From assembly GCA_040222015.1 (NCBI GenBank), contig JAVJWO010000047.1, positions 32,001 through 96,000 of the forward strand: DNA of 64,000 bases, written 5' to 3'. Source of the stretch: Coleofasciculus chthonoplastes F2-STO-03 (lineage in GTDB: Bacteria; Cyanobacteriota; Cyanobacteriia; Cyanobacteriales; Coleofasciculaceae). Positions 1 to 64,000 of the stretch are shown here, piece after piece. The position numbers were made by a program, and so were the translations under genes. The notes beneath the pieces are model-generated. The model saw only the letters and a list, made by a program, of their open reading frames with translations, was not told the origin of the DNA and ran no database searches. The stretch's first letter is position 1; the number at the start of each line of letters is the position of its first letter.

Positions 1-1
1 T

Positions 2-670
2 ATATGTGAACATTTTCATCTCGATGAAACATTATTATTAGAAACTCATCTATTAACTCGTTCCGCTAAAATAAATCCTACGCTCTTTACTCATGATGGC
101 GCTGGATTTGGCGATAAAAATAGCTGGAATGAGTTAGCTACAGATAAATCTTTTTACCGTAACAAAAAGGTTGTCTTTTTAGTCCGTGACCCCAAAGATG
201 TAATTGTGTCAAGTTATTTTCATGTTACGAAACGACAACGCCGATTTGACGGTTCAATTTCTGAATTTATCCGAAGTGATATATATGGGATAAAAAAGAT
301 CGTCACCTTTTATAAGATATGGCTTGATAATCAGACAGTGCCAAAAGATTTTCTATTGCTTAAATATGAAAACATTCATCAAGATACGTCAAAAGTTTTG
401 CTTTCTTTACTGAGTTTTACTGGAGTTAAAAATGTTCCAGAAAATACAATAGAAACAGCCCTTAAATTTTCGGATTTTGAGAATATGCGGAAATTGGAAA
501 GTTCACAAAAGTTTTCCAAAACAAGTATGCAACCCGGAGATACTAACGATGAAGAATCTTACAAAGTGCGGAAAGGAAAAGTAGGTAGTTATTTAGAGTA
601 TCTTTCGCAAGACGATATGAATTTTATTAACCAAGTGATTGAGGAAGCAGGACATCCTTTGGGTTATTAG
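2..670 (+). CDS. Sulfotransferase domain protein (5' end outside window)
   Basis: Frame is open from position 2. It reads KKVVFLVRDPKDVIVSSYF (3'-phosphate-binding motif) and has a C-terminal RKGKVG motif. Confidence 0.8.
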   Translation: MCEHFHLDETLLLETHLLTRSAKINPTLFTHDGAGFGDKNSWNELATDKSFYRNKKVVFLVRDPKDVIVSSYFHVTKRQRRFDGSISEFIRSDIYGIKKIVTFYKIWLDNQTVPKDFLLLKYENIHQDTSKVLLSLLSFTGVKNVPENTIETALKFSDFENMRKLESSQKFSKTSMQPGDTNDEESYKVRKGKVGSYLEYLSQDDMNFINQVIEEAGHPLGY

Positions 671-1476
671 GGAATAGTCATCCCTTCTGGGCGAAGACAC
701 TCGGTTTCAGGTAAATGTCCAAAAATTTGCTCCGATAACATCCACACTTCTTCGTCCTCAAATAAAGAGCGATAGTTGGCATTATCAATCATCTTTTTCC
801 ATCGTTCAAGGACTTTCATTTCCGAGCCTTTCCCGGAATAATTAAAGCTGTCAAAGGAACTTCCAGCACCAGCACTATCAAGTCCGACAACACGGTTAAT
901 ACTACGATCGCTGTACTGTAATTCTAAAGCCGATGCAATCTGTTGTCGATAATCTTGATCGAGAAACCAGCGATTATAATTAATTACAATTTTAGGTTCT
1001 TTCAGGTAGGATGTGGTTGCCAAAAATTCTTGAGCATGCTCTTTCCAAATTCCCACAAATTTTTCAGGTTCGTGAGCGCCATATTTGTAACGAGGATGTC
1101 CCATGATAAATCCATGACTAGATGGATTAAATCCTTGATTGAGTTGTTGCTGAAGGCGACTGGCAAAAAGGTTAAATGGATCTCTCACAAGGAGTACATT
1201 AAACCGTTTGCCTGTCTTACCAAAATATAAGTCATGATACCGTTCTAATGGATCAGTAGACATTTCAGCAATAGAGCGATTTTCATGACTGCGAATCAGG
1301 AAAGATTTTCTGCGAAATCCTAGCTTCATCGGGCATTTAGCTACATTATTCCAATGGTCAACTTTACCCGGATACATCGATGAAATCCAGTCAATCACGG
1401 CATGATTACCACTTCTTGCCATTCCGTGAAAGCAAATTTCAATATCATTGACAATCAAAAAGAAGGGAACAATCAT
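667..1476 (-). CDS. Sulfotransferase-like P-loop protein
   Basis: N-terminal GMARSGNHAV (5'-PSB-like loop) and LLVRDPFNLFASR. Convergent with the previous gene, 4-nt overlap. Confidence 0.55.
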   Translation of the reverse strand: MIVPFFLIVNDIEICFHGMARSGNHAVIDWISSMYPGKVDHWNNVAKCPMKLGFRRKSFLIRSHENRSIAEMSTDPLERYHDLYFGKTGKRFNVLLVRDPFNLFASRLQQQLNQGFNPSSHGFIMGHPRYKYGAHEPEKFVGIWKEHAQEFLATTSYLKEPKIVINYNRWFLDQDYRQQIASALELQYSDRSINRVVGLDSAGAGSSFDSFNYSGKGSEMKVLERWKKMIDNANYRSLFEDEEVWMLSEQIFGHLPETECLRPEGMTIP

Positions 1477-1593
1477 AATTAGCTGTTATCAGTTTAAACT
1501 ATATGTTATATTGGTTTATACAGGCAATATATTACGTCTTGATAAAGGGGGAAAATGTTGAGTTCTAAAGCAGTTTTATCCTTGTCTACCTCC

Positions 1594-2214
1594 TTAACTT
1601 TCCCACGCTGAATGAAAAAAATCTCGTTCACATAGCATAGCATAGCGATAGCTGGATTTCACAGCGGCTGAAAGTTGGGCGTATTGATCCGTCAACTGCT
1701 CTAATTGCTGCGCTAACTGTTTAAACCCTGGATTATTATACGTGCGAATCCAATCCGTATAAGTGTGTTCGGGAATACCATCCTTTGCTAATTCTTGACC
1801 CAAAAAGGCATACAAGCGCATACAGGGTGTCATTGCTACTGTAATTAAACCAATCTCACTTCCCCAAGCTGTTGCCAACAAGAAGTCAGTATAACGCCGC
1901 GTCGCTATGGCGGGTTCAATCTGGTGTAAGTTGACTCCCCAGGCTGTGGCATAATTCTGATGCAGGCTTAGTTCTTCGAGAACACCGCTAGCAAGATTAT
2001 GAAAGGTGTTAAATCCATCCCAGTCAGGACATTTAGCGGCGGCTATACTATAAGCGCGAGCAAACGCTTCTAAGAAAAAAGCATCTTGACCAACATAGTA
2101 AGCAAATTTGCGGCGTTCAAGTGTCCCTGTGGCGATACCTTGGACAAAAGGGTGTTCTAGACACTCCTGTACCAAGGCTTGGTTAGATTTCCATAAATCG
2201 CTGCTAAGTGTCAT
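1594..2214 (-). CDS. tenA: TenA family protein (thiaminase II-like)
   Basis: HPFVQGIATGTL, YVGQDAFFL, PCMRLY, YTDWIRTY and ERDFF motifs; 206 aa. Confidence 0.9.
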   Translation of the reverse strand: MTLSSDLWKSNQALVQECLEHPFVQGIATGTLERRKFAYYVGQDAFFLEAFARAYSIAAAKCPDWDGFNTFHNLASGVLEELSLHQNYATAWGVNLHQIEPAIATRRYTDFLLATAWGSEIGLITVAMTPCMRLYAFLGQELAKDGIPEHTYTDWIRTYNNPGFKQLAQQLEQLTDQYAQLSAAVKSSYRYAMLCERDFFHSAWES

Positions 2215-2569
2215 AGCGCTTGTTTATTGCCATGGACTCAAATTTTGTTCGGGAAAAGTTGGCAGTTGTAAGACTGAAGGGATCGGCGTTTTGTCAAATC
2301 CACCGTCTACCGATAGATACACTGAGAATGTAACTGCGATCGCTAGCAGTAGTCTTTCTAGCATAACCCACTCCTCTGATTGTCGCTCTTTTGACCTGTC
2401 AACTGCCAGTATCTTCTCACTATCTGTGATTTCAATTAAGGAGCTGGTGATGCAAACCGTTAATTTTTTGTGATGATAGTCTAAGCTTTAGGTGATAGGA
2501 GTCATAGATTCTAGAGCGTCGGGTTTAGTTCTCACAGTTAGCCATCATCAAAAAGTCAAACGTCATGCC

Positions 2570-3142
2570 ATGAGATTTAAAGTCTTTCCCCCTCTCATCC
2601 TGTTTGCCTCTCTCTGGCTACACCCCTCAGCACCAGCCTTTAATCCAGCACACCTAGAACAATTGCGACAAACAGGTAGCTGTGTTGAGTGTGATTTGAG
2701 TGGAGTACAATTGCCGGATGCTCTCTTGAGCAATACGAATTTGAAGGGGGCTAATCTGGCTGGTGCTAATCTTATCCGCGCCGATTTAAGACGTGCCAAT
2801 CTTGAGTATGCAAACCTGAGTGGTGCGAGTCTGGTTTCTGCGAATCTTACGGATGCGAAGTTAACTGGAGCTAATCTGATTGTGGCTGCATTAATCGGTG
2901 CGAATCTAACTCGTGCGAATCTGGCTGGCGCTGGATTAAGTCTGGCTAAACTAGCGAATACTAACCTAGTTGGTGCCAATTTAAGCCTTGCTGAACTAAG
3001 GGCGGCGGATTTAAGTAATGCGAATTTGAGGGGGGCTGATTTGAGTGGTGCTGACTTGAGAGAGGCAGACTTGGATAATACTATCCTCAATAACGCTAAA
3101 CTTAGCTATGCGATTATGCCGGATGGTACTTTATTACCTTAA
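2570..3142 (+). CDS. Pentapeptide repeat protein with signal peptide
   Basis: A(N/D)Lxx repeats, CVECDL cap and MPDG C-terminus. ATG 2570 gives a signal-peptide-like N-terminus. Confidence 0.9.
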   Translation: MRFKVFPPLILFASLWLHPSAPAFNPAHLEQLRQTGSCVECDLSGVQLPDALLSNTNLKGANLAGANLIRADLRRANLEYANLSGASLVSANLTDAKLTGANLIVAALIGANLTRANLAGAGLSLAKLANTNLVGANLSLAELRAADLSNANLRGADLSGADLREADLDNTILNNAKLSYAIMPDGTLLP

Positions 3143-3194
3143 TTTGTTGATTGTTGATTGTTGATTATTTTACTGTTCCCTATTCCTAATTTAA

Positions 3195-3728
3195 ATGTCT
3201 AACTATTTATCAAATTTACGACATTTTCTGTATGGTGGGATCATTGTCCTTGGTGTCTGGTCTTATAGCTTGGCTGCTAACGCCTCAGAATCCGTCGTCT
3301 TAAAATATCGTTTTCTGCGAGAGACGATATCGGTTCCCGAACTCTCGACATTTGCCCAAACAGGTGAGTTATCACGTTCTCTACAAGCGTATCTGGATTT
3401 GGCTGGGAAGCAACCCGAAGAATTGCGGACGACTTTAACCCAACCCATTTCAGTTAATGGGATTATGCTTTCTCGGATTCTCAATACTCCTGTGGGAGAA
3501 GTAATGCTTGATCAAGTGAGTGAGGTGATTCATACTCCGACTAACCGGGCAAATCGCCAGTCGTTGCGATCTGCCTTAGTGATCTCGGCGCTCAATGATA
3601 ATCAAATCACCCTGATCGAAATCCTGGAAAACTACCCAACCGCCGATGTTCATGTTGAAGGCAATCGCTTAGCGGAAATCGTGCAACAAATTACCCGCCT
3701 GAGTGAGGGTATGCCTCAGATTTTTTAA
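3195..3728 (+). CDS. DUF1400 (alpha/beta hydrolase-associated) cyanobacterial protein
   Basis: Signal peptide followed by ASESVVLKY, ELSTFAQTGELS, LRSALV and ITLIEILENYPT. Confidence 0.75.
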   Translation: MSNYLSNLRHFLYGGIIVLGVWSYSLAANASESVVLKYRFLRETISVPELSTFAQTGELSRSLQAYLDLAGKQPEELRTTLTQPISVNGIMLSRILNTPVGEVMLDQVSEVIHTPTNRANRQSLRSALVISALNDNQITLIEILENYPTADVHVEGNRLAEIVQQITRLSEGMPQIF

Positions 3729-3928
3729 TAAGCCAGAGTCTCTAGGGTATCCCGCAAATACCGACGCACCCGATGCTCCAAGCTGCGATCTTGAAGGTGA
3801 TGGGCGGCGGGATGCTCCATTTGCCAGCGTTGAAATCCAGAACTGGCTGCGATCGCTTCTTTGAGATTGTCCCAAACTGGACTATCTGTGGAAATTTGGT
3901 TGGATTCGGATACAGTTGTGCTTTTCAT
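3725..3928 (-). CDS. Small conserved cyanobacterial hypothetical protein
   Basis: WDNLKEAIAASSGFQRW...VRRYLRDTLETLAY, a motif set I recognise from small cyanobacterial proteins. Confidence 0.7.
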   Translation of the reverse strand: MKSTTVSESNQISTDSPVWDNLKEAIAASSGFQRWQMEHPAAHHLQDRSLEHRVRRYLRDTLETLAY

Positions 3929-4091
3929 AAACCTTTATCGTGAGCTAAACAGAATGAGTTCGTAGCAATTCTTAACTGTTATTTGTATTTTTTAACCTTA
4001 TTCTCAGAATAACGGAGCTGGGTTGTTTAAATTGTTACATTTGCAACAACTGATTGCCAACCTACCCAAATTTTTGGGTAAGTCATGATTT

Positions 4092-4724
4092 TCAATCCAC
4101 TTGTTCAGGGGACGATTCAGCAGAGGAAGACTCTGGGGCGATCGCAGGTAAAATTTGTTTGACCCGAAACCCTGGTACTGTAAAGTTTTCCGGTATTTTT
4201 TCCACTGGATAAGGTTGAGTTGCTGCCCACTCCGCCTCGCTCGTGAATAGAACTTGAACCACACTCAAAGGCACTTGCAAAAATAAGTGGCTTGCCAGAA
4301 ACCCAACTCCTGCCAAAACCAATCCAGCGATGTGCCATTGAACTGTCCAGGGAACGAACCCTGCAGCGAAAGGAGCGATGCTATAAATTTGCCACAGTAC
4401 CCATACCATAAAACCTGCTGCCATAATCGTTAGCAGCGGGTTGGTTTTCCGGTTAAATAAGCTCAACAGTCGTCGCTGGGATTCCGTGAGGCGATCAGGT
4501 TTCAGAGCAACCACGAGCAGACTAAAAATGTCAAAGGGGCGGGTCAATTGCATCCACAAAATCGGTGCGATGCCGATAACTGCCACAATTAAGAGTTCTA
4601 GCCAGATAGGTAACAGGGGTTCACCCGTTGCCAGTCCTAGCGCGACAACCTCTAACGTTAGGGGCAGTGCCGCTAAACCAGCCAAATGTATCCACAAGAA
4701 CGGTTCAGACCAAAAAGAGCGCAT
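4092..4724 (-). CDS. Low-complexity-tail membrane protein
   Basis: About four hydrophobic segments, N-terminal EPFLWIHLAG and an S/E-rich tail; lies downstream of infB. Confidence 0.75.
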   Translation of the reverse strand: MRSFWSEPFLWIHLAGLAALPLTLEVVALGLATGEPLLPIWLELLIVAVIGIAPILWMQLTRPFDIFSLLVVALKPDRLTESQRRLLSLFNRKTNPLLTIMAAGFMVWVLWQIYSIAPFAAGFVPWTVQWHIAGLVLAGVGFLASHLFLQVPLSVVQVLFTSEAEWAATQPYPVEKIPENFTVPGFRVKQILPAIAPESSSAESSPEQVD

Positions 4725-4788
4725 TGGGTTGTCCTTTATCTTTGGTGATTAGTCCTTAGTCATTAACCAAGGACTAATCACATATCAC

Positions 4789-7700
4789 CTAAGTCGCTGA
4801 TAGAGTCCGGCGCTTGCTCACCATCTTATAGGTTTCGATGATGTCACCTTCAGTCCAATCATTGAATCTATCAATACGAATACCGCATTCAAATCCGGCA
4901 TTGACCTCTTTGACATCATCCTTCATCCGCTTCAGCGAATCAAGCACCCCTTCGTAGATCATTTGACCCCGACGTTGCACTCGGATCTTGCAGTTCCGCA
5001 CTGCTTTACCTGACTGTACGTAGCAACCTGCCACCGCACCGCGACCGACGGGGAAGACAGCTCGGACTTCCACTTGACCTAAGGGTTCTTCCACCAATTC
5101 TGGCTCCAGTAACCCTTCCATCGCCGCTTGAATGTCATCCAAGAGATTATAGATGATGTTGTATTCGCGCACATCAACACTCTCTTGTTCAGCAGCCGAG
5201 CGAGCGCCGTGAGCCAACGTGGTATTAAAGCCAATGATCACTGCACCACTAGCCGCTGCTAAGTCAACATCGGTTTCGGTGACTTCTCCAGCCGTCGCTA
5301 ATAGGACTCGGATTTGAACTTCATTTTGGGGTAATTGTTTGAGTGAACCCAGAATGGCTTCAACGGAGCCTTGCACATCTGCCTTCAGGATCAAGTTGAG
5401 TTCTTTGAGTTCCCCTTCTTGAGCTTTGGCAGAGAGGCTATTCAGGCTGACTCGACGGGACGACATCACCTGTTGCAGACGAGATTCGCGCTGTTCTTGG
5501 CTTCTCGTATCCGCAACGGCGCGAGCTTCTTTTTCTTGTGCAAAGACGTCAAACTCATCACCAGCAGCCGGGACATCACTTAAACCCAGTACCTCTACGG
5601 CAAAGGAGGGAGCCGCCTCGTCTACCCGTTTGCCTCGGTCATCGGTCATGGCTCGTACTTTACCGAAGACCGATCCCGCAACCAAGGTATCACCCACCCG
5701 CAGCGTGCCATTTTGCACTAACAATGTGGCAACTGGACCTCTGGATTTATCCAGGTTGGCTTCAATAACCGTGCCTTTGGCTAATCGGGCGGGGTTAGCG
5801 GAGAGTTCTTCAATGTCAGAAACGAGCAGGATCATTTCCAGGAGCGTATCCAAGTTTTCTTTTTGGATTGCACTCACTGGCACCATGATCGTGTCACCGC
5901 CCCATTCTTCTGGGACTAATCCATGTTCCATTAACTCCTGCTTCACTCGGTCAGGTTGTGCCCCTTCCTTGTCGATTTTGTTAACGGCAACCACAATCGG
6001 CACCTCTGCGGCTTTAGCATGGCTGATCGCTTCTCGGGTTTGCGGTTGCACCCCATCATCGGCGGCGACGACCAAAATGGCAATATCGGTCACTCGCGCT
6101 CCCCGCGCCCGCATCGCGGTAAAGGCTTCGTGACCTGGAGTATCCAGGAAGACCACCTGTTGGACTTTATCTTCATGCTCCACATCGACATGGTAAGCAC
6201 CGATGTGCTGAGTAATTCCTCCCGCTTCGCCTTGTGCCACTTTGGTTTCGCGAATGGCATCCAGCAGCGTGGTTTTACCGTGATCGACGTGACCCATGAT
6301 TGTGACTACAGGTGGACGCCGAACCAGGTATTCCAAGTCAGCCGCATCCAGCATTTCGGTCACTTTAGTGGCTTCCGATTCAGCTTCTTCTGTCTGAACA
6401 TCAACGCCAAGTTCTTCGGCAACCATTTGAGCGGTGTGCAGATCCAGGGTTTGGGTAATATTCACTGCCAATCCCTTGAAGAATAGCTGCTTAATCACTT
6501 CTGTTTCGGCAAGGTTCAACTTATTCGCCAGTTCTCGAACGGTTAGCGAATCGTTTAGCACAATTTGCTCGGGACGTTCAGCGACTTCTTGCTTTTCACG
6601 ACGGCGATCGCGACTTTCTGGTTTACTGCCGGTTTTAACTTCTGGCTTTTTCCTAACCTGACTGGCTGCCGTTGGTGGGGGAGTCTGTCCCGTTTGAGAT
6701 TTAGGTTTAGGAGGACGAGCGACCGACATACTGACTGCCAAAGGAGTGTCAGCTTGTTGGTAGTCACCATCAAACTCTTCCTCATCCTCTTCGATCAGTT
6801 TAGGTCGCCGCTTGAGCTTAGCCGCTTTTCCGGGTTTAGCTCCTTCGCGATCTTCTTCTTCATCAATCCATTCTCGTTTCTTCGACTGACGTGGCGGCGT
6901 GGGTCGTTTGACTTTAAGATTTTTAAGTTCCGGTGGTTCCAGAAGGGTTTCTACGCCCTCATCGACCTCGTCCTGCTTCTGTTCTTGATCACCCGAATCG
7001 ATAGCCGCCACTTCAGGACTCTCACCCGGACGAGTCGGTCGGGAGCGTTTGGGGGGAGATTGAAGTTTAGGAACAGGCTGAGCTGGAGGTTTCGGATGAG
7101 CTGGGGCGGGAGATTTAGCCGGAGTTTGCGGTTGAGGCTCACTCGTCGATTCAGACGGCTCAGAAAGCTTAGCTGTCTCGACAGGGGTCTCATCCGATCG
7201 CTCGCGCTTCAATTTCGGTCGTTCGACCTGGGTGGGTTGACTGGGTTTCGGTGACGCTGGTCGAACGGGGGGTTGGATAAGTTTGGGTTTGGCTTCCACT
7301 TCAGCTTTAGTATCGTTCTCCTGTGACCCTTGAGATGGAGTTGGTGTTTCTGTTTCTGTTTCTGACTCAGAATCGTCCTCCTGCAAATTCACTGGTGTCG
7401 TCGGTCGATTAAGCTGGGCGGGTGGACGCGGTGGATTCACAGTCGGCTTGACGGGGGGTTGAGAAGACTTTGACCCAGATTCTGATCCCTGGGAAGAGCT
7501 AAAACTGGAACGAGGCTTAGGTTTAACGCTCAAAATTTGCTGTTTGCGCTGATTATTATTGTTAGAGCGTCCATCTGCATGGTTAGCAGATGCTGAGGTT
7601 GTTTGGTCACGACCTTTGAGGCTAGTGATCCCCTCAGCATATTTTTCCGCCGCCGCTCTGATTCGCTCAGCTTCAGATTCTGTAATCGTGCTACTGTGAC

Positions 7701-7803
7701 TTTTGACTGCAATATGAAGTCCTTCGCAAATATTCAAAATGTCCTTGTTGTCCAAATTCAATTCCCGTGATAATTCGTAAATTCTGACTTTGCCGTTGTT
7801 CAT
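4789..7803 (-). CDS. infB: Translation initiation factor IF-2
   Basis: [13 protein letters not shown] and NKID GTPase motifs; IF2_N (KVRIYEL); long Pro-rich linker. Confidence 0.99.
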
Positions 7804-8213
7804 CCACTATTCCCCCGTCGTACATATTGTTACACCATAACTAAATGATTGAAAGCGTGCGTGGTCATTGGTTTCCGTGCCGGATTGGCTTAAATCAATA
7901 AGGTGTCTTTAAGAGTCTACTCGATAACTCACCAATAACTCATGTTACACAGGCGATCATTGATTGACTGTAAGCCAGTTGGATATCTCTACACTCTTAA
8001 TCAGAGCCTGGATAGTTAACTTACACAAATCTTAACAAAACTAGATGGATTTTCTAGATCCCTAGATCCTCAGTCTCTTCCTCAGGTAGGAGTTGTTAAC
8101 TTGATCAGGGTCAGACTCACCTCCGAACACCATTAGTAATGGTACTCCTTTACCATCCTAGCGATTGCTTAGGTTCATTGAGAGCCTTGCTGGAGTTTTT
8201 TGGATGCATTGGC

Positions 8214-8492
8214 TCAATCGCTGCGGCGTTGGATGCTCCAGGGACAAGGTTCTAAACGTTGCCATAATCGTTGATAAATTTCGTCGGGAACCGATGCCCT
8301 CAGCGCTCGTCCCAATCGATTTTTTTTCTGAGCCGCTGCCAGACAACTCGCTTGAGGACAGATATAAGCCGAACGTCCCATGCCCTGATCTAATTTTACC
8401 TGTCGCGATGGATGGATTCGCACAACTCGCCATAATGCTTGTTTTTGAGCCACCCGGCGACAACTTAGGCAACGTCGGTAATTGGGTTCCAT
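8214..8492 (-). CDS. ylxR: YlxR family RNA-binding protein
   Basis: PNYRRCLSCR and GRSAYICP...CL motifs; canonical position between nusA and infB; own ATG at 8492. Confidence 0.9.
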   Translation of the reverse strand: MEPNYRRCLSCRRVAQKQALWRVVRIHPSRQVKLDQGMGRSAYICPQASCLAAAQKKNRLGRALRASVPDEIYQRLWQRLEPCPWSIQRRSD

Positions 8493-8515
8493 AAGATTCG
8501 GACAATGATTTTGGT

Positions 8516-8732
8516 GACTGACTTGACTCAGCCACTCCCTTGCCTTGGTGGTCTTTGCCTGAGTAATGCAGATCTTCTGCAACTCGCTGTTTTTGGGCAG
8601 TTTCTCAGCCTGTCTACACAGGGCTAAGGCATCATTCCACACTACCCGAACACACCCAAATAGCCGTGCCAATGATTGACGCTGACCAGGGGTGGGATAG
8701 ATGCGATACTGATACCTTGATTTCATGCCCAT
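8516..8732 (-). pseudogene. Truncated IS200/IS605 tnpB N-terminal (HTH) fragment, in frame with ylxR
   Basis: MKSRYQYRIYPTPGQRQSLARLFGCVRVVWNDALA...WLSQVS is the typical TnpB N-terminus. No RuvC part follows. Confidence 0.85.
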
Positions 8733-8818
8733 CGCGTGTGTGTTCTCGACATTTTACCCCAAGGACTAAACTCTATCGCCCTTAAGGAATCTACCACCTT
8801 ACTTTGATCCTCCTAAGA

Positions 8819-10183
8819 TTAGGACAAAATATCCTCCTCTTCCTCGTCTTCAGCAAATTCTTCCTCATCTTCAGCAAATTCTTCCTCGGCTAAGGATTGA
8901 GGATTTGTCACCTTTGCCTCTAACTCGGCTGGTGAGGAAGTTTCTCTCTCTGGTTGCTCCTCATCCTCTTCTTCATCAGCGAGTTCGGCTTCCCTCTGTG
9001 CGATCGCGACTTGTAACTCCTGCATTTTCTGGTGTTCAGCTTCGTAGTCGTACTTGGCGATATCTTTAATATCAATCTTCCAACCTGTGAGACGAGCCGC
9101 TAGGCGAACATTCTGTCCCTCTTTGCCAATGGCTAAACTGAGTTGATCTTCAGCGACCAAAATGTGAGCCTGACGCGCTTCTGGATTCACCAATAAGACT
9201 TCCTCCACTCGGGCTGGACTCAGAGCATTCGCGATATAGGTAGCGGGATCAGGCGACCAACGAATCACATCGATTTTTTCGCCGCGCAATTCATTGACAA
9301 CCACTTGAATGCGCGATCCCCTAGCGCCGATACAAGCCCCAACGGGATCAACATCCCGCTCTAGGGTATCCACGGCAATTTTAGTCCGAGGTCCGACATG
9401 ACGCGAAGGTGGATTAGCTTCTCGCGCCACCGCCACGATTCGCACGACTTCATCTTCGATTTCTGGGACTTCATTGGCAAACAGATAGACCACTAAACCA
9501 GCCGAAGCTCGCGAAACCACAAGCTGGGGTCCACGGTGAGGACCTTCACGCACTTTTTTGAGAAAAACCTTAAAGGTACTACCAATGCGATAGGTATCGT
9601 TGGGTAATTGTTCGCGCTTGGGCAGTTCGGCTTCCACTTCCGGCTGACCAAAGCTGCTGCTAATCGCCATGATCACCGATTGCCGCTCAAATCGCAGCAC
9701 TCTGGCTTGGAGAACCGTTCCTTCTAACTCTTCAAACTCTTCTTGGATCAACTTACGCTGTTGATCCCGTAGTTTTTGGGAGAGTACCTGCTTGGTTTGA
9801 ATAGCTGCCATTCGACCAAAATCACGTTGATCTGGGGTAACATCCAGAACCACCGAGTCACCTAATTGTGCCTCTGATGCCACTTCTTGAACTTCTTTGA
9901 GGGAAATATGATGATCGGTGTTGCCAACTTCCTCAACAATGGTTTTGGTACAAAGAATGCGGAATCCTTCTTCTTCGATATCTAAATCGACTTCAAAGTT
10001 GTTAAAATACTCATCATCAAAATGAGGTCGCTCCATGCGTTGCGCTCGACGATAGCGCTCATAACCTTTGATCAGTGCTTCTCTCAGTGCCTGTTGGACG
10101 GCTGATTTGGGTAAATTATGGCTTTGAGAGATCTCTTCGATCATCTTTTTTAATCCTGGCAGATTAACGATAGACATAGGCAA
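8819..10183 (-). CDS. nusA: Transcription termination/antitermination factor NusA
   Basis: FGRMAAIQTKQV, DPVGACIGARGSR and AIGKEGQNVRLAARLTGWKIDI. Confidence 0.99.
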   Translation of the reverse strand: MPMSIVNLPGLKKMIEEISQSHNLPKSAVQQALREALIKGYERYRRAQRMERPHFDDEYFNNFEVDLDIEEEGFRILCTKTIVEEVGNTDHHISLKEVQEVASEAQLGDSVVLDVTPDQRDFGRMAAIQTKQVLSQKLRDQQRKLIQEEFEELEGTVLQARVLRFERQSVIMAISSSFGQPEVEAELPKREQLPNDTYRIGSTFKVFLKKVREGPHRGPQLVVSRASAGLVVYLFANEVPEIEDEVVRIVAVAREANPPSRHVGPRTKIAVDTLERDVDPVGACIGARGSRIQVVVNELRGEKIDVIRWSPDPATYIANALSPARVEEVLLVNPEARQAHILVAEDQLSLAIGKEGQNVRLAARLTGWKIDIKDIAKYDYEAEHQKMQELQVAIAQREAELADEEEDEEQPERETSSPAELEAKVTNPQSLAEEEFAEDEEEFAEDEEEEDILS

Positions 10184-10266
10184 ATCTCCATAAACTGTTT
10201 ATTAGGGGTCGTGAACAACAGAACCCATGCTCAACAATGACTAAATTCCATAAGATCTAAACAGGT

Positions 10267-10728
10267 TTAACCCTGCTCATCGAACAGTACTTTAGTCACT
10301 TGATCGCGAGGAATGGCGATCGCCCGTCCTTTTTGGTTGATATATACACGGGTATCATCTCGGCGAATTAATTTCCCTCGCCATTCTTTATGTCCTTGGT
10401 CAGGTTCAGCGGTGTTAACCACCACGGAAAATCCTTTAAATGCGATGAAGTCTCGGTCTGTCGTTAGCTCTTGCGAGATCCCAGGACTAGAAATTTCCAA
10501 AACATAAGCATCTGGAATCAGATCCACGGCATCTAGTTCAGCCTCTAAAGCCCGACTCATGCGTTCACAGTCATCTAAACCCGTATCGCCGTCGCGGTTG
10601 CGGATATCTACCCGAAGTACAGGGGGACGTCTGTTCGTGTGAAACACCGCCCCAACGAACTCCAATCCCAATTTTTCGGCTACTGGGGTTGCCAAATCGA
10701 TTAGTTGTGGAATCAGGGGATGAGTCAT
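10267..10728 (-). CDS. rimP: Ribosome maturation factor RimP
   Basis: [10 protein letters not shown] and YVLEISSPG; first gene of the nusA-infB operon. Confidence 0.97.
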
Positions 10729-10742
10729 AGAAAAACTTCAAC

Positions 10743-10768
10743 AAAAAAAGTGGGTTCAACCCACCTCC
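10743..10768 (-). promoter_or_regulatory. rimP leader terminator-like hairpin
   Basis: Minus strand reads GTGGGTTGAACCCAC (hairpin) then TTTTTTT, ending about 15 nt upstream of the rimP ATG. Confidence 0.65.
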
Positions 10769-11086
10769 AGGTAAAATTTCTGCCAAGAAGCCTAGCAATA
10801 ATTAACACAATCTCTACCCTGCTTGTGTACTTGGGAACAGTTTTATAGCTCCCCCAGACGCCGACATCAGGATAGAGTGACTTCCGTTGCTATGTTCGAG
10901 TTTAGCGCAATCTTTGCCCGTTGTGGGATCGGATTACCACAAGCAAAGGGGGGTGAAGGTGGAGTGTTGACCCTTTGCTGCGCTAGTCGGGCATGGCGCG
11001 TGAGTGTTGACCCTTCACTTCCCCCATCTCCCAGACGTAGCATGAGGAGTCTCTACATGCTCCCCCAGCTTCCCCATCTTCATCAA

Positions 11087-12607
11087 CTATCCCTGTCGCT
11101 TTTGCCGAATTGCCCGGGTTTGGTCAAGAATGTCTTCTAAGTCCTCTTGGGACAAACGTTCGACGTAATTAACTTTGACTTCCTCTAAGAAGGCGTTGAG
11201 CAAGTATTGAATTTCATCTAAGGTTTTCTGGGTCTGCATTTGAGAGCCATAAGCTTCGCCCAGATGACGAATTAACCGTTGCAGAATTTGATCCCCAACT
11301 GGATCATCTGCGATCGCACTCTCTAATCCATCGTAAAGCGCTTGGGTGATTTGTTGCACCAGTCGCTCGGTTAACTGATTGCGAATGCTTTCTACACCGG
11401 GTACTCTCTCTAGTCCCTGATACGCTTGAGACTGATTCAAAATTTTGTCAACGTTATACTTTAGCAAGTCTTCTACATCGGAACGGATGGCGGGAAGCAC
11501 TTGATTCACTGTCATCTGCACCATGATCTTAGTCAGTGCTGCGACTTCGTCGGTTTCGTTGAGATCGATGTAGGGGCGAACTTCCCGTTGCTGAAGAAAA
11601 TTGGCTATCTCCCCTTGGCGAATGGACGATTGGAGTTCGTTAATAATCTGAATCACTACCACTTGGGTCATATCGCCAGCGATTTCAGCGACAAATCCTT
11701 GACGCGCTTGTTTCTGAATCGCACTCATATCGATTAACTTCGCTTGATCCAGTCTAATTGTCACTGGGATGATTCGCAGCCAGCGCCAGAGGGGAATTAA
11801 CAAAAAGATGTCATACCAACGCCATAACATCGCATCGATCCAACTGACCCCGGTGCGACGGCGACTGATTAACCAAGTACGACCCAAGAAATCTGTTAAA
11901 AAGATTAGGAAAAACGGGAAGTCAATGAGGAGTCCAAAGTAATCGACAAAATCACCTGTCTCTCCAATGGGACGGTAGTAGTTGGCTTCAATTAGCGGAC
12001 GAATTTCTTCATTGAAAAATTCGAGTTCATTCTGGGGGTCTTTAGCGGTGAAGTTTGCTTGACTCCAAAATTCTCTAAAGGCTTCTTTGGCAGAATCATC
12101 GTCATTGTCAATATGCTCCCGCATTTTATTTTTGATTTTTTCCAAATCCCCCGTTTTATTGGCAAGTTGGAAAGGATTTGTCTCAATCATGTCTACGCTG
12201 CGTTGGTGCAGATCTTCCAAAAGTTGGGTGACTTCAGAAGACTGTAAGCTTCTCAGCTTGGTTCTTAGGTTGGTTGCATCAATCTCCGCTTCCAATGCAT
12301 TAACCTTATCCAAATATTGTTCGGTGTCTCGATATGGTTGAATCCCCTTGATTGGGTCATACCACTGGGTAATCGGCGGTAGGGGAACCTCTAAGGGCAA
12401 ACCGGGAAAACTCCATGGACCGATTTCAAAACTCAATAATTGGACTTCCCCATGTAGCCAAAAATCTCTTAGAGGTAGGTAGGTTAAGTCAAACACAACC
12501 AATAAGTAATTCAGCGAAGCCACAAGTGCAACCGCTCGTTCCCACAAAAGAGCGAGACGAACTTTACGCTTACTTTTGCTTGGGGTCAATCGTTGGATGG
12601 ATGACAT
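11087..12607 (-). CDS. Conserved cyanobacterial membrane protein of unknown function
   Basis: 506-aa ORF with several TM segments (LWERAVALVA, WRWYDIFLLIPLWRWLRIIPV) and a helical C-terminus. Confidence 0.7.
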   Translation of the reverse strand: MSSIQRLTPSKSKRKVRLALLWERAVALVASLNYLLVVFDLTYLPLRDFWLHGEVQLLSFEIGPWSFPGLPLEVPLPPITQWYDPIKGIQPYRDTEQYLDKVNALEAEIDATNLRTKLRSLQSSEVTQLLEDLHQRSVDMIETNPFQLANKTGDLEKIKNKMREHIDNDDDSAKEAFREFWSQANFTAKDPQNELEFFNEEIRPLIEANYYRPIGETGDFVDYFGLLIDFPFFLIFLTDFLGRTWLISRRRTGVSWIDAMLWRWYDIFLLIPLWRWLRIIPVTIRLDQAKLIDMSAIQKQARQGFVAEIAGDMTQVVVIQIINELQSSIRQGEIANFLQQREVRPYIDLNETDEVAALTKIMVQMTVNQVLPAIRSDVEDLLKYNVDKILNQSQAYQGLERVPGVESIRNQLTERLVQQITQALYDGLESAIADDPVGDQILQRLIRHLGEAYGSQMQTQKTLDEIQYLLNAFLEEVKVNYVERLSQEDLEDILDQTRAIRQKRQG

Positions 12608-12769
12608 ATTTTTTAGGACTAGACCAGCACCAAGTTTAGATATAACTACTTATAGCCAAACTTGGACTGATCAGAAGGGATTCACGTTGAGTGCTAACTA
12701 GAACTATCAATCCTATGGGTGATAGGGTTTTCTGTCAAACTAGGTTAGTTAGCTTGGCGGTTGCTATAA

Positions 12770-14050
12770 CTATGGAAAGACACGGCCAGGGTGGGTCATG
12801 GGGGCGCTGGGACTGTTGTAGATATCCCATTCCTCAATCCCCCGATCGCGTAGAATGGTTTCGGCTTGTTGAATTTGCTCATCTGTTCCTTGAATCAAAA
12901 CTAAATAATCCCCATGAGAAAGGCGATCGCTATAGTTTTTGGCTTGCTCTTCGGGAACGCCTAAGTTGGCAAGTATACCCACTAAACCACCTGCGGCTGC
13001 GCCAATGGCTCCTCCCCCTAATGCAGATGCGATCGCAGCGGCTTCGCTTCCTACAAATACTACCGGACCAACCCCAGGAACCGCGACGGTGACTAACCCA
13101 ACCAGTAATCCCGTTAATCCCCCCAAGACACCTCCAGCAACAGTTCCGGTGGCTGCATCTTTGGCTTTTTCATGACTCACGGGATCGGTGACTTTCACCC
13201 CAGACACCTGATCGGGATGTTTGGCGTCTTTGGCAATAACCGAAACGTGGTTCATGTCAAATCCAGCCGCTTTTAATCCATCAAGAGCCTTTTTTAAATG
13301 TTGCTCGTAAGAAAAGACACCAATCGCTCGCTGATTTTGGGTCACGGGTGCGGGTGCTGTGGGGGGAGTCATTGGGGTGACACTCGTCGGCGTTGCACCT
13401 AACGGTTCACCAAAGGGTCCGGTGTACGCCGCGCCTAGGGGTGTGGGAGAGCCAACCGGAGCCGCCGCCATTGGCTGTGTGTAGCCGACAGGGGAAGTAT
13501 TCACTTCCGGGCGCTCATAAGTTCTCCACTCTTGAATACCGTGAGGTTTCAGGATAGAGGTTGCACGGGTCATCTCTGCTGCTGTGCCATCAACTAGAAT
13601 TAAATAATCTCCTTTCTCTAAGCGATCGTGGTAAAGTTTCGCTTCGGCTTCGGGAACTTCTAATCCCAGTAACGCCCCAAATAAGCCGCCAGCTGCACTA
13701 CCAACCGCTCCACCTAGCAGTGTATTGCCAATCACTGAAACAGCTGCACCCCCGACTAAAATGGGTCCAACTCCAGGAAGCGCGATCAGCGTACCAATTA
13801 ACCCAACAATCCCTCCTGTCACTCCTCCCGCAACCGCACCAGCCGCCGCACCTTCACCTGCTTCATTTTCGGTATCGTCATGCACTTCCACACCAGCAAT
13901 TTGCTCCTCATTCCGAGCAATAACTGAGACTTGATTCATGGGAAAATTTGCATCTCTCAGATTTTTAAGAGCCTCTTCGGTGGCTTGTCGCGTTGGAAAG
14001 ACACCAACACCGCGTTGAGATTGACCTAATGTCATAGTATCCGTCTCCAT
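12770..14050 (-). CDS. General stress protein-like membrane protein with two tandem Gly/Ala-rich domains
   Basis: Two copies of (R)AIGVF...VSVIA...GG(V/L)...PGVGP...LGVPEE...Y...GDYL separated by a Pro/Thr linker. Confidence 0.7.
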   Translation of the reverse strand: METDTMTLGQSQRGVGVFPTRQATEEALKNLRDANFPMNQVSVIARNEEQIAGVEVHDDTENEAGEGAAAGAVAGGVTGGIVGLIGTLIALPGVGPILVGGAAVSVIGNTLLGGAVGSAAGGLFGALLGLEVPEAEAKLYHDRLEKGDYLILVDGTAAEMTRATSILKPHGIQEWRTYERPEVNTSPVGYTQPMAAAPVGSPTPLGAAYTGPFGEPLGATPTSVTPMTPPTAPAPVTQNQRAIGVFSYEQHLKKALDGLKAAGFDMNHVSVIAKDAKHPDQVSGVKVTDPVSHEKAKDAATGTVAGGVLGGLTGLLVGLVTVAVPGVGPVVFVGSEAAAIASALGGGAIGAAAGGLVGILANLGVPEEQAKNYSDRLSHGDYLVLIQGTDEQIQQAETILRDRGIEEWDIYNSPSAPMTHPGRVFP

Positions 14051-14216
14051 CTCTCTAATCTATCTATCAGGTTTCACCCTGATACCCCTATTTCTACATT
14101 TTTGTGGCAGATATTCATCAATCGTGGGAGATAGATATATCCAGCCTTCTGAATTGTTAAGAAAGCGCGATCGCACGCTGACGCTTGGTCGTATAATTGG
14201 CTATAACTGAGGGCGT

Positions 14217-14457
14217 GTAAAGAGTGGGGAGGGCGGGTTTTGTTGAGAGGTTATCGGTGAATCGTTGAATTTAGTAAAGAGTGGGGAGGGCGGGTTTTGT
14301 TGAGAGGTTATCGGTGAATCGTTGAATTTAGTAAAGAGTGGGGAGGGCGGGTTTTGTTGAGAGGTTATCGGTGAATCGTTGAATTTAGTGGGGAGGGCGG
14401 GTTTTGTTGAGAGGTTATCGGTGAATCGTTGAATTTAGTCCCTAAACCCGCCCCTAC
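14217..14457. repeat. Tandem expansion of a REP-like element arm (3 x 57 bp plus one 50-bp unit, then the closing arm)
   Basis: GTAAAGAGTGGGGAGGGCGGGTTTTGTTGAGAGGTTATCGGTGAATCGTTGAATTTA at 14217, 14274 and 14331; shorter unit at 14388; ends in AAACCCGCCCCTAC. A single copy lies at about 19097-19166. Confidence 0.95.
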
Positions 14458-14691
14458 ACAATAACCATTTTTCGGCAACTAATTCTGTATGAATGTCAAA
14501 GAAACTGGGAAAAACATGATCGACTAATGGTTTCGGGAATTCTATGCCACTGTATTGATTCCAGCGCTTAATTAAACTGTTAAAGACTAACTCCCTTGTC
14601 GGTAAGGAACAATCATATTTACTTTGACGAAATGCCGTCGGGGTAGAAAAGGCAAAATTCAGGGCGCGATCGCACTGTCTATTTGTTATTT

Positions 14692-14721
14692 GTAGGGTGC
14701 GTTAGCGAAGCGTAACGCACC
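14692..14721. repeat. GTAG-type REP-like palindrome (dispersed family)
   Basis: GTAGGGTGCGTTAGCGAAGCGTAACGCACC; identical copy at 33198-33227, variant at about 63088. Related palindromes at about 15111, 28341, 32032, 37930-37957 and 43432. Confidence 0.85.
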
Positions 14722-15152
14722 TTTGAAGTTTTTCTGGAAGTTGGGACTAATCTTCGATTGAGCGTGGGATGAATCGCCAGTTTATTATTGACAACTTGCT
14801 TGTTGTCAGCTAATATTAAGGGTAAATTGTTTTTGTATTTCAATCTATCAGACGCGATCGCACAATGGTGCAAGCAAGACGGACATTCAGCACAGCTTCA
14901 GGCTTGGCGTCATCTTCTCTCTGGTTTATCAAAGCTATGCTACAACAGGCGATTGAATCAGGAGAGTTTTTTGATTGAGCGATCGCGCTATCTCCATGTT
15001 TCTTAATGTCCCAGTTTCAATCCCTGATGGAGATTATAGACAAGCGATTTTCTGGGCGCACGCCATGCGCCCCTACAATTCTAATCCACCAATTAAGGTG
15101 TGCCACGCCAGTAGGGTGGGCATTGCCCACCGACTAGCCAAACTTCAGGGTG

Positions 15153-15270
15153 CTAAATCCCGCGTCGAAATGCCCGAATCGCTTCTCCTGCATCAGTCTC
15201 CGCCATCAAAATACACTGTCTCAGCCAGTCAATATCAAGTTCACTAAGTCCAGGTAACTGGCTGCGTTTT
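15153..15270 (-). pseudogene. 3' fragment of a Uma2 family gene, near-copy of the end of 28368..28946
   Basis: AAATCCCGCGTCGAAATGCCCGAATCGCTT...CCAGGTAACTGGCTGCGTT is nearly identical to about 28370-28485. Confidence 0.85.
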
Positions 15271-15321
15271 GCTAACCCCATCTAAATCTTGTGATTTTAG
15301 ATGGGGACTGCGCTCAACCGT

Positions 15322-16732
15322 TGTTCAATCCCTGATAGGGATTATAGAGGATTTCGACGTGCTGATATTGGGGTTGGGGACTGCCGGACTTTCTTGGTTT
15401 CAATCCCTGATAGGGATTATAGAGGATTTCGACTAACGTCCTGTCTCGACAGGATGATAATATTTGTGTTTCAATCCCTGATAGGGATTATAGAGGATTT
15501 CGACTTGACCAAGAGGAAGCAGACGGATGCCTGTATCGGTTTCAATCCCTGATAGGGATTATAGAGGATTTCGACAGATTAAAAAATTGGGGTCAGGGCG
15601 CAATGTCAAGTTTCAATCCCTGATAGGGATTATAGAGGATTTCGACATTGCAACGGTTCCCCCTGCCGTTCAAACGGGCATTGTTTCAATCCCTGATAGG
15701 GATTATAGAGGATTTCGACGAGATATTTCATCCATATTTCATCTATCTCTTTAGTTTCAATCCCTGATAGGGATTATAGAGGATTTCGACCAAAGTACCG
15801 AGAACCTCTCCAGGTATTGGATTCGTTTCAATCCCTGATAGGGATTATAGAGGATTTCGACTTCCCGACAGTATCAATCCTCCGTTGTATGGACCCGTTT
15901 CAATCCCTGATAGGGATTATAGAGGATTTCGACAAGCCTACTACTTTTTCAGTTAACGGGGTTACTAGTTTCAATCCCTGATAGGGATTATAGAGGATTT
16001 CGACTTTACGCATTAAAAAATGTGGGTGAGGAAATTTTTGATGGTTTCAATCCCTGATAGGGATTATAGAGGATTTCGACTTGACCTAAGCTTAAGGGTT
16101 TCTATCGCTTAACACCTGTGTTTCAATCCCTGATAGGGATTATAGAGGATTTCGACTTTTTCGGATCGGGAACCAGTAACACTGGAATTAGTTTCAATCC
16201 CTGATAGGGATTATAGAGGATTTCGACAAAAAGTACGTCATCAAACAGGAAAGTAGTAGCGGTTTCAATCCCTGATAGGGATTATAGAGGATTTCGACCC
16301 CTAGCTCTCCTGTTGTAGAAGTCATGACTCTTGGTTTCAATCCCTGATAGGGATTATAGAGGATTTCGACGTGCATGCGGCTGATTGCCGCGATTGAAAA
16401 CTTGAGTTTCAATCCCTGATAGGGATTATAGAGGATTTCGACTATATTGCCGACTGAGTGTGAGCAAGACTGGATTAGTTTCAATCCCTGATAGGGATTA
16501 TAGAGGATTTCGACGGTAGATGGGATTCGCTATTACACCCTGGACTGCAAGTTTCAATCCCTGATAGGGATTATAGAGGATTTCGACCCGCCGAGATAAC
16601 TTGGCAAGCTTCTCCCACTCACGAAGTTTCAATCCCTGATAGGGATTATAGAGGATTTCGACGGGCGATTCTTCAGCGTACTTTCTCAATTCTATGTTTC
16701 AATCCCTGATAGGGATTATAGAGGATTTCGAC
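15322..16732 (-). CRISPR. CRISPR array 1, type I-D: 20 repeats and 19 spacers; 37-bp repeat GTTTCAATCCCTGATAGGGATTATAGAGGATTTCGAC (+ strand)
   Basis: Counted directly; spacers about 33-39 bp. The leftmost repeat is degenerate (trailer), the leader and cas2 lie to the right, and the minus-strand repeat ends ATTGAAAC. Confidence 0.99.
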
Positions 16733-16981
16733 CGCCGACCTCTGAAACGCTTGCTGTATTTGGTTTTCAAGGTTCGATTGCGACAACCTCCTCTAACTAT
16801 AGCATTTCCGCCCTCGGTTTTGACAACCCCCGCGAACAAAAAAGTCTCAAATCCTCTCTGAATAAGCCTTTCAGCCATTGCGACAACCTCCTCATTCGCG
16901 AAAAAGGCTGTATCCCTGACAGCATAAGGAATACAGCCTCAAATTTTGACTCCTCGAAAAAAACACCTACTGGTTGTCGCA
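16733..16981 (-). promoter_or_regulatory. CRISPR leader of array 1
   Basis: Non-coding stretch between cas2 and the first repeat; nearly identical to 29985-30235. Confidence 0.85.
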
Positions 16982-17254
16982 TCAGACAAAGAAAATCGAA
17001 TTATCTCTTATGGGTTCACCGCCGATGCGTTCAACCTTCCCTTGACAACAGCCACAGAGGAAATAAAAGCGAATGCTGTCTTGGTCTGGCTTAATCACCT
17101 TAGAAAGACGCGATCGCAATTTGGCATACTGGGTATCCGTCAAACTGCACTCAAACACACTATACTGCATCCACTGCCCATAAGACTTAAGAATACTGTG
17201 TATTTTCGTCCGCCGCTTATCTTCCGGGATATCATAGGACACAACCACATACAT
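16982..17254 (-). CDS. cas2: CRISPR-associated endonuclease Cas2
   Basis: YVVVSYDI, QYSVFEC and DSIRFY; 90 aa. Confidence 0.98.
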   Translation of the reverse strand: MYVVVSYDIPEDKRRTKIHSILKSYGQWMQYSVFECSLTDTQYAKLRSRLSKVIKPDQDSIRFYFLCGCCQGKVERIGGEPIRDNSIFFV

Positions 17255-17259
17255 ACTCT

Positions 17260-18264
17260 CTACCTCACAATTAACGGCGGATACTGCTCAATTTCCCCCA
17301 TCAGATACTTCGCCAAGAGTCGCCCTTGTATCTCAAAGGCTTCCTGATAAGTACATTTGCGCCTCAAGACAGGATGCTTAAACGTTGATTGCTTCTTTTG
17401 TTCATAAAGCTTGAGAAATTCTCGCCGTCCTTCCGGGGATAAAAAGACGGCTTGGCTGAGAGGTTCCGTGGTAAACTGCTCAGGGGTGAGGATTCGCAGA
17501 TTAATGCCATTGAGTATCATTGAATCCACAACCAAAGGTCGAAACTCTTCCATTAAATCTAGGGCTAATCCTGGACGACCATACTGTTGACAATGAAGAT
17601 AGCCCAAATAGGGATCAAACCCCACAATATTCACCGCACTCTGGATATCATGACGCAGTAGAGAATAGCCAAAACTCAGCATCGCATTCACCGGATCAGT
17701 TGGGGGACGACGGCGTCGGGCGGTAAACTTAAATCCAGGGACGCGAATCAGTTGATCAAACACACCAAAATACGCCGCACTCCCCGCCCCCTCTAACCCC
17801 CGCAGGGAGTTGATTTTATCCGTTTTCTCGATTGGCGCGATCGCACGGTGTAGGCGATTTATTGCTTTTTGTAACGTCAGTTCCGGATATTTACGCTGAT
17901 TTCGGGTTAGCATGGTGCGATAATTTTTCAGCTTTCCCCGAATAAATCCCCGGACAATATGCAGCGCTGCTTCTGATTCCCCAGCCGCTTGCCATTGGGC
18001 TTGACGAACAAAGATATTTTTGGTCATTTCCGGTTCCAATCGTCCCAGATATTTCCCGGTGCCGGTAATAAAAGTCAGGGGAATTTTTCGGTTTAAAAGT
18101 TCTGTTACCACGGCGGGCGATACTGTTGCCCGTCCACATACGACTATCCCATCCACTTTAATCAGGGGAACATCCAAGAGTTTCTGTTTGTTTGCTTTGA
18201 CACTAAGGCGTTCATCGGTTTTGCCGATAAATGAATCATCTTGAGTAATGTAAACAGTTCCCAT
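17260..18264 (-). CDS. cas1: Type I-D Cas1
   Basis: LRGLEGAGSAAYF, RRPPTDPVNAMLSFGY and LALDLMEEFRP. Likely start is MGTVYIT at 18264; the longer ORF start reads through a repeat. Confidence 0.98.
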   Translation of the reverse strand: MGTVYITQDDSFIGKTDERLSVKANKQKLLDVPLIKVDGIVVCGRATVSPAVVTELLNRKIPLTFITGTGKYLGRLEPEMTKNIFVRQAQWQAAGESEAALHIVRGFIRGKLKNYRTMLTRNQRKYPELTLQKAINRLHRAIAPIEKTDKINSLRGLEGAGSAAYFGVFDQLIRVPGFKFTARRRRPPTDPVNAMLSFGYSLLRHDIQSAVNIVGFDPYLGYLHCQQYGRPGLALDLMEEFRPLVVDSMILNGINLRILTPEQFTTEPLSQAVFLSPEGRREFLKLYEQKKQSTFKHPVLRRKCTYQEAFEIQGRLLAKYLMGEIEQYPPLIVR

Positions 18265-18276
18265 AAATTTTCTCCT

Positions 18277-18359
18277 GTTAGTAGTGAGGACTTTAGTGTT
18301 AGTAGTGAGGACTTTAGTCCTCTTCGTTAGCGGCGCTAAAGCGCCGACTACAAGCAAGC
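18277..18359. repeat. Double-hairpin palindromic element between cas4 and cas1
   Basis: GTTAGTAGTGAGGACTTTAGTCCTC...GCGGCGCTAAAGCGCCGACTACAAGC with a duplicated first 21 bp. Same element at about 30395 and 30587. Confidence 0.85.
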
Positions 18360-18361
18360 TT

Positions 18362-18955
18362 TCATTCCTCCTCCCGATATCGCCCCACCTTTTTCGCCGC
18401 TTGAGGTAAACATTGAGGATAAAAACTACATCCTTTACAGCGCTTTGTGTAAATCGGTTTCGGCATTTCCCCGCTTTTCATTAACATTTTTACCGATTCA
18501 AGGATATCTAGAGTTTCCTGTCGCAATGCATCAGAAATCTCAACGAATTGTCGCTGATGGGAATAGGCATAATAAATATAGCCCTGATGAATCGATTGTC
18601 CCGTCATTTCTGCCAAACACAACGCCTGGGCGCAGACTTGCAATTCATCATTATCCCATTCCCCCTTCCGCCCCCGCTTATATTCCACGGGATAGAGTTC
18701 ACCCGATTCTGATTCAATTAAATCCGATTTACCGATTAGATGATACTGTTGAGACTTCAGCCAAATCGCCCGTACCTGCCAAACTTCCTCCCGTTGAGAC
18801 TCACCGACTGTGTGGACGCGATCGTGTAAACTGGTGCCATCAATGGTATAGTAATTCTCGCTAAATTCCCCCGCACAAAACATCCGCCAACAACGGTGGG
18901 GACAGTAGGAATAATGGTTGAGAGAGGCGATGGGAATGTAATCGGTATTATTCAT
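18362..18955 (-). CDS. cas4: CRISPR-associated Cas4
   Basis: YCPHRCW, GKSDLIE, PVEYKRG, QVCAQ and C-terminal CxxCxxxxxC Fe-S cysteines. Confidence 0.97.
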   Translation of the reverse strand: MNNTDYIPIASLNHYSYCPHRCWRMFCAGEFSENYYTIDGTSLHDRVHTVGESQREEVWQVRAIWLKSQQYHLIGKSDLIESESGELYPVEYKRGRKGEWDNDELQVCAQALCLAEMTGQSIHQGYIYYAYSHQRQFVEISDALRQETLDILESVKMLMKSGEMPKPIYTKRCKGCSFYPQCLPQAAKKVGRYREEE

Positions 18956-19269
18956 TAGTTTTACCTGTAAATGAAGGGTTAGGGTTTCACGTTGAGATCC
19001 CCCTAAATCCCGCTTAAAATCCGGTTCCCTGCTTTTGAAGGGGGGCTAGGGGGGATCTATAAAATTAGGTTCGTGGAAAATCTAGTTCATTTATCGGTGG
19101 GGAGGGCGGGTTTTGTTGAGAAGTTATCGGTAAATAGTTGAATTGAGTCCCTAAACCCGCCCCTACACAATAACCAATTTATCAAGATGTTCCGGTGCCA
19201 CATCTTTGTCGGGACACGGCACTGCCGTACCCTTACCTAGGTTAACCTACCTTATCACCATGAAACCGA

Positions 19270-19980
19270 TTAACTCCCCTGAAATTGATACTGCATTTGT
19301 GCCGGAATCAAGAAAGGTTTTCTGTCACTAAGCTGATAATATTGCCCCTGAATTCGCACATTCCGAATTAAACTAACCGGGGACATATTAATCACGTCAT
19401 AACTGATGACGCGATGGGTAAACATCGTATCTAAGGGATTCAGGGGATAAGGATAAGTGAATTCACCCTCCACTCGTTGAGGAGTAGCCAATGGTTCTAT
19501 CGTTACTTCTGCCTTACTCATCCACTTCCCTAGACGAATCCATTTGGGTAATGTTAACGGCTTGTGAGAGATAACGAAAAACTCAAATTGACTTTCCGGG
19601 GCAATCTCTTTAGTTCTGCCAAAACTGGGGATATTCTTCTGGGTTTTCTCCATCTCAACGTGATAGTTCGGGTTGGCATATTTCCAGGTGTTAAGAACCG
19701 CGCCATAGTGAATGACTCGCCCTGGTGTAATGTAAATTCCCTGGGCATTGAGAGGGGTTAAATGTTCCCGATAGTTGGGAACTTGTTCGGCACAAAAGTA
19801 ACGATAGGACTTGTCTTCAGCAACGGTTGTCGCATAAACGGTACTATCCACTAACCCCAAGGCATAACAGAGGGCGTAATTATGGAGAACCGGTTCAGTT
19901 TCATAGAGTCGCCCGATTTCACGGGTGGCATAATAGAGGCTATCATGCAACTCTAACTGACAGCGGTAAATTAGAGCCAT
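19270..19980 (-). CDS. csc1: Type I-D Cas5d (Csc1)
   Basis: HNYALCYALG and LPKWIRLGKWMSKA; position after csc2. Confidence 0.93.
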   Translation of the reverse strand: MALIYRCQLELHDSLYYATREIGRLYETEPVLHNYALCYALGLVDSTVYATTVAEDKSYRYFCAEQVPNYREHLTPLNAQGIYITPGRVIHYGAVLNTWKYANPNYHVEMEKTQKNIPSFGRTKEIAPESQFEFFVISHKPLTLPKWIRLGKWMSKAEVTIEPLATPQRVEGEFTYPYPLNPLDTMFTHRVISYDVINMSPVSLIRNVRIQGQYYQLSDRKPFLIPAQMQYQFQGS

Positions 19981-19982
19981 GA

Positions 19983-20987
19983 TTATTTCGATTTTGTCGT
20001 TGATTTTTTGGTTTTGCTGCTTGCTTTAGCAATGTATTTTTCGGCATAAGCTGATGATTCAGCATTGGCTTGGGTCAACATGGCGATAAGTTGTGTCTCA
20101 TTGCTAGTGATTGATTTAACTTCCGCTAAAATGGGTAACAATGACTCACCAATAAAATCAGTGTGGGGGATATATTCTTGTGCCATTAACTCAATCATTC
20201 CTTGGGTGGCGGCAGCGGTAACGTCATCTTCATTTAGCGGATCAGGGGGGTGAATTTGATCTGCCTGTTTCATCAAGTCATATATCTTTTGCGTCCAGCG
20301 TAAATTACTCACAATTTCGCCATCGGCAAAGATAACACCAATGAGTTCATTCCGAACTCGACCTGTGCGCGTGGTTTGCGCCCCATAGTGACGGGTTCTG
20401 AGAATATTATTGAACACATACAGGAATCCGGCTTCGGTGGAATCTTTTAAGGTGATAATACTAGGAAAAAAGACTTGGGGTAAGATATGGTCTTGGCTAT
20501 TAATCCGACTGGTGACTTCTCCATTCCGACTCATTGTGCCATTTTCAAAGGGGGCATTTAGGGTAAAATTGAAGTGAGACTCATCAAAAGGTGTAATTGA
20601 AAACGCCGTATCAACCACAACCTTAGATTTCTCTGAACCTGCATCCCCAATGGCAAAACCATAGAGAATACAATCCGGTGTTGTCTTACTAAAATTAACG
20701 TTATAATCGCAGGTTTCCCAGTCGCCAATTTTGTAGTTCCGCAGCAGTTCACGTCCAGTTAAACGTTCTGGGGTAGACTGTTTGCGCTTGAACATTGCCA
20801 GACGGCTAATGGTTTCCTTTTGCACAATTCCCGCCCGCACTCGTGCCTTATTTAACTCGCCATCGGTTTGAAATAGGGGGTAGGATTCGGTAATGCGAAT
20901 GGTAATAAAATGAGCATATTTGCCCATGGGTTTGGCGGGGATGTCTTGGTGAAAGAATTGGGAATCGACAGTCTTAAGAAAGGTCAT
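19983..20987 (-). CDS. csc2: Type I-D Cas7d (Csc2)
   Basis: FKRKQSTPERLTGRELLR, PDCILYGFA and YGAQTTRTG; likely start MTFLKT at 20987. Confidence 0.95.
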   Translation of the reverse strand: MTFLKTVDSQFFHQDIPAKPMGKYAHFITIRITESYPLFQTDGELNKARVRAGIVQKETISRLAMFKRKQSTPERLTGRELLRNYKIGDWETCDYNVNFSKTTPDCILYGFAIGDAGSEKSKVVVDTAFSITPFDESHFNFTLNAPFENGTMSRNGEVTSRINSQDHILPQVFFPSIITLKDSTEAGFLYVFNNILRTRHYGAQTTRTGRVRNELIGVIFADGEIVSNLRWTQKIYDLMKQADQIHPPDPLNEDDVTAAATQGMIELMAQEYIPHTDFIGESLLPILAEVKSITSNETQLIAMLTQANAESSAYAEKYIAKASSKTKKSTTKSK

Positions 20988-21024
20988 AATTTTTACTCCA
21001 GATGATTGTGTGAACAACAATTAA

Positions 21025-21540
21025 TTAGGTAACCGATTCCGTGTCTAACTCAGAAACCTCTTCCGGTTCATCCTGCTTCCGTTCCTGGCGTTCTTGGTCA
21101 TCGGCAATGCGGTAAAGGTACTCACAGGTATCCCGAATTAAGTTTAACTGAGTCCCGGCGAGACGGGCGCGATCGCATTTAAGTTTTCCGGCAAAAATCA
21201 CCTCAATAAAATACTGAGAAAACTCACGTACAGCTTGACGTTCGGCTTCTGAATTCAGCGCGGGTTTCCATTTACCATCCACGAAAGCTAGAGTAGGTTT
21301 TCCTTCAGCGGCACGTCGGCGGACATTATTCATTAACTTGGATAAACGTGATGCCACAACATCAATTAATACCTCCTGATTAATTTGTGAGTCGCTAGTG
21401 GTAATCCATGCCTTGTCAATCTTTAAAATCACATCCGCCGCCTCATCAATGGGTTTAAGAATGGCATTGGCTTTAGCCGAAGGACGCTTGGCACGATAAA
21501 ATACACGGTAGAGTCGAGTCAGTTCTCTGAGTTCGTTCAC
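21025..21540 (-). CDS. cas11d: Putative Cas11d small subunit, translated internally from cas10d (171 aa)
   Basis: In-frame GTG at 21540 preceded by AAGGAG-AAGCC (strong RBS) at the start of the C-terminal helical region (NELRELTRLYRVFYR). Confidence 0.7.
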   Translation of the reverse strand: MNELRELTRLYRVFYRAKRPSAKANAILKPIDEAADVILKIDKAWITTSDSQINQEVLIDVVASRLSKLMNNVRRRAAEGKPTLAFVDGKWKPALNSEAERQAVREFSQYFIEVIFAGKLKCDRARLAGTQLNLIRDTCEYLYRIADDQERQERKQDEPEEVSELDTESVT

Positions 21541-24345
21541 GGCTTCTCCTTCTGGGTCAAAATAATGGTAAAAATCTAGATAGAGTTTAATTTTGCTAAC
21601 GGGAACACTGTCCAGTTTCTCCTGTTTGCGGAACCATTTACTCAGATAGTGAAAGACATAAAGCGGATCAGTGTCCAAATCTCGCGCTAATGCCGCTAAT
21701 TTCCCCCAATCGGGATTGCCATCTTTCTTGCGATTTGCCTCTAAGTGAATACAATAGGCGGCACTTAAGGCATTTAAGGGGGAAAATAGACGGGGTGTTA
21801 CTTGACGGGGTAAAATACCATCTAAGCGGTATTCATCTGCTTTTACTAAAGACCGAATCCCTTGATGTGCGCCATCTAAGATAGCCGTCTTTTCAAAATC
21901 AGCCCCACTGATAAATGGGGGAACTGGAGATTCAGAGGCTACGGCTTTCACATCTAGAATTAAGGGTAAGGCAAAGGTTAACCAAGCAGGCATAACCCAG
22001 GATTCAGTATCTGTAGCATCCCTTCCCGGTGGTAAGGCGATAAAAAAGAAGGTTAGCGGCTGATCTTCTGGATAATTCAGTTTGAATGTGCGGTCATCTT
22101 CTGGTTGTAAGTCGGGTTGAATTAATAAGGAATCCACCTGTTGATAATTCTCCAGTGTAAACCGCGCCTCCTGCTTATCCCGAATTAAATGGTTGCGAAT
22201 ATCGGCATCAAACCGAGTTCTGGCAATCCAGGTGTAAGCCTTGTGTAAAAATTTATTCGTTTCTGGGGTAAAAAAGTAGGCTGGATAGAGATATAGATAA
22301 CGATACTTCCGCCCCTCAAAATCTGCCCCCGTCGCATTGGTTTGATTCATCAAGATTTGCCGCAACATGAGTTCAATTGACCAAATTGAGCAAATTTGTC
22401 GCTTCGCGGCTTGAGTATTAAATAAAATCTGCCGATTACTATACACTTGCGGTGCAAATAACGTGGCGGACTCCATTTGTTCCGTGACTGTATAAGCCGA
22501 ACTAGACATAGCACAGACATTTTCCCGCCCTCTTCCAGTTATCTTGGCGGCGCTATAGCGGTTCAGTTCAATTAAGAAAGGATTCACCTCTGGTGGCGTA
22601 ACTGCACCCGTTGGTAACGTCACAACTCGACTAATATAGGTTCGCAAATCCTGCCAACCATCGGGAATAATTACGGCTGCAATTATGGGTTGAATTAAAC
22701 TTGTCGCCTGATTCACCATATCTACCATTGTCTGGCGCAATTGGTTTTCATCTAACCCTTTAGTTTGCTGAATATACTGTGCCGCGATATAGTACCAATC
22801 TAGGGGAACACCCCCAGTTTTTTTCAGAGATTGAATCGCTTTAATATCGGGAATAATTGCCGCTAATCCCAAGAATTCAGCTAACTGTTGAGTTAAATCT
22901 AAATCTGGCAAACTTTGGCGCTGTGCCTTCGGTTTTAACCTTTGGACGTGGTGGACGCGATCGCACCATTTCTGCCAAATTCCTCGACACAGGATATCCC
23001 CAAATTCAGCTAACCGATCAATCCGATAATCGGCGTCAAATTCCACCGGGATAATCTCCGGTAAATCCCCCTGATTCTTGAACTTAACTAAACTCTCACT
23101 CCGCTTTTTCGCCGAGGAGGTTTTGGTACTAGGAATGAGTCGGCAAGCCGCATCAATACTCACCTGCATTAACCCCGGTGCCTCAAAAAATAGCCAATAA
23201 TAATCCGCAAACTTAAATCCCTTCCCATCTCGACTAAACCCCGTGGATTTCTGCTGCAATCTCTGGGTGCAAAACTGGCGAATTTTAGTAATCACCTGTT
23301 CCGAAATCTGACAGGTATCAATGGCGGGGGCATCCGCGTTTGCCAAATACACCACCCCATCGGGTAAATACAGTAATGGCGTATAATATTCCCTCGGATG
23401 AACATCCATTAAAGCATTGTTAATAATATTCGTGATCACACCCCGATTATCCGAGAGGGCGTGATAGCTAAACTGAAGCTGTCCGTTACTCAGACTCTGG
23501 AGTACGGTGAATAATCCATCATTGTCACTATCTCTAGGATGCTTAATTACAGAGGCGAATAAATCCGAGAGTCTAACTAAACTTGCCAGCGTTCCGCGAA
23601 TTCGTCCATCCAATTTAGGCATTAATCCGCGACATTCCAAACCTAAATCTGCATCCCATTTCACCCCAGCATTATGACTCAACCAAACAATATCATCAAC
23701 TTGAGACTCCCACTCTTCACCCAGGAATACCGTTAAGCCAAACTCCCGCATCTTTTGCGCCACATATCCCCGCCCAAAATCTGGCGCGTCTGATTTGTGG
23801 GCGGGATTTTCTCGCCAGTTGCGGTGTTGGAATCGACTATCTGACTGTTCCAGCCAGTCAGGATAATCGGGAAACTTGTCAAAGTCATGTAAAATATAGG
23901 CGGCGATAAATAGGCGAATTTCGGCTTCAGTGCAATTCCGTTTAACCGGATTGGTTTGTTTACTCTCAGTTTTCAGTGTCCTGAGAATTCGATAGGTGGG
24001 AAACAAGCCATTCAGCAGGTGTGAGGTAAACGATTGATCCTCTTTACTCCGGTCAATATTCTTCCCTTCTGCCCGTCTATCTTCGGCAAATTGACCCCCC
24101 TTAGCCGTTGCCCCCACTAACTGCTGAATCAGACGGGGTAAGACATCAGTCGCAAAGGAGGCTAAGATGCGATCGCCTTGATTTCCTGGTGCTTCTTGAA
24201 TCGCATTTTTGAATAAGCGAATAGTTAACAGTTCAGCATCGGCTGGAGTATCATCCTCCTCATCCTCCGTAGTCTCTAAATCTAAAGGTTCTAGAGGAAG
24301 TTCATCGCCGTTATCATCAAATAAGGATAATTCGTCATTAGTCAT
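21025..24345 (-). CDS. cas10d: Type I-D Cas10d (Csc3) large subunit with HD nuclease
   Basis: DQSFTSHLLNGLFP and ILHDFDKF (HD domain); FAPQVYSN; 1106 aa. Confidence 0.96.
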   Translation of the reverse strand: MTNDELSLFDDNGDELPLEPLDLETTEDEEDDTPADAELLTIRLFKNAIQEAPGNQGDRILASFATDVLPRLIQQLVGATAKGGQFAEDRRAEGKNIDRSKEDQSFTSHLLNGLFPTYRILRTLKTESKQTNPVKRNCTEAEIRLFIAAYILHDFDKFPDYPDWLEQSDSRFQHRNWRENPAHKSDAPDFGRGYVAQKMREFGLTVFLGEEWESQVDDIVWLSHNAGVKWDADLGLECRGLMPKLDGRIRGTLASLVRLSDLFASVIKHPRDSDNDGLFTVLQSLSNGQLQFSYHALSDNRGVITNIINNALMDVHPREYYTPLLYLPDGVVYLANADAPAIDTCQISEQVITKIRQFCTQRLQQKSTGFSRDGKGFKFADYYWLFFEAPGLMQVSIDAACRLIPSTKTSSAKKRSESLVKFKNQGDLPEIIPVEFDADYRIDRLAEFGDILCRGIWQKWCDRVHHVQRLKPKAQRQSLPDLDLTQQLAEFLGLAAIIPDIKAIQSLKKTGGVPLDWYYIAAQYIQQTKGLDENQLRQTMVDMVNQATSLIQPIIAAVIIPDGWQDLRTYISRVVTLPTGAVTPPEVNPFLIELNRYSAAKITGRGRENVCAMSSSAYTVTEQMESATLFAPQVYSNRQILFNTQAAKRQICSIWSIELMLRQILMNQTNATGADFEGRKYRYLYLYPAYFFTPETNKFLHKAYTWIARTRFDADIRNHLIRDKQEARFTLENYQQVDSLLIQPDLQPEDDRTFKLNYPEDQPLTFFFIALPPGRDATDTESWVMPAWLTFALPLILDVKAVASESPVPPFISGADFEKTAILDGAHQGIRSLVKADEYRLDGILPRQVTPRLFSPLNALSAAYCIHLEANRKKDGNPDWGKLAALARDLDTDPLYVFHYLSKWFRKQEKLDSVPVSKIKLYLDFYHYFDPEGEAVNELRELTRLYRVFYRAKRPSAKANAILKPIDEAADVILKIDKAWITTSDSQINQEVLIDVVASRLSKLMNNVRRRAAEGKPTLAFVDGKWKPALNSEAERQAVREFSQYFIEVIFAGKLKCDRARLAGTQLNLIRDTCEYLYRIADDQERQERKQDEPEEVSELDTESVT

Positions 24346-24348
24346 TCG

Positions 24349-24435
24349 TCATTTGTCCTTTGTCAGGGTTTGAGGTTGACCGAAGCAAATAGTCGGATTA
24401 ATCGAAATTCGAGATAATAGGTTTTCCTGAGTCAT
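24349..24435 (-). pseudogene. Truncated DUF433-like (antitoxin) gene remnant, 28 aa
   Basis: GGGAG RBS then MTQENLLSRISINPTICFGQP, matching the DUF433 start (RIsinP.icfGkP). It then runs into a ACAAAGG/ACAAATG-type heptamer tract and stops. Confidence 0.6.
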
Positions 24436-24567
24436 TGATACATCTCCCATCACTAACAAAATTGTAATCATCCTCCCTTATAGAGAACTAACCTTTCAGT
24501 GTAATCAGTGTCACTAAACGTTCATCCCTTACCCACATCTAGACAATAAATCCGTGAAATCAGTGTT

Positions 24568-26685
24568 TCAACAAACCCATCCGTCATCCTCCTGGGGTTG
24601 CCAATGCCAAGCCAGCGTCTCCAGCAGTAACGCCGATTGACCAAATGCAATACTGTACCCTGGATTCCGATCATTTAGCTGATTACTCAACCCATAAACT
24701 TGAAAATGAATCGGCAACCCCAACCTCGCCCGAACCGTGGCGCGATCGCGATCGCAAATAAAACAGACGAATCCTCGACGACTCACCCTCTGACTAATCT
24801 GATTAATGTCCCTCCCATGAGGTTGCCAAATTTCCAACCCTTTGAGAACTTGCACCTTACCCGACTTCACCATCTCACCCAATTCTCCCCCATAGTAAAA
24901 ATGCCAGTTTTCCCGCACATCTCGATACCCAGTTAGCTTAAAATAAGCCAAGGCTTGCTCAAATCGATTGGTGGCAACATCCGCTTTTTTAGCACATCTC
25001 ATAAACCGTTCCTTTTCCCACCACTCAACCGTAAAATTACTCAATAAACTAGGAAGATTATAAATTTTAAACCGTTCCGATTCCGGTTCATCAGGATTCG
25101 TGGCATCATAAATGGCACAATTAAGCTGACTACTGCCGCGAAAACTCCGCGCCTCATCAATAACCTTCTGTTTCCCTTCCCGCTGACAGTGCTTGATTTG
25201 TCCAAATTTTTTCCTCACACTAACTCCCAACGCCTTTTGGATATCATTGCCAAATCCTGATGCCGCTTCTGGGTACCGCTGAGTCAGTCGGAGTAATTCC
25301 GAATAAACACAAGCCGACTGTATCCCACCCCAACGTGATGGATAATATTTAAACTCATTCACAAAGGCAAAATTAGCGCGAACTGTATTAAAGAACGTCA
25401 GCCGATCATAAGTTTCCCCATCTTGCAAAGGAGGCGATTCCACTTCAAATAGGCGTTCTATAATAAACTTCGGTAACAACGCATACGCCTGATACATCTC
25501 AAACCCTTTATGCCTACCCAACCGTCCCAAACGCTGAATAAAGTTCCCTGCATCCGCCGCTTCAAAGACTAGGAAATTAATCCGAAAGTCTACCCCCACA
25601 TCAATTGTAGACGTCCCAATCAGCAAATCTGCCTCGACAACGGATTTCGCCTTCTCCGTCTCCCCCGTTAATCCCGTATTTTCTCGTACCTGAAACCCCA
25701 AGGGTTCAAATAACTGCTTCAGTCTCGGCAATAAAGTTTTCACGGCGGCAATAGAATTGAGGATAATCGCCCCCTTACTCCCCGGATACTCCTGAAAAAA
25801 CCTTAAAAGTATTGATTCAGCATTCTCGACAATCCAATCATAACTCGACCGGAAATTCGGTTCTAGATTTCGGGGAAATCGTAACTCAATCGGTTGACTA
25901 ATCGGTCGCCAGTTTTTATCACTGTCCTCAACTGAGAATCGATAAGCCCCCTGTGCAACTGGATTAATCACCCGATACTTCAATCCCGCTTTCGATAAAT
26001 AGTCCTGTAAGAATTCATTAGGCGTCGCCGATAAAAACAAAAACTGTTTTCCCGGTACCGTCTGCTTAATCAACAGGATAGCATTAAGGATATTGGTAAT
26101 CTGAGGCGAGGAGAAAATATGAAACTCATCAAAAACAAACAAGTTGTAGTTTTTGTCAATATTGGCAAATAGCCGATTCGGGTTATCTCCCTTTCCTTCT
26201 TTATTGCGCCGCAGATAGCGGAAGTCATGGATATAGTGAAAAATATCAGGATTCGTCAGCAAAATTTCTGAGTTATCGGAACGATTCAGCAATCCAGCTT
26301 GCTTAGACGGTAGCTGATTAGTTTCAATGAACTCCTCCAAAATCGCCGCATTTAAGCGATAGATTTGCGGATCATACTCCGGCTGAAACTTACATTTATA
26401 GCCTCGTACCTGCCTTTCCTGATCCCGCGCCAGTTCATTGGTTGGGTAAGCCGCTAAAGTGTACGTGCGACTGGTCATCGCGGAGAGATAAGCGGCTAAA
26501 CTTTTACCATCCCCCGTCACGGCGGTATTGAAAACCACATCAATGCTAGACTCTCTCAAGGCTGCAACCGTTTCTCCTTGATGCCAGGATAGTGAGGACC
26601 AATCTGGAGGTAAGATAATTCCTTCAGGCGGTTGTTCACACAAACGCGAGTATAGAGGCTGAAGCGCGATCGCATAGTTAGTCAT
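24568..26685 (-). CDS. cas3: Type I-D Cas3' helicase (no HD domain)
   Basis: TGDGKS, YPTNELARDQ, DEFH, LSATP, STIDVGVDF and QRLGRLGRH. Confidence 0.96.
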   Translation of the reverse strand: MTNYAIALQPLYSRLCEQPPEGIILPPDWSSLSWHQGETVAALRESSIDVVFNTAVTGDGKSLAAYLSAMTSRTYTLAAYPTNELARDQERQVRGYKCKFQPEYDPQIYRLNAAILEEFIETNQLPSKQAGLLNRSDNSEILLTNPDIFHYIHDFRYLRRNKEGKGDNPNRLFANIDKNYNLFVFDEFHIFSSPQITNILNAILLIKQTVPGKQFLFLSATPNEFLQDYLSKAGLKYRVINPVAQGAYRFSVEDSDKNWRPISQPIELRFPRNLEPNFRSSYDWIVENAESILLRFFQEYPGSKGAIILNSIAAVKTLLPRLKQLFEPLGFQVRENTGLTGETEKAKSVVEADLLIGTSTIDVGVDFRINFLVFEAADAGNFIQRLGRLGRHKGFEMYQAYALLPKFIIERLFEVESPPLQDGETYDRLTFFNTVRANFAFVNEFKYYPSRWGGIQSACVYSELLRLTQRYPEAASGFGNDIQKALGVSVRKKFGQIKHCQREGKQKVIDEARSFRGSSQLNCAIYDATNPDEPESERFKIYNLPSLLSNFTVEWWEKERFMRCAKKADVATNRFEQALAYFKLTGYRDVRENWHFYYGGELGEMVKSGKVQVLKGLEIWQPHGRDINQISQRVSRRGFVCFICDRDRATVRARLGLPIHFQVYGLSNQLNDRNPGYSIAFGQSALLLETLAWHWQPQEDDGWVC

Positions 26686-26769
26686 GGCTGCATTGCCGCT
26701 GATTCAAAATATACTTAGATTAATTTCACTATGCCATGACTTTCCTAAAAGTGCAAGTACAAATTTAAA

Positions 26770-27624
26770 ATGCCCAGAAAGAAAGAAACACTGACCCTCT
26801 CCATCCCTCCCGGCACCAAAGCCCAACTAGAAGAGATTGCCCGTCGCCTGAACATCTTCTGGGGCAAGAGTCCTAGCCCATCTGGGCTCATCAGTGCGAT
26901 CGCACGACAAGAACTGGAAGTGGGAAAACCCTTCACCCTCACCTCTGAACAAGTCAACGCCTTACAACAAGCCACCGCCGCCTTAATCGATGCGGGTCAC
27001 GTCGAAGCGGCTAAAACTATACTTACACTTTTACTCGACCGAGGCAATCTGGAACCTCCCCTGCGCCAATCCCTGCTGCAACAGATTGGCAAACCCACTG
27101 AACCCTGGCGTATTGAGGTGGAAAAGTTTATTAATCAAGAACAACCCTTTCGGTTACTCTATCGCAACTCCCAAGGGCAAGACTTGGACTATACTGTCCG
27201 CTATGCAGAGATTTGCTTCTACGAAAAACGCTTTTACCTGCAAGTCTGGTGTGAAGAAACCGCAGATGTCGAGGAGGAGATGGCTGATTTACCAGAACTC
27301 TGGCACAATCGCTGCTTCCGATTAGACCGAATTCAGGCAATCCTACCCACCAGTGGCGGCTGGCGCGGTGAGTTCGATGCCATTGAAGTGTACTTACATT
27401 TTTATGGTTGGCTAGTGAAAGCTTATCAGCCTAAACCTGAGGATATAGATGATAAAGTGATGGGAGAGGTGCGTCAGGTGGTGCGGCGAGTGGTGAATCA
27501 TTTCTGGTTTCTGCGGGAAATATCCCGATATTGGGAAGATTGTGTGATTCTTTCACCAGAGAGTATGCGTCAGCGGATGCAGAAAAAAGTGCAGCGTCTT
27601 TGCCATTTGTACGATTTGTTGTAG
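26770..27624 (+). CDS. WYL-domain transcriptional regulator with N-terminal RHH-like domain
   Basis: KETLTLSIPPGTKAQLEEIA; FYEKRFYLQVWC; NRCFRLDRI. Divergent from cas3, as is usual in I-D loci. Confidence 0.92.
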   Translation: MPRKKETLTLSIPPGTKAQLEEIARRLNIFWGKSPSPSGLISAIARQELEVGKPFTLTSEQVNALQQATAALIDAGHVEAAKTILTLLLDRGNLEPPLRQSLLQQIGKPTEPWRIEVEKFINQEQPFRLLYRNSQGQDLDYTVRYAEICFYEKRFYLQVWCEETADVEEEMADLPELWHNRCFRLDRIQAILPTSGGWRGEFDAIEVYLHFYGWLVKAYQPKPEDIDDKVMGEVRQVVRRVVNHFWFLREISRYWEDCVILSPESMRQRMQKKVQRLCHLYDLL

Positions 27625-27699
27625 GGGCTTGGCAACCAAACTCCTGCTTCGCGATTAATCTGACACAGCTAAAATGATTGCATAGATTTTACGATTAAA

Positions 27700-27893
27700 C
27701 CGGGCGCACATTGCTGCGGTAAAAGGGCGCACGTCGGTGTTGGCAAGGAAGGGCGCACGTCGGTGGAAGGGCGCACGTCGGTGCGCCCCTACATAATCCT
27801 TTATAACCGTCGAGGAATCCGGGCGCGTTTGTAGGGGCGGGTTTTACGATTATCTTTTCGGTTGCACCCAAATCTGACTAAACCCGCCCCGAC
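27700..27893. repeat. Cluster of REP-like palindromes
   Basis: Three AAGGGCGCACGTCGGTG copies ending GCGCCCCTAC, then GTAGGGGCGGGTTT...AAACCCGCCCCGAC. Confidence 0.75.
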
Positions 27894-28367
27894 TTTCGTC
27901 GGCTGTTTTTTCTCGGTCTATCCGTTACCTGATAAAATAGAAAATCTATCTTATGCGATCGCACAATGGTGCAAGCAAGACGGACATTCAGCCCAGCTTC
28001 AGGCTTGGCGTCATCTTCTCTCTGGTTTATTGGCGGCTACAGTCGAGCAATTGTTAGCGAGTCACCTCGAATCCCTTGACACTCCATCCCCTGTACTCAA
28101 AAAAGCTATGCTACAACAGGCGATTGAATCAGGAGAGTTTTTTGATTGAGCGATCGCGCTATCTCCATGTTTCTTAATGTCCGAGTTTCAATCCCTGATG
28201 GGGATTATAAGCTGTTCGGCATTTAAACCTTAATATCAATAATGGCACAATCCTTGTAGTGCGTTAAGCGAAGCCATGCCGCAGGCTTTGCATCTTGCTC
28301 GCTACTAATACCCAATTTAAATGCATTACAGCTTAGACAAGTAGGGTGGGCATTGCCCACCTGACTC

Positions 28368-28946
28368 TTAAATCCCGCGTCGAAATGCCCGAATCGCTTC
28401 GCCTGCATCAGTCTCCGCCATCAAAATACACTGTCTCAGCCAGTCAATATCAAGTTCACTCAATCCAGGTAGCTGGCTGCGTTCAATGGATTGATAACCA
28501 CCATCTCCAAGATGATAAAGCTTCAGTAATCCATCTTGCCAAAACCAAACCTCTGGAACGCCCAACGCTTGATAGCGTTCTAACTTACTGATATCTCCAC
28601 TGGTGAAAACGATTTCAATCGACAAATCGGGAATCGGCTTGACACTTCCGATACAAAAAGACTCGTCAGCTTGGGCGGAAACAACGCCCGGTTTTTCCTG
28701 AGTCATTGCCCCTGTAGGCTTAAAGAAGATTCCCTGTTCAACCAGAAACGTGGTGATTAAGTAACTAATAATACGAGCAAATGTTTCATGATCTTGTCCC
28801 GGCATGAGAATCTCGATCATCCCTTCATAATAAGAGAGGCGCACTCCAGAAGAACCCTCAAAACCTATTTGAATACACTTAAACTGTTCCCAGGTTCCCT
28901 GATGAACAATGCGTTGATCGGTTGTTTTGTCAAGTAGTGGGGACAT
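28368..28946 (-). CDS. Uma2 family endonuclease-like protein
   Basis: RLSYYEGMIEILMPGQDHE, ADESFC, PDLSIEIV and YQALGVPEVWFW. Confidence 0.93.
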   Translation of the reverse strand: MSPLLDKTTDQRIVHQGTWEQFKCIQIGFEGSSGVRLSYYEGMIEILMPGQDHETFARIISYLITTFLVEQGIFFKPTGAMTQEKPGVVSAQADESFCIGSVKPIPDLSIEIVFTSGDISKLERYQALGVPEVWFWQDGLLKLYHLGDGGYQSIERSQLPGLSELDIDWLRQCILMAETDAGEAIRAFRRGI

Positions 28947-29009
28947 TGTATTCGGTTTTGGTTATCGCTGATCAGTTAAATTCCAAAGACTGCCGGGGAT
29001 TATCAATTC

Positions 29010-29984
29010 GTTTCAATCCCTAGTAGGGATTATAGAGGATTTCGACCATTTATATAAGCAAATACACGGCAAGGTGGTACTGTTTCAATCCCTAGTAGGG
29101 ATTATAGAGGATTTCGACTGGCTGGCTATAGGCGTCTGCTACAGCTATCTGAAGTTCGTTTCAATCCCTAGTAGGGATTATAGAGGATTTCGACTAGATT
29201 CACACAACAAAAACCAAGGAAACAAATGAAGTTTCAATCCCTAGTAGGGATTATAGAGGATTTCGACCGTTGAGGTGGCTGTAACAGAAGTATCCAAGAA
29301 AGTTTCAATCCCTAGTAGGGATTATAGAGGATTTCGACATCGGATAGTTGATATCTTGCGGTTGGATCGCACGGTTTCAATCCCTAGTAGGGATTATAGA
29401 GGATTTCGACTACAGAAGGTAGCCGCTGATGAGGGGATAGACATTGTTTCAATCCCTAGTAGGGATTATAGAGGATTTCGACTTCCGCTTGTGGGTGGAA
29501 TGGTAGCGACTCAGATTAGTTTCAATCCCTAGTAGGGATTATAGAGGATTTCGACCAAGCGAACGGGCATAACATCCAAATTGTCGAAAGTTTCAATCCC
29601 TAGTAGGGATTATAGAGGATTTCGACATCTGGATAAATGCACCTTGAGTCAATAATGCCAAGTTTCAATCCCTAGTAGGGATTATAGAGGATTTCGACGC
29701 CAGATGACTTCAATGGGGTTACGGTTATTTTGGTTTCAATCCCTAGTAGGGATTATAGAGGATTTCGACCCTGTGAACGTTGCGCTAATTGGATTTAAGC
29801 TGAAGTTTCAATCCCTAGTAGGGATTATAGAGGATTTCGACCTGCTCTAAAATTTCTTGACTAATCATAAAATCCGTTTCAATCCCTAGTAGGGATTATA
29901 GAGGATTTCGACAATCGGCTTGCCGCTAAAATACTATGCTCGACAAGGTTTCAATCCCTAGTAGGGATTATAGAGGATTTCGAC
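29010..29984 (-). CRISPR. CRISPR array 2: 14 repeats and 13 spacers; 37-bp repeat GTTTCAATCCCTAGTAGGGATTATAGAGGATTTCGAC (+ strand)
   Basis: Counted directly. Differs from the array 1 repeat at two hairpin-loop positions (AG versus GA). Confidence 0.99.
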
Positions 29985-30235
29985 CGCCGACCTCTGAAAC
30001 GCTTGCTGTATTTGGTTTTCAAGGTTCGATTGCGACAACCTCTTCTAACTATAGCATTTCAGCCCTCGGTTTTGACAACCCCCTTCAGCAAAAAACTCTA
30101 AAACCCTTTCTGAATAAGCCTTTCAGCCATTGCGACAACCTCCTCATTCGTCAAAAAGGCTGTATCCCTGACAGTATAAGGAATACAGCCTCAAATTTTG
30201 ACTCCCCGAAAAAAACACCTACTGGTTGTCGCATC
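29985..30235 (-). promoter_or_regulatory. CRISPR leader of array 2 (duplicate of the array 1 leader)
   Basis: CGCCGACCTCTGAAACGCTTGCTG...CACCTACTGGTTGTCGCATCAG is nearly identical to 16733-16985. Confidence 0.85.
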
Positions 30236-30266
30236 AGCCAAAGAAAATGAAGTTATTCTGCAGCCC

Positions 30267-30777
30267 CTAAGGTAACTCCACCGATGTCGGTTTAGCAATG
30301 TGAGGTAATCCCCAACCCAACTTCTCACGCAACACCCGGAAAAACTCAGGCGGTTGCAAACGAATAAATCGCGCCGAATAAGGCGATCGCGCCGGTTAGT
30401 AGTGAGGACTTTAGTGCTCTTGGTTAGCGGCGCTAAAGCGCCGACTACAAGCTAAATATCAAGGTAACTCCACCGATGTCGGTTTAGCAATGTGAGGTAA
30501 TCCCCAGCCCAACTTCTCACGCAACACCCGGAAAAACTCAGGCGGTTGCAAACGAATAAATCGAGCCGAATAAGGCGATCGCACCGGTTAGTAGTGAGGA
30601 CTTTAGTCCTCTTGGTTAGCGGCGCTAAAGCGCCGACTACAAGCTAAATATCAAGGTAACTCCACCGATGTCGGTTTAGCAATGTGAGGTAATCCCCAAC
30701 CCAACTTCTCGCGCAACACCCGGAAAAACTCAGGCGGTTGCAAACGAATAAATCGAGCCGAATAAGGCGATCGCGCC
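30267..30777 (-). repeat. 192-bp tandem repeat: 3' ~125 bp of the NAD kinase gene plus a palindromic element
   Basis: AAGGTAACTCCACCGATGTCGG at 30269, 30461 and 30653; the third copy is the real gene end. Confidence 0.95.
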
Positions 30778-31568
30778 ACATGAACCTGATCCTCCGGTAA
30801 CACATAACAGCCCGCATTGCCATCCACCACCATCACCAACTGATTCGGCGTCGCTGGAAACACCTGCACCTTTTCCGTATCCGCAAACACTAACGCCCGC
30901 GACGCCAAAGAATGAGGACAAATCGGCATCAACTGCAACACCGGCACCCCAGGCGTTACCACCGTTCCCCCCGCACTCAGGGAATACGCCGTAGAACCCG
31001 TCGGCGTCGAGATAATCACCCCATCAGCCGCAATATCCACAGGCGAATGCCGTCCAATTTTCACCTCAAAATGGCACATACAGGTCAACGGTTCCCGATG
31101 CAATACCATCTCATTCAAACACAAGGCTTCCCACCAAATACATTCATCCCGCACCACCTGCACCAACAGCATACTTCGTTCTTCAATCTCATACTCCCCC
31201 GCCATCAACTGTTCCATCGCCTGGGGAAGTTGATTTAAGTACAATTCAGTGAGGAATCCCATGTGTCCCGTATTAATTGCCAACAAAGGAATCCCAAACG
31301 GTGCCACTTGGCGAAACGCCGCCAGCACCGTACCATCTCCCCCCAGCACGATCGCAAACGCCATCTTTTCATCAAAACCCGGCGCCGCCAGCTTATCTAT
31401 CGGGGTATGACAGACAGGAGACTCAGGGCGGGAATAGCCTAAAAGTCCGCCAACACCCGTTGCCATATACACATCCCAACCCGCCGCCGTGAGTTGCTCT
31501 TGTAACTCCTCAGCAACCCGACAGGCTACAGGTTTGTAGTCGTTGTAGATAATCCCAGCTTTGCCCAC
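30651..31568 (-). CDS. nadK: NAD(+) kinase
   Basis: [17 protein letters not shown] and [21 protein letters not shown]. Confidence 0.97.
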
Positions 31569-32104
31569 AGTTATCAGTCCGCGTCATACATCATTAATAG
31601 TCGTTGTAGCCACTAACACTGGCTAGCTCAAATGAGACCCCTGTGACAAAAAAGCTTACACCCAAAAGCGACAATCTGTGTCAATGAACACTCAAAACGC
31701 TTGCACTCAGTCAGGGCGGATTTAGCTACATTTAGGTGAGTCCAGAAACGGTAATCGTGACATCCTCCCACGCTGAATCAAAGATTACAGTGTGGGTCTT
31801 ATAGCTCCCCCAGCCCCCCACGAAAAGATAAAACCCTCACCCCCAGCCCCTCTCCCGTGCAACAAAAGTGAAACATCCTTAGTCCTCCCCCCTCTTGTAG
31901 GGGGGAACGAGGGGGGTTGGGAGAGGGGGTTGTGGCTTTCCAATGTCATGAAACCCATCCCTACACAATCAACAATCAACACTTAAACCTATTTTCTGGA
32001 CTTAAGATGAATGGCACTGACTGGTATGCTGGTGGGCAATGCCCACCCTACGGTCTATCAAAGGTTTCGGCGATCCCCAAAGGCTTATTTCAGTACCATT
32101 GGAC

Positions 32105-33082
32105 TTAAGGTTTTTTCATCGGCGTTTTCTTCCTCTTCTTCTTCGCCTTGCTTTTCTCATAATCAATTTCCCTAAGCTTCTTAGTAATTCGGCTAAAATA
32201 CTCTTGCAGATAGGCTTCCAATGTGGTTGTGTCTTGGGGCTCAAGACCAAAAACCGGATAAGCCTCATCCATGGAAGCCATCATCGGTTTCCCCGTCGCT
32301 AACACCTCCGTGAATGCCAAGCGATCCGCGATATTCCACCCCCACTGAAAGAAGCGGGTAATCTGGCGCATCGCCCGCAAGAAATTAATCGGGAGTCGAG
32401 CAATCCTGGCATCCTTTGCCGAGAGTCGCTCACATAGACTAATAATCTCATCGGCTCGCCAAGCTCGTGTTCCCACAACCGGAAAGATTTTATTTGTCGT
32501 TTCCGGAACCTCAAGAGCGCGAACGGCAAATTTAGCGATATCCTGAGTATCCATATACGCCGTGGGCGCCGCTTTCCCAGTAATCCAAACCGCTTGCCCT
32601 TCCAGGATGGGTACAGCATACTGCATAATCAGCCCTTGCATAAACCCAGCGGGCTGCAAGATGGTGTAGTTTAATCCCGATTCTGCCAGAAACACTTCAG
32701 TACACCGTTTAATCTCCATCAACGGCACCTTGGGGAATTTCTCACAATTGAGAATCGAGAAAAAGACAAAGCGTTCCACTCCCGCCGCCGCCGCCGCTTG
32801 AATCAGCGCCACCTTGCCATCCCAGTCTACCTGTTTAATCGTCAGAGATCCTGTTGGTCTAGAGGTTGCTGCATCAATCACGGCGGTTATGCCTTCAAGA
32901 GCAGGGGGTAACGTCTGTGGTTCACACAGGTTACCTTGAACCAATTCCGCTCCCCATTCTTTCAAAAACGTGGCTTTCCTAGGGCTACGCACTAGACAGC
33001 GTACCTGATGACCTTCATCCAGCGCCCGACGAACCACCTGTCTTCCTAAAGTGCCTGTTGCACCGACGACCAACAAGTTCAT
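32105..33082 (-). CDS. Ycf39-like atypical SDR / NmrA family NAD(P)-binding protein
   Basis: VGATGTLGRQV, FLKEWGAELV, VDWDGKVALIQAA and DRLAF; adjacent to petM. Confidence 0.85.
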   Translation of the reverse strand: MNLLVVGATGTLGRQVVRRALDEGHQVRCLVRSPRKATFLKEWGAELVQGNLCEPQTLPPALEGITAVIDAATSRPTGSLTIKQVDWDGKVALIQAAAAAGVERFVFFSILNCEKFPKVPLMEIKRCTEVFLAESGLNYTILQPAGFMQGLIMQYAVPILEGQAVWITGKAAPTAYMDTQDIAKFAVRALEVPETTNKIFPVVGTRAWRADEIISLCERLSAKDARIARLPINFLRAMRQITRFFQWGWNIADRLAFTEVLATGKPMMASMDEAYPVFGLEPQDTTTLEAYLQEYFSRITKKLREIDYEKSKAKKKRKKTPMKKP

Positions 33083-33286
33083 TTATAAAATTTTGCCTGT
33101 AAACTTAACATTTCTATATAATTCTATCAGAATTTGTCATTGGTCATTGGTCTTTTGTCCTTTGTCATTCGTCATTCGTCGTTTAGTCGGGGCGGGTGTA
33201 GGGTGCGTTAGCGAAGCGTAACGCACCATTGCAAACTGACACACCGAGCGAAGTCGAGGTGTTCCCCATCACCCCATCACACAAAT

Positions 33287-33391
33287 CTACCCTTCGCCGC
33301 CTTGGATTTTGAGTAACAAAAATCCCAAACCCATACCCACGAGAATTAGAGTAAAGGATAGTACAGCAGCATTGAAAATTTCAGCGTTCAT
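33287..33391 (-). CDS. petM: Cytochrome b6f subunit PetM (missing from the ORF track)
   Basis: Own translation: [42 protein letters not shown] upstream. Confidence 0.92.
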
Positions 33392-33463
33392 GTGTTATCT
33401 CCTCTGGCGATCGCTAAACAGGCTCTAAGTTATAAGATTATCGTGATTGGGTTCAAATCGAAA

Positions 33464-34564
33464 ATGAAAACAGAAAAACATTTGTTTACACAATCAAGCC
33501 ATCCCCCCCGAGGGCGTCCCCGTTTAGCTGTCACCTTGGGTGATCCGGCGGGGATTGGTGCGGAGGTGGTGCTGAAGGCGTTGGCAGATGAGCAGATGAC
33601 TCAGGATGCTGATATAACAGTCATTGGCAGTCGCTCGTTGTTACAGAAGGCGTATCAGGAATTGCGGCACACCGTAGACAGTACCACGCCTCTAGCTGAA
33701 CCGGATAACCTATCCATATTAGATATCCCTTTAGACGCCTCAACCGAACGTCAGATTACCCTGGGGCGGGGAAATGCGGCGAGTGGAGAGGCGAGTTTTG
33801 CTTACTTGAAACGTGCGATCGCGCAAACCTTGGCGGGTGAGTTTGAGGGAATTGTCACCGCGCCGATTGCCAAGTCATTCTGGAAAGCCGCCGGACATGA
33901 TTATCCCGGTCAAACCGAAGTGCTAGCACAGGCGGCTGGTGTAGAGCGATTCGGGATGTTATTCGTCGCGCGATCGCCTCATACCGGGTGGCTATTGCGA
34001 ACCCTGTTAGCCACAACCCATATTCCCTTGGATCAAGTCCCCCATACCTTAACCCCAGACTTGATGAGAACAAAACTGGATTTACTGGTGGAGTGCTTAC
34101 GGCTGGAGTTTGGCGTAGAAACCCCTCGCATTGCCATTTCTGGGTTAAATCCCCACAGTGGCGAACAGGGACAATTAGGGAGTGAGGAAAAAGACTGGTT
34201 GATTCCCTGGCTCGAACAGGAACGACAGCAACGTCCTCAGCTAAAATTAGATGGACCGGTACCACCCGATACCCTTTGGGTAAAAGCGGGTCAAGCCTGG
34301 TACGATAATCCGGCAATCCCCAATCTCCCCGATGCATACTTGGCACTTTATCATGACCAAGGCTTAATTCCGGTTAAACTCATGGCATTTGACCGAGCGA
34401 TTAACACCACAATTGGTCTACCCTTTGTGCGAACCTCTCCGGATCACGGTACAGCTTATGATATTGCCGGTCAGGGAATTGCTAATCCTACCAGTATGAA
34501 AGCGGCGATTCAACTAGCGGCACAATTGGTGCGACACAGGCAATTTTTGTCGGGGCGGGTTTGA
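33464..34564 (+). CDS. pdxA: 4-hydroxythreonine-4-phosphate dehydrogenase
   Basis: [35 protein letters not shown] and [14 protein letters not shown]; start uncertain. Confidence 0.97.
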
Positions 34565-34761
34565 CGGATAAGTAGGTAGGGATAATAAAAGTTAACGGCA
34601 CAGATCGTCATTACTAAACCCACCCTGCCAAATCATCAATAATTATCATATTTAATTGATTCTGTCAAGAGGTGATTCCGATAAAGCTAGATGTTAGCGT
34701 AGTGGAGCTAGTCCCTCTTTTTCGGCTGAGTCATAGGATAGCAGTAGGATCAAGCAGAGTA

Positions 34762-37700
34762 ATGATAGAACAGGATCTCAAAGGCGATCGCTCCTTAGTT
34801 TTAGAAACAGCATGGCAGCGATATGCCCAGCTTAAAACCCAAGCTGCAATCACTTATAGACAATATTTGAGTCTTCGGGGCGGATCAATTTTGCTCAGTG
34901 CGATCGCCACATTCCTAGCGGTGGTTATCGCCAGTACAGATAGGCAACTCATCGCCGCCCCACCGGGACGACTATTAATCATTGGTTTAGTTTTAGTTCC
35001 GATTATCAATGTGATCATTTTGGCGATTAGTCGCAACCTGCAACAAGGACAGTATTGGCAAATCCTCAATGCTGGTGCTGAGGAAATTCGCAAAACGATC
35101 TATCTGTATCGGACATTGCTACCGGGACAAGAGAATCGTCATCAATGGTTGAATGAACGAGTTACAGCGATTCAACGCCAGGTATTTGATAGTATTGGCA
35201 GTGATTTAGTAATGCAACCCTATACCGGTAATCTTCCCCCGGATGAGAGGGGCGAATACCAAAATCATGATCCGGGTTTTACGGATTTACTGCCCCCAGA
35301 TTACTTGCATTATCGCCTAGAAGCGCAACGGCAACAATATACCCAAGAACTCGCCCAACTCAACACCACTCGCACTCGCTTACAAATTATCCTGTTCAGT
35401 TTGGCTGGATTGAGTGCATTGTTACCCGTTTTAGGGGTGAGTGTCGGTGTCTGGGTGGCGTTTACCCTGTTTTTGGCAACAGCATTCAGCCTGTGGTTAG
35501 AACTAGGACGAATCGACGATCGCGTGAATGCGAATAACCAGCTAATTGTAGCTCTCAACATGATTCGCGATCGCTGGCAAACGTTAACCGCCAAAGAGCA
35601 GACAGGCGAGGAATTTTTTCAGATCGTGCTGGCGACAGAAAATACACTCTGGAATTACTATAGTCAACCAATTTCCGAACGGCGTCAAATTGCCACACCC
35701 TTGCTGGAGCCGAGTGATGATTTACTCACAGAAGCGCTCAAAGAACCTGTTGTCGAACTCCCCGAAGAATCAAACAAAGTTGAAACCCTAGCCGTTGCCG
35801 CCCAAACCCCCAAAGAAACGGTAACGTTGGAGGTAGTCAAAAAAGTTGAAGAACCTCCTCAGGAGCCGCCGAAAAAGGGATTACCTCATGCCTTTGTGGT
35901 CATGCCCTTTGGACGAAAAAAAGGACCCGATGGGCTTTGGATTGACTTTAACAGCATTTATCGAAACTTAATTAAGCCAGCCTTAGAAGAGGCAGGATTT
36001 GAGTCATTTCGTGCCGATGAAGAAATGGTTAGCGGCGATATTTTGACGGATATGTTTCAGGAGCTATTGCTCGCTGACCTAGTTCTGGCAGATTTAAGCA
36101 TTGATAATGCCAACGTATTTTACGAGTTAGGCATTCGCCACGCCCTGCGTAAGCGCGGCTTGATTCACATCCAATGTGGTCGGGCTTACATGCCTTACGA
36201 CATTTTCAATGTGCGAACACTCCCCTATCACTGTGATGATAGCGGTTGTCCTGACCCAGAGTATTTACACAAAGACAAGCAGGCGATCGTGAAAATGGCG
36301 CGTGCCACCTGGGATTCGGACAAAAACCGCATTCATAGCCCAATTTTCAGTATTTTAACCGGACTGGATGAACCCGATCGCAAGTCCTTGCAAACCCCCC
36401 TGGCAACCGGATACTGGCAGGAATACAAAGAATGGCAAGAGCGGGTGGTGCTTGCCCAGCGACAAAAGCGGATTGGGGATGTCTTGTTATTAACCGAAGA
36501 GGTAAGTAATCCCCTAATTAAAGAAGAAGCCCTGGCGGAAGCAGGGAAAGCCCTAAAAAATCTAGGCAATCATGCCCTAGCGCTCAAAGAATATCGCCAA
36601 GGCTTGAAAATCAACTCCAAAAATTCTGAGTTTCGTAAAGAAGAAGCCTTTCACCTCAGCCGCTTAAAGCAATTTGATGAAGGGATTGTCAAATTAGAAT
36701 CATTGCTCCAGGATGAACCCAGAAATATAGATGCACTCTGTTACTTAGCTCGCATTTACAAAGAAATGTGGCGCAATGAATGGAAAGAAATCTCAGATCA
36801 GCCGGAGCGGTTGAGCGCTGCCTATGATGCCGCTCACTTACTCAAAAAAGCCGTTGATACCTATCTCAAAGCCTATCGGCTGAATCACAATCACTATTAT
36901 GCTGGGATTAATGCCCTAACCTTATTAGTCCTTCTCGATTATTTAGTCCAGCATTGTGACATCGATAGTGATGCCGAAGGAGAAGCCCTGCGGCAACAGT
37001 TGCCCAATCTCAAAGGGGCGGTTCAATTCTGCCTGGAAAGTGCAGTTAAGACCAATGAAAATGATACCTGGGCGTATGTTTCCTTAGGAGATTTAGCGGT
37101 ATTAGCAGCCGACCATCCGAAACAGGTAATGCGAGCCTATAAAAAGGCGCTAACGCTACTTTGGAACAATAAATTTGCCCTAGAAGCCACCCTAAATCAA
37201 CTGGAACTTTTGGCGGCGCTTTCTTTCCGCCCGGAATATGTACAAGCAGGACAAGTGGTGATCCAAGGGGAACTCGACCGACTGAACAATCAAACGGCAA
37301 TAACGGCGGATGAGAGCGAACCAGAACCCACACAAGTTATCCTCTTTTCCGGTCACATGATTGATAGTCCCACCAGGGAGCAACCGCGTTTTCCCGCCGC
37401 CATGGAAAATGAGGCGCGGCAAAAAATTGAGGAGACTCTGGATAAGTTAAAACCCAGTACCAATTGCTTGGCAATTGCTCCCGGTGCAGCCTGTGGCGGT
37501 GATATTTTGTTTATCGAAGCCTGCTTAAAGCGGAATATGAAGGTGGAGGTATTTCTGCCCTTTACCCCAGCTCAGTTTATTCTCGAATCCGTTAGTTTTG
37601 CTGGGGATAACTGGGTATCCCGTTTCTATACAATTCAGAATCACCCTAATGTGTCGTTTAATCTGCAACCGGAACGATTGGGAGACGTGCCGATAGGGGA

Positions 37701-37923
37701 TAATGCCTTCGAGCGCAATAATCGCTGGGCGTTGTATTCTACCTTAATGTATGGCATTGATCGCGTGCGACTGATTGTTCTGTGGAACGGTAAAGGCGGT
37801 GACGCGCCCGGAGGTACAGGTGACATGGTTCATCAGGTACGCCACTTAGGAGGCGTGGTTGAGCATATTGATACCACCAAATTTGACTACTGGAACACGA
37901 GGACGAAGGTATTAGCCAGTTAA
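34762..37923 (+). CDS. Multidomain protein: two SLATT (DUF4231-like) membrane domains, NDT/deoxyribohydrolase-like domain, TPR-S (DUF4071-like) repeats and C-terminal SLOG domain
   Basis: Two 2-TM units (W..L...AEEIRK..YLY; YL..RL..Q..Y); AFVVMPF..RADE..ADLVLADLS..NANVFYELGIRHA; TPR region with YYAGINA; LFSGHMID..GAACGGDILF..WNG..GGTGDMV. Start at 34762 or 34672. Confidence 0.8.
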   Translation: MIEQDLKGDRSLVLETAWQRYAQLKTQAAITYRQYLSLRGGSILLSAIATFLAVVIASTDRQLIAAPPGRLLIIGLVLVPIINVIILAISRNLQQGQYWQILNAGAEEIRKTIYLYRTLLPGQENRHQWLNERVTAIQRQVFDSIGSDLVMQPYTGNLPPDERGEYQNHDPGFTDLLPPDYLHYRLEAQRQQYTQELAQLNTTRTRLQIILFSLAGLSALLPVLGVSVGVWVAFTLFLATAFSLWLELGRIDDRVNANNQLIVALNMIRDRWQTLTAKEQTGEEFFQIVLATENTLWNYYSQPISERRQIATPLLEPSDDLLTEALKEPVVELPEESNKVETLAVAAQTPKETVTLEVVKKVEEPPQEPPKKGLPHAFVVMPFGRKKGPDGLWIDFNSIYRNLIKPALEEAGFESFRADEEMVSGDILTDMFQELLLADLVLADLSIDNANVFYELGIRHALRKRGLIHIQCGRAYMPYDIFNVRTLPYHCDDSGCPDPEYLHKDKQAIVKMARATWDSDKNRIHSPIFSILTGLDEPDRKSLQTPLATGYWQEYKEWQERVVLAQRQKRIGDVLLLTEEVSNPLIKEEALAEAGKALKNLGNHALALKEYRQGLKINSKNSEFRKEEAFHLSRLKQFDEGIVKLESLLQDEPRNIDALCYLARIYKEMWRNEWKEISDQPERLSAAYDAAHLLKKAVDTYLKAYRLNHNHYYAGINALTLLVLLDYLVQHCDIDSDAEGEALRQQLPNLKGAVQFCLESAVKTNENDTWAYVSLGDLAVLAADHPKQVMRAYKKALTLLWNNKFALEATLNQLELLAALSFRPEYVQAGQVVIQGELDRLNNQTAITADESEPEPTQVILFSGHMIDSPTREQPRFPAAMENEARQKIEETLDKLKPSTNCLAIAPGAACGGDILFIEACLKRNMKVEVFLPFTPAQFILESVSFAGDNWVSRFYTIQNHPNVSFNLQPERLGDVPIGDNAFERNNRWALYSTLMYGIDRVRLIVLWNGKGGDAPGGTGDMVHQVRHLGGVVEHIDTTKFDYWNTRTKVLAS

Positions 37924-38067
37924 ATAAATGTAGAGACGCGCCATGGCGCGTCTCTACAGGCTATCCTTGTTGCTCTTAAGGATTGACGTGGCTTAATCTT
38001 AAGATCATTGTCCTCGATGACACGGTTAAACTGATGGTTAAAATATTCTCTCTCTAGAGTCAATTCA

Positions 38068-38826
38068 ATGAAAAACTCCTGTACTTTAACCTTTAACAAT
38101 AACCTCACCGCCCATGTTGTTCAAGTCCACAGTCCCACGGCGTTGGCGGCGGCGTTGCACCAGCTTGGTCTTGACCAACCCCGTCCTACCCTGGCGTTAG
38201 TGGGTGGAGCGAGTAAGATTAGTGAGTCTGACAAAAATGATTTGCGACGCATTTTTCTCGAAGTGATTGCGCCTCTGGCTGAACAACTGGGAGTGGTGGT
38301 TGTCGATGGGGGGACGGATGCGGGGATTATGCAATTTATAGGTCAAGCGCGGACAATGATTGGTGGGACATTCCCATTAATTGGTGTCGCCGCGATTGGT
38401 ACGGTTATGCTTCCTGGTGTTAAAAGCATGAATGCTGATGCGGCGATGCTAGAGCCAAATCACACCCACTTTGTCTTAGTTCCAGGCTGCAATTGGGGAG
38501 ATGAATCCCCCTGGTTATCTGAGATTGGTAGTCATTTAGCTAAGGGGTTACCTTCGGTGACGATTGTGGTGAATGGTGGCGAGATTACCTGGCAGGATGT
38601 GGCGCAAAGTGTGAAAGCTAAGCGACCTGCGATTATCCTAGCTGGGAGTGGACGAACGGCTGATAAATTGGCAGCCGCATTGCAGGGAGAGGTAACCGAT
38701 GAACGAGCCACAGATTTAGTGGCATCGGGACTTTTGCACGCTATTGATGTGAGTAAAGATGCAGCAGCACTGGCTCATCTGATTGCACAGATGCTTTCTC
38801 GACCTGCGGATGCGTTGCCCGAATAA
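38068..38826 (+). CDS. LSDAT (TRPM-type SLOG domain) protein
   Basis: LVGGAS, VDGGTDAGIM, LIGVA, LEPNHTHFVLV, WGDE, VNGG and AGSGRTAD. Confidence 0.88.
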   Translation: MKNSCTLTFNNNLTAHVVQVHSPTALAAALHQLGLDQPRPTLALVGGASKISESDKNDLRRIFLEVIAPLAEQLGVVVVDGGTDAGIMQFIGQARTMIGGTFPLIGVAAIGTVMLPGVKSMNADAAMLEPNHTHFVLVPGCNWGDESPWLSEIGSHLAKGLPSVTIVVNGGEITWQDVAQSVKAKRPAIILAGSGRTADKLAAALQGEVTDERATDLVASGLLHAIDVSKDAAALAHLIAQMLSRPADALPE

Positions 38827-39091
38827 ATTGTCTCCAAATAAGGTGGGAAGAAGCGTTGACATTGATTCGGTTAAATCGGAGGTTTTAGAGTAAGTGTAAT
38901 TCGGAGATTGATGCTAATGTATTTTTTTTTATGACATAATAAAAATTAAGTTGATTGAGACGTATACCGCTGATCCTGTTTGAATGGTGCATAAAGCATT
39001 TGTTGCTAAAACTAAATTATTCGCTGGGTCATTTCATAATGTCTTAAGCCCACCCTTGTTGTATAGACTCTTGCAGATCAAGGCATAGAAC

Positions 39092-40489
39092 GTGGCAAAA
39101 AAGAACTCTTACAGTCAATATCTTAGGCAACACCTGAGTAACTTAATCGAGCAGACGGACTTGCCCACCTTGAAAAAGGACTTTATGAAAGCCCGGTGGT
39201 TGGATCAAGTGCTGTGGCTGGAAGGACGGGCAACCAAGGAACGCGATCGCCATCACTCTTTGAGGTTACTAACGATTATCGGCGGTGTTATCGTTCCCGC
39301 TCTGGTGGGATTCAAAAGCCCAAATCCTCAGATCCAGGAAATTGTCGGCTGGAGTGCGTTTGGGTTGAGTCAAGCCGTAGCCGTTTCCGCCGCCGTGGAA
39401 GAATTTTTCGCTCATGGGGAAAAATATAAGCAATTCCGCAATACAGCCGAAAATATGAAAATTGAGGGCTGGCAATTCCTGCAAATGGCTGGACAATACA
39501 GTCAGTTTGAATCCCACGACGATGCTTATGCTACGTTTGCCTATCACGTTGAGCAGTTGATTCAGAAAGACGTGCAGGGTTTCGTCGCTCAGTTTGAAGA
39601 AACAGAAAAGAACAGCAAGCAAAAGACAGAAGAAACAGTGGCTCAAAATTCGGCTCTAGCCCTGGAGAATCTCAACCAGCAAATGGAGTATCAGGAGCAA
39701 TTGCGGCGACTTGAAGCGGAAAAACGCCGCTGGCGAGAAGAGAAAGAGCGTTTGGAAAATGAGCGTTCAGCGTCCCTGGAAGATGCGGAAAACAATGGGG
39801 AAGAGGTCCAGACTACCCCGGTTACTCTCGAAGACTTGCCCCCGCTAGGTGCCGCCGCAATGGTTTGGTTTGAAGAAGACGAACCGGAAGAACCCAAAAA
39901 ACAAGCATCGATGAATGGTCAAGGAAATAGTGAGCCAGCCAAACCCGCCGTACCCCAACTGATTACACCCGAACAAGCGTCCAAAATAATGGATTGTCCC
40001 CTAGACGATAGCCAGAAATATTTACCGGGGGTATTGGAGGCGCTGCAAGACTATGACATTTTGGATAAGCAGGTGCTAATTGGTTTACTGGCAACGGTGC
40101 GAGTGGAAACCAACGGGTTTAAACCCATTAATGAGTTTGGTGGAACAAAATATTTTACTAAACATTATGAAGGACGCCGGGATTTAGGCAACGTGCATCC
40201 AGGAGATGGAGCGAAGTATCACGGTAGAGGCTACATTCAGATTACGGGGAGAGCCAATTATCGCACGTATGGGCAAAAATTGGGGGTGGATTTGGAGAAT
40301 AATCCTGAATTAGCTCTAGACCCGGAAATTTCTGCTAAGATACTAGCTTGTTACTTCAAAGATAGAGGAGTCGCCACTGCTGCAAAAGTGGGAGATTGGC
40401 GTAAAGTCAGAAAATTGGTGAATGGCGGCTATAACGGTTGGGATGTTTTTTCTAAGTATGTTGAGAAAGGTAAGGCGGTAATTGGTTAA
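39092..40489 (+). CDS. SLATT (DUF4231) - coiled coil - glycoside hydrolase family 19 fusion
   Basis: N-terminus RWLDQVLWLE, two TM segments and FRNTAENMKIEGWQF. C-terminus VRVETNGF..INE, GDGAKYHGRGYIQITGRANY, NPELA and VNGGYNG. Confidence 0.88.
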   Translation: MAKKNSYSQYLRQHLSNLIEQTDLPTLKKDFMKARWLDQVLWLEGRATKERDRHHSLRLLTIIGGVIVPALVGFKSPNPQIQEIVGWSAFGLSQAVAVSAAVEEFFAHGEKYKQFRNTAENMKIEGWQFLQMAGQYSQFESHDDAYATFAYHVEQLIQKDVQGFVAQFEETEKNSKQKTEETVAQNSALALENLNQQMEYQEQLRRLEAEKRRWREEKERLENERSASLEDAENNGEEVQTTPVTLEDLPPLGAAAMVWFEEDEPEEPKKQASMNGQGNSEPAKPAVPQLITPEQASKIMDCPLDDSQKYLPGVLEALQDYDILDKQVLIGLLATVRVETNGFKPINEFGGTKYFTKHYEGRRDLGNVHPGDGAKYHGRGYIQITGRANYRTYGQKLGVDLENNPELALDPEISAKILACYFKDRGVATAAKVGDWRKVRKLVNGGYNGWDVFSKYVEKGKAVIG

Positions 40490-40492
40490 GGT

Positions 40493-40693
40493 ATGGAACC
40501 CACAGAAGAAGTTTTTTTTCAAGTTCAGGAACTCAAGGAAGCGATTCAGGAACTTAAAGAGCAGATCAAAGCAATGCAATCGATAAATGAGGTGCAGCAA
40601 GAGTCAATTACGTCTTTAATTGCTCTGTCTCAGAAGCAAACGACGGTGATTGAGCAGCAAACCTCTGTGATTCAGCAATTGGTGAGTCAGTAA
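40493..40693 (+). CDS. Small Gln-rich coiled-coil protein
   Basis: 66 aa with heptad pattern; starts 3 nt after the SLATT-GH19 stop. Confidence 0.6.
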   Translation: MEPTEEVFFQVQELKEAIQELKEQIKAMQSINEVQQESITSLIALSQKQTTVIEQQTSVIQQLVSQ

Positions 40694-40755
40694 GGGAAAG
40701 ATACAGCAGCACGTTCGTAGTCAGCACGAAGCGTGCTGATAAATAGGGTCTATCA

Positions 40756-43380
40756 TTAATGCAATACTCTGACCAGCTCCTTAATTTTGGCAGACTGCCG
40801 ATCCTTGAATTGATCAGGGAAACTTAATTCTAGCGCGATTTTATTCGGCGAAGAACTACTGCTATCCCCCGGAACCAGAATTTCTAATGAGAGAATTTGG
40901 GTTAAAAATCGCTCCCGTGATTGGCTAATGGCGTCTTGACTTAACAGCAAGCCCACTAAGGGTTTTTCTTGCTGCATTTTCTTTAAATTATCAGGCTTAA
41001 GTAATTTAGCATTCGATGTAATAGAATCATCGAGTTCTAATCGCAAACTTGTCGCCCCAATTGCGGTCACTGTTGCCAAATAAAAGTCTCCTTCCCAAAA
41101 CAATTGAGCTGAAGCTTGAACCCGTTTGCGGACTTTTACTGCCCCTTTATCCACCTTAAATTCCTGGAAAGCACGGAAAAGACCTGTAGCCAAAAATCCT
41201 AAAGACTGCAACGGTTTATCCACATATTCCCGTGTTTGTGAATACCATTCCTTCACGTCGGAATACGTCACTAAGGTTAAATTATCTCGCTGGGATTGGG
41301 TGACATTAATAAACTTAACCGCCAATTCCATTTGATGCTCATTGACCGACTTTGCCACCACAATCTGAGCCTCCATAATCACCCTTGCCCCATAATCACC
41401 CACCAATTCAACTTCGATTTCATCGGGTAAATTGGGTTGACCTTCGACTTCTAAGATCATTCGAGTTCCGGTTTCCGAAACATCCAGCGTCACGCCACTC
41501 CAACTTTTGTCATAGCTGTAAATTGTTGCCCCCAGCCGTCGCCGTAAGCGGTGGGCGGTGCGTTCTTGGGGTTGTTCAAAGGCAACCAGTAATGCTGCCA
41601 TTAACAGAGTTAAGTTAAAAACACACCACAAGGCGTTAACCAAAACTGCCTCTGTATCCTCTGGACGTAGGATCAACCAAAAAGGAACAGACGCTAATCC
41701 TAACACCACCAAACCGGTTATACTTAACAAACCCCGTACAGATTGCCAATCAAAATTGGAGAAGCTAAATTCCCGTTTAATCAGGGTCATGTCTTTGTCC
41801 GTGACGTTAAAAGAACCCAGATTGGGATTAATTAACGCCATTGTCGTCACATACCCCGCCTGGAATGCCATGACAAATTCAAAAATTTCATTCCAGAAAG
41901 AAAAGCGCACATGCTTATACGTAATGTAGTTGGTATTAAGGGATAAGAGAATATGAGGAAGTGCATAAGCCAAGGTTTCCAATCCCAAACCCTGAATCGG
42001 GTTGATTCTAAACAATAAGAATAGGGTTGGCGCGATCGCATAAATCAGTCGGGGATAACCGTAGAAGAAGTGAGATGTGGCGCTGAAATAACAAATCCGC
42101 TGGGGAATCGTCAAGTTTAGCTTACGGTTTAACACTGGATTTTCAATCCGCAAAATCTGCGCCATACCCCGCGCCCATCGGACTTGCTGACCCACATAAG
42201 AGGAAAAGTTCTCTGGGGCGAGACCCGCAATCATGATTTTATCGTAGTAAAATGACTTGTATCCCAGAGAATGCAATCGGAATGCAGTATGACAATCTTC
42301 AGTTACGGTTTCGGTAGCAATCCCACCCACTTGTAGGGCATATTCTTTGCGAATGACTGCCGCTGAACCACAGAAGAATGCCGCATTCCAAAAGTCATTT
42401 CCTTTTTGGAGGACTTTATAAAATAACTCATTACCAACTGGAATCCTGCCATCTGTACGCAGGTTCCGTTCAAAAGGATCGGGATTAAAAAACCAGTGGG
42501 GGGTTTGCACAAAAGCCAGTTTTGGATCAAAAAAGAAGCCCGCTACGTGTTTAAGGAAATCTCGGACAGGAATATGATCACAGTCAAGAATCATGACCAA
42601 ATCCCCTTTGGTGCGACGAAACGCGGTATTAATATTCCCCGCCTTGGCATGTTCGTTATTATCCCGCGTCATCATCGTGCAGCCAACTTCTTCGCACATT
42701 TTTCGTAATTTTTCGCGACGGGCTTTATATTTCTCGGCTCGACCATCATCTAAAACATAAACCTTTTTTTTGTCTTCCGGATAGTCAATTGCAATGGCTC
42801 CAATTGCCGTTTTGCGGACAATTTCGACATCTTCGTTATAGGTGGGAATATAGATATCGACCTTGGGCCACTGGTCTTGAGGATATGCCGACAAATCGAC
42901 CGGTTCACGGTCTTGAATATGCAAGGTTTGAAAATAAGCTAGGACTAGGGTGAGGATGGCATAGAGTTCAGCGATCAACAGCAATACACAAAATAAGCCA
43001 TTGATAAAGGCATCAAAGTTGAGCGTGTAGTTGAGGCGATAGTAAAGATATCGAGATGTGGTGACTAAACTTAACCACACTAAAAAGAGGTGATAGTACT
43101 CACTAATTTGTTGATCATTAACCCGGTTTTCCGCTCGCACAACCACTTGCCCGATCGCCAAAACAAAAAAAGCGACAACCCCTTGCTGCCAAACCTTGAG
43201 TGGGGTAATCACTAGGGGAATCGAAATCACCAGTAGAAATAGAACCAGCCATTTTAAATGACTGATACCAATGCGTTCCAATGTACGGTCAAAAAACCGA
43301 GGCAGAACATCAACTAGCCAGTCAGTGGCAAAAGGGCGTCGGGGACGAAATCGCTGGAATTTAGATGAAAATGAGGACAT
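40756..43380 (-). CDS. bcsA: Cellulose synthase catalytic subunit (GT2 plus PilZ)
   Basis: PTYNE, LDDG, HAKAGN, DCD, QTPH, FFCGS, TED and QQVRW; PilZ motifs RTAHR and DVSETG. Start at 43380 or 43386. Confidence 0.93.
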   Translation of the reverse strand: MSSFSSKFQRFRPRRPFATDWLVDVLPRFFDRTLERIGISHLKWLVLFLLVISIPLVITPLKVWQQGVVAFFVLAIGQVVVRAENRVNDQQISEYYHLFLVWLSLVTTSRYLYYRLNYTLNFDAFINGLFCVLLLIAELYAILTLVLAYFQTLHIQDREPVDLSAYPQDQWPKVDIYIPTYNEDVEIVRKTAIGAIAIDYPEDKKKVYVLDDGRAEKYKARREKLRKMCEEVGCTMMTRDNNEHAKAGNINTAFRRTKGDLVMILDCDHIPVRDFLKHVAGFFFDPKLAFVQTPHWFFNPDPFERNLRTDGRIPVGNELFYKVLQKGNDFWNAAFFCGSAAVIRKEYALQVGGIATETVTEDCHTAFRLHSLGYKSFYYDKIMIAGLAPENFSSYVGQQVRWARGMAQILRIENPVLNRKLNLTIPQRICYFSATSHFFYGYPRLIYAIAPTLFLLFRINPIQGLGLETLAYALPHILLSLNTNYITYKHVRFSFWNEIFEFVMAFQAGYVTTMALINPNLGSFNVTDKDMTLIKREFSFSNFDWQSVRGLLSITGLVVLGLASVPFWLILRPEDTEAVLVNALWCVFNLTLLMAALLVAFEQPQERTAHRLRRRLGATIYSYDKSWSGVTLDVSETGTRMILEVEGQPNLPDEIEVELVGDYGARVIMEAQIVVAKSVNEHQMELAVKFINVTQSQRDNLTLVTYSDVKEWYSQTREYVDKPLQSLGFLATGLFRAFQEFKVDKGAVKVRKRVQASAQLFWEGDFYLATVTAIGATSLRLELDDSITSNAKLLKPDNLKKMQQEKPLVGLLLSQDAISQSRERFLTQILSLEILVPGDSSSSSPNKIALELSFPDQFKDRQSAKIKELVRVLH

Positions 43381-43454
43381 ATTCAATGGTAAGGGTTAGT
43401 GAACAAGAAGGTAGAAGGCAGGGGGAGCAATGTAGAGACGTTGCATGCAACGTC

Positions 43455-43583
43455 TGGGAGCTGGGGGAGCTGGGGGAGCAGAGGGAGCTGGGGGAGCTGG
43501 GGGAGCTGGGGAAGATTTTCCCAATGACAAATGACCAATGACCAATGACCAATGACAAATGACCAATGACAAATGACCAATAA
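43455..43583. repeat. STRR tracts (GGGGAGCTG)n and (TGAC[C/A]AA)n
   Basis: Visible 9-mer and 7-mer tandem repeats. Similar tracts at 33135-33180, 47918-47992, 50286-50372 and 55388-55425. Confidence 0.9.
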
Positions 43584-46160
43584 CTAATGACTCTTTTGAT
43601 CACTAAGTCGCTTGAGATAGAACTGAGAAATCCCATAGAGCAAAAGCGCGATCGCGAAAATGCCAGCCGGTAAGAAAAACCAATTGTCTTGAATAAAGCG
43701 TGACACCTTACTCAACACTCCCGTATTTTCAATCCGACGAGTCGAAGGCGCACGTTCTAAGAATTCCAATGTGTAGGCATCCGGATCATAGCTAGCCGAA
43801 TCTTGCTGATTGCTGCTGATCAGTACCGTATCTTCCTGGAGTTGGAAGAAAAACGGATCTTTCTTAATCACCTCAAGCACTCGTGCTAACCCATTCGATG
43901 TCTGTGCCGTTAGCGCCAACAGCACCCGTTCCTTGTTATCAGGTGACATAACTTCCTTAATCATGCCTTCGTTATCCGGTAAGGCTTGAATGCTGCCTTG
44001 ATTCCATTGGCGAGAAAAAGCATTCCGTAAGCGGAAACCACTGCCATCAAACACCTCGGGGAAGGGAAATTGCTCTCTGGTACCAATTCCCACCAAATGG
44101 TGACTCTCGCGCACCTCAGCAGGCAACGTTGTCGTTGTATAGGCATCTAAATTAACTGAATCTGCCTTACTCAGTCGTCCCAGACGTTCGCTAATAGTTA
44201 ACAACGTCAGCAAATCCGTATTACTCGGAGAATCCGGCACAACAATCGCGGTTCTGGACAAATCCTGGGGTGCAGCAAAGGGATAACCTTCCTGGAACAG
44301 TTCTAAATCGGGGAGTTGTACCGATTGTTGGCGGTTCAGGTTGAAGCTAGTGTCTGCATGGAGAGTTCCCGTCAATTGTTGGTCAGTGACTTTACCACAT
44401 ACACCCGGTTCTCTGGGATTGAGGCGGAATGCCACTTCCACTTGGGAATCGGGTTTAATTAAGTGCGGCGGTAAATCTACCTTCAATCGTTTTCGCTTGG
44501 CACCGTCTTCTGAACTCAACCGCGCCCCACCGATAAACGTTCCATCCAGTAAGACTTCTACCGCAGAAGTCCGGGGATTAACTTGCGGACTATAGCTATA
44601 GTGCATAGTCATGGAACTTCCCCGCGCAAATTGGTCATCCGGCAAAGCGTGAAAATCAATCAGAATTGGGGGGGCGCCTGACCCGCGTACCGTGATGTCT
44701 TGAAATGGCTCCCCGTTGGCTTGGGTTTGAATTTCGCTGAGGGTAAAGGAATTTTTTTCCGGTAAATAACCGGGCCAATTCCGGAGTGATGGTGTGTCTA
44801 CCTCTTTGAGGCTATTCACCAATACAGCTTGACCTGTACCAAATTTACGGCTGTCAGGCTGGACTAAAAACTGGGCAGCTTTGGCAACACCGTCCGCCCC
44901 ATTGCCTGTCACCACTAAAACGGGAACTGCTCCATCTAAAGTCGTGGTCATCATTAAGATACCCACGTCACTGGGTAAAGCGACTTGGTTCCCATCTAAA
45001 ATTTGATTCCCACTGATGCTAAAGGGCAGATCCAAATCCGCTAATGCAGGTTGTTCGGCGGGTGTGCCAATGACGACCAACCGTTGACCCCACTCGACAT
45101 CCTCTAAATCGTTGATGATTTCCGTATCAATGGGACGGAATTCTGCCATTCTGCCTAATGCGGCTTGAAAGCGAGACGCGGCGGTTAACCAGGTGTCGTT
45201 AACCTTGGGCAAGAGATAAACAATGCGATTGGTATCTAAACTGAGGTCGTCAAAGAAAGGATAGGGATAGCGGCTAAAGTTGAGCGGAATCGGTTGGGGC
45301 TGATATTCAAACTGTAATTCTGAATCCGGTAGTACTTCTGTCCAAAGCGTGGGGTCACCCGGATCGCTACATTTTTCGTCATTGCTTTGGCGAGCGACAA
45401 TTGTCAGTTCGTTATAGTCCTGAATCAGTCGAGAGGGGACGTTGAAGAGGACGCTGCCGATTTCCGATTGTTGGCGGTTGAGGGGGACTGAACCCACACT
45501 TGTGCCATTAACTCGGACGGTGAGATTGGAGTCCTTGGCAATTAGGGCAGGTGAATGCTGGAACCGAATTAGGGCTTTCGCCCCTTGGATTTTCCAGCCC
45601 CGGGGACGGGTAAAGCCGAGTCGCGCTTCAGAATACACCCCTCGGAAGCGGAAGCGGTTCCCGACGATGGGGGAGCGATTGAATTGCAGGATGTATTCTT
45701 CTGTGGGTAAGGGTTCAGCCTCTGCCGTTTCTTCCTCGCGAGCAGGTGAGGAGGATGCAGGAGAACGACGTGCGGGTGCAGGTTCTTCGGGTTCAGTTGA
45801 TGCCGGTGCGGAACGAGTGGGCTGGCTCTGCGGCGGCGGTTGACTAGGTGCAGGCGTCGTTCGCTTGCGCGTTGGCGATGTGGATTTTTTCGGGGGAGAC
45901 GCCGGAGCGGGTTTGTAAACAGGTTCTTTCTGGGGCGTGGTGGGTAGGGTATATTCACGAATTAACTGATCTTCCTGCTCTTGCAGGCTACTGTCGCTTT
46001 GAGCGACGGCAAAGTTGGTCGTGATCACCAGCCCGACGACTAAAACGCTACACAGAAGCAACAATCCGAGTCGCGTTCCTGTAGATACACGGGTGGAGCG
46101 CTGACGTCCGCGATGGGTGGAAGGATTTGGAGATTGGGAGTGACGAAACAGGCGTTTCAT
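43584..46160 (-). CDS. bcsB: Cellulose biosynthesis BcsB-like periplasmic subunit
   Basis: N-terminal signal, HSPALI, C..P..PTLWTEV, YPYPFFD, LPDL...GYPF and a C-terminal TM anchor; directly upstream of bcsA. Confidence 0.85.
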   Translation of the reverse strand: MKRLFRHSQSPNPSTHRGRQRSTRVSTGTRLGLLLLCSVLVVGLVITTNFAVAQSDSSLQEQEDQLIREYTLPTTPQKEPVYKPAPASPPKKSTSPTRKRTTPAPSQPPPQSQPTRSAPASTEPEEPAPARRSPASSSPAREEETAEAEPLPTEEYILQFNRSPIVGNRFRFRGVYSEARLGFTRPRGWKIQGAKALIRFQHSPALIAKDSNLTVRVNGTSVGSVPLNRQQSEIGSVLFNVPSRLIQDYNELTIVARQSNDEKCSDPGDPTLWTEVLPDSELQFEYQPQPIPLNFSRYPYPFFDDLSLDTNRIVYLLPKVNDTWLTAASRFQAALGRMAEFRPIDTEIINDLEDVEWGQRLVVIGTPAEQPALADLDLPFSISGNQILDGNQVALPSDVGILMMTTTLDGAVPVLVVTGNGADGVAKAAQFLVQPDSRKFGTGQAVLVNSLKEVDTPSLRNWPGYLPEKNSFTLSEIQTQANGEPFQDITVRGSGAPPILIDFHALPDDQFARGSSMTMHYSYSPQVNPRTSAVEVLLDGTFIGGARLSSEDGAKRKRLKVDLPPHLIKPDSQVEVAFRLNPREPGVCGKVTDQQLTGTLHADTSFNLNRQQSVQLPDLELFQEGYPFAAPQDLSRTAIVVPDSPSNTDLLTLLTISERLGRLSKADSVNLDAYTTTTLPAEVRESHHLVGIGTREQFPFPEVFDGSGFRLRNAFSRQWNQGSIQALPDNEGMIKEVMSPDNKERVLLALTAQTSNGLARVLEVIKKDPFFFQLQEDTVLISSNQQDSASYDPDAYTLEFLERAPSTRRIENTGVLSKVSRFIQDNWFFLPAGIFAIALLLYGISQFYLKRLSDQKSH

Positions 46161-46581
46161 AGGAGAACTATTACGGTTGATGGAAATGCCCAGTTTTTAT
46201 TGCTTGGGAACTAACTTATGCGATTCCAACTATCTGGAATTCGGGGATGTTTAAACGAGGCAATTTACGGTGTTGGGTTAGGCGATTGCTTGACCCAACT
46301 GATTGTTGCCAAACGGACAAACTCCCCCTAAACGATGGCAAGCCACATCGTTTACTAAAGAAATCCACTAGAATTAGGCGTGTTTGTAGATAGCATTCCC
46401 GCTTCAGTCCAACGAGTAACAGGTTGACTGAACCCGGTTATTTGTAGAAACGGTGGTGACATTTTCTAGTCCTCTGAATCGGTATTCGACTCGATGCCAC
46501 CCTGATATAAGATGCGATTATTCGGGTTACGAATAAATTCTTAATGGTTTAAAGCCTTGACAGAGGAGATTGACCTCTGTA

Positions 46582-47946
46582 TCATTTCCTTATTGCATTT
46601 CTGGAAAACTGCTGCTGGGATTGGAAAAATTCGGAATTCATTACCAGGTCAGGTGATACAAGGGCGAGCCAGGCTAAGTTTTGAGTATAGTAGGCAGATT
46701 CATCATCCCAAATTCCCTGATTGTATTGGGGTACAAGTTTACTCTCTAATAGTTGTTCAGCTAGAGCCGGATTAATTAAGCGCATAGCGATATAAAGCAT
46801 GGCATATTGGGAGGTGGCATCGTATTTAACTAATGATTCTCCATCGAGGTTAATGCGAGCTGGCAAGCGAGAAGACGATTGCCATTGATCTTCAAGGTAT
46901 TGGGTTGCTGTTTTCAGGTAATTGAGTGCCTCCGTTGATTGAAACCATTCGGCATCCCAAGCGACTCGCCACCAGACGCGATACGCATCAAAGCTATATA
47001 CGCTTTTCAGTTTGCTTTGTGGGGGTATGGACTGAAATTGATTGGTCTGTAAATTCAAAGCAATCCAGTCACTCGGTAACCCAACCGCCGAAACTTTAGA
47101 GGAGTTTTCTAAGACGTAGTAGCTACTATCTATCAAACTCAGCCAGTCTCGTTCGGGATCAACCTGAGCAAACAGGCGAAACGCATAAGGGGCGAGATAG
47201 GAGGGATTAAGATAAAGCGTTGATGGCGAAGGGACAAAGGCTTCCTTAGGTCCAGGAAGGAGATAACGCTTGCCATCGGGTGCAGCGATGGTGGAGTAGT
47301 CCCACAAATCGCGCAGCTTGATTCGCGCTAACTCCAGGTAGTCTGGGCGATTCCAGCGGCGGGATGCCCAAATTAATGCGGTAATCGCATCAATATCAGC
47401 ATCGCTGGCAAAATTTCGATCAATGGCACCCCAATTTTCCTGATCATCTTGACCCCACAGCCAAACCCAAAGATTGTCTTCAGGTTCGCCAGTTTCTGAG
47501 AGTCGATGCAGGTTCGCTTCTGCCCAGTCTAAGGTGAGGGCAAATGTGTTTGGGTCATTAATCAATACAGCCCTGAGCATAGCGTAGGCTTGTCCCTCTG
47601 AAGTAGAGCGATCGCTCGCTTCGTAGTCGATTACTCGACCGTCTTCTTGAATAAATTGTTGTCTGTAGATGACCCAGCTTTGTTCGAGTATATCCTGGAT
47701 AGGCGGCGATGGGGATAAAACGGGAAAATCAGCCACAGGGGAAGCCGTTACAGGAGAGGGAGAAGGGGAAACCGAGGCTTCCGGTGGTTCAGGTTCGGAG
47801 AATTTTATGGATACACAACTGGTGAGATTCAACAGCAGTAACATAGCGCTTGTAGTCATGCTTGTAGTCAGCGCTTTAGCGCTTCTTCTGCTAAAGTGCC
47901 TACTACGAACCCAGTGATTTGTCCTTTGTCCTTTGTCCTTTGTCAT
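46582..47946 (-). CDS. bcsZ: Glycoside hydrolase family 8 endoglucanase (BcsZ-like), probable lipoprotein
   Basis: STSEGQAYAML, ASDAD, NPSY and FDAYRV; lipobox-like LTSC. True start is probably downstream of 47946. Confidence 0.88.
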   Translation of the reverse strand: MTKDKGQRTNHWVRSRHFSRRSAKALTTSMTTSAMLLLLNLTSCVSIKFSEPEPPEASVSPSPSPVTASPVADFPVLSPSPPIQDILEQSWVIYRQQFIQEDGRVIDYEASDRSTSEGQAYAMLRAVLINDPNTFALTLDWAEANLHRLSETGEPEDNLWVWLWGQDDQENWGAIDRNFASDADIDAITALIWASRRWNRPDYLELARIKLRDLWDYSTIAAPDGKRYLLPGPKEAFVPSPSTLYLNPSYLAPYAFRLFAQVDPERDWLSLIDSSYYVLENSSKVSAVGLPSDWIALNLQTNQFQSIPPQSKLKSVYSFDAYRVWWRVAWDAEWFQSTEALNYLKTATQYLEDQWQSSSRLPARINLDGESLVKYDATSQYAMLYIAMRLINPALAEQLLESKLVPQYNQGIWDDESAYYTQNLAWLALVSPDLVMNSEFFQSQQQFSRNAIRK

Positions 47947-48004
47947 TTGTCAGGGAATGGGGAATGGGGAATGGGGAATGGGGAATGGGGAATAACGCGC
48001 CAAA

Positions 48005-50293
48005 CTAGAACCGTTCCCATGGGGGTTGAAATCCTCGTCGTTGTAAAAAGTCTTCCCGAATTTGTTGCATTTGAGTCGATAGTTCTGGATCTAACGTTCC
48101 TCCTTGTTGCAATTGTTCAACTTGCATGGTTTCTAAATCCGCTAAGGCTTCTAGTTGATCATCTTGAACTCGTTTCAGTCCAATCATTGCTTGACGAATT
48201 CCTTGATTATTAGGGTCAAGGGCTAAGGCTTGAGAATAGAGATTTCTGGCTTCATCTAATCGGCGCTGTCGGAATCGAACCCCAGCTAGGGCGGATAATG
48301 CCTCTTGATTATCGGGTTGGGCAGATAAAATTAACTGATAGGCTTGTTCAGCGAGTTCTAAATCATCGATCGCTTGACCAATTTGTCCTTGTAAAAAGTA
48401 GTTGCGGATGTTGGTGGGATCACGGGCGACTAATTGCGCGACTCTAACTCTGGCTTGTTCGGGACTGCGTTGGGCGATAAGCTGAATTGAGCGAATTTGT
48501 ACAGGCAGATTCGTTGGATCAAGCTGAAGCAGTCTGTTATAAAGTGCCTCCCGTTCAGGAGATGGCGGTAATGCTCCCACCAGAGTAAATAGTTCTGGCG
48601 GCGCATTGGTAGCGGGTTGAGTCTGTAGCCAGTAATTGAGAACCCCTTGGGCTTGGGATTCTGAAATCAGATCCGCCTGATATGCTAGGTTAGCGCGGGC
48701 GAGTTGCAGTGTTGTGTCCTGGGGATTACGGGCAATTAACTGATCAAATACAGCCAGGGCTTCTGTGGGACGATTTTGTTGTAGTCGTATATTTGCCAAT
48801 CCCCGTATCGCCGCGTTGAGAAGATCTCGTTCGGCTGGATTACTGGTAATTAAAGCCTGATAACGCTGGGCGCTGGCTTCTAAGTTTCCTTCCCGACGCT
48901 CAATTTCTGCGGCTAATAATTGGGGGGCTAAGTCTTCCGCGCCTGCGGGGGTAGCTGTATAAGCAGCTAACGCCTGTCTTGCTCCAGCAAGGTTATCGTT
49001 TTCTAACAAAATCTGGGCGATGCGGAAATTTAAGAAGGGAACATTGACACCAGATTGGAGGAGATTGGTGTAAATAGGTAATAATTCCGGTCCTGGGGGT
49101 TCAATCCCGGCTAAAGCTTGGGCGATGAGTTGGCGTTGACTAGGATCAGCCGGGAGCGGTTGCAGGGCGCTTAATAGACGGGCTTTGAGTTCGGCTTCGG
49201 AAATTAACCCCAGTTCCCGTTCCAAGGCGACTTGTTTGACTAAGAGAGTGCGGTCATTGGGTTGTAAGCTGATGAGTTGTCGATAGAGATTCAAAGCGGT
49301 TTGCTGTTGGTTGGGTAATCCGCTAAATACGTCAGCAATTTCCCGTAAAAGTTTGGGTTCGGGGTTGGGGGTTTGATTGAGCGCCTGATTATATAAATTC
49401 GCAACTTGTTGAGTCAGGGCTTGGTTCCCTGTCTGATTGCGAATCTCATTCAGCGCTCGTGCTAAGGGTAATGTTGCACTAGGATTGCCTTGTAGGGGGG
49501 TTAAGATATTTAAGGCGTCAGTGGGCTGTTGATTGGCGAGATAGGCTTGGGATAAAGCCGTTCGGGTAAAAATCGCCAATTGTTGATCAGAGAGGAGTTG
49601 GGGCGATCGCAGTTGTCCTTCCAGAATCTGGACAGCCGCCGCCGGATTCCCGGTTTCTTGTAAGGCGCTGGCATAAGCGAGGGCGGGATACCCAGTAATT
49701 TGTCCTCCTGTCGCCAGGTAACGGTTAAACAGTTCCAATCCCCGTTCGGGGTTACCGCTATTGGTAAAGGTTTCCGCCGCCCCCAGCAAAATATTGGGTG
49801 GGGGATTTCCTTGTAGGACAATTTGATAGTCCGCTAAGGCTTCGGCAAATTGTTGTTGAAAACCGTAGAGTTGGGCTCGCAACGCCCGGGCTTCGATATC
49901 GTTGGGATTGAGATTCAGTAATGTGGTGAGGGCTTCGATTCCCTGAACCTGCCATTCGGATCGATAGGTTCCGAATAGACCCACTGATTTTAAGGCTAAT
50001 GCATTGGTGGGATCTTGTGCCAATACTTGTTGATAAGCATTCCAGGCTTGGTCAAGATTCCCCTGTCGTCGATGAGCGATCGCTAACCCTAACTTGGCAT
50101 CCAAGGAATCCGGATAGCGCCGTACCGCTGCTTCAAATGCCGCGATCGCGTCTTGGACTCGTCCTTGACTCAGCAGCGAAAAGGCTTCGCGAACTTCAGT
50201 GGGTACGGTTTGGGCATAAACAGCCGGGATGGTGTACACCATCGGTGCGCTAATGGCTAATCCAGCTAATCCTAATCCAATGAGTTTAGTCAT
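48005..50293 (-). CDS. Secreted TPR protein (BcsC-like export scaffold)
   Basis: Signal peptide, many TPR motifs and C-terminal LQRRGFQPPWERF; inside the cellulose cluster. Confidence 0.8.
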   Translation of the reverse strand: MTKLIGLGLAGLAISAPMVYTIPAVYAQTVPTEVREAFSLLSQGRVQDAIAAFEAAVRRYPDSLDAKLGLAIAHRRQGNLDQAWNAYQQVLAQDPTNALALKSVGLFGTYRSEWQVQGIEALTTLLNLNPNDIEARALRAQLYGFQQQFAEALADYQIVLQGNPPPNILLGAAETFTNSGNPERGLELFNRYLATGGQITGYPALAYASALQETGNPAAAVQILEGQLRSPQLLSDQQLAIFTRTALSQAYLANQQPTDALNILTPLQGNPSATLPLARALNEIRNQTGNQALTQQVANLYNQALNQTPNPEPKLLREIADVFSGLPNQQQTALNLYRQLISLQPNDRTLLVKQVALERELGLISEAELKARLLSALQPLPADPSQRQLIAQALAGIEPPGPELLPIYTNLLQSGVNVPFLNFRIAQILLENDNLAGARQALAAYTATPAGAEDLAPQLLAAEIERREGNLEASAQRYQALITSNPAERDLLNAAIRGLANIRLQQNRPTEALAVFDQLIARNPQDTTLQLARANLAYQADLISESQAQGVLNYWLQTQPATNAPPELFTLVGALPPSPEREALYNRLLQLDPTNLPVQIRSIQLIAQRSPEQARVRVAQLVARDPTNIRNYFLQGQIGQAIDDLELAEQAYQLILSAQPDNQEALSALAGVRFRQRRLDEARNLYSQALALDPNNQGIRQAMIGLKRVQDDQLEALADLETMQVEQLQQGGTLDPELSTQMQQIREDFLQRRGFQPPWERF

Positions 50294-50403
50294 TTGTCAT
50301 TCGTCATTCGTCTTATGTCTTATGTCATTGGTCATTCGTCTTATGTCTTATGTCTTATGTCATTCGTCATTTGCCTCATCTCCCCCATCTACCCCGGCTC
50401 TGT

Positions 50404-53400
50404 TCAATCGATAGGAATCACATCAAATTCAGTTTTCAAGCGCACACCGACATCGGTTTCGGAGAAGTTATTCCGTTGCTGGATGGTAAATCCTAAACGG
50501 AGATTGGATAAGAATCGGAAATCATAGAATAGTTCTAAAACGTCGGGATCTTCTTCTCCTTGGTTATTCGATAATTCTTGCCCATAGCCTAATCCTAGGC
50601 GATCATTTTGGGTAAATACATCCAAAAAGCTCACACCAAAACTATAGGTCGTCGCCGCTTCGTCAATTTCTCGGTTGATATACCGACCATAGCGACCAAA
50701 GATGCCCATATTCCAATCAGGGATAAAGTATTCAGCATTGAGACCATACGCCTCTTCCCGATCATCTTCTTCCAGTCCCACATTATTGTCCCCGCGTGCG
50801 ATGGAGAAAATTTCGTTAAATCCTGTTTCTGAACCCGCATCGCGATTGGTGGCATAAGTGCCGCGAATAATGCCATTGCCATAACGTAAACCCACTTCAC
50901 CGGCAAATCCATCTAAGGCAAAATCACCAATACTTCCCGATGATGAAAACGCCGCTGCTTTGGCTTCAATAGTGTCGGTCAATGTCCAATTAACCAAGAC
51001 GCCGGGACGAGAAGAAATTCCGGTGGCACTTAAGGCTGGATTGGTTTGAAAAACCGGATTAAAGAAATGGGTGACCCCATCTTTAGCAAAGCTATTGCGA
51101 TCAAAGTAAGACGTTAAATCGAGTTGACCGAGTACAAAGCGCAAATTCGGTAAATCGGTAAACGGAGCGGTAGAAAAATAGAGTTCATTAATGTTTAATC
51201 CCTGGTTGGGAGAATCAGCTAAACCACTATCTTCGCTAGTTAAATCTAACGTGGCAGCAAATAGCGCTTTCGGAGTTAGAGGATAGACACCAGCCAACCG
51301 CGCCCGCGCCACAGAAGAGTCGCCCTGTACCACATAGCTTCCTTGGAATGCTAAGGAAGGATCTCGTAAGGCTGTGCTGCGTAGTAGAGAGGAGGATGGA
51401 TTGGACTGAGGTCGTCTTAATGTTGGCGGAGGACTGGGAATGGGGGGAGGTAATGTTGGGTTAGCTGTACCGGGTACAACGACTGGATTGGGTGATCCGA
51501 AAGGAGACTGTGCCACTGTATTCATCCCATTGGACGGATTGACCGTGGGATTAACCATTGGAGGTAGTGCGGCTTGGGTTTGCGGCTGGACATAAACCTG
51601 TCCTGTCGCCGGATTATAACCGTTAAAATTTGGTGAATTTGGGTTAATTGGTGCAGGTAAAACGGCTTGGTTTTGCGGTAAATAGGAAACCTGTCCGCTA
51701 CCCGGATTATAACCGTTAAAATTTTGGGGATTTGGATTAATCGGTGCAGGTAAAACGGCTTGGTTTTGAGGTAAGTAGGAAACCTGTCCGCCACCCGGAT
51801 TATAACCGTTAAAATTTGGTGAATTTGGATTAATTGGTGCAGGTAAAACGGCTTGGTTTTGCGGTAAATAGGAAACCTGTCCGCTACCCGAATTATAACC
51901 GTTAAAATTTTGGGGATTTGGATTAATCGGTGCAGGTAAAACGGCTTGGTTTTGAGGTAAGTAGGAAAACTGTCCGCCACCAGGATTATAGGGATTAAAC
52001 CCAACTGGAATCTGAGTCGGTACCGTTAAGCCAACTTGGGACATTTGGGGAATGTAAGCAACCTGCCCCCCGCCCACGTTATAAGGATTTCCCCCCATGG
52101 GAACTCCCATGGGTTGTACTGGCACAAGGATAAAGGTTTGAGGCAAATAAGGAACTTGTCCTCCCCCTGGGTTGTAGGGATTACCCCCTAGAGGCATTCC
52201 CATGGTTTGGACAGGAACTAAGATTACGGTTTGAGGCAGATAAGGGACTTGTCCCCCTGGATTGTAAGGATTGACTCCTCCAGGAAAACCCTGAGTTGAC
52301 ACAGGAATAAAGTTAGGAGTGGGGACAATATAAGAGGGTTGTCCTCCCGGTTGGTTGTAGGGATTGACACCTGCTGTCCCAGCACCGGGCATAGGGATAA
52401 GATTAGGCGTTTGGGTGACAAAAGAAGAGGATTGTCCCCCAGGTTGGTTGTAAAGATTATTACCCATAGCCGCCCCCGCATTGGGCATGGGGATAACCGT
52501 AGGCGTTTGGGTTCCAGACAGGGACTGTCCCCAGGTTGGGGTGTAGGAGTTAGGACTCATCGCCGCCCCAGTACCGGCCGTAGGGATAGTATTAGGTGTT
52601 TGAGTAAACGAAGAGGGCTGTCCCCAAGTTTGGGTGTAGGGATTCACGCCCTGGGGTTGAACATTCGGTGAAACAACCGTGGGAAAGGCGGGAAGCTGTC
52701 TTGAGTTAGATCCCGTAGAACCCAGAGGAATCGAGTTTGTCGGTACAGGGAGGGGAGATGAATTTTGGAACAGAGTTGGAAGCTGCGCCACCTTCACCTC
52801 GAAGGTATCCCTAAACCGGACTGAGGTTTCAGTGGTAAGGGGTTGGTTACAGGGGGTTGAATCGTGACAATTGTGATCAGAGGAAAATTCGGGAATAAAC
52901 GGTTCTTCCTCAATAGCTAAGGGTTGGTGAGCAGAGTTTAAAGCTAGTTCTAATAAACCCGACTGAGTTGATAGACTAGCTTGAATCGGGGGATTGGGGA
53001 TGGGGGAAGCAATACGGTTGGAATACGCTCTAGTTTCTACGTCTTCTGTTCTCCCTGTTCCGCTATCTTTTGCCCTATCGATGGAGGCGGGATTATTGTC
53101 GTTATTTTGTCGTTCCTCGTGTCTGGCTGGAACGGTTTGGTCAAGGGTTTCATCAATTTTCGCCGCAATAGCATTAGGTTCAAGGGCTACGACTGAAGGG
53201 TTAGAATTCAGGCTTGTCGAGCCAGCAGTATCTCGTCTTGAGACATGCTCCACCCTTTGGGCAGAAACGGGCGCTGGATCTGGATGTTGGTTTAGCTCAG
53301 AACCAGGTTTATGCAAGCGATCGGCTTGATTCAGAGATAATTGGAAATCACCGGACGGTTTTTCTTGTCCAATATCTTGTTGATTGGCGACTTCTGAGTC

Positions 53401-53580
53401 AGGTAGAGTCGCCTGAGCGGGTTTAATTTCAAGTAATCCTAGCGTCCAGAAAACGATAAGTGATCCAATACTAAGCAGATTAATCCATAGCAGCGGCTTA
53501 AGCAAGCCGAATCGTTGAGAATCAGGGACTATTAAGTTCATTACCGGAGTTGGTTTGACCGATTGATGTTTGCCCTGCAC
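50404..53580 (-). CDS. Carbohydrate porin (OprB-like) with long low-complexity N-terminal region
   Basis: C-terminal beta-rich region (INELYF, GQLDLTSYFDRNSFA, FGRYG, LELFYDF) after Pro/Gln/Asn/Gly/Tyr repeats. Confidence 0.7.
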   Translation of the reverse strand: MQGKHQSVKPTPVMNLIVPDSQRFGLLKPLLWINLLSIGSLIVFWTLGLLEIKPAQATLPDSEVANQQDIGQEKPSGDFQLSLNQADRLHKPGSELNQHPDPAPVSAQRVEHVSRRDTAGSTSLNSNPSVVALEPNAIAAKIDETLDQTVPARHEERQNNDNNPASIDRAKDSGTGRTEDVETRAYSNRIASPIPNPPIQASLSTQSGLLELALNSAHQPLAIEEEPFIPEFSSDHNCHDSTPCNQPLTTETSVRFRDTFEVKVAQLPTLFQNSSPLPVPTNSIPLGSTGSNSRQLPAFPTVVSPNVQPQGVNPYTQTWGQPSSFTQTPNTIPTAGTGAAMSPNSYTPTWGQSLSGTQTPTVIPMPNAGAAMGNNLYNQPGGQSSSFVTQTPNLIPMPGAGTAGVNPYNQPGGQPSYIVPTPNFIPVSTQGFPGGVNPYNPGGQVPYLPQTVILVPVQTMGMPLGGNPYNPGGGQVPYLPQTFILVPVQPMGVPMGGNPYNVGGGQVAYIPQMSQVGLTVPTQIPVGFNPYNPGGGQFSYLPQNQAVLPAPINPNPQNFNGYNSGSGQVSYLPQNQAVLPAPINPNSPNFNGYNPGGGQVSYLPQNQAVLPAPINPNPQNFNGYNPGSGQVSYLPQNQAVLPAPINPNSPNFNGYNPATGQVYVQPQTQAALPPMVNPTVNPSNGMNTVAQSPFGSPNPVVVPGTANPTLPPPIPSPPPTLRRPQSNPSSSLLRSTALRDPSLAFQGSYVVQGDSSVARARLAGVYPLTPKALFAATLDLTSEDSGLADSPNQGLNINELYFSTAPFTDLPNLRFVLGQLDLTSYFDRNSFAKDGVTHFFNPVFQTNPALSATGISSRPGVLVNWTLTDTIEAKAAAFSSSGSIGDFALDGFAGEVGLRYGNGIIRGTYATNRDAGSETGFNEIFSIARGDNNVGLEEDDREEAYGLNAEYFIPDWNMGIFGRYGRYINREIDEAATTYSFGVSFLDVFTQNDRLGLGYGQELSNNQGEEDPDVLELFYDFRFLSNLRLGFTIQQRNNFSETDVGVRLKTEFDVIPID
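51600..51975 (-). repeat. Four intragenic 93-bp (31-aa) tandem repeats
   Basis: QVSYLPQNQAVLPAPINPN(PQ/SP)NFNGYNxGxG four times, alternating A-B-A-B. Confidence 0.92.
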
Positions 53581-54748
53581 CCTGTCGCCACTTTAGCAAA
53601 GGACTTAGTCCTTGGCGATTCATATAACCTTGGTTGAATGAAGGTTGAATCTTGTCTTAATAGATAATGGAGGATAGCCAGTGACGCTTTTTGGTTATAA
53701 ACATCCACCTGCTTTAGCTAAAACCACTCGGTTACGTCTGAATTCCAGAAAATTGATAGGTCAATTCCCACCATATTTTTTAGGGTACTCTTGCCGCAAC
53801 CGTTCACCTACGAACTAATCCTCACCCGGAAATTTTGCCGAGTCAATGATAGTTGACTAAACAATTTAAGGGAGTTAATTCGAGAAACGTTTAGCTGTAA
53901 ATAGAACGGTTTGGGCAAAGCCTGAATCCGTCCCCTAGTAATTTCACCCAAAGGTACAAGGCATTGAGCGCCCGAAGCCTTGAGTGACTATTCCTGCGCT
54001 CGTTGCCGAAACAGCGATCGCGTTCTCATCAACCTCCTTTGATCAGATCAAAAGTTCAATCAGCTAACGGTGTTGGCGAGTGCAACACTATAACAGATGC
54101 AGATACTTTGACTTTACCGAATGGGTACTCATTTCGTAGACCGTATTTTCACAAATTTTTCGCTCTTAGAGCGAAAATTGCACCCCTGAGTAATTTTTAG
54201 CTCATCTGGCGATAGGTTCCCTAGGCTGTAATTTTTCATTCAGCGCGGGATGAATCACCAGTCCCTATCTAGTTTAATGCGTCCGTTAAGAGAGCCTCCA
54301 TAACCTTTGGGGAATTGGAGTGGCAAGTGAGCATTCCTCTACAACTACGCCTTAACTTCTCAGTTTTAACATATTGAAAGAATTTGCCAAGGGGAATCAG
54401 GGGATAAGGCTTTAGCCTGGGTGTAAGTATCTGAACATACAATTCTGTTCACTTTACTAAGAAATGTTAACAAGCCTCAAACCCTTACTGTTGCCTGTTG
54501 CCTGTTGCCTAATCTCCACCGTTAACTTTACTTTTGTCAGACTACTTAGTACATCTGGACGGGGGGAACTTCAGCTTAAAGAAGCGATCGCAGAGCAGGG
54601 GGCTAGCCATTTTCATTTTACTTACGCCGATTTATCACACTCTCGTTGTCGATACTGCCATGTCTTTTGTCCGAGAGCTGGATTAGCTGGGGTGCGTTCA
54701 ATCGTTTTAGATTAGAGGTAAGGATGTAATGATTCAAGAGGTCTGATT

Positions 54749-55348
54749 GTGGTCTTTGCTCAAACCAGTTCCCCAGATGTAGGAACAACTCGCCTCACGC
54801 TAGACGAGTATCGGGCGATGGAAGAAACCCACCCGGAACGTCATGAATACCGCAACGGAGAGATTATTACAATGTCGGGAGGTTCTGAAGCCCATAGTGC
54901 GATCGCTAGCAACTTATTAATTTACTTGGGGTTTTTGCTCAGAGATACCGATTTTCGTTTGTATAACAGCGACTTGCGAGTTTGGATTCCTGAATATCAG
55001 TGTGGGACTTATACTGATTTGATGGTGGTTAATGGCTTCCCAGAGTTCAATGGTGAGCGCAATGATGAAATTCTCAATCCTTTCCTGATTGTCGAAGTTC
55101 TATCGCCTTCTACGGAAGCCTATGATCGAGGTGAAAAGTTCAGAAAATATCGTTCTCTTGCTAGTTTTTGTGAATATCTGCTGGTGAGCCAAGCTGAACC
55201 CTACATTGAGCAGTATCATAATCTTGAGCCTAGCAGTAATGATCGCTGGCTGTGGCAAGTGTACTCTAACCTTGAGCAGGTGATCGTCCTGCACAGTTTA
55301 AACATAGAAGTTCCCCTGTCTGAAATCTATCGTCGCATTAATTTTTAA
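54749..55348 (+). CDS. Uma2 family endonuclease-like protein
   Basis: RHEYRNGEIITMSGGSEAH, YTDLMVV and IVEVLSPSTEAYDRGEKF. Confidence 0.93.
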   Translation: MVFAQTSSPDVGTTRLTLDEYRAMEETHPERHEYRNGEIITMSGGSEAHSAIASNLLIYLGFLLRDTDFRLYNSDLRVWIPEYQCGTYTDLMVVNGFPEFNGERNDEILNPFLIVEVLSPSTEAYDRGEKFRKYRSLASFCEYLLVSQAEPYIEQYHNLEPSSNDRWLWQVYSNLEQVIVLHSLNIEVPLSEIYRRINF

Positions 55349-55580
55349 GGGTTATTTCGGCGGACATGATATCAAACCCTTACACTTACAAAGGACGAAG
55401 GACGAATGACAAATGACGAATGACGTAGCTTGCTTCTCGCTCTCGCGAGTTCTTCACCGTTCACGTTAATTATGTCCACCTACTTATAACCCAGCACTCT
55501 AATCTGCGATTAGAGTGCTGGAGGATGTCACGCGAAGGGAAACAACCAAACCCACCCCTATCAATCAACACTTAGAAAAA

Positions 55581-56948
55581 TTAACGCCCAACTCCGACAT
55601 AGCGGAACCCAGCGTCTTCTAGCACGTTAGGATCGAGAAAGTTACGACCATCAATAAGCACGGCATTATGCATCAGCTTCGCCATCTTGCCATAATCCAG
55701 ACTCTGGAATTGTTCCCAGTCGGTGACTAATACCAAAGCGTCACAGCCATCTGCCAAGCGATCGGGATCACCTTCCACCTGCACACCAGATATACCGTGA
55801 CTCATCCCACTCGATGAAATAATCGGATCATAAGCCTTGACTTTTGCGCCCAACCGATTGAGATTTTCAATCAGAATCAATGCGGGAGCATCGCGCATAT
55901 CATCCGTATCCGGCTTAAAGGTTAATCCCAACAATCCTACTGTTTTACCTTTGAGGATTTTAAGTTCTTGCTGGAGTTTTTCCACAGCAATTAAGCGCTG
56001 ACGATGATTGACACTCACCGCTGCTTTCAACAGTTGAGCATCGAACCCATAATCATCCGCCGTATGAATCAACGCCGAGACATCCTTCGGAAAACAGGAA
56101 CCGCCCCAACCAATCCCAGCTTGCAGGAATTTACCACCAATGCGAGTATCTAAACCAATGCCTTGGGCGACTTGAGTCACATCCGCGCCCACGCGATCGC
56201 AGATATTGGCGATTTCGTTAATGAAGCTAATTTTGGTGGCTAAAAAGGAATTGGAGGCATATTTCACCATTTCCGCTGAACTCAAATCCGTCACCACTAC
56301 CGGAACCGGGGGTAGGGATTTATCTTCAGCAGGTTCACGCTTAACGATTGGCGCATAGAGTTCCTGCATCATGGAAATAGCGCGATCGCTATTACTCCCC
56401 AACACAATGCGATCGGGGTTAAAGGTATCATAAATCGCTGATCCTTCCCGCAAAAACTCCGGATTACTCACCACATCAAACTCAACACTTGTGTCTGACG
56501 TCGTACCTCCAGAGGACTTCTGGTGAGCAGTGACACCATCCATGACAATCATTCGTACCCAATCCCCAGAACCAATGGGCACTGTTGACTTATTCACAAT
56601 CACCTTGTAGCCCCCATTCAGGTGATTGCCGATCCCACGGGCTACGGCTTCCACATAGCGAGTATCACTTTCACCATTGGGTAATGCTGGCGTTCCCACC
56701 GCAATAAACAGAATTTCGCCATGAGCGACACCCCTCGCCAAATCCGAGGTAAACTCCAAACTGCCCGCATTACTGCAAGCTTGCATCAGTTCCGATAGTC
56801 CCGGCTCATAGATGGGCGACTGTCCTGATTTCATTAATTTGACTTTTTCTTCATTGTTATCCACACAGATAACATGGTGTCCGATATGGGCTAAGCACAC
56901 CCCGGTTACTAAGCCAACATATCCAGTACCAATAACACAAACGCGCAT
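55581..56948 (-). CDS. ugd: UDP-glucose 6-dehydrogenase
   Basis: IGTGYVG, NKSTVP, SNPEFLREG, GWGGSCFPKD and FKPDTDDMR. Confidence 0.95.
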   Translation of the reverse strand: MRVCVIGTGYVGLVTGVCLAHIGHHVICVDNNEEKVKLMKSGQSPIYEPGLSELMQACSNAGSLEFTSDLARGVAHGEILFIAVGTPALPNGESDTRYVEAVARGIGNHLNGGYKVIVNKSTVPIGSGDWVRMIVMDGVTAHQKSSGGTTSDTSVEFDVVSNPEFLREGSAIYDTFNPDRIVLGSNSDRAISMMQELYAPIVKREPAEDKSLPPVPVVVTDLSSAEMVKYASNSFLATKISFINEIANICDRVGADVTQVAQGIGLDTRIGGKFLQAGIGWGGSCFPKDVSALIHTADDYGFDAQLLKAAVSVNHRQRLIAVEKLQQELKILKGKTVGLLGLTFKPDTDDMRDAPALILIENLNRLGAKVKAYDPIISSSGMSHGISGVQVEGDPDRLADGCDALVLVTDWEQFQSLDYGKMAKLMHNAVLIDGRNFLDPNVLEDAGFRYVGVGR

Positions 56949-57075
56949 GAGCTGATCCTCTCTGGTAGATGGTAGGACTCAGGGCTATCTAGCGGATTGA
57001 TTCGTGTCCTAGTAAGCCCCTATGCCCCTATGAGTTAATACTGTAGTCGCTTAACTGGAAACAAGGGAATACCCT

Positions 57076-59004
57076 TCAGCCGTTAAGCGATCGCGCGCGG
57101 AAATCCTCAACAGTCGTTTTTAACCCCTCCTGTAAAGGTATAGTCGGTTGCCAACCCAATAACGTCTTCGCTTTCGTAATATCCGGACGGCGACGTTGCG
57201 GGTCATCTTGCGGTAAATCCTGAAAGATAATTTCTGAATCCGGATTCACCATATTTTGCACCGCCTGCGCCAATTGTAAAATCGTATACTCATCCGGATT
57301 CCCCAGATTAATCGGTCCGGTATGCTCATTATTCATCAACCGAATTAATCCTTCTACTAAATCCGATACATAACAGAAACTGCGCGTTTGTGAACCCTTA
57401 CCATACACCGTTAACGATTCACCTTTAAGCGCTTGCACCACAAAATTACTTACAACTCGCCCATCATTTTCCAGCATCCGAGAGCCGTAGGTATTAAAAA
57501 TACGAGCCACCCGAATGTCCACACCGTTTTGCAGATGGTAATCAAACGCCAACGTTTCCGCCACTCGTTTCCCCTCGTCGTAACAGTTCCCGCAAAACGC
57601 GACTCGTCCATGGCGACGCACACACACCACATGATTCTGCACATTAACGCAGTAAACATTGCCAGCATATCGAAATGGCTCTGGGGTGACTAAATGAGCG
57701 TCTTTTATCGGTCGAATATTCACCCGATATAAATCACGACCTACAGCATGAGACACAACAGACGCCGCATAACCGCAACGCATGGCTAACTCTTGGACAT
57801 CATCAGCCAGTTGTTTTGATTTCGTGTAATAAACATAGCCATCTCCGCGCTGGGAATCATCTCCCATCATCAGCGCCTTAAACAAAATCAGCGACTGACG
57901 CTTGGATAATGATAAAAACTGGCGCGGAATATATTTATCACCCGACTTACCTAGAGGGAGTAAAATTTCTGCCAGTTGTTTACTACAAATCCTGAATTGG
58001 TGGTCATCCGATGAGAAAAACTTAAAGCCGAGGTTGGTTAAACAGTGGGTGATTTTGGCTCGACCTTCTGGATTTTCTTGAGCAATCAGGATGTTATAAT
58101 CAGCTACCTCATAGTCACGTCCACCAACAACCCGCCCTCGTCGTCGGACATGAACGCAGCCTTCAGAAATGTAGTAACCGAGGAATTCCAACCAATCATC
58201 CATCCGAATTCGCTCGATGCTAACCTTCGCGTTTTTCGGTGCAGTTTCCAGTTCAAACCATTCTGGTTCTTCTCCCTGAAACTCACCCCCAGTAGGGACA
58301 CGCCAAGAATGCCAATGTCGGTCTTCATCCGCACGCAAAAATTGCAATTTTCCGGTTTTACTGCGTACATACATCCAGTGATTTGGCGTTACACACAGAT
58401 CGAATTTAGCATTGGCAAACCGGAGCAAATTACCCACGTAAGGCTGCACAATATACTCGTCCGGGACGTGATACTCGACTTGATTATCGGGATTAAGAGT
58501 CGCCACTCGCACCCCTGGCTGTAATTGGGGAAAAGGAACCCAGCCATTTTCCGTTAAAATTTCAGTTTCAGCGTCGTAACAACTGCGGGGTCCAATTGGA
58601 TTAACATTTCCTCGGTATTCTTCGGGTTGAGGATGAACTTCCGGATCACCATACACTTCCGAGGTTGAAGCTAATAAAAATCTCGCCCCTACCCGCTTGG
58701 CTAACCCCAACATATAGAGGGTACCCATAACATTGGTTTTAATCGTCTTGACAGGATTGTACTGATAGTGTATTGGCGAAGCCGGACAAGCCAGATGATA
58801 AATTTGGTCAACCTCGACGCGAATCGGTTCGGTAATATCGTGGCGGATCAGTTCAAAGTAGGGATGATTCAGCCATTTGACGATATTTCGCTTGGTGCCA
58901 GTATAGAAGTTATCCAGACAGAGAACTTCATGACCTGCTTCCATTAACCGATCAACGAGATGGGAACCAATAAAACCAGCACCACCTGTAACTAGAATTC
59001 TCAT
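57076..59004 (-). CDS. UDP-glucuronate decarboxylase (UDP-xylose synthase) containing an intein
   Basis: TGGAGFIGSHL, HLACPASP, ASTSEVYG, CYDEGKR, DGRVVSNF and QTRSFCYVSD; about 310 aa after removing the insert. Confidence 0.93.
   Translation of the reverse strand: MRILVTGGAGFIGSHLVDRLMEAGHEVLCLDNFYTGTKRNIVKWLNHPYFELIRHDITEPIRVEVDQIYHLACPASPIHYQYNPVKTIKTNVMGTLYMLGLAKRVGARFLLASTSEVYGDPEVHPQPEEYRGNVNPIGPRSCYDAETEILTENGWVPFPQLQPGVRVATLNPDNQVEYHVPDEYIVQPYVGNLLRFANAKFDLCVTPNHWMYVRSKTGKLQFLRADEDRHWHSWRVPTGGEFQGEEPEWFELETAPKNAKVSIERIRMDDWLEFLGYYISEGCVHVRRRGRVVGGRDYEVADYNILIAQENPEGRAKITHCLTNLGFKFFSSDDHQFRICSKQLAEILLPLGKSGDKYIPRQFLSLSKRQSLILFKALMMGDDSQRGDGYVYYTKSKQLADDVQELAMRCGYAASVVSHAVGRDLYRVNIRPIKDAHLVTPEPFRYAGNVYCVNVQNHVVCVRRHGRVAFCGNCYDEGKRVAETLAFDYHLQNGVDIRVARIFNTYGSRMLENDGRVVSNFVVQALKGESLTVYGKGSQTRSFCYVSDLVEGLIRLMNNEHTGPINLGNPDEYTILQLAQAVQNMVNPDSEIIFQDLPQDDPQRRRPDITKAKTLLGWQPTIPLQEGLKTTVEDFRARSLNG
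57586..58581 (-). mobile_element. Intein (332 aa) with LAGLIDADG-type homing endonuclease region
   Basis: Starts CYDAETEILTENGW (block A), has VTPNH (block B), FLGYYISEG and ALMMGDDS (LAGLIDADG-like), and ends VYCVNV..FCGN/C. Confidence 0.93.
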
Positions 59005-59084
59005 AGGTTTTTCCGAATAGAGCGATCGCGTAAGCTTAGTGCGGTAAAGTATCAAGCTCTACCATGTTACAATATAGCGATGGT

Positions 59085-60460
59085 GAAAGCCTCTGTGCTC
59101 TCTTCCAGGGGATGAAACCGAGTTCGGCGTATAGCCAAGCAACTTTAGTTGCGAGTGTTAATCAGCTTGTACCATAATTCTACTATAAGTTTGACGTGGT
59201 AAAATGATTGTCTACGAGGGCAAACTAAAAGGTAAAGAGTATCAGTATAGACGGCTTGATGAAGCTATCCGTACTGGCTTGTTTATCCGTAATGCTTGCC
59301 TTCGCTATTGGGAGGATGGTCATGCTAAGAGCCGGAATGATTTCTCTAAATACTGCACAGTACTTGGGCATTGCCAAAAATTTCCGTGGGCGAGAAAGCT
59401 AAACTCACAAGCCCGACAAGCTATGTCTGAGCGCACCTGGGCTAGTATTAGCCGATTCTTTGATAACTGCAAAAAGAAAATTCCCGGCAAGAAGGGCTAC
59501 CCCAAATACAAAAAAAACCGTCCTAATCACGGTTCCGTGGAGTACAAAACATCCGGATGGAAACTATCAGAGAATCGCGACCAGATCACATTCACTGACG
59601 GTTTTCAAGCCGGAACGTTTAAGCTATATGGGACTCGTGACCTAAACTACTACCAACTTGGGTCAATCAAGAGGGTTAGGATAGTTCGCCGCGCCGATGG
59701 TTATTATGTTCAGTTTTGTATAGACCATGACAGAACTGAAGATAGGGAGCCAAAGGGCAATACTGTAGGATTAGATGTTGGGTTAAACCACTTCTATACC
59801 GACTCAAACGGTCAAACGGTTGATAATCCGAGATTTTTGAGGAAGTCAGAAAGGCAACTAAAACGTCTCCAGAAGCGGGTATCTAGGAAGTTTAAGAAGG
59901 GTCAACCCCAGTCCAATAACTACAAGAAGGCTAAACAGAGGTTAGCCAAGAAGCACTTAAAAGTCAGCAGGCAACGTAAAGACTTTGCAGTTAAGACGGC
60001 ATTGTGCGTAGTCCGGTCTAACGACTTGGTAGCCTACGAGGACTTGCAAGTGCGGAATATGGTCAAGAATCATCATCTGGCTAAATCGATCAGCGACGCA
60101 GCTTGGTCTGAATTTCGTAGATGGCTTGAGTATTTTGGGAGAGTATTTGGTGTGGCGACGGTTGCCGTTAAGCCTCACTACACCTCCCAGAACTGTTCCA
60201 ATTGCGGTTGTGTTGTGAAGAAAACGCTCTCAACGAGAACACACCAGTGTAAATGCGGATGTGTCTTAGACCGTGATTGGAATGCAGCCATCAACATACT
60301 CAAAGAGGCACTTCGTACTGTGGGACACACAGGAACGCTCCAGGATTACTGGATAAACGCTTCGGGACAACTTGCCCTCTGGGGTATTGATGAAAATCAA
60401 TATTCTAAGGTGATTGGATGAACGAAGAATCCCCCGCGTTTTCAACCGGGGGAGTGTCAA
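59085..60460 (+). mobile_element. tnpB-only IS200/IS605 (IS1341-like) element
   Basis: Right end GAATCCCCCG..CGGGGGAGTGTCAA at 60427-60460. No tnpA; left end approximate. Confidence 0.75.
59204..60421 (+). CDS. tnpB: TnpB RNA-guided endonuclease (IS200/IS605 family)
   Basis: GLDVG, AYEDL, TSQNCSNCG..CKCG and DRDWNAAINI; RuvC D-E-D appears intact. Confidence 0.95.
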   Translation: MIVYEGKLKGKEYQYRRLDEAIRTGLFIRNACLRYWEDGHAKSRNDFSKYCTVLGHCQKFPWARKLNSQARQAMSERTWASISRFFDNCKKKIPGKKGYPKYKKNRPNHGSVEYKTSGWKLSENRDQITFTDGFQAGTFKLYGTRDLNYYQLGSIKRVRIVRRADGYYVQFCIDHDRTEDREPKGNTVGLDVGLNHFYTDSNGQTVDNPRFLRKSERQLKRLQKRVSRKFKKGQPQSNNYKKAKQRLAKKHLKVSRQRKDFAVKTALCVVRSNDLVAYEDLQVRNMVKNHHLAKSISDAAWSEFRRWLEYFGRVFGVATVAVKPHYTSQNCSNCGCVVKKTLSTRTHQCKCGCVLDRDWNAAINILKEALRTVGHTGTLQDYWINASGQLALWGIDENQYSKVIG

Positions 60461-60869
60461 ATTGAAATCCAGACTGGCAAGTCCTTGCCATGCTGAAAAT
60501 CGCTTAATTCCTTTCAGGACGTGAAATTGAGACAAATTCAACGCCCAACCCCTGACAATCGCTCTTGCCTGTGGTTATGATATTAGTTGAACTTTCTTAA
60601 CACAACTAGATCTTAGGCAAACCAACGCGGTTTAGGGTGCAGGATTTGAGCGTTGACGTGCCATACCTCAAGAGTTTTACCTGATTCGCTAACAAAACTG
60701 CCAAATTTATTTTGGCTCAAAGGTTGTCGCTCGATCCTCACGGATCGAAGTGAGGCTGTAACCTGGCACAACGTTGCTGGGAGGTTTCTGAGGGGAATTT
60801 TATGGCAATTTTTCCGTCAGAGATATTAATTCGGTGCTTGATTTGTATCTACCTGCTTGAACTTAATTT

Positions 60870-63008
60870 ATGTTGCTAGAGACTTTAAACTCACCAGAGT
60901 CTGTCCTCGCTCAAATGGATACATTTAGTACCGGGAAGTTAGAACTGTGGTTTCAGCCCGTTTATCAAACAGCGACGGGTGCTGTATTACACAATGAAAT
61001 ACTTCTGCGTTGGCGAGACGAAGCCGGAAATCTGCACTTACCCCAGGAATTCTTACCCACGTTGTCGGATACCGGACAACTGCAAAAGACTGATCGCGCC
61101 GTTATCCGTAAGGCAATAGAACTCTTAGCGGAACAGCCGGATCGATGCCTGTCGATTAATCTTTCGGGAGAGGGATTAAATAACTTTGAACTGATCGAAT
61201 ATATTGAAACACTTCTGGATCAGTCAGGAGTTGACCCGAAGCAACTGAGTTTTGAGCTAACCGAATCAACCATCGCCAAAGATTTTCCCACAATTCGGGC
61301 ATTTGTCCGCGAACTCAAAAGTCTCGGTTGTGCGATCGTTCTGGATAACTTTGCCAGTCGCGAATTAACATTGTTTCAATGTCAACAACTGGCGGTTGAT
61401 CTGGTTAAAGTTGATGGTCAACTCATCCAACGCTTAAAAACAGAACCGAGTAGTCGTGTCTTAACCAAAGCCATTCTCGAAGGCATTCAGGCGCTGAGTC
61501 AGGTGGCGGCTAAATTTGTCAGCGATGCGGTTACCCTCTCACTGGTGGAAGAAGTCGGGATTGATTTAGTCCAAGGACACCATCTTAAAACCCCTAGTCC
61601 AGCACCCGATTGGACGGAACTGGTTCGCCCAGAGGAGGAACAGGATTCACCCACGGCTGAAGTCCAAAAATCTACTCAATCCTGGCGTTTCCTGGTGGGA
61701 ACTGGGTTTGTGGTGCTGGGATTAGGGGCAGTTGGTGTGGGGATTGCCTCCATTGGCTATCGCCTCAGTCACTTAGTTGTAGACGGTAGCACGATTAACG
61801 GGCGAATTGTGCGGCTACAAGCGCCAACCACTGGCAATATTCAAGCCTTTTACGCCCAGCCAGGGGTCGTTGTGAAATCAGGACAACTTCTCGCCCGGAT
61901 TAGCCAAGAACCCAGTCCCCAAGAACAAGAAGCCCTACTCCGCCTAGAACGCGCCCAAGACCAAGAACAAATCCGCAATCAGCTTGAAAGTCTCGAATTA
62001 CAAGGGCAGATTCAGGTGAATGCAACTCAGCTAGCATCGGCAAAACAGTCCCTAGCATTACTGAAAACTCAGTTACAGCAACTTGAACGTCGAGACCAAG
62101 CCGTGCGCCAAGTGGATGTAGAACTGGGCTTAGAGTCGATTAAGGAACAACAAGCCGTGGTTCAAGCAGCACAGGCAAAAGCTGAAGCCGCCCGGTTAGA
62201 TTATCAACGGTATCAAAAGTTATTAGAAGCCGGGGGTGTATCCGCACAGGAAACCGATCAATTGCGCTTACTCTGGCAATCCGCACAAGCCGAAGTTCAG
62301 CAAGCCAAATCTGTCCTAGATGGGACGCAAAAGGCGGTCAATGCTGCCCAAGCGGGTATTGCTCGCAGTAATCGCAATAATATTATGGGCGGGGTTCTGT
62401 CCGATCAACGGATTAGTTTGCAGCAGACGATTCAACAGCAATCGGTGGTGGTGAATACGATGGAAGCTCAATTGGCTAAACTCAAGCAGCAGCTAAATAA
62501 CAGCCAGTCTCTACAAAAAAATGCCCCTTCTCTGGTTAATGATCTCAAACAACTGCAAAGCGAACGGAAAGTGCAAAACGTGTCAGCGCCTTTTGCGGGT
62601 GTTGTCTACACAGCGGAACGAGAACAAGGTGAACAAGTTAATCAGTTAGAACCGATAGTGACGCTACTCGATTGCAATAACCTGTGGGTAGAAACCGTGG
62701 TTAGCGCTGAACAAGCCAGTTCAATTAATACCGATAAACCCGTGACTGTAGGACTAGCAGGTTATGCCCAAACAGTCAAGGGTGAAATTGACTTAATTCA
62801 GCCAATTAGTAATATGCAACAGCTTAATAAGTTGACCCAGGTTCAAGCCCTACAGCCTGCGATTCCGCCTAAATTGGTGGGACAACCGTTGACGCGGATT
62901 ACAGTACAAATTCCACCGCCGCCGCAACATGAGAATTCCCAACAGTTCTGTGGATTGGGACAAGCGGCGAGGCTAACGTTTCCGAAGAAACTTTTTGGTA
63001 ATCGTTGA
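60870..63008 (+). CDS. Degenerate EAL domain fused to TM and HlyD-like membrane fusion domain
   Basis: FQPV, EILLRW, SINLS, FELTE, LDNF, VKVD and QG; then a TM segment, lipoyl halves (LQAPTTG..GQLL; VSAPFAG..GEQV) and a long coiled coil. Confidence 0.85.
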   Translation: MLLETLNSPESVLAQMDTFSTGKLELWFQPVYQTATGAVLHNEILLRWRDEAGNLHLPQEFLPTLSDTGQLQKTDRAVIRKAIELLAEQPDRCLSINLSGEGLNNFELIEYIETLLDQSGVDPKQLSFELTESTIAKDFPTIRAFVRELKSLGCAIVLDNFASRELTLFQCQQLAVDLVKVDGQLIQRLKTEPSSRVLTKAILEGIQALSQVAAKFVSDAVTLSLVEEVGIDLVQGHHLKTPSPAPDWTELVRPEEEQDSPTAEVQKSTQSWRFLVGTGFVVLGLGAVGVGIASIGYRLSHLVVDGSTINGRIVRLQAPTTGNIQAFYAQPGVVVKSGQLLARISQEPSPQEQEALLRLERAQDQEQIRNQLESLELQGQIQVNATQLASAKQSLALLKTQLQQLERRDQAVRQVDVELGLESIKEQQAVVQAAQAKAEAARLDYQRYQKLLEAGGVSAQETDQLRLLWQSAQAEVQQAKSVLDGTQKAVNAAQAGIARSNRNNIMGGVLSDQRISLQQTIQQQSVVVNTMEAQLAKLKQQLNNSQSLQKNAPSLVNDLKQLQSERKVQNVSAPFAGVVYTAEREQGEQVNQLEPIVTLLDCNNLWVETVVSAEQASSINTDKPVTVGLAGYAQTVKGEIDLIQPISNMQQLNKLTQVQALQPAIPPKLVGQPLTRITVQIPPPPQHENSQQFCGLGQAARLTFPKKLFGNR

Positions 63009-63315
63009 ATTGGGATTTATATCTCAATTTTTTTTATCTGTATTCCCTTGATTGCAAGTTTATAGGACTTAGGCAAAGGATCTATAGGTAGGGTGTGTTA
63101 GCGTAGCGTAACGCACCTTAACCAATATATATGGTTTGGCTGCGTAAGTCCTGGTTTAGTTACATCTTTTGTGAGGTAAAACATGATAACTGTAATCTCT
63201 CTTGGTCGGGGCGGGTTTAGTTACATCTGGGTGAGGTGACAAATGATAGTCGTAAAACCCGCCCCTACAAATAATTCAAGACGCGCCATGGCACGTCTCT
63301 ACATTCAAAAACTCT

Positions 63316-64000
63316 ATGACTCGACTATTTCGTTGGCAAAATATTTCGTCCTATCTCAATTGGTTCGCCCTGCTGAGTCTTTCCGCCTTCGGTTTTATTG
63401 GCTTTTACTTGCTGCGTAACCCAGAACAATTAGACCTATTAGGCATATCTGGTTTAATTAGTATGGGGCTGATCGGCATTTGGCGATGGTCATGGTGGGC
63501 GCTGCAAGTGATTCGTTCTCGGATTTACCTACACTGGGTTTTTCCCCGGTGGCGCAAACAAGCCGATCGCATCCCCCTTGACAAGTTACCGCCTGTTTGT
63601 TTATTAGTCCCTACCTATAAGGAAAAACCCTGGATCACGGAACGAGTCTTCCGAGTCATCGCCCAAGAAGCCCAAAGCCTCTCTCATCCCCTGACACTGC
63701 TAGTTACCAGTAGCAGTAATGCAGAAAATGCTGCCATTTTAAAGGTACTTAAATCCGTTGATCCGGAACTCAGTTGTATTCGCCTAATCCAAATGGTGCA
63801 GACGGGGGAAGGGAAGCGCAAAGCCATGGCGGATGGATTACGAGAATTAGCGCGTTTAAATCTACCCCAAAATGCCGTTGTTGGTTTAATGGATGGCGAT
63901 TCTGAACTGACGCCTGGAACCTTACGTCGCTGTTTGCCATTTTTTCGCCTATTTCCCAAAATGGGGGCGCTGACAACGGATGAGTTACCGATTGTTGAGG
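63316..64000 (+). CDS. Alg8-like family 2 glycosyltransferase (runs off the window; missing from the ORF track)
   Basis: Own translation from ATG 63316 includes LIGIWRWSWW, LVPTYKE, GEGKRKAMADGLR, VVGLMDGDSEL and PFFRLFPKMGALTTDE. Confidence 0.8.
   Translation, partial: MTRLFRWQNISSYLNWFALLSLSAFGFIGFYLLRNPEQLDLLGISGLISMGLIGIWRWSWWALQVIRSRIYLHWVFPRWRKQADRIPLDKLPPVCLLVPTYKEKPWITERVFRVIAQEAQSLSHPLTLLVTSSSNAENAAILKVLKSVDPELSCIRLIQMVQTGEGKRKAMADGLRELARLNLPQNAVVGLMDGDSELTPGTLRRCLPFFRLFPKMGALTTDELPIVE

Follow-up and report, generated by a model that had tools for sequence, protein, structure and literature searches.

A cyanobacterial operon that may couple nucleotide signalling to membrane opening and cell-wall lysis

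What is the role of four adjacent genes that bring together SLATT membrane hairpins, SLOG domains, an NDT-like domain and a GH19 hydrolase in Coleofasciculus chthonoplastes F2-STO-03? The original prediction for this locus was an undescribed signalling-lysis defence system. We addressed it within a 64,000-nt window, meaning the whole stretch of DNA that was analysed. The four co-oriented genes that had been called were all recovered as plus-strand ORFs at 34762-40693, hereafter genes A, B, C and D (Table 1). Their predicted flanks also held: PdxA (Pfam, 1.2e-99) lies on one side and a GT2/PilZ cellulose-synthase-like gene on the other. By Pfam these neighbours are housekeeping genes and form no defence island. 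Profile searches and predicted structure together returned each domain named in advance.

Residues of gene A are numbered throughout from the GTG start at 34672; its Atlas record begins at residue 31, which is the ATG at 34762. The palindrome in the A-B spacer occurs once in the window and 119 times genome-wide at ≤2 mismatches. Contigs from four runs end at it, and read depth there rises about 10-fold. It is a dispersed genomic repeat, unspecific to the A-D cluster.

Table 1. Positions of the genes and domains of the A-D cluster, counted from the first letter of the window.
Feature	Position	Strand	Description or basis
Gene A	34762..37923	+	1053 aa from ATG 34762; alternative GTG 34672 gives 1083 aa
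A residues 40-180, first 2TM SLATT-type hairpin (DUF4231-like)	34789..35211	+	Hydropathy, orthologue Pfam matches
A residues 205-335, second 2TM hairpin, SLATT_1	35284..35676	+	Pfam SLATT_1
A residues 398-575, predicted NDT/MilB/TIR-like (DRHyd-type) N-glycosidase domain	35863..36396	+	VIA fold match, invariant motifs
A residues 576-882, TPR-S / ASK1-like TPR solenoid	36397..37317	+	Pfam, fold match
A residues 885-1083, predicted YpsA-like SLOG domain	37324..37920	+	Fold match, invariant residues
28-nt perfect palindrome	37930..37957		A-B spacer; terminator-like hairpin
Gene B	38068..38826	+	252 aa, stand-alone LSDAT_prok SLOG protein
Gene C	39092..40489	+	465 aa, DUF4231/SLATT hairpin, linker and GH19 endolysin-type domain
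Gene D	40493..40693	+	66 aa, conserved helical small protein

Gene A encodes, in order, two SLATT modules, an NDT/TIR-like N-glycosidase domain, TPR-S and a YpsA-like SLOG domain. Its AF2 model has a mean pLDDT of 80.7, with residues 1-39 disordered. The C-terminal 689 aa have 2034 relatives among 8000 scored, the best 120 of which are all at least 61% identical. Three SLATT domains had been claimed for the cluster. Profiles identify two of them directly, the second module of A and that of C, while the first module of A is suggested by matches of its orthologues. Thus A 211-328 matches Pfam SLATT_1 (PF18181) at 4.1e-12 (46.7 bits, cut-off 26.3). The window's own A 40-180 gave no profile match at E<=0.01 and a value of 3.5 in single-sequence Pfam; among 22 orthologous segments, 15 hit DUF4231 and 8 hit SLATT_3. 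Aligned to the SLATT of C with hhalign, the first hairpin scores a probability of 39% (E 3e-4) and the second 42% (E 2.7e-4). Hydropathy places transmembrane segments at 70-88 and 101-119, and hydropathy combined with AF2 helices gives a helix pair, the mark of a two-helix hairpin, at both 70-119 and about 234-278.

The middle of A resembles nucleotide N-glycosidases. In the full model, residues 405-559 align to 2-deoxyribosyltransferase with a Z-score of 12.0 (VIA), and the domain modelled alone scores 13.0 against NDT, 12.9 against MilB and 13.2 against TIR (VIA). These scores slope gently, from 13 to about 10, into CheY-like folds, and the fold by itself does not settle the assignment. The motifs Y484-E485-L486-G487 and N479-A480-N481 are invariant in 88 sequences, and the model together with this conservation is consistent with the predicted NDT-like domain and its intact YELG glutamate, E485. 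PADLOC gave a weak "TIR effector" match to A (8.7e-5) and a TPR match. A profile of the domain reaches 19497 representative clusters at E<=1e-3 and 187 representatives at E<=1e-30. TPR-S is also present in 30 of 35 scanned relatives, and relatives of 430-465 aa match MAP3K_TRAF_bd at up to 4e-50. Judged by sequence, the domain is a member of the TPR-S/MAP3K_TRAF_bd family.

The two remaining parts of A are a TPR solenoid and a SLOG domain, both anticipated by the original prediction. TPR-S (PF20308) matches at 5e-17 (62.8 bits, cut-off 27.6) and MAP3K_TRAF_bd (PF13281) at 5.2e-7 (29.5 bits, cut-off 24.1), both in Pfam, and the solenoid belongs to a region that superposes on the stress kinase ASK1 (5ulm_B, Z 19.4; 8qgy_B, Z 19.2 over model residues 409-882). 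At the C-terminus, YpsA (2nx2_A) aligns to residues 886-1077 with Z 15.7 and rmsd 3.6 over 164 of 178 residues, and it is the sole non-TPR chain in the first ten rows of A's fold matches. The Atlas lead for this end is likewise YpsA clusters (0.87). Nine residues are invariant in 88 sequences (G894 H895, G938 C941 G942 D944 E949, G1047 G1048). The domain gave no PDB profile match, and hhalign against LSDAT gave a probability of 0.1% with shallow alignments. Single-sequence Pfam matched neither this SLOG domain nor the NDT-like domain, so both calls rest on predicted structure. The claim of two different SLOG domains is borne out by gene B, which matches LSDAT_prok (PF18171) at 7.9e-72 (241.1 bits, cut-off 25.4).

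Gene C, a single copy in its genome, joins a SLATT hairpin to a muramidase. Residues 1-200 match DUF4231 (PF14015; Pfam, 7e-28, 97.5 bits, cut-off 24.7) and NCBIfam SLATT_1 (1.9e-26, 92.6, cut-off 41). The GH19 domain, at about 295-465, follows a charged coiled-coil and acidic linker in which an LPPLG..A..W motif (249-259) is conserved. GH19 had been predicted, and it is found by Pfam (PF00182, 2e-7, 31.5 bits, cut-off 25.5) and against PDB endolysins (PWe2 9ms7 at 5e-21 over residues 307-462; 4ok7 at 2.3e-15). E339 and E348 do not vary across 49 sequences, align with glutamates of 9ms7 and are presumably the GH19 catalytic pair. Hydropathy and AF2 place helices at 56-74 and, more weakly, at 84-102; the topology of C is uncertain because the second helix is weakly hydrophobic. 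If the hairpin crosses the membrane twice, GH19 is predicted to face the cytoplasm, and lysis would therefore require a large membrane hole, a point absent from the earlier reading.

Gene D starts 3 nt past the stop codon of C and encodes a Q-rich, helical protein. We found in it no TM segment, signal peptide or lipobox, and no family below noise in Pfam, NCBIfam or PADLOC. It nevertheless has a conserved core, QQESIxSLIALSQxQTxVIEQQ, shared among 40 clusters that are all cyanobacterial where named, and it is seen beside SLATT-GH19 genes only.

The four genes recur together elsewhere, a check that the original prediction had called for. Among 39 loci with a relative of A, B is present in 16, a C-type SLATT in 22, the GH19 part in 8 and D in 7. 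The order varies: A-B-C-D, A-B-C(GH19) without D (L011), C-D-A (L034, L037) and A-C. At each of the loci where a short form of A has no SLATT of its own (L021, L028, L030, L032), a SLATT gene comes next (4 of 4). The enzyme itself is exchanged at some loci. One locus (L033) encodes a TIRx3-WD40 protein, a SLATT and a separate protein that is a copy of A's SLOG at about 65% identity, and a second (L035) has the SLOG copy after TIRx3-WD40, where SLATT was not found. At a third (L048), LSDAT, SLATT, SLATT-C39-GH19 and TIRx3-WD40 occur together, with LSDAT preceding SLATT and SLATT-C39-GH19. In other cyanobacteria, a TIR-WD40 protein stands in for the NDT-TPR part of A, next to SLOG and SLATT genes of the same kinds. 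The muramidase varies as well, between unrelated families: C-type SLATT fusions carry GH19 in 68 of 120 listed clusters and a GH24 lysozyme in 19 of 120, and the SLATT is also joined to C39 peptidase, with or without GH19.

A relative of A has been studied. In the accessible part of a preprint (10.1101/2023.05.26.542521), the Bacillus cereus MilB-like glycosidase-TPR protein BcTpr is reported to give phage protection, to produce a cADPR isomer and to deplete NAD+. We propose that A-D encodes a modular suicide system that works through a nucleotide second messenger, probably derived from NAD+, and most likely serves abortive anti-phage defence, a reading that we hold evenly balanced between right and wrong. 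The cluster fits it in domain identities, conserved catalytic residues, gene linkage and module swaps. Against it stand the housekeeping flanks, the lack of a system-level PADLOC match, the 14 of 39 loci in which a relative of A has none of B, C and D, and the frequent occurrence of C and D on their own. A would be anchored in the inner membrane by its two SLATT hairpins, with the TPR-S solenoid restraining the glycosidase domain until a trigger binds. E485 of the activated enzyme would then cleave a nucleotide N-glycosidic bond, the likeliest substrate being NAD+, to yield an ADP-ribose-derived messenger and/or NAD+ depletion. The product would be bound or processed in cis by the YpsA-like SLOG and in trans by B, the LSDAT protein, and the signal would open or oligomerise the SLATT hairpins in both A and C. 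The muramidase of C would wait on the cytoplasmic side and reach murein after the membrane is breached, and its access to murein would lyse the cell by holin-endolysin logic. D, translationally coupled to C, may be a brake or an assembly partner. The signalling-lysis logic originally predicted fits the co-occurrence, the module swaps and the BcTpr preprint; on our analysis it went too far with "undescribed" and overlooked on which side of the membrane GH19 would lie.

A bolder form of this proposal, which we advance tentatively and consider somewhat doubtful, makes C a holin and endolysin fused in a single signal-gated polypeptide, driven by an NAD-derived messenger from A, read by SLOG/LSDAT and held back by D as an antiholin-like brake. 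The SLATT holes would then have to be large enough for a tethered cytoplasmic muramidase to reach murein. If true, a bacterial immune or suicide pathway would kill by phage-style lysis from within.

The same machinery might instead answer oxidative, membrane or nutrient stress, not a virus, through the ASK1-like TPR and cause programmed single-cell death in development or stress, with necridia or filament breakage as the outcome in filamentous cyanobacteria. ASK1 is indeed the best alignment of the glycosidase and TPR of A, the flanks of A-D are housekeeping genes, and the names attached to SLATT-muramidase fusions are mostly those of filamentous genera (Leptolyngbya, Leptothoe, Moorena, Nostoc and Anabaena). 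The accessible part of Kaur et al. 2020 also ties such systems to multicellular prokaryotes. However, relatives of A also appear in Microcystis, Xenococcaceae and Waterburya records, and they occur patchily (in 5 of the 401 cyanobacterial genomes sampled, plus Chloroflexota and Poribacteria), which suits an accessory rather than a developmental core gene. Since the sole tested relative, BcTpr, is moreover reported to be anti-phage in the accessible part of the preprint, we regard a developmental or stress role as unlikely.

Could A-D be two unrelated neighbours, a nucleotide-signalling or NADase pair (A and B) beside a SLATT-anchored autolysin for wall remodelling (C and D)? C and D are a separable module, mostly found without A and B. 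One genome (G346) has them without either, beside a Peptidase_M15 gene, and for 14 D clusters the longest contig has a length that is also given for SLATT-GH19 clusters, none of these 14 lengths being given among the A relatives listed. A C-type GH19 also occurs in SLATT-free C39-PG_binding-GH19 proteins (L042-L044, L046, L047). Yet in A-B-C triads without GH19 the third gene shares 55-57% identity with the SLATT of C, and A adjoins SLATT-GH19 in three arrangements whose A proteins are about 50-66% identical. The order of LSDAT, SLATT and SLATT-C39-GH19 next to TIR-WD40 in L048 likewise speaks for a functional link, and we judge chance adjacency distinctly improbable. That NAD+ depletion by A is the entire effector, with SLOG, LSDAT, SLATT and GH19 tuning or localising it and no diffusible signal being read, has in its favour that BcTpr alone depletes NAD+ in the accessible part of the preprint and that A relatives stand without B, C and D in 14 of 39 loci (5 of the 14 with <1.2 kb of downstream flank), but nearly all such lone A proteins retain two SLATT hairpins and SLOG, SLOG and SLATT are kept where TIR-WD40 replaces the enzyme, and the swapping of muramidase families on SLATT (GH19, GH24) argues for selection on wall lysis, which makes this account very unlikely.

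The second-messenger suicide reading can be set against known systems, beginning with the family to which the core of A belongs. Glycosidase-TPR-S proteins have already been catalogued as a family (by Burroughs & Aravind in 2020, as cited in 10.1101/2023.05.26.542521), and the accessible part of that preprint lists LSDAT, YpsA-type SLOG and TM proteins as partners of core Tpr. It gives N80, P81, N82 and E86 as key residues of BcTpr; A has N479, A480, N481 and E485 at equal spacing, a correspondence drawn from motif and spacing alone. Like BcTir/Tpr and core Tpr as described there, A places a MilB/NDT/TIR-fold N-glycosidase directly before TPR-S, and its domain matches MAP3K_TRAF_bd + TPR-S proteins of 430-465 aa at E<=1e-32. 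Unlike BcTir/Tpr, the cluster has no separate TIR gene, and its core carries two SLATT hairpins and SLOG in the same chain. The SLATT-GH19 muramidase and its 66-aa partner lie outside the core Tpr assemblies in section 9 of the preprint. The claim of an undescribed system therefore divides: the glycosidase-TPR-S core and its pairing with LSDAT, YpsA and TM proteins are catalogued, and neither a PADLOC model nor a description in the searchable literature matched the SLATT-muramidase effector and its small partner. PADLOC gave no system-level match for A-D.

Thoeris, with its TIR signal synthase ThsB and SLOG effector ThsA, offers the same succession of TIR-clan enzyme, SLOG reader and lethal effector, and at the sister loci the SLOG and SLATT genes are combined with TIR-WD40 proteins that are true TIRs. 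In A-D, however, the enzyme is NDT/DRHyd-like and TPR-fused, and the effector is SLATT plus muramidase where Thoeris has SIR2. No ThsA or ThsB model matched in PADLOC, none matched B, and A-D contains no TIR_2 Pfam domain. Nor do A-D or the flanking genes contain a CD-NTase or cyclase (Pfam, PADLOC), which sets aside CBASS and Pycsar. SLATT effectors also serve in CBASS-type, DRT and Hailong-type defence systems. As there, A-D sets a 2TM SLATT module beside nucleotide-processing genes, but it has no nucleotidyltransferase, cyclase or reverse transcriptase (Pfam), and it holds SLATT three times, once fused to a muramidase. In the accessible parts of two sources (PMC7159879, PMC9503650), SLATT is a predicted nucleotide-gated pore.

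Phage holin-endolysin cassettes likewise encode a membrane protein together with a cytoplasmic muramidase, and their endolysins are homologous to this GH19. C differs in being one polypeptide whose membrane part is SLATT and no known holin; D, unlike spanins, has neither TM segment nor lipobox. A prophage lysis cassette is rejected as the origin: in the 994 phage records that match, similarity is confined to the GH19 part, and not one covers >=80% of C. Finally, A-D has animal counterparts. A 409-882 superposes on ASK1 (MAP3K5) residues 95-650 (Z 19.2), and B resembles the TRPM N-terminal MHR1/2 (Pfam LSDAT_euk, 2.1e-15). One operon holds the bacterial equivalents of these two animal modules. 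In place of a kinase or TRP channel, these modules are joined here to SLATT and a wall hydrolase. If the bolder, signal-gated holin-endolysin form of our reading is true, it would give the bacterial counterparts of the ASK1 and TRPM N-termini a first function, in one pathway.

The cluster is formed by four co-oriented genes, A (SLATT-SLATT-NDT/TIR-like N-glycosidase-TPR-S-SLOG), B (LSDAT_prok), C (SLATT-GH19) and D (66 aa), that lie between pdxA and a cellulose-synthase-like gene, as the original prediction had placed them. Their flanks are housekeeping genes, with no defence island. The ATG is more likely than the GTG to be the start of A, because the long form is disordered over residues 1-39 in the structural model and the Atlas record has residue 31 as its first; residues of A are numbered from the GTG. 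An Rfam search of 33000-42000 at E ≤ 0.1 gave no match, and promoter and terminator scans stayed at chance level.

Coordinates of the cluster, its flanking genes and the TIR-WD40 gene sets of two related loci
Feature	Position	Strand	Remark
pdxA	33392-34564		PdxA match 1.2e-99
A	34672 (GTG) or 34762 (ATG) to 37923	+	ORF
B	38068-38826	+	ORF
C	39092-40489	+	ORF
D	40493-40693	+	ORF; start 3 nt past C stop
GT2/PilZ cellulose-synthase-like gene	40756-43386	convergent	
TIRx3-WD40 + SLOG + DUF4231 SLATT, locus L033	2043-7576		TIRx3-WD40 1397 aa, SLOG 218 aa
TIRx3-WD40 + SLOG, locus L035	3817-8645		1384 + 213 aa

Related Coleofasciculus contigs show 88-96% identity, and four metatranscriptome-labelled runs (X13, X15, X20, X24) contain contigs with relatives about 95-96% identical. 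In these runs one contig spans A, and a second runs from B through C into the start of D. Because contigs from RNA libraries are no proof of transcription and DNA carry-over is possible, we did not count them as evidence of expression. A 28-nt perfect palindrome lies just past the A stop (37930-37957); it is the sole copy in the window and belongs to a dispersed repeat with 119 genomic copies at two or fewer mismatches. The contigs of all four runs end at this palindrome, where depth rises about 10-fold. The sequence of the roughly 95%-identical A relative diverges upstream of about 34687 (window 34567-34700), and pdxA is covered in one run of the four, which together point to a different context of the cluster in that relative.

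Protein A combines membrane, enzymatic, repeat and SLOG parts. Pfam assigns residues 211-328 to SLATT_1 (4e-12) and 635-752 to TPR-S (5e-17), with MAP3K_TRAF_bd also matching (5e-7). For the first hairpin (40-180) the copy in the window has no profile match; among 22 orthologous segments, 15 match DUF4231 and 8 match SLATT_3. Two of the three SLATT domains originally proposed, at A 211-328 and in C, stand on direct matches, and the third is probable from its orthologues. Profile-profile comparison of either A hairpin with the SLATT domain of C gave E of about 3e-4 at a probability of about 40%.

In single-sequence Pfam searches, A 398-630 and the C-terminal ~205 residues (nt 37300-37920) stayed without a family up to E ≤ 10. 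A phmmer search of the PDB with A returned TPR noise only, and neither the NDT-like nor the SLOG profile drew anything useful from PDB sequences. Foldseek with the whole model listed TPR and ABC-transporter-like rows only; the two alpha/beta domains surfaced only in a wide structural search (VIA). The AlphaFold2 model (88 sequences, pLDDT 80.7), compared with 48,161 solved chains, resembles the ASK1 regulatory region (Z 19.4), and the ASK1 cryo-EM chain 8qgy_B covers the glycosidase-like domain and TPRs jointly (A 409-882, Z 19.2). YpsA (2nx2_A) matches A 886-1077 (Z 15.7, 164 of 178 residues), and a 2-deoxyribosyltransferase matches A 405-559 (Z 12.0).

Modelled alone (pLDDT 70.7), the NDT-like domain scores 13.2 against the TIR domain of TIR-STING, 13.0 against NDT, 12.9 against MilB and 12.4 against the SARM1 TIR, with CheY-like folds next at about 10. 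The predicted fold supports the assignment to this clan, though the fold score alone lacks sharpness; the sequence profile settles the matter. At E ≤ 1e-3 that profile reaches 19,497 representative clusters, 187 of which match at E ≤ 1e-30. TPR-S accompanies the domain in 30 of 35 scanned relatives, and relatives of 430-465 aa match MAP3K_TRAF_bd at up to 4e-50. Both D478-N479-A480-N481 and Y484-E485-L486-G487 are invariant across 88 sequences. Fold, profile and the invariant E485 bear out the NDT/deoxyribohydrolase-like domain with its YELG glutamate, just as the TPR-S and ASK1 matches confirm the predicted TPRs.

Two different SLOG domains had also been proposed, and both hold: the C terminus of A is YpsA-like by predicted structure, and B matches LSDAT_prok at 7.9e-72 (also LSDAT_euk, 2.1e-15; Pfam). 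The hhalign probability of 0.1% between the SLOG domain of A and LSDAT comes from alignments too shallow (Neff about 1.9) to argue against a common superfamily.

Protein C begins with a DUF4231/SLATT domain (Pfam, 7e-28; NCBIfam SLATT_1, 1.9e-26); a charged coiled coil with an acidic linker leads from it to the GH19 domain. The predicted hydrolase is sound: it matches solved phage endolysins (9ms7, 5e-21; 4ok7, 2.3e-15), with E339 and E348 unchanged across 49 sequences. Phage records matching C number 994, all in the GH19 part only, and none of them covers at least 80% of the protein. A hairpin of two helices with a positive N-terminal flank predicts a cytoplasmic GH19 domain; the second helix is weakly hydrophobic, so this topology is uncertain. 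D has a nearly invariant core, QQESIxSLIALSQxQTxVIEQQ (36 sequences), with no family match and no TM segment. A complex prediction for C and D scored 0.00 (mark 0.32), which decides neither way.

The genes do co-occur elsewhere. Scanning a single genome of each species gave 39 loci with an A relative, in Cyanobacteriota, Chloroflexota and Poribacteria, five of them close Coleofasciculus relatives and not independent. Within the flanks examined, B is present at 16 of the 39, a C-type SLATT at 22, the GH19 part at 8 and D at 7; 14 loci have none of these, five of which offer less than 1.2 kb of downstream flank. Arrangements include A-B-C-D, C-D-A without B (L034, L037), A-B-C(GH19) with C as one 560-aa ORF and D absent (L011), and two with a bare SLATT, which measures 265-374 aa in A-B-C and 179-203 aa in A-C. 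Short A forms without SLATT hairpins of their own (L021, L028, L030, L032) have a SLATT gene after them in four of four cases. At the Caldora and Symploca loci L018 and L019, a second copy of the last TPR and SLOG of A replaces B. The duplicates (L018 11420-12154, L019 11393-12112) are 67-70% identical, and the SLATT gene there is inverted, 2-4 kb downstream. The Coleofasciculus relative L003 has a partial second SLATT copy after D (13579-14045), 68% identical over C 1-84 and 53% over C 157-235.

C and D are a module separable from A and B. Genome G346 encodes a 470-aa SLATT-GH19 protein and a D-like ORF with neither A nor B. The D family comprises 40 clusters, 14 of which, judged by equal longest-contig sizes, probably share contigs with SLATT-GH19 clusters; none of those contigs matches by size among the A relatives listed. 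Across 401 sampled cyanobacterial genomes, A occurs in 5 and some part of C is matched in 64.

Parts of the cluster are also exchanged for others. At L033 a TIRx3-WD40 protein is followed by a stand-alone SLOG and a DUF4231 SLATT, and L035 has the first two genes of this set; the stand-alone SLOG is about 65% identical to the C terminus of A. This gene set looks like a TIR-based sister system. Locus L048 (3397-12884), beside recJ, encodes on one strand, in this order, LSDAT, DUF4231 (501 aa), DUF4231-Peptidase_C39_2-GH19 (731 aa) and TIRx3-WD40 (1490 aa). Among the 120 best C relatives, PF00182 joins PF14015 in 68 clusters, and the unrelated Phage_lysozyme PF00959 joins it in 19 (Nostocales names). 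Interchangeable parts thus recur: an enzyme fused to sensor repeats, as NDT-TPR or TIR-WD40; a YpsA-like or LSDAT reader of the SLOG class; and a SLATT that may or may not carry a wall hydrolase. Domain swaps on one module have flagged real effectors in other defence systems, and the fusion of SLATT to GH19, GH24 or C39 by lineage is a pattern of this kind.

Several other gene sets were seen alongside. At L049 the two DUF4231 genes of L048 lie beside an oppositely oriented WD40 gene (1554 aa), for which the families shown do not include TIR. Three proteins with DUF4231, 486-553 aa long (L045 8450-10108, L048 10192-11697, L049 7911-9368), share a conserved C-terminal tail, matched by no Pfam family, that ends CF[VA]WESD.DFDG.YGG...IYRL. 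L050 (8777-11349), downstream of an FHA-domain gene, encodes DUF4231-Peptidase_C39_2 (585 aa) and, immediately after it, a separate Phage_lysozyme (GH24) of 261 aa. SLATT-free Peptidase_C39_2-PG_binding_1-GH19 proteins (521-614 aa) recur in cyanobacteria with a second C39_2 protein (L042, L043, L044, L046, L047), joined in L043, L044 and L047 by a WD40 protein (about 960-1000 aa); their GH19 domains are 53-60% identical to that of C.

The proposed signalling-lysis defence system is partly supported: gene linkage and module swaps favour it, and its core belongs to a catalogued family. If the reading is true, the effector would act by wall lysis from within, and the operon would be a tractable bacterial setting for the ligands of YpsA-like and TRPM-type SLOG domains and for what the ASK1-type glycosidase-TPR module senses.

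Among the closest known relatives is BcTpr of B. cereus, described in a preprint as a MilB-like glycosidase (N80, P81, N82, E86) followed by TPRs, and reported there to protect against phage, make a cADPR isomer and deplete NAD+ (10.1101/2023.05.26.542521). N479, A480, N481 and E485 of A are spaced alike, a likeness of motif and spacing rather than of sequence alignment. The same preprint cites 78 'core Tpr' operons with partners including TIR, YspA, patatin, LSDAT, calcineurin and TM proteins (Burroughs & Aravind 2020). Published accounts place TIR, DrHyd and SLOG in one clade that acts on NAD+/ADPr and predict that SLATT is a membrane effector gated by nucleotides (PMC9503650, PMC7159879); lysozyme and papain-like peptidoglycan peptidase effectors are described in other conflict systems (PMC7159879). 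PADLOC gave no system-level match for the A-D cluster, and none of its models matched the SLATT-muramidase effector; SLATT paired with a muramidase was met in the literature searched as incidental co-mentions only, though Burroughs 2015/2020 may draw the neighbourhood. The original label of a candidate undescribed system goes too far for the glycosidase-TPR core, which is a member of a catalogued glycosidase-TPR family; the SLATT-muramidase effector with its small partner D appears to be a new element on it.

Follow-up and report, generated by a model that had tools for sequence, protein, structure and literature searches.

A SLATT-GH19 fusion of filamentous cyanobacteria that looks like a built-in, signal-triggered self-lysis device

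The fusion gene and its neighbourhood

The window analysed here is a stretch of 64,000 nucleotides from Coleofasciculus chthonoplastes F2-STO-03. On its forward strand the listing of open reading frames has one single frame at 39092..40489, which encodes 465 aa plus a stop and starts with GTG, exactly where a preliminary description of this DNA had placed a SLATT-GH19 fusion. From N- to C-terminus the protein comprises a two-helix module of the DUF4231/SLATT type, a single long helix, an acidic linker that is disordered, and a GH19 domain. Just 5' of the frame there is an in-frame stop at 39086, so the frame has no upstream extension, and since residues 1-31 are in addition conserved throughout the aligned homologues, the GTG can be taken as the genuine start. 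The database copy P0002, which has 434 aa and begins at M32, was probably called too short.

Comparison with two congeners shows that the frame is under purifying selection, with an overall dN/dS of 0.13-0.17. All parts of the fusion are constrained, most strongly the GH19 part (0.04-0.08) and least the long helix (0.33-0.37). The fusion is intact in all three genomes of the genus, and a chimera of the assembly can be ruled out because intact orthologues are present in many genomes as well as in metagenomes. We found no description of a SLATT-GH19 fusion in the searchable literature. PADLOC contains no model that fits it, and its one match to the protein, a JetC-like one with an E of 0.007, is spurious.

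It should be stressed that the gene has a context that the preliminary description did not mention: it forms an operon-like row together with the gene of a SLOG sensor and a giant gene that combines SLATT, TIR-like and TPR-S parts. The giant gene is a 1083-aa open reading frame at 34672..37923 (forward strand), whose true start is probably codon 31; its copy in the ESM Atlas begins at residue 31. It has many relatives (3260 found). Pfam identifies a SLATT_1 2TM domain at aa 211-328 (E 4e-12) and TPR-S repeats at aa 635-752 (E 5e-17). Between them, at about aa 405-560, a TIR/DrHyd-like Rossmannoid domain is tentatively assigned on the basis of a PADLOC match to a TIR effector (aa 405-520, E 8.7e-5) and an AF2 model of aa 385-600 with a pLDDT of 62.5. 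Foldseek ranks the MilB N-glycosidase and the SARM1 TIR domain highest for this model. When aa 380-600 were compared by BLASTP with a real triple-TIR protein, no similarity was seen, and a PDB sequence search with the same residues gave no match. The C-terminal domain, at about aa 860-1083, is unassigned, the ESM Atlas offering only a weak YpsA-SLOG lead. Pfam searches at E up to 5 with aa 1-210, 380-600 and 860-1083 returned nothing useful.

The spacer that separates the giant gene from the SLOG gene contains a perfect 28-nt palindrome (37930..37957), a terminator-like match with 13 pairs that occurs once in the window. The depth of the bin 37926-38182 is 5- to 14-fold that of the flanking bins in all four metatranscriptome runs, the metatranscriptome contigs break at the palindrome, and one contig joins 34571 to 37928. 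The giant gene is absent from the congeneric genome G454 and from a contig in metatranscriptome run X2. The palindrome looks like a dispersed repeat at the edge of a presence/absence polymorphism of the giant gene.

The SLOG protein, encoded on the forward strand at 38068..38826, has 252 aa and matches Pfam LSDAT_prok with an E of 7.9e-72, while PADLOC gives no match to it; we presume it to be a receptor of a nucleotide signal. A 265-nt spacer separates this gene from the fusion. Rfam, scanned over 33000-41200 at E up to 1, returned 0 matches, and the spacer therefore contains no riboswitch or known RNA. A scan for promoter-like and terminator-like sites was uninformative, with 11 sites against 11.1 expected and 11 against 9.2, respectively.

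On the other side, 3 nt beyond the fusion's stop codon, a gene for a 66-aa coiled-coil protein begins (40493..40693, forward strand). Homologues of it lie directly downstream of the SLATT-hydrolase gene in 8 of 22 related loci, and in three of these loci (L031, L051 and L053) their start overlaps the stop of the fusion. The protein has no family in Pfam, NCBIfam or PHROG, and a profile search of 1.84 billion representatives gave 14 matches, of which 13 are short proteins with lengths of 65-106 aa. We presume that this small, dedicated family of short proteins provides a partner for the fusion. The predicted complex of the two proteins scored 0.00 in both runs, a value that has no bearing on binding either way. 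In all four metatranscriptome libraries, a contig from a relative of about 95% identity spans the SLOG gene, the fusion and the start of the 66-aa gene, which establishes contiguity in RNA libraries and not transcription.

The other neighbours are pdxA and cellulose-synthase-like genes; the locus stands among housekeeping genes and not in a recognisable defence island. The preliminary description had also remarked that no prophage gene is nearby, and this agrees with our scan, in which neither the window neighbourhood nor the scanned genes of the related loci contain phage structural genes.

Membrane module, stalk and linker

The SLATT/DUF4231 module occupies aa 1-180 (39092..39631, forward strand), as delimited by HMM matches, hydropathy, charge and the AF2 model. 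Its membership of the SLATT superfamily follows from scores above the curated profile cutoffs both in Pfam (DUF4231, PF14015, aa 38-143, E 6.9e-28, 97.5 bits against a cutoff of 24.7) and in NCBIfam (SLATT_1, NF033634, E 1.9e-26, 92.6 bits against 41). Within the module, K/R-rich N-terminal helices are followed by TM1 (about aa 56-74, 39257-39313), a loop of 11 almost uncharged residues, TM2 (about aa 84-106, 39341-39409) and a conserved membrane-proximal helix. Kyte-Doolittle values in 19-residue windows exceed 1.0 at aa 53-79 and 83-107 only, and the highest window past aa 120, at 0.97, falls within the GH19 core. AF2 folds the region as a helical hairpin (26-72 and 79-106) with further helices behind it, at a pLDDT of 82-95 across most of the module. 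Both hydropathy and AF2 give the two TM helices and the helical region that characterise the superfamily, with charge as the sole guide to sidedness.

Next in the chain is a single long charged helix at aa 142-227 (39515..39772, forward strand; AF2 secondary structure), which is roughly 13 nm long. It leads into a disordered linker at aa 229-292 (39776..39967, forward strand), recognised from pLDDT (below 50 at aa 229-282), composition and the alignment of homologues. The linker is acidic, as residues 233-300 comprise 13 D/E and 4 K/R, and its length among 58 homologues varies between 58 and 119 aa, with a median of 80.5. A short motif, LPPLG..A..W, is found at aa 249-259 and is visible in most of the rows listed for the alignment of these homologues, with L249 and L252 nearly invariant.

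The main features that the preliminary description had read in this half of the protein have thus held up: the N-terminal 2-TM SLATT domain in Pfam, NCBIfam, hydropathy and AF2, the charged coiled coil and the acidic linker in the AF2 model, pLDDT and the count of charged residues, and the lack of a signal peptide in the polar, K/R-rich character of the N-terminus. The first 53 residues are polar, and 11 K/R are found in aa 1-56.

A hairpin with both ends inside (N-in/C-in) would agree with the two hydrophobic helices, the abundance of K/R at the N-terminus and the almost complete lack of charge in the loop. If the chain is arranged in this way, the GH19 enzyme would stay in the cytoplasm. Averaged over 58 sequences, the number of K+R is 3.9 in the N flank, 2.1 in the loop and 2.8 in the C flank.

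Another option is that TM1 alone spans the membrane (N-in/C-out) and that TM2 lies outside, as in signal-anchor-release endolysins, which would give a constitutively periplasmic, membrane-anchored lysozyme that is already at the wall and is controlled in some other way. TM2 is indeed rich in Ala, Ser and Gly and marginally hydrophobic, with Kyte-Doolittle values of 1.1-1.5, it contains the conserved polar residues S93, Q94, S99, E103 and E104, and in 23 of the 58 homologues the loop has as many K+R as the C flank. However, AF2 packs both helices as a hairpin with high confidence, the loop measures just 11-25 residues across the 58 homologues, no Sec-type signal is present, and unlike in SAR endolysins some 190 residues of helix and linker precede the enzyme. 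The available account of the SLATT family defines it, moreover, as a 2TM hairpin whose C-terminal helical region is cytoplasmic (PMC9812332), and the same applies to the ThsH model. We consider the periplasmic arrangement to be unlikely.

The GH19 domain and the enzymes that take its place

The C-terminal domain, at aa 293-465 (39968..40486, forward strand), is an endolysin-type GH19 domain and a predicted muramidase, as indicated by PDB sequence matches, Foldseek, conservation and dN/dS. Pfam Glyco_hydro_19 (PF00182) scores 31.5 bits against a cutoff of 25.5, covering profile positions 103-149 only, and PHROG 181, annotated as endolysin, matches with an E of 1.6e-48. In the PDB sequence search the PWe2 endolysin (9ms7) is found with an E of 5e-21 over aa 307-462 and the SPN1S endolysin (4ok7) with 2.3e-15. 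The AF2 model shows the GH19 lysozyme-like helical fold (pLDDT 88-96 at aa 291-465), for which 9ms7 is again the best Foldseek match (TM 0.91, rmsd 1.7 A) and all of ranks 1-5 are peptidoglycan-active GH19 proteins.

The motifs quoted in the preliminary description, VET (338-340), INE (346-348) and GRGYIQITG (378-386), are all present, and the catalytic dyad is intact. E339 (40106-40108, forward strand) and E348 (40133-40135, forward strand) align with the two glutamates of 9ms7 and are each conserved in 58 of 58 homologues, as are Y359, Q383, T385, R440 and N444. Their spacing of nine residues is the same as that of E51 and E60, the glutamates reported for the muramidase PaGH19Lys (PMC12329726). 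PWe2, SPN1S and PaGH19Lys (9eoi) share with the fusion the GH19 fold, the glutamates 9 apart and an active-site pattern of Q-x-T plus N, but, unlike the fusion, they occur as free soluble enzymes of about 180-220 aa from phages or prophages. At the position before the first glutamate, 53 of the 58 homologues have V, I or L and the other 5 have H, as does, by the published account, PaGH19Lys (H50).

These data make the domain a predicted endolysin-type muramidase; that it cleaves murein is suggested by sequence, fold and domain partners. A chitinase as the main function was considered and rejected, because endolysins outrank chitinases by both sequence and fold and because the fusion partners of the same GH19 clade are all peptidoglycan-related. 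Elsewhere, this clade is fused to PG_binding_1, LysM, NlpC/P60, M23, VanY, CHAP and a VgrG spike. One survey files some LysM-linked cyanobacterial GH19 proteins under chitinases (PMC8547705).

The preliminary description had called the protein a single-chain holin-endolysin. The label can stand as an account of how it may work, but it does not hold as a statement of family membership or of a phage cassette context, since the SLATT part stands about 190 residues from the enzyme and no phage genes were seen nearby. Phage lysis systems (holin plus endolysin, pinholin plus SAR endolysin, and M4Lys, an endolysin that has its own transmembrane domain and is reported to lyse cells with neither holin nor Sec, PMC7143992) likewise join a membrane-lesion element to a muralytic enzyme that has no secretion signal. 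The fusion differs from them in that it is host-encoded and outside a prophage, carries an N-terminal SLATT immune domain instead of a holin, keeps its membrane part far from the enzyme, and would be timed by a nucleotide signal and not by holin accumulation.

One may then ask whether the locus is a domesticated phage-type lysis cassette, in which SLATT replaces the holin and the product serves the release of vesicles, DNA, bacteriocins or tailocin-like particles, with no signalling immunity involved. The closeness of the GH19 domain to phage endolysins would agree with this, as would the match of phrog_7395, a PHROG of unknown function, to the SLATT part (E 1.1e-12) and the report that a related Pseudomonas GH19 endolysin serves a pyocin cluster and vesicle release (PMC12329726). 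However, while 993 phage records match the GH19 part, 0 of the 993 cover at least 80% of the protein, neither the window neighbourhood nor the scanned related loci have phage or tailocin structural genes, and 17 of 22 loci contain a linked gene of the SLOG, TIR or TPR-S kind. A cassette of this kind is, in our judgement, quite improbable.

The preliminary description had proposed to look for the same architecture elsewhere and had noted that a fusion unique to this assembly would speak against it. The opposite was found: SLATT plus GH19 occurs in 68 of the best 120 database relatives, and the fusion is widespread in filamentous cyanobacteria. Among these 120, the organisms named for fusions are all filamentous cyanobacteria except for one MAG labelled Cyanothece. 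The same SLATT head is joined to a GH24 phage lysozyme in 20 of the best 120 relatives, which come from Nostocales, and GH24 is its partner in L148 and L157 as well. In L040 and L041 it carries a C39-like peptidase plus GH19, and in L048 a C39-like domain alone, with a separate GH24 gene downstream. The alignment shows that the SLATT module is the sole part common to all fusion types. For the C-terminal domain of about 110 aa in the SLATT paralogues of L040 and L041, the assignment as a small Cys/His wall peptidase was dropped, as Pfam and PDB sequence searches gave it no support. A search for longer relatives gave no SLOG-SLATT-GH19 triple fusion among its 42 matches, all 42 of which concern the GH19 part only.

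All identified partners of the SLATT head are wall hydrolases. This points to the wall as the target and to SLATT as the means of reaching it. With at least three hydrolase types (GH19, GH24 and C39-like) on the presumed cytoplasmic end of one head, nature can be said to have done the experiment, and this grafting implies that a SLATT lesion would give a folded enzyme access to the periplasm.

The reverse has also been considered, that is, a GH19 domain that stays in the cytoplasm as a sensor or binding module and gates SLATT, for example in response to muropeptides or wall precursors during phage attack. The variable domain of many conflict systems acts as their sensor, and we know of no mechanism for moving a tethered domain across the membrane, a point that counts in favour of this option. 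However, the catalytic dyad and the active-site residues show no variation in 58 of 58 homologues, and the interchange of GH19, GH24 and C39-like domains fits swappable weapons better than sensors of one ligand. A sensor role therefore seems to us very improbable.

Signalling genes and a possible route to lysis

We now consider the genes that accompany the fusion and its relatives. In 17 of the 22 SLATT-wall-hydrolase loci there is an adjoining gene for a SLOG protein (9 loci), a triple-TIR giant (12) or a TPR-S giant (3), while 5 of the 22 have no signalling gene within the fetched flanks; the 22 include close kin, and the counts thus overstate independence. By gene neighbourhood the fusion is tied to a SLOG sensor, to TIR-class signal generators whose sensor repeats are TPR-S or WD40, and to the small coiled-coil protein. 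As a candidate TIR signal generator, the window has a low-confidence TIR/DrHyd-like fold, while related loci have a triple-TIR giant in 12 of 22. Association with SLOG, SMODS or TIR genes, typical of the SLATT superfamily, is thus seen both in the adjoining SLOG gene and in 17 of 22 related loci. In L155 and L156, SLOG is even fused directly to the same type of SLATT, beside TIR-WD40 genes.

The SLATT superfamily and the pair of LSDAT-SLOG and SLATT genes were reportedly described by Burroughs et al. in 2015 in Nucleic Acids Res, and their names live on in Pfam PF14015, PF18181, PF18184 and PF18171. The present locus resembles that pair, with a 2TM SLATT above cutoffs, an adjoining LSDAT_prok SLOG gene and single-chain versions among the relatives. 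To judge from their descriptions, known SLATT proteins are either bare membrane effectors or joined to nucleotide-related domains, whereas here a wall hydrolase is attached through a long tether at the presumed cytoplasmic C-terminus, and the next gene encodes a dedicated, presumed partner of 66 aa.

A recent preprint (10.64898/2025.12.03.692087) describes SLATT proteins as effectors that kill the cell. How they do so is put there only as 'thought to' form membrane-breaching assemblies, and type VII Thoeris is said to consist of a TIR protein and the SLATT effector ThsH, with cADPR as the signal. The toxicity of DRT10 is likewise reported to require SLATT. The similarity to type VII Thoeris lies in the TIR-class gene beside a SLATT effector, for which signal-induced oligomerisation into a membrane-breaching assembly has been proposed, and in the triple-TIR giants that adjoin relatives of the fusion. 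The differences are that an extra SLOG protein is present here, that the effector carries a muramidase, and that the TIR parts belong to giant proteins whose sensor parts are WD40, CHASE2 or TPR-S, the TIR-like domain of the window being a weak assignment.

The preliminary description had suggested a latent suicide effector, and this idea is strengthened by the SLOG and giant neighbours and by the triple-TIR giants beside relatives. Our reading, which we hold to be probable if by no means secure, is that the fusion is the killing effector of a Thoeris-like TIR/SLOG-SLATT nucleotide-signalling suicide system typical of filamentous cyanobacteria, a single conflict system whose purpose could be abortive infection or programmed cell death. 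The purifying selection on all parts, strongest in GH19, counts in favour. Against it count the lack of a canonical TIR in the operon of the window, the absence of the giant gene from G454 and from the X2 contig, the 5 of 22 loci with no signalling gene, and the housekeeping setting together with the lack of a fitting PADLOC model.

In such a system, the hairpin at rest would be N-in/C-in and the muramidase cytoplasmic and harmless. Upon infection or damage, a TIR-class enzyme would make an ADP-ribose-derived signal, which would be bound either by the SLOG protein or by the cytoplasmic face of SLATT, and the SLATT protomers would then assemble into oligomers that form a lesion in the membrane. 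The tethered muramidase would reach the murein through the lesion or beside it, possibly after its release by cleavage at the conserved linker motif, and the loss of membrane integrity would turn into outright cell lysis. The net result would be a host version of the holin-and-endolysin pair in one signal-gated polypeptide.

The most demanding part of this scheme is that SLATT lesions would be holin-sized, passing proteins and not merely of ion scale, so that the single chain with its muramidase would be a host nucleotide-gated executioner for 'lysis from within'. We put this forward as a tentative proposal, on balance doubtful. No tethered enzyme is known to us that passes through the lesion it has itself helped to make, in this case a folded domain of 19 kDa. 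If it were true, an infected or damaged cell could be cleanly excised from the filament, and one would have a molecular handle on sacrificial, necridium-like cell death in multicellular cyanobacteria. The fusion is a candidate executioner for altruistic lysis of single cells within filaments, and a compact, signal-gated lysis module in one gene might also be useful for controlled lysis of cyanobacterial production strains.

The same signal-gated SLATT-muramidase could, alternatively, be a regulated autolysin, used not for antiviral defence but for developmental or physiological sacrifice or wall remodelling, for instance in filament breakage, necridium-like cell death or hormogonium release. 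This would suit the filamentous habit of the named organisms with fusions (bar the one Cyanothece-labelled MAG among the best 120 relatives), the housekeeping neighbours in the window and the intact gene in 3/3 genomes of the genus. A signal-less M15 wall peptidase (M15_3), which is the divergent neighbour in 6 loci, would also fit a role in wall remodelling. On the other hand, SLOG proteins, triple-TIR proteins with WD40 and TPR-S giants are described as hallmark parts of conflict systems, and the C-terminal enzyme differs by lineage and the gene content even within the genus, which is commoner for immunity than for core developmental genes. We regard the autolysin as improbable.

Finally, the killing effector can be compared with other conflict systems that employ wall hydrolases. 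Kaur et al. (2020, PMC7159879) proposed that lysozyme and papain-like wall peptidases, attached to effector-associated domains, serve conflict systems of multicellular bacteria as effectors, and lysozyme-coupled, PANGU-like defences have been reported in a preprint (10.64898/2026.04.06.716658). They have in common with the present case that signal-less wall hydrolases are the presumed effectors beside TIR/WD40-type genes, but those effectors lack an evident route to the wall, whereas here the hydrolase is joined to a membrane-breaching domain. The fusion may therefore supply the delivery step that is missing for the effectors of PMC7159879, and, if the lesions indeed pass proteins, it would explain how signal-less wall hydrolases of other conflict systems reach their target. 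From the same GH19 clade, a signal-less protein composed of C39-like, PG_binding_1 and GH19 parts adjoins WD40 giants, with a TIR match in L034.

The fusion protein and its SLATT end

The SLATT-GH19 fusion is encoded by a single open reading frame, placed by the ORF listing exactly at 39092..40489 on the + strand, with a GTG start and 465 residues. An in-frame stop at 39086 excludes an upstream extension, and residues 1-31 (MAKKN...) are kept in all aligned homologues; the GTG is therefore the real start of the gene. The database copy P0002 has 434 residues and begins at M32, leaving out 39092-39184, and judging from the sequences this public call is probably too short. Relatives carry the database name 'DUF4231 domain-containing protein', occasionally 'phage-related lysozyme' or 'predicted chitinase'.

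The preliminary description had reported three catalytic-type motifs and a SLATT domain with two transmembrane segments, and both are correct. The motifs lie at residues 338-340, 346-348 and 378-386. The SLATT-clan family DUF4231 matches residues 38-143 (Pfam, E 6.9e-28), NCBIfam SLATT_1 scores 92.6 bits against a cutoff of 41, and there are only two hydrophobic segments (53-79 and 83-107), with nothing comparable C-terminal to them. In the AlphaFold2 model, built with 58 homologues as input (mean pLDDT 81.8), a helical hairpin (26-72 and 79-106) with further helices to residue 130 is followed by an unbroken single helix (142-227), a stretch with pLDDT below 50 (229-282) and a confidently predicted globular domain (293-464).

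The window protein has four K/R in the 12 residues of the N-terminal flank, none in the 11-residue loop, which is flanked by one lysine (K75), and three in the C-flank; the family means are 3.9, 2.1 and 2.8. This distribution suggests an N-in/C-in hairpin, so that the predicted muramidase would be held in the cytoplasm at rest. The weak hydrophobicity and polar character of TM2, whose polar residues are invariant across an 18-sequence alignment covering all fusion types, lend some plausibility to a single-anchor topology with a constitutively periplasmic enzyme. Overall, such a topology appears quite improbable.

The 86-residue helix is ca 13 nm long, and the disordered linker, 58-119 residues in homologues, extends the reach further. 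This length suits an enzyme that remains tethered. Instead, the LPPLG..W motif conserved within the linker could be a candidate cleavage or docking site.

An endolysin-type GH19 domain

The GH19 assignment made in the preliminary description is borne out by sequence and by fold. Pfam Glyco_hydro_19 matches residues 372-417 (31.5 bits, cutoff 25.5) and PHROG 181 'endolysin' matches the protein with E 1.6e-48. Among solved structures, the closest by sequence is the PWe2 endolysin 9ms7 (E 5e-21, residues 307-462), followed by the SPN1S endolysin 4ok7 and other phage or prophage lysins, while chitinases rank lower, from about E 1e-7. The fold search returns 9ms7 at TM 0.91 and rmsd 1.7 Å, and all of the first five ranks are GH19 proteins active on peptidoglycan. 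E339 and E348 align with both glutamates of 9ms7, and their spacing of nine residues equals that of E51 and E60 in PaGH19Lys, which the accessible part of its report presents as a demonstrated muramidase (PMC12329726). The enzyme part is an endolysin-type GH19 domain and a predicted muramidase. Excerpts of a GH19 survey class some LysM-linked cyanobacterial GH19 proteins as chitinases (PMC8547705).

E339, E348, Y359, Q383, T385, R440 and N444 are all invariant in the homologues (58/58 for each), and the GH19 part has the lowest dN/dS among the segments (0.039 and 0.076 against two congeners). With the catalytic glutamates kept in this way, a role of the domain as a sensor is extremely hard to credit. 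Elsewhere the same GH19 clade is fused to PG_binding_1, LysM, NlpC/P60, C39-like peptidase, M23, VanY, CHAP, amidase_2, M15 and a VgrG spike. The GH19 part is also matched by 993 records of the phage collection, which would suit a domesticated lysis cassette; none of the 993 covers at least 80% of the fusion protein, and we regard a role as such a cassette as highly improbable.

Relatives and genomic neighbours

Among 5.8 billion proteins searched, 8000 candidates were scored and 577 of them were hits; the best 120 were classified. DUF4231 is joined to GH19 in 68 of these 120, from Coleofasciculus, Spirulinaceae, Leptolyngbya, Leptothoe, Moorena, Lyngbya and one MAG labelled Cyanothece, so the fusion is not unique to this assembly. 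In another 20, from Anabaena, Trichormus, Nostoc, Calothrix, Scytonema and Sphaerospermopsis, this N-terminal module precedes a GH24 phage lysozyme (PF00959). The other 32 have SLATT-clan families alone in precomputed annotation, and some of them (e.g. P0074, P0078, P0082 and P0087) align with a GH19-like C-terminus.

Whole-genome searches and fetched loci add further forms: SLATT with a C39-like peptidase and GH19 (L040, 772 aa; L041, 732 aa; L158), SLATT with a C39-like peptidase and, downstream, GH24 as a gene of its own (L048), and SLATT with GH24 (L148, L157). In the 286-aa SLATT protein of L034, the 365-aa one of L047 and the paralogues of L040 and L041, no enzyme is recognisable. No longer triple fusion was found among 42 long relatives. 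In the 18-sequence alignment, the common region is the first ~185 residues only (30-60% identity). On these comparisons, the fusion is a conserved family with a swappable enzyme part. In L040 (8411-9871), L041 (11192-12700) and L158 (6574-7932), the gene immediately upstream of SLATT-C39-GH19 encodes a further SLATT paralogue, which ends in a conserved ~110-aa domain with Cys and His motifs that has no match in Pfam or PDB.

In the window, the giant gene (34672-37923), the SLOG gene (38068-38826; 252 aa, LSDAT_prok E 7.9e-72), the fusion gene and a 66-aa coiled-coil ORF (40493-40693) share one strand. Neighbours within the fetched flanks were counted at 22 SLATT-wall-hydrolase loci (the window, L031, L040, L041, L048, L051-L057, L148-L154 and L157-L159), selected by match to the fusion protein independently of their neighbours. 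SLOG occurs at 9/22, a giant with a triple-TIR module at 12/22 and a TPR-S giant at 3/22; at least one of these is present at 17/22, and none within the flanks of L031, L048, L051, L056 and L157 (5/22). It is important to point out that these counts represent recurrence rather than statistics, as many of the loci are closely related (among others, three belong to this genus and three to one family). The triple-TIR is joined to WD40 repeats in all four fusion-locus giants scanned (L041, L149, L151, L152) and to CHASE2 in that of L148; WD40 is among the five families listed for the L040 giant, and those of L054, L055, L057, L150, L158 and L159 were recognised through tblastn alone.

SLOG lies upstream of the fusion in the window and downstream in L053-L057, and this varying gene order argues that the linkage is functional, not merely inherited. 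Moreover, LSDAT_prok SLOG and DUF4231 SLATT form one chain in L155 (8833-10215, - strand, 460 aa) and L156 (8297-9646, + strand, 449 aa), both adjoining TIR-WD40 giants; by sequence, these lend Rosetta-stone support to a direct SLOG-SLATT partnership. In a sister genus (L047), the TPR-S giant, SLOG and SLATT form an operon as in the window, but with a SLATT lacking the enzyme.

The giant protein (1083 aa) contains SLATT_1 and TPR-S, with a PADLOC TIR match (E 8.7e-5). Its middle domain is predicted, in a low-confidence model (pLDDT 62.5), to be a Rossmannoid sandwich, with the MilB N-glycosidase and the SARM1 TIR domain as best PDB neighbours; the accessible text of PMC9503650 defines the TIR/DrHyd/SLOG class to which this fold is assigned. 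Residues 860-1083 (37249-37920) form a highly conserved C-terminal domain without a match in the Pfam search; of the named clusters in the ESM Atlas, YpsA-type SLOG comes closest (score 0.83), which is a lead only. As for the public record, the giant is the opposite case to the fusion, its ORF beginning 30 codons upstream of the recorded start.

Four metatranscriptome libraries hold a ~95%-identical relative, as assembled contigs that show neither transcription nor a single transcript. In each run, one contig over 37963-40590 takes in SLOG and the fusion gene and reaches into the beginning of the 66-aa gene, which is evidence that natural communities of microbial mats or saline habitats contain this arrangement; the giant gene is covered by a separate contig. 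A perfect 28-nt palindrome lies between the giant and SLOG genes at 37930-37957; the observations here also take in 34562-34571, upstream of the giant gene. In 4/4 runs, depth in the bin 37926-38182 is 5- to 14-fold that of the flanking bins, and contigs end there. One contig of run X2 fuses 34571 directly to 37928, without the giant gene, which is also absent in a congener (G454, locus L153) and is thus not obligatory. From these observations, the giant gene appears to be a presence/absence polymorphism with a dispersed repeat at its edge.

The 66-aa gene begins 3 nt past the fusion stop codon. A homologue lies immediately downstream of the fusion in 8/22 loci, its start overlapping the fusion stop in L031, L051 and L053, and a divergent analogue comes after the GH24 fusion of L157. 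Searched with a profile of the family, 1.84 billion representatives gave 14 matches, 13 being proteins of 65-106 aa. In four loci a conserved pair of ~110 and ~447 aa, for which no Pfam family matched, replaces it downstream of the SLATT-lysozyme gene (L148 10207-12034; L149 6551-8280; L150 11159-12872; L159 6899-8616). In six loci, a Peptidase_M15_3 protein of ~400 aa, without signal peptide or hydrophobic segment, is encoded divergently upstream of SLATT-GH19 (L031 8340-9587; L051 4490-5683; L054-L057), with a 67% identical orthologue on another contig of the own genome (G000:C69:59897-61087). This protein may act as another wall hydrolase that lacks a signal and profits from a SLATT lesion; alternatively, plain inheritance may account for the synteny.

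Proposed mechanism and known systems

A signal-gated mechanism is plausible, in which a TIR-class partner would make a signal, SLOG would read it and thereby drive assembly of SLATT, and the resulting lesion would give the tethered enzyme access to murein. The strongest indirect argument for this route to the wall is that the same SLATT end bears wall hydrolases of at least three kinds. The proposal of the preliminary description, a latent suicide effector, is partly supported and is strengthened by the genomic context. The fusion would be a natural experiment on membrane breaching by SLATT effectors and a candidate executioner of single-cell lysis within filaments. The fusion could also be a developmental autolysin, which next to SLOG and TIR-class neighbours seems unlikely.

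The SLATT family and its pairing with SLOG were reportedly covered by Burroughs et al. in 2015. In the literature searched, we found no published description of SLATT joined to a wall hydrolase, and that study with its supplements may contain one. In the available portion of a preprint (10.64898/2025.12.03.692087), SLATT proteins are killing effectors of CBASS, TIR and SLATT constitute type VII Thoeris with cADPR as signal, membrane oligomerisation is predicted for its SLATT protein ThsH, and TIR-made ADP-ribose derivatives are bound by SLOG domains in type I Thoeris. DRT10 toxicity, as far as the accessible text goes, requires SLATT. For multicellular bacteria, the sections available of another study propose, as conflict-system effectors, lysozyme and papain-like wall peptidases that lack secretion signals (PMC7159879), and excerpts of another preprint likewise propose wall-hydrolase effectors in PANGU-like systems (10.64898/2026.04.06.716658). 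While the SLATT family, SLOG-SLATT pairing, TIR with SLATT and signal-less wall-hydrolase effectors are already known, the SLATT-wall-hydrolase fusion, not found in print, is apparently new.

Finally, a gene trio recurs in L033, L034, L037 and L038 (also L032, L035 and L036). One member combines C39-like, PG_binding_1 and GH19 in a single protein, another is a small C39-like protein, and the third is a WD40 giant of ~970-1000 aa, which in L034 has a TIR match. Neither hydrolase has a signal peptide, and the two have in common a conserved ~50-residue N-terminal domain (MSISLVNVAKYY...). The trio may be an adaptor-coupled variant of the wall-hydrolase effector idea.
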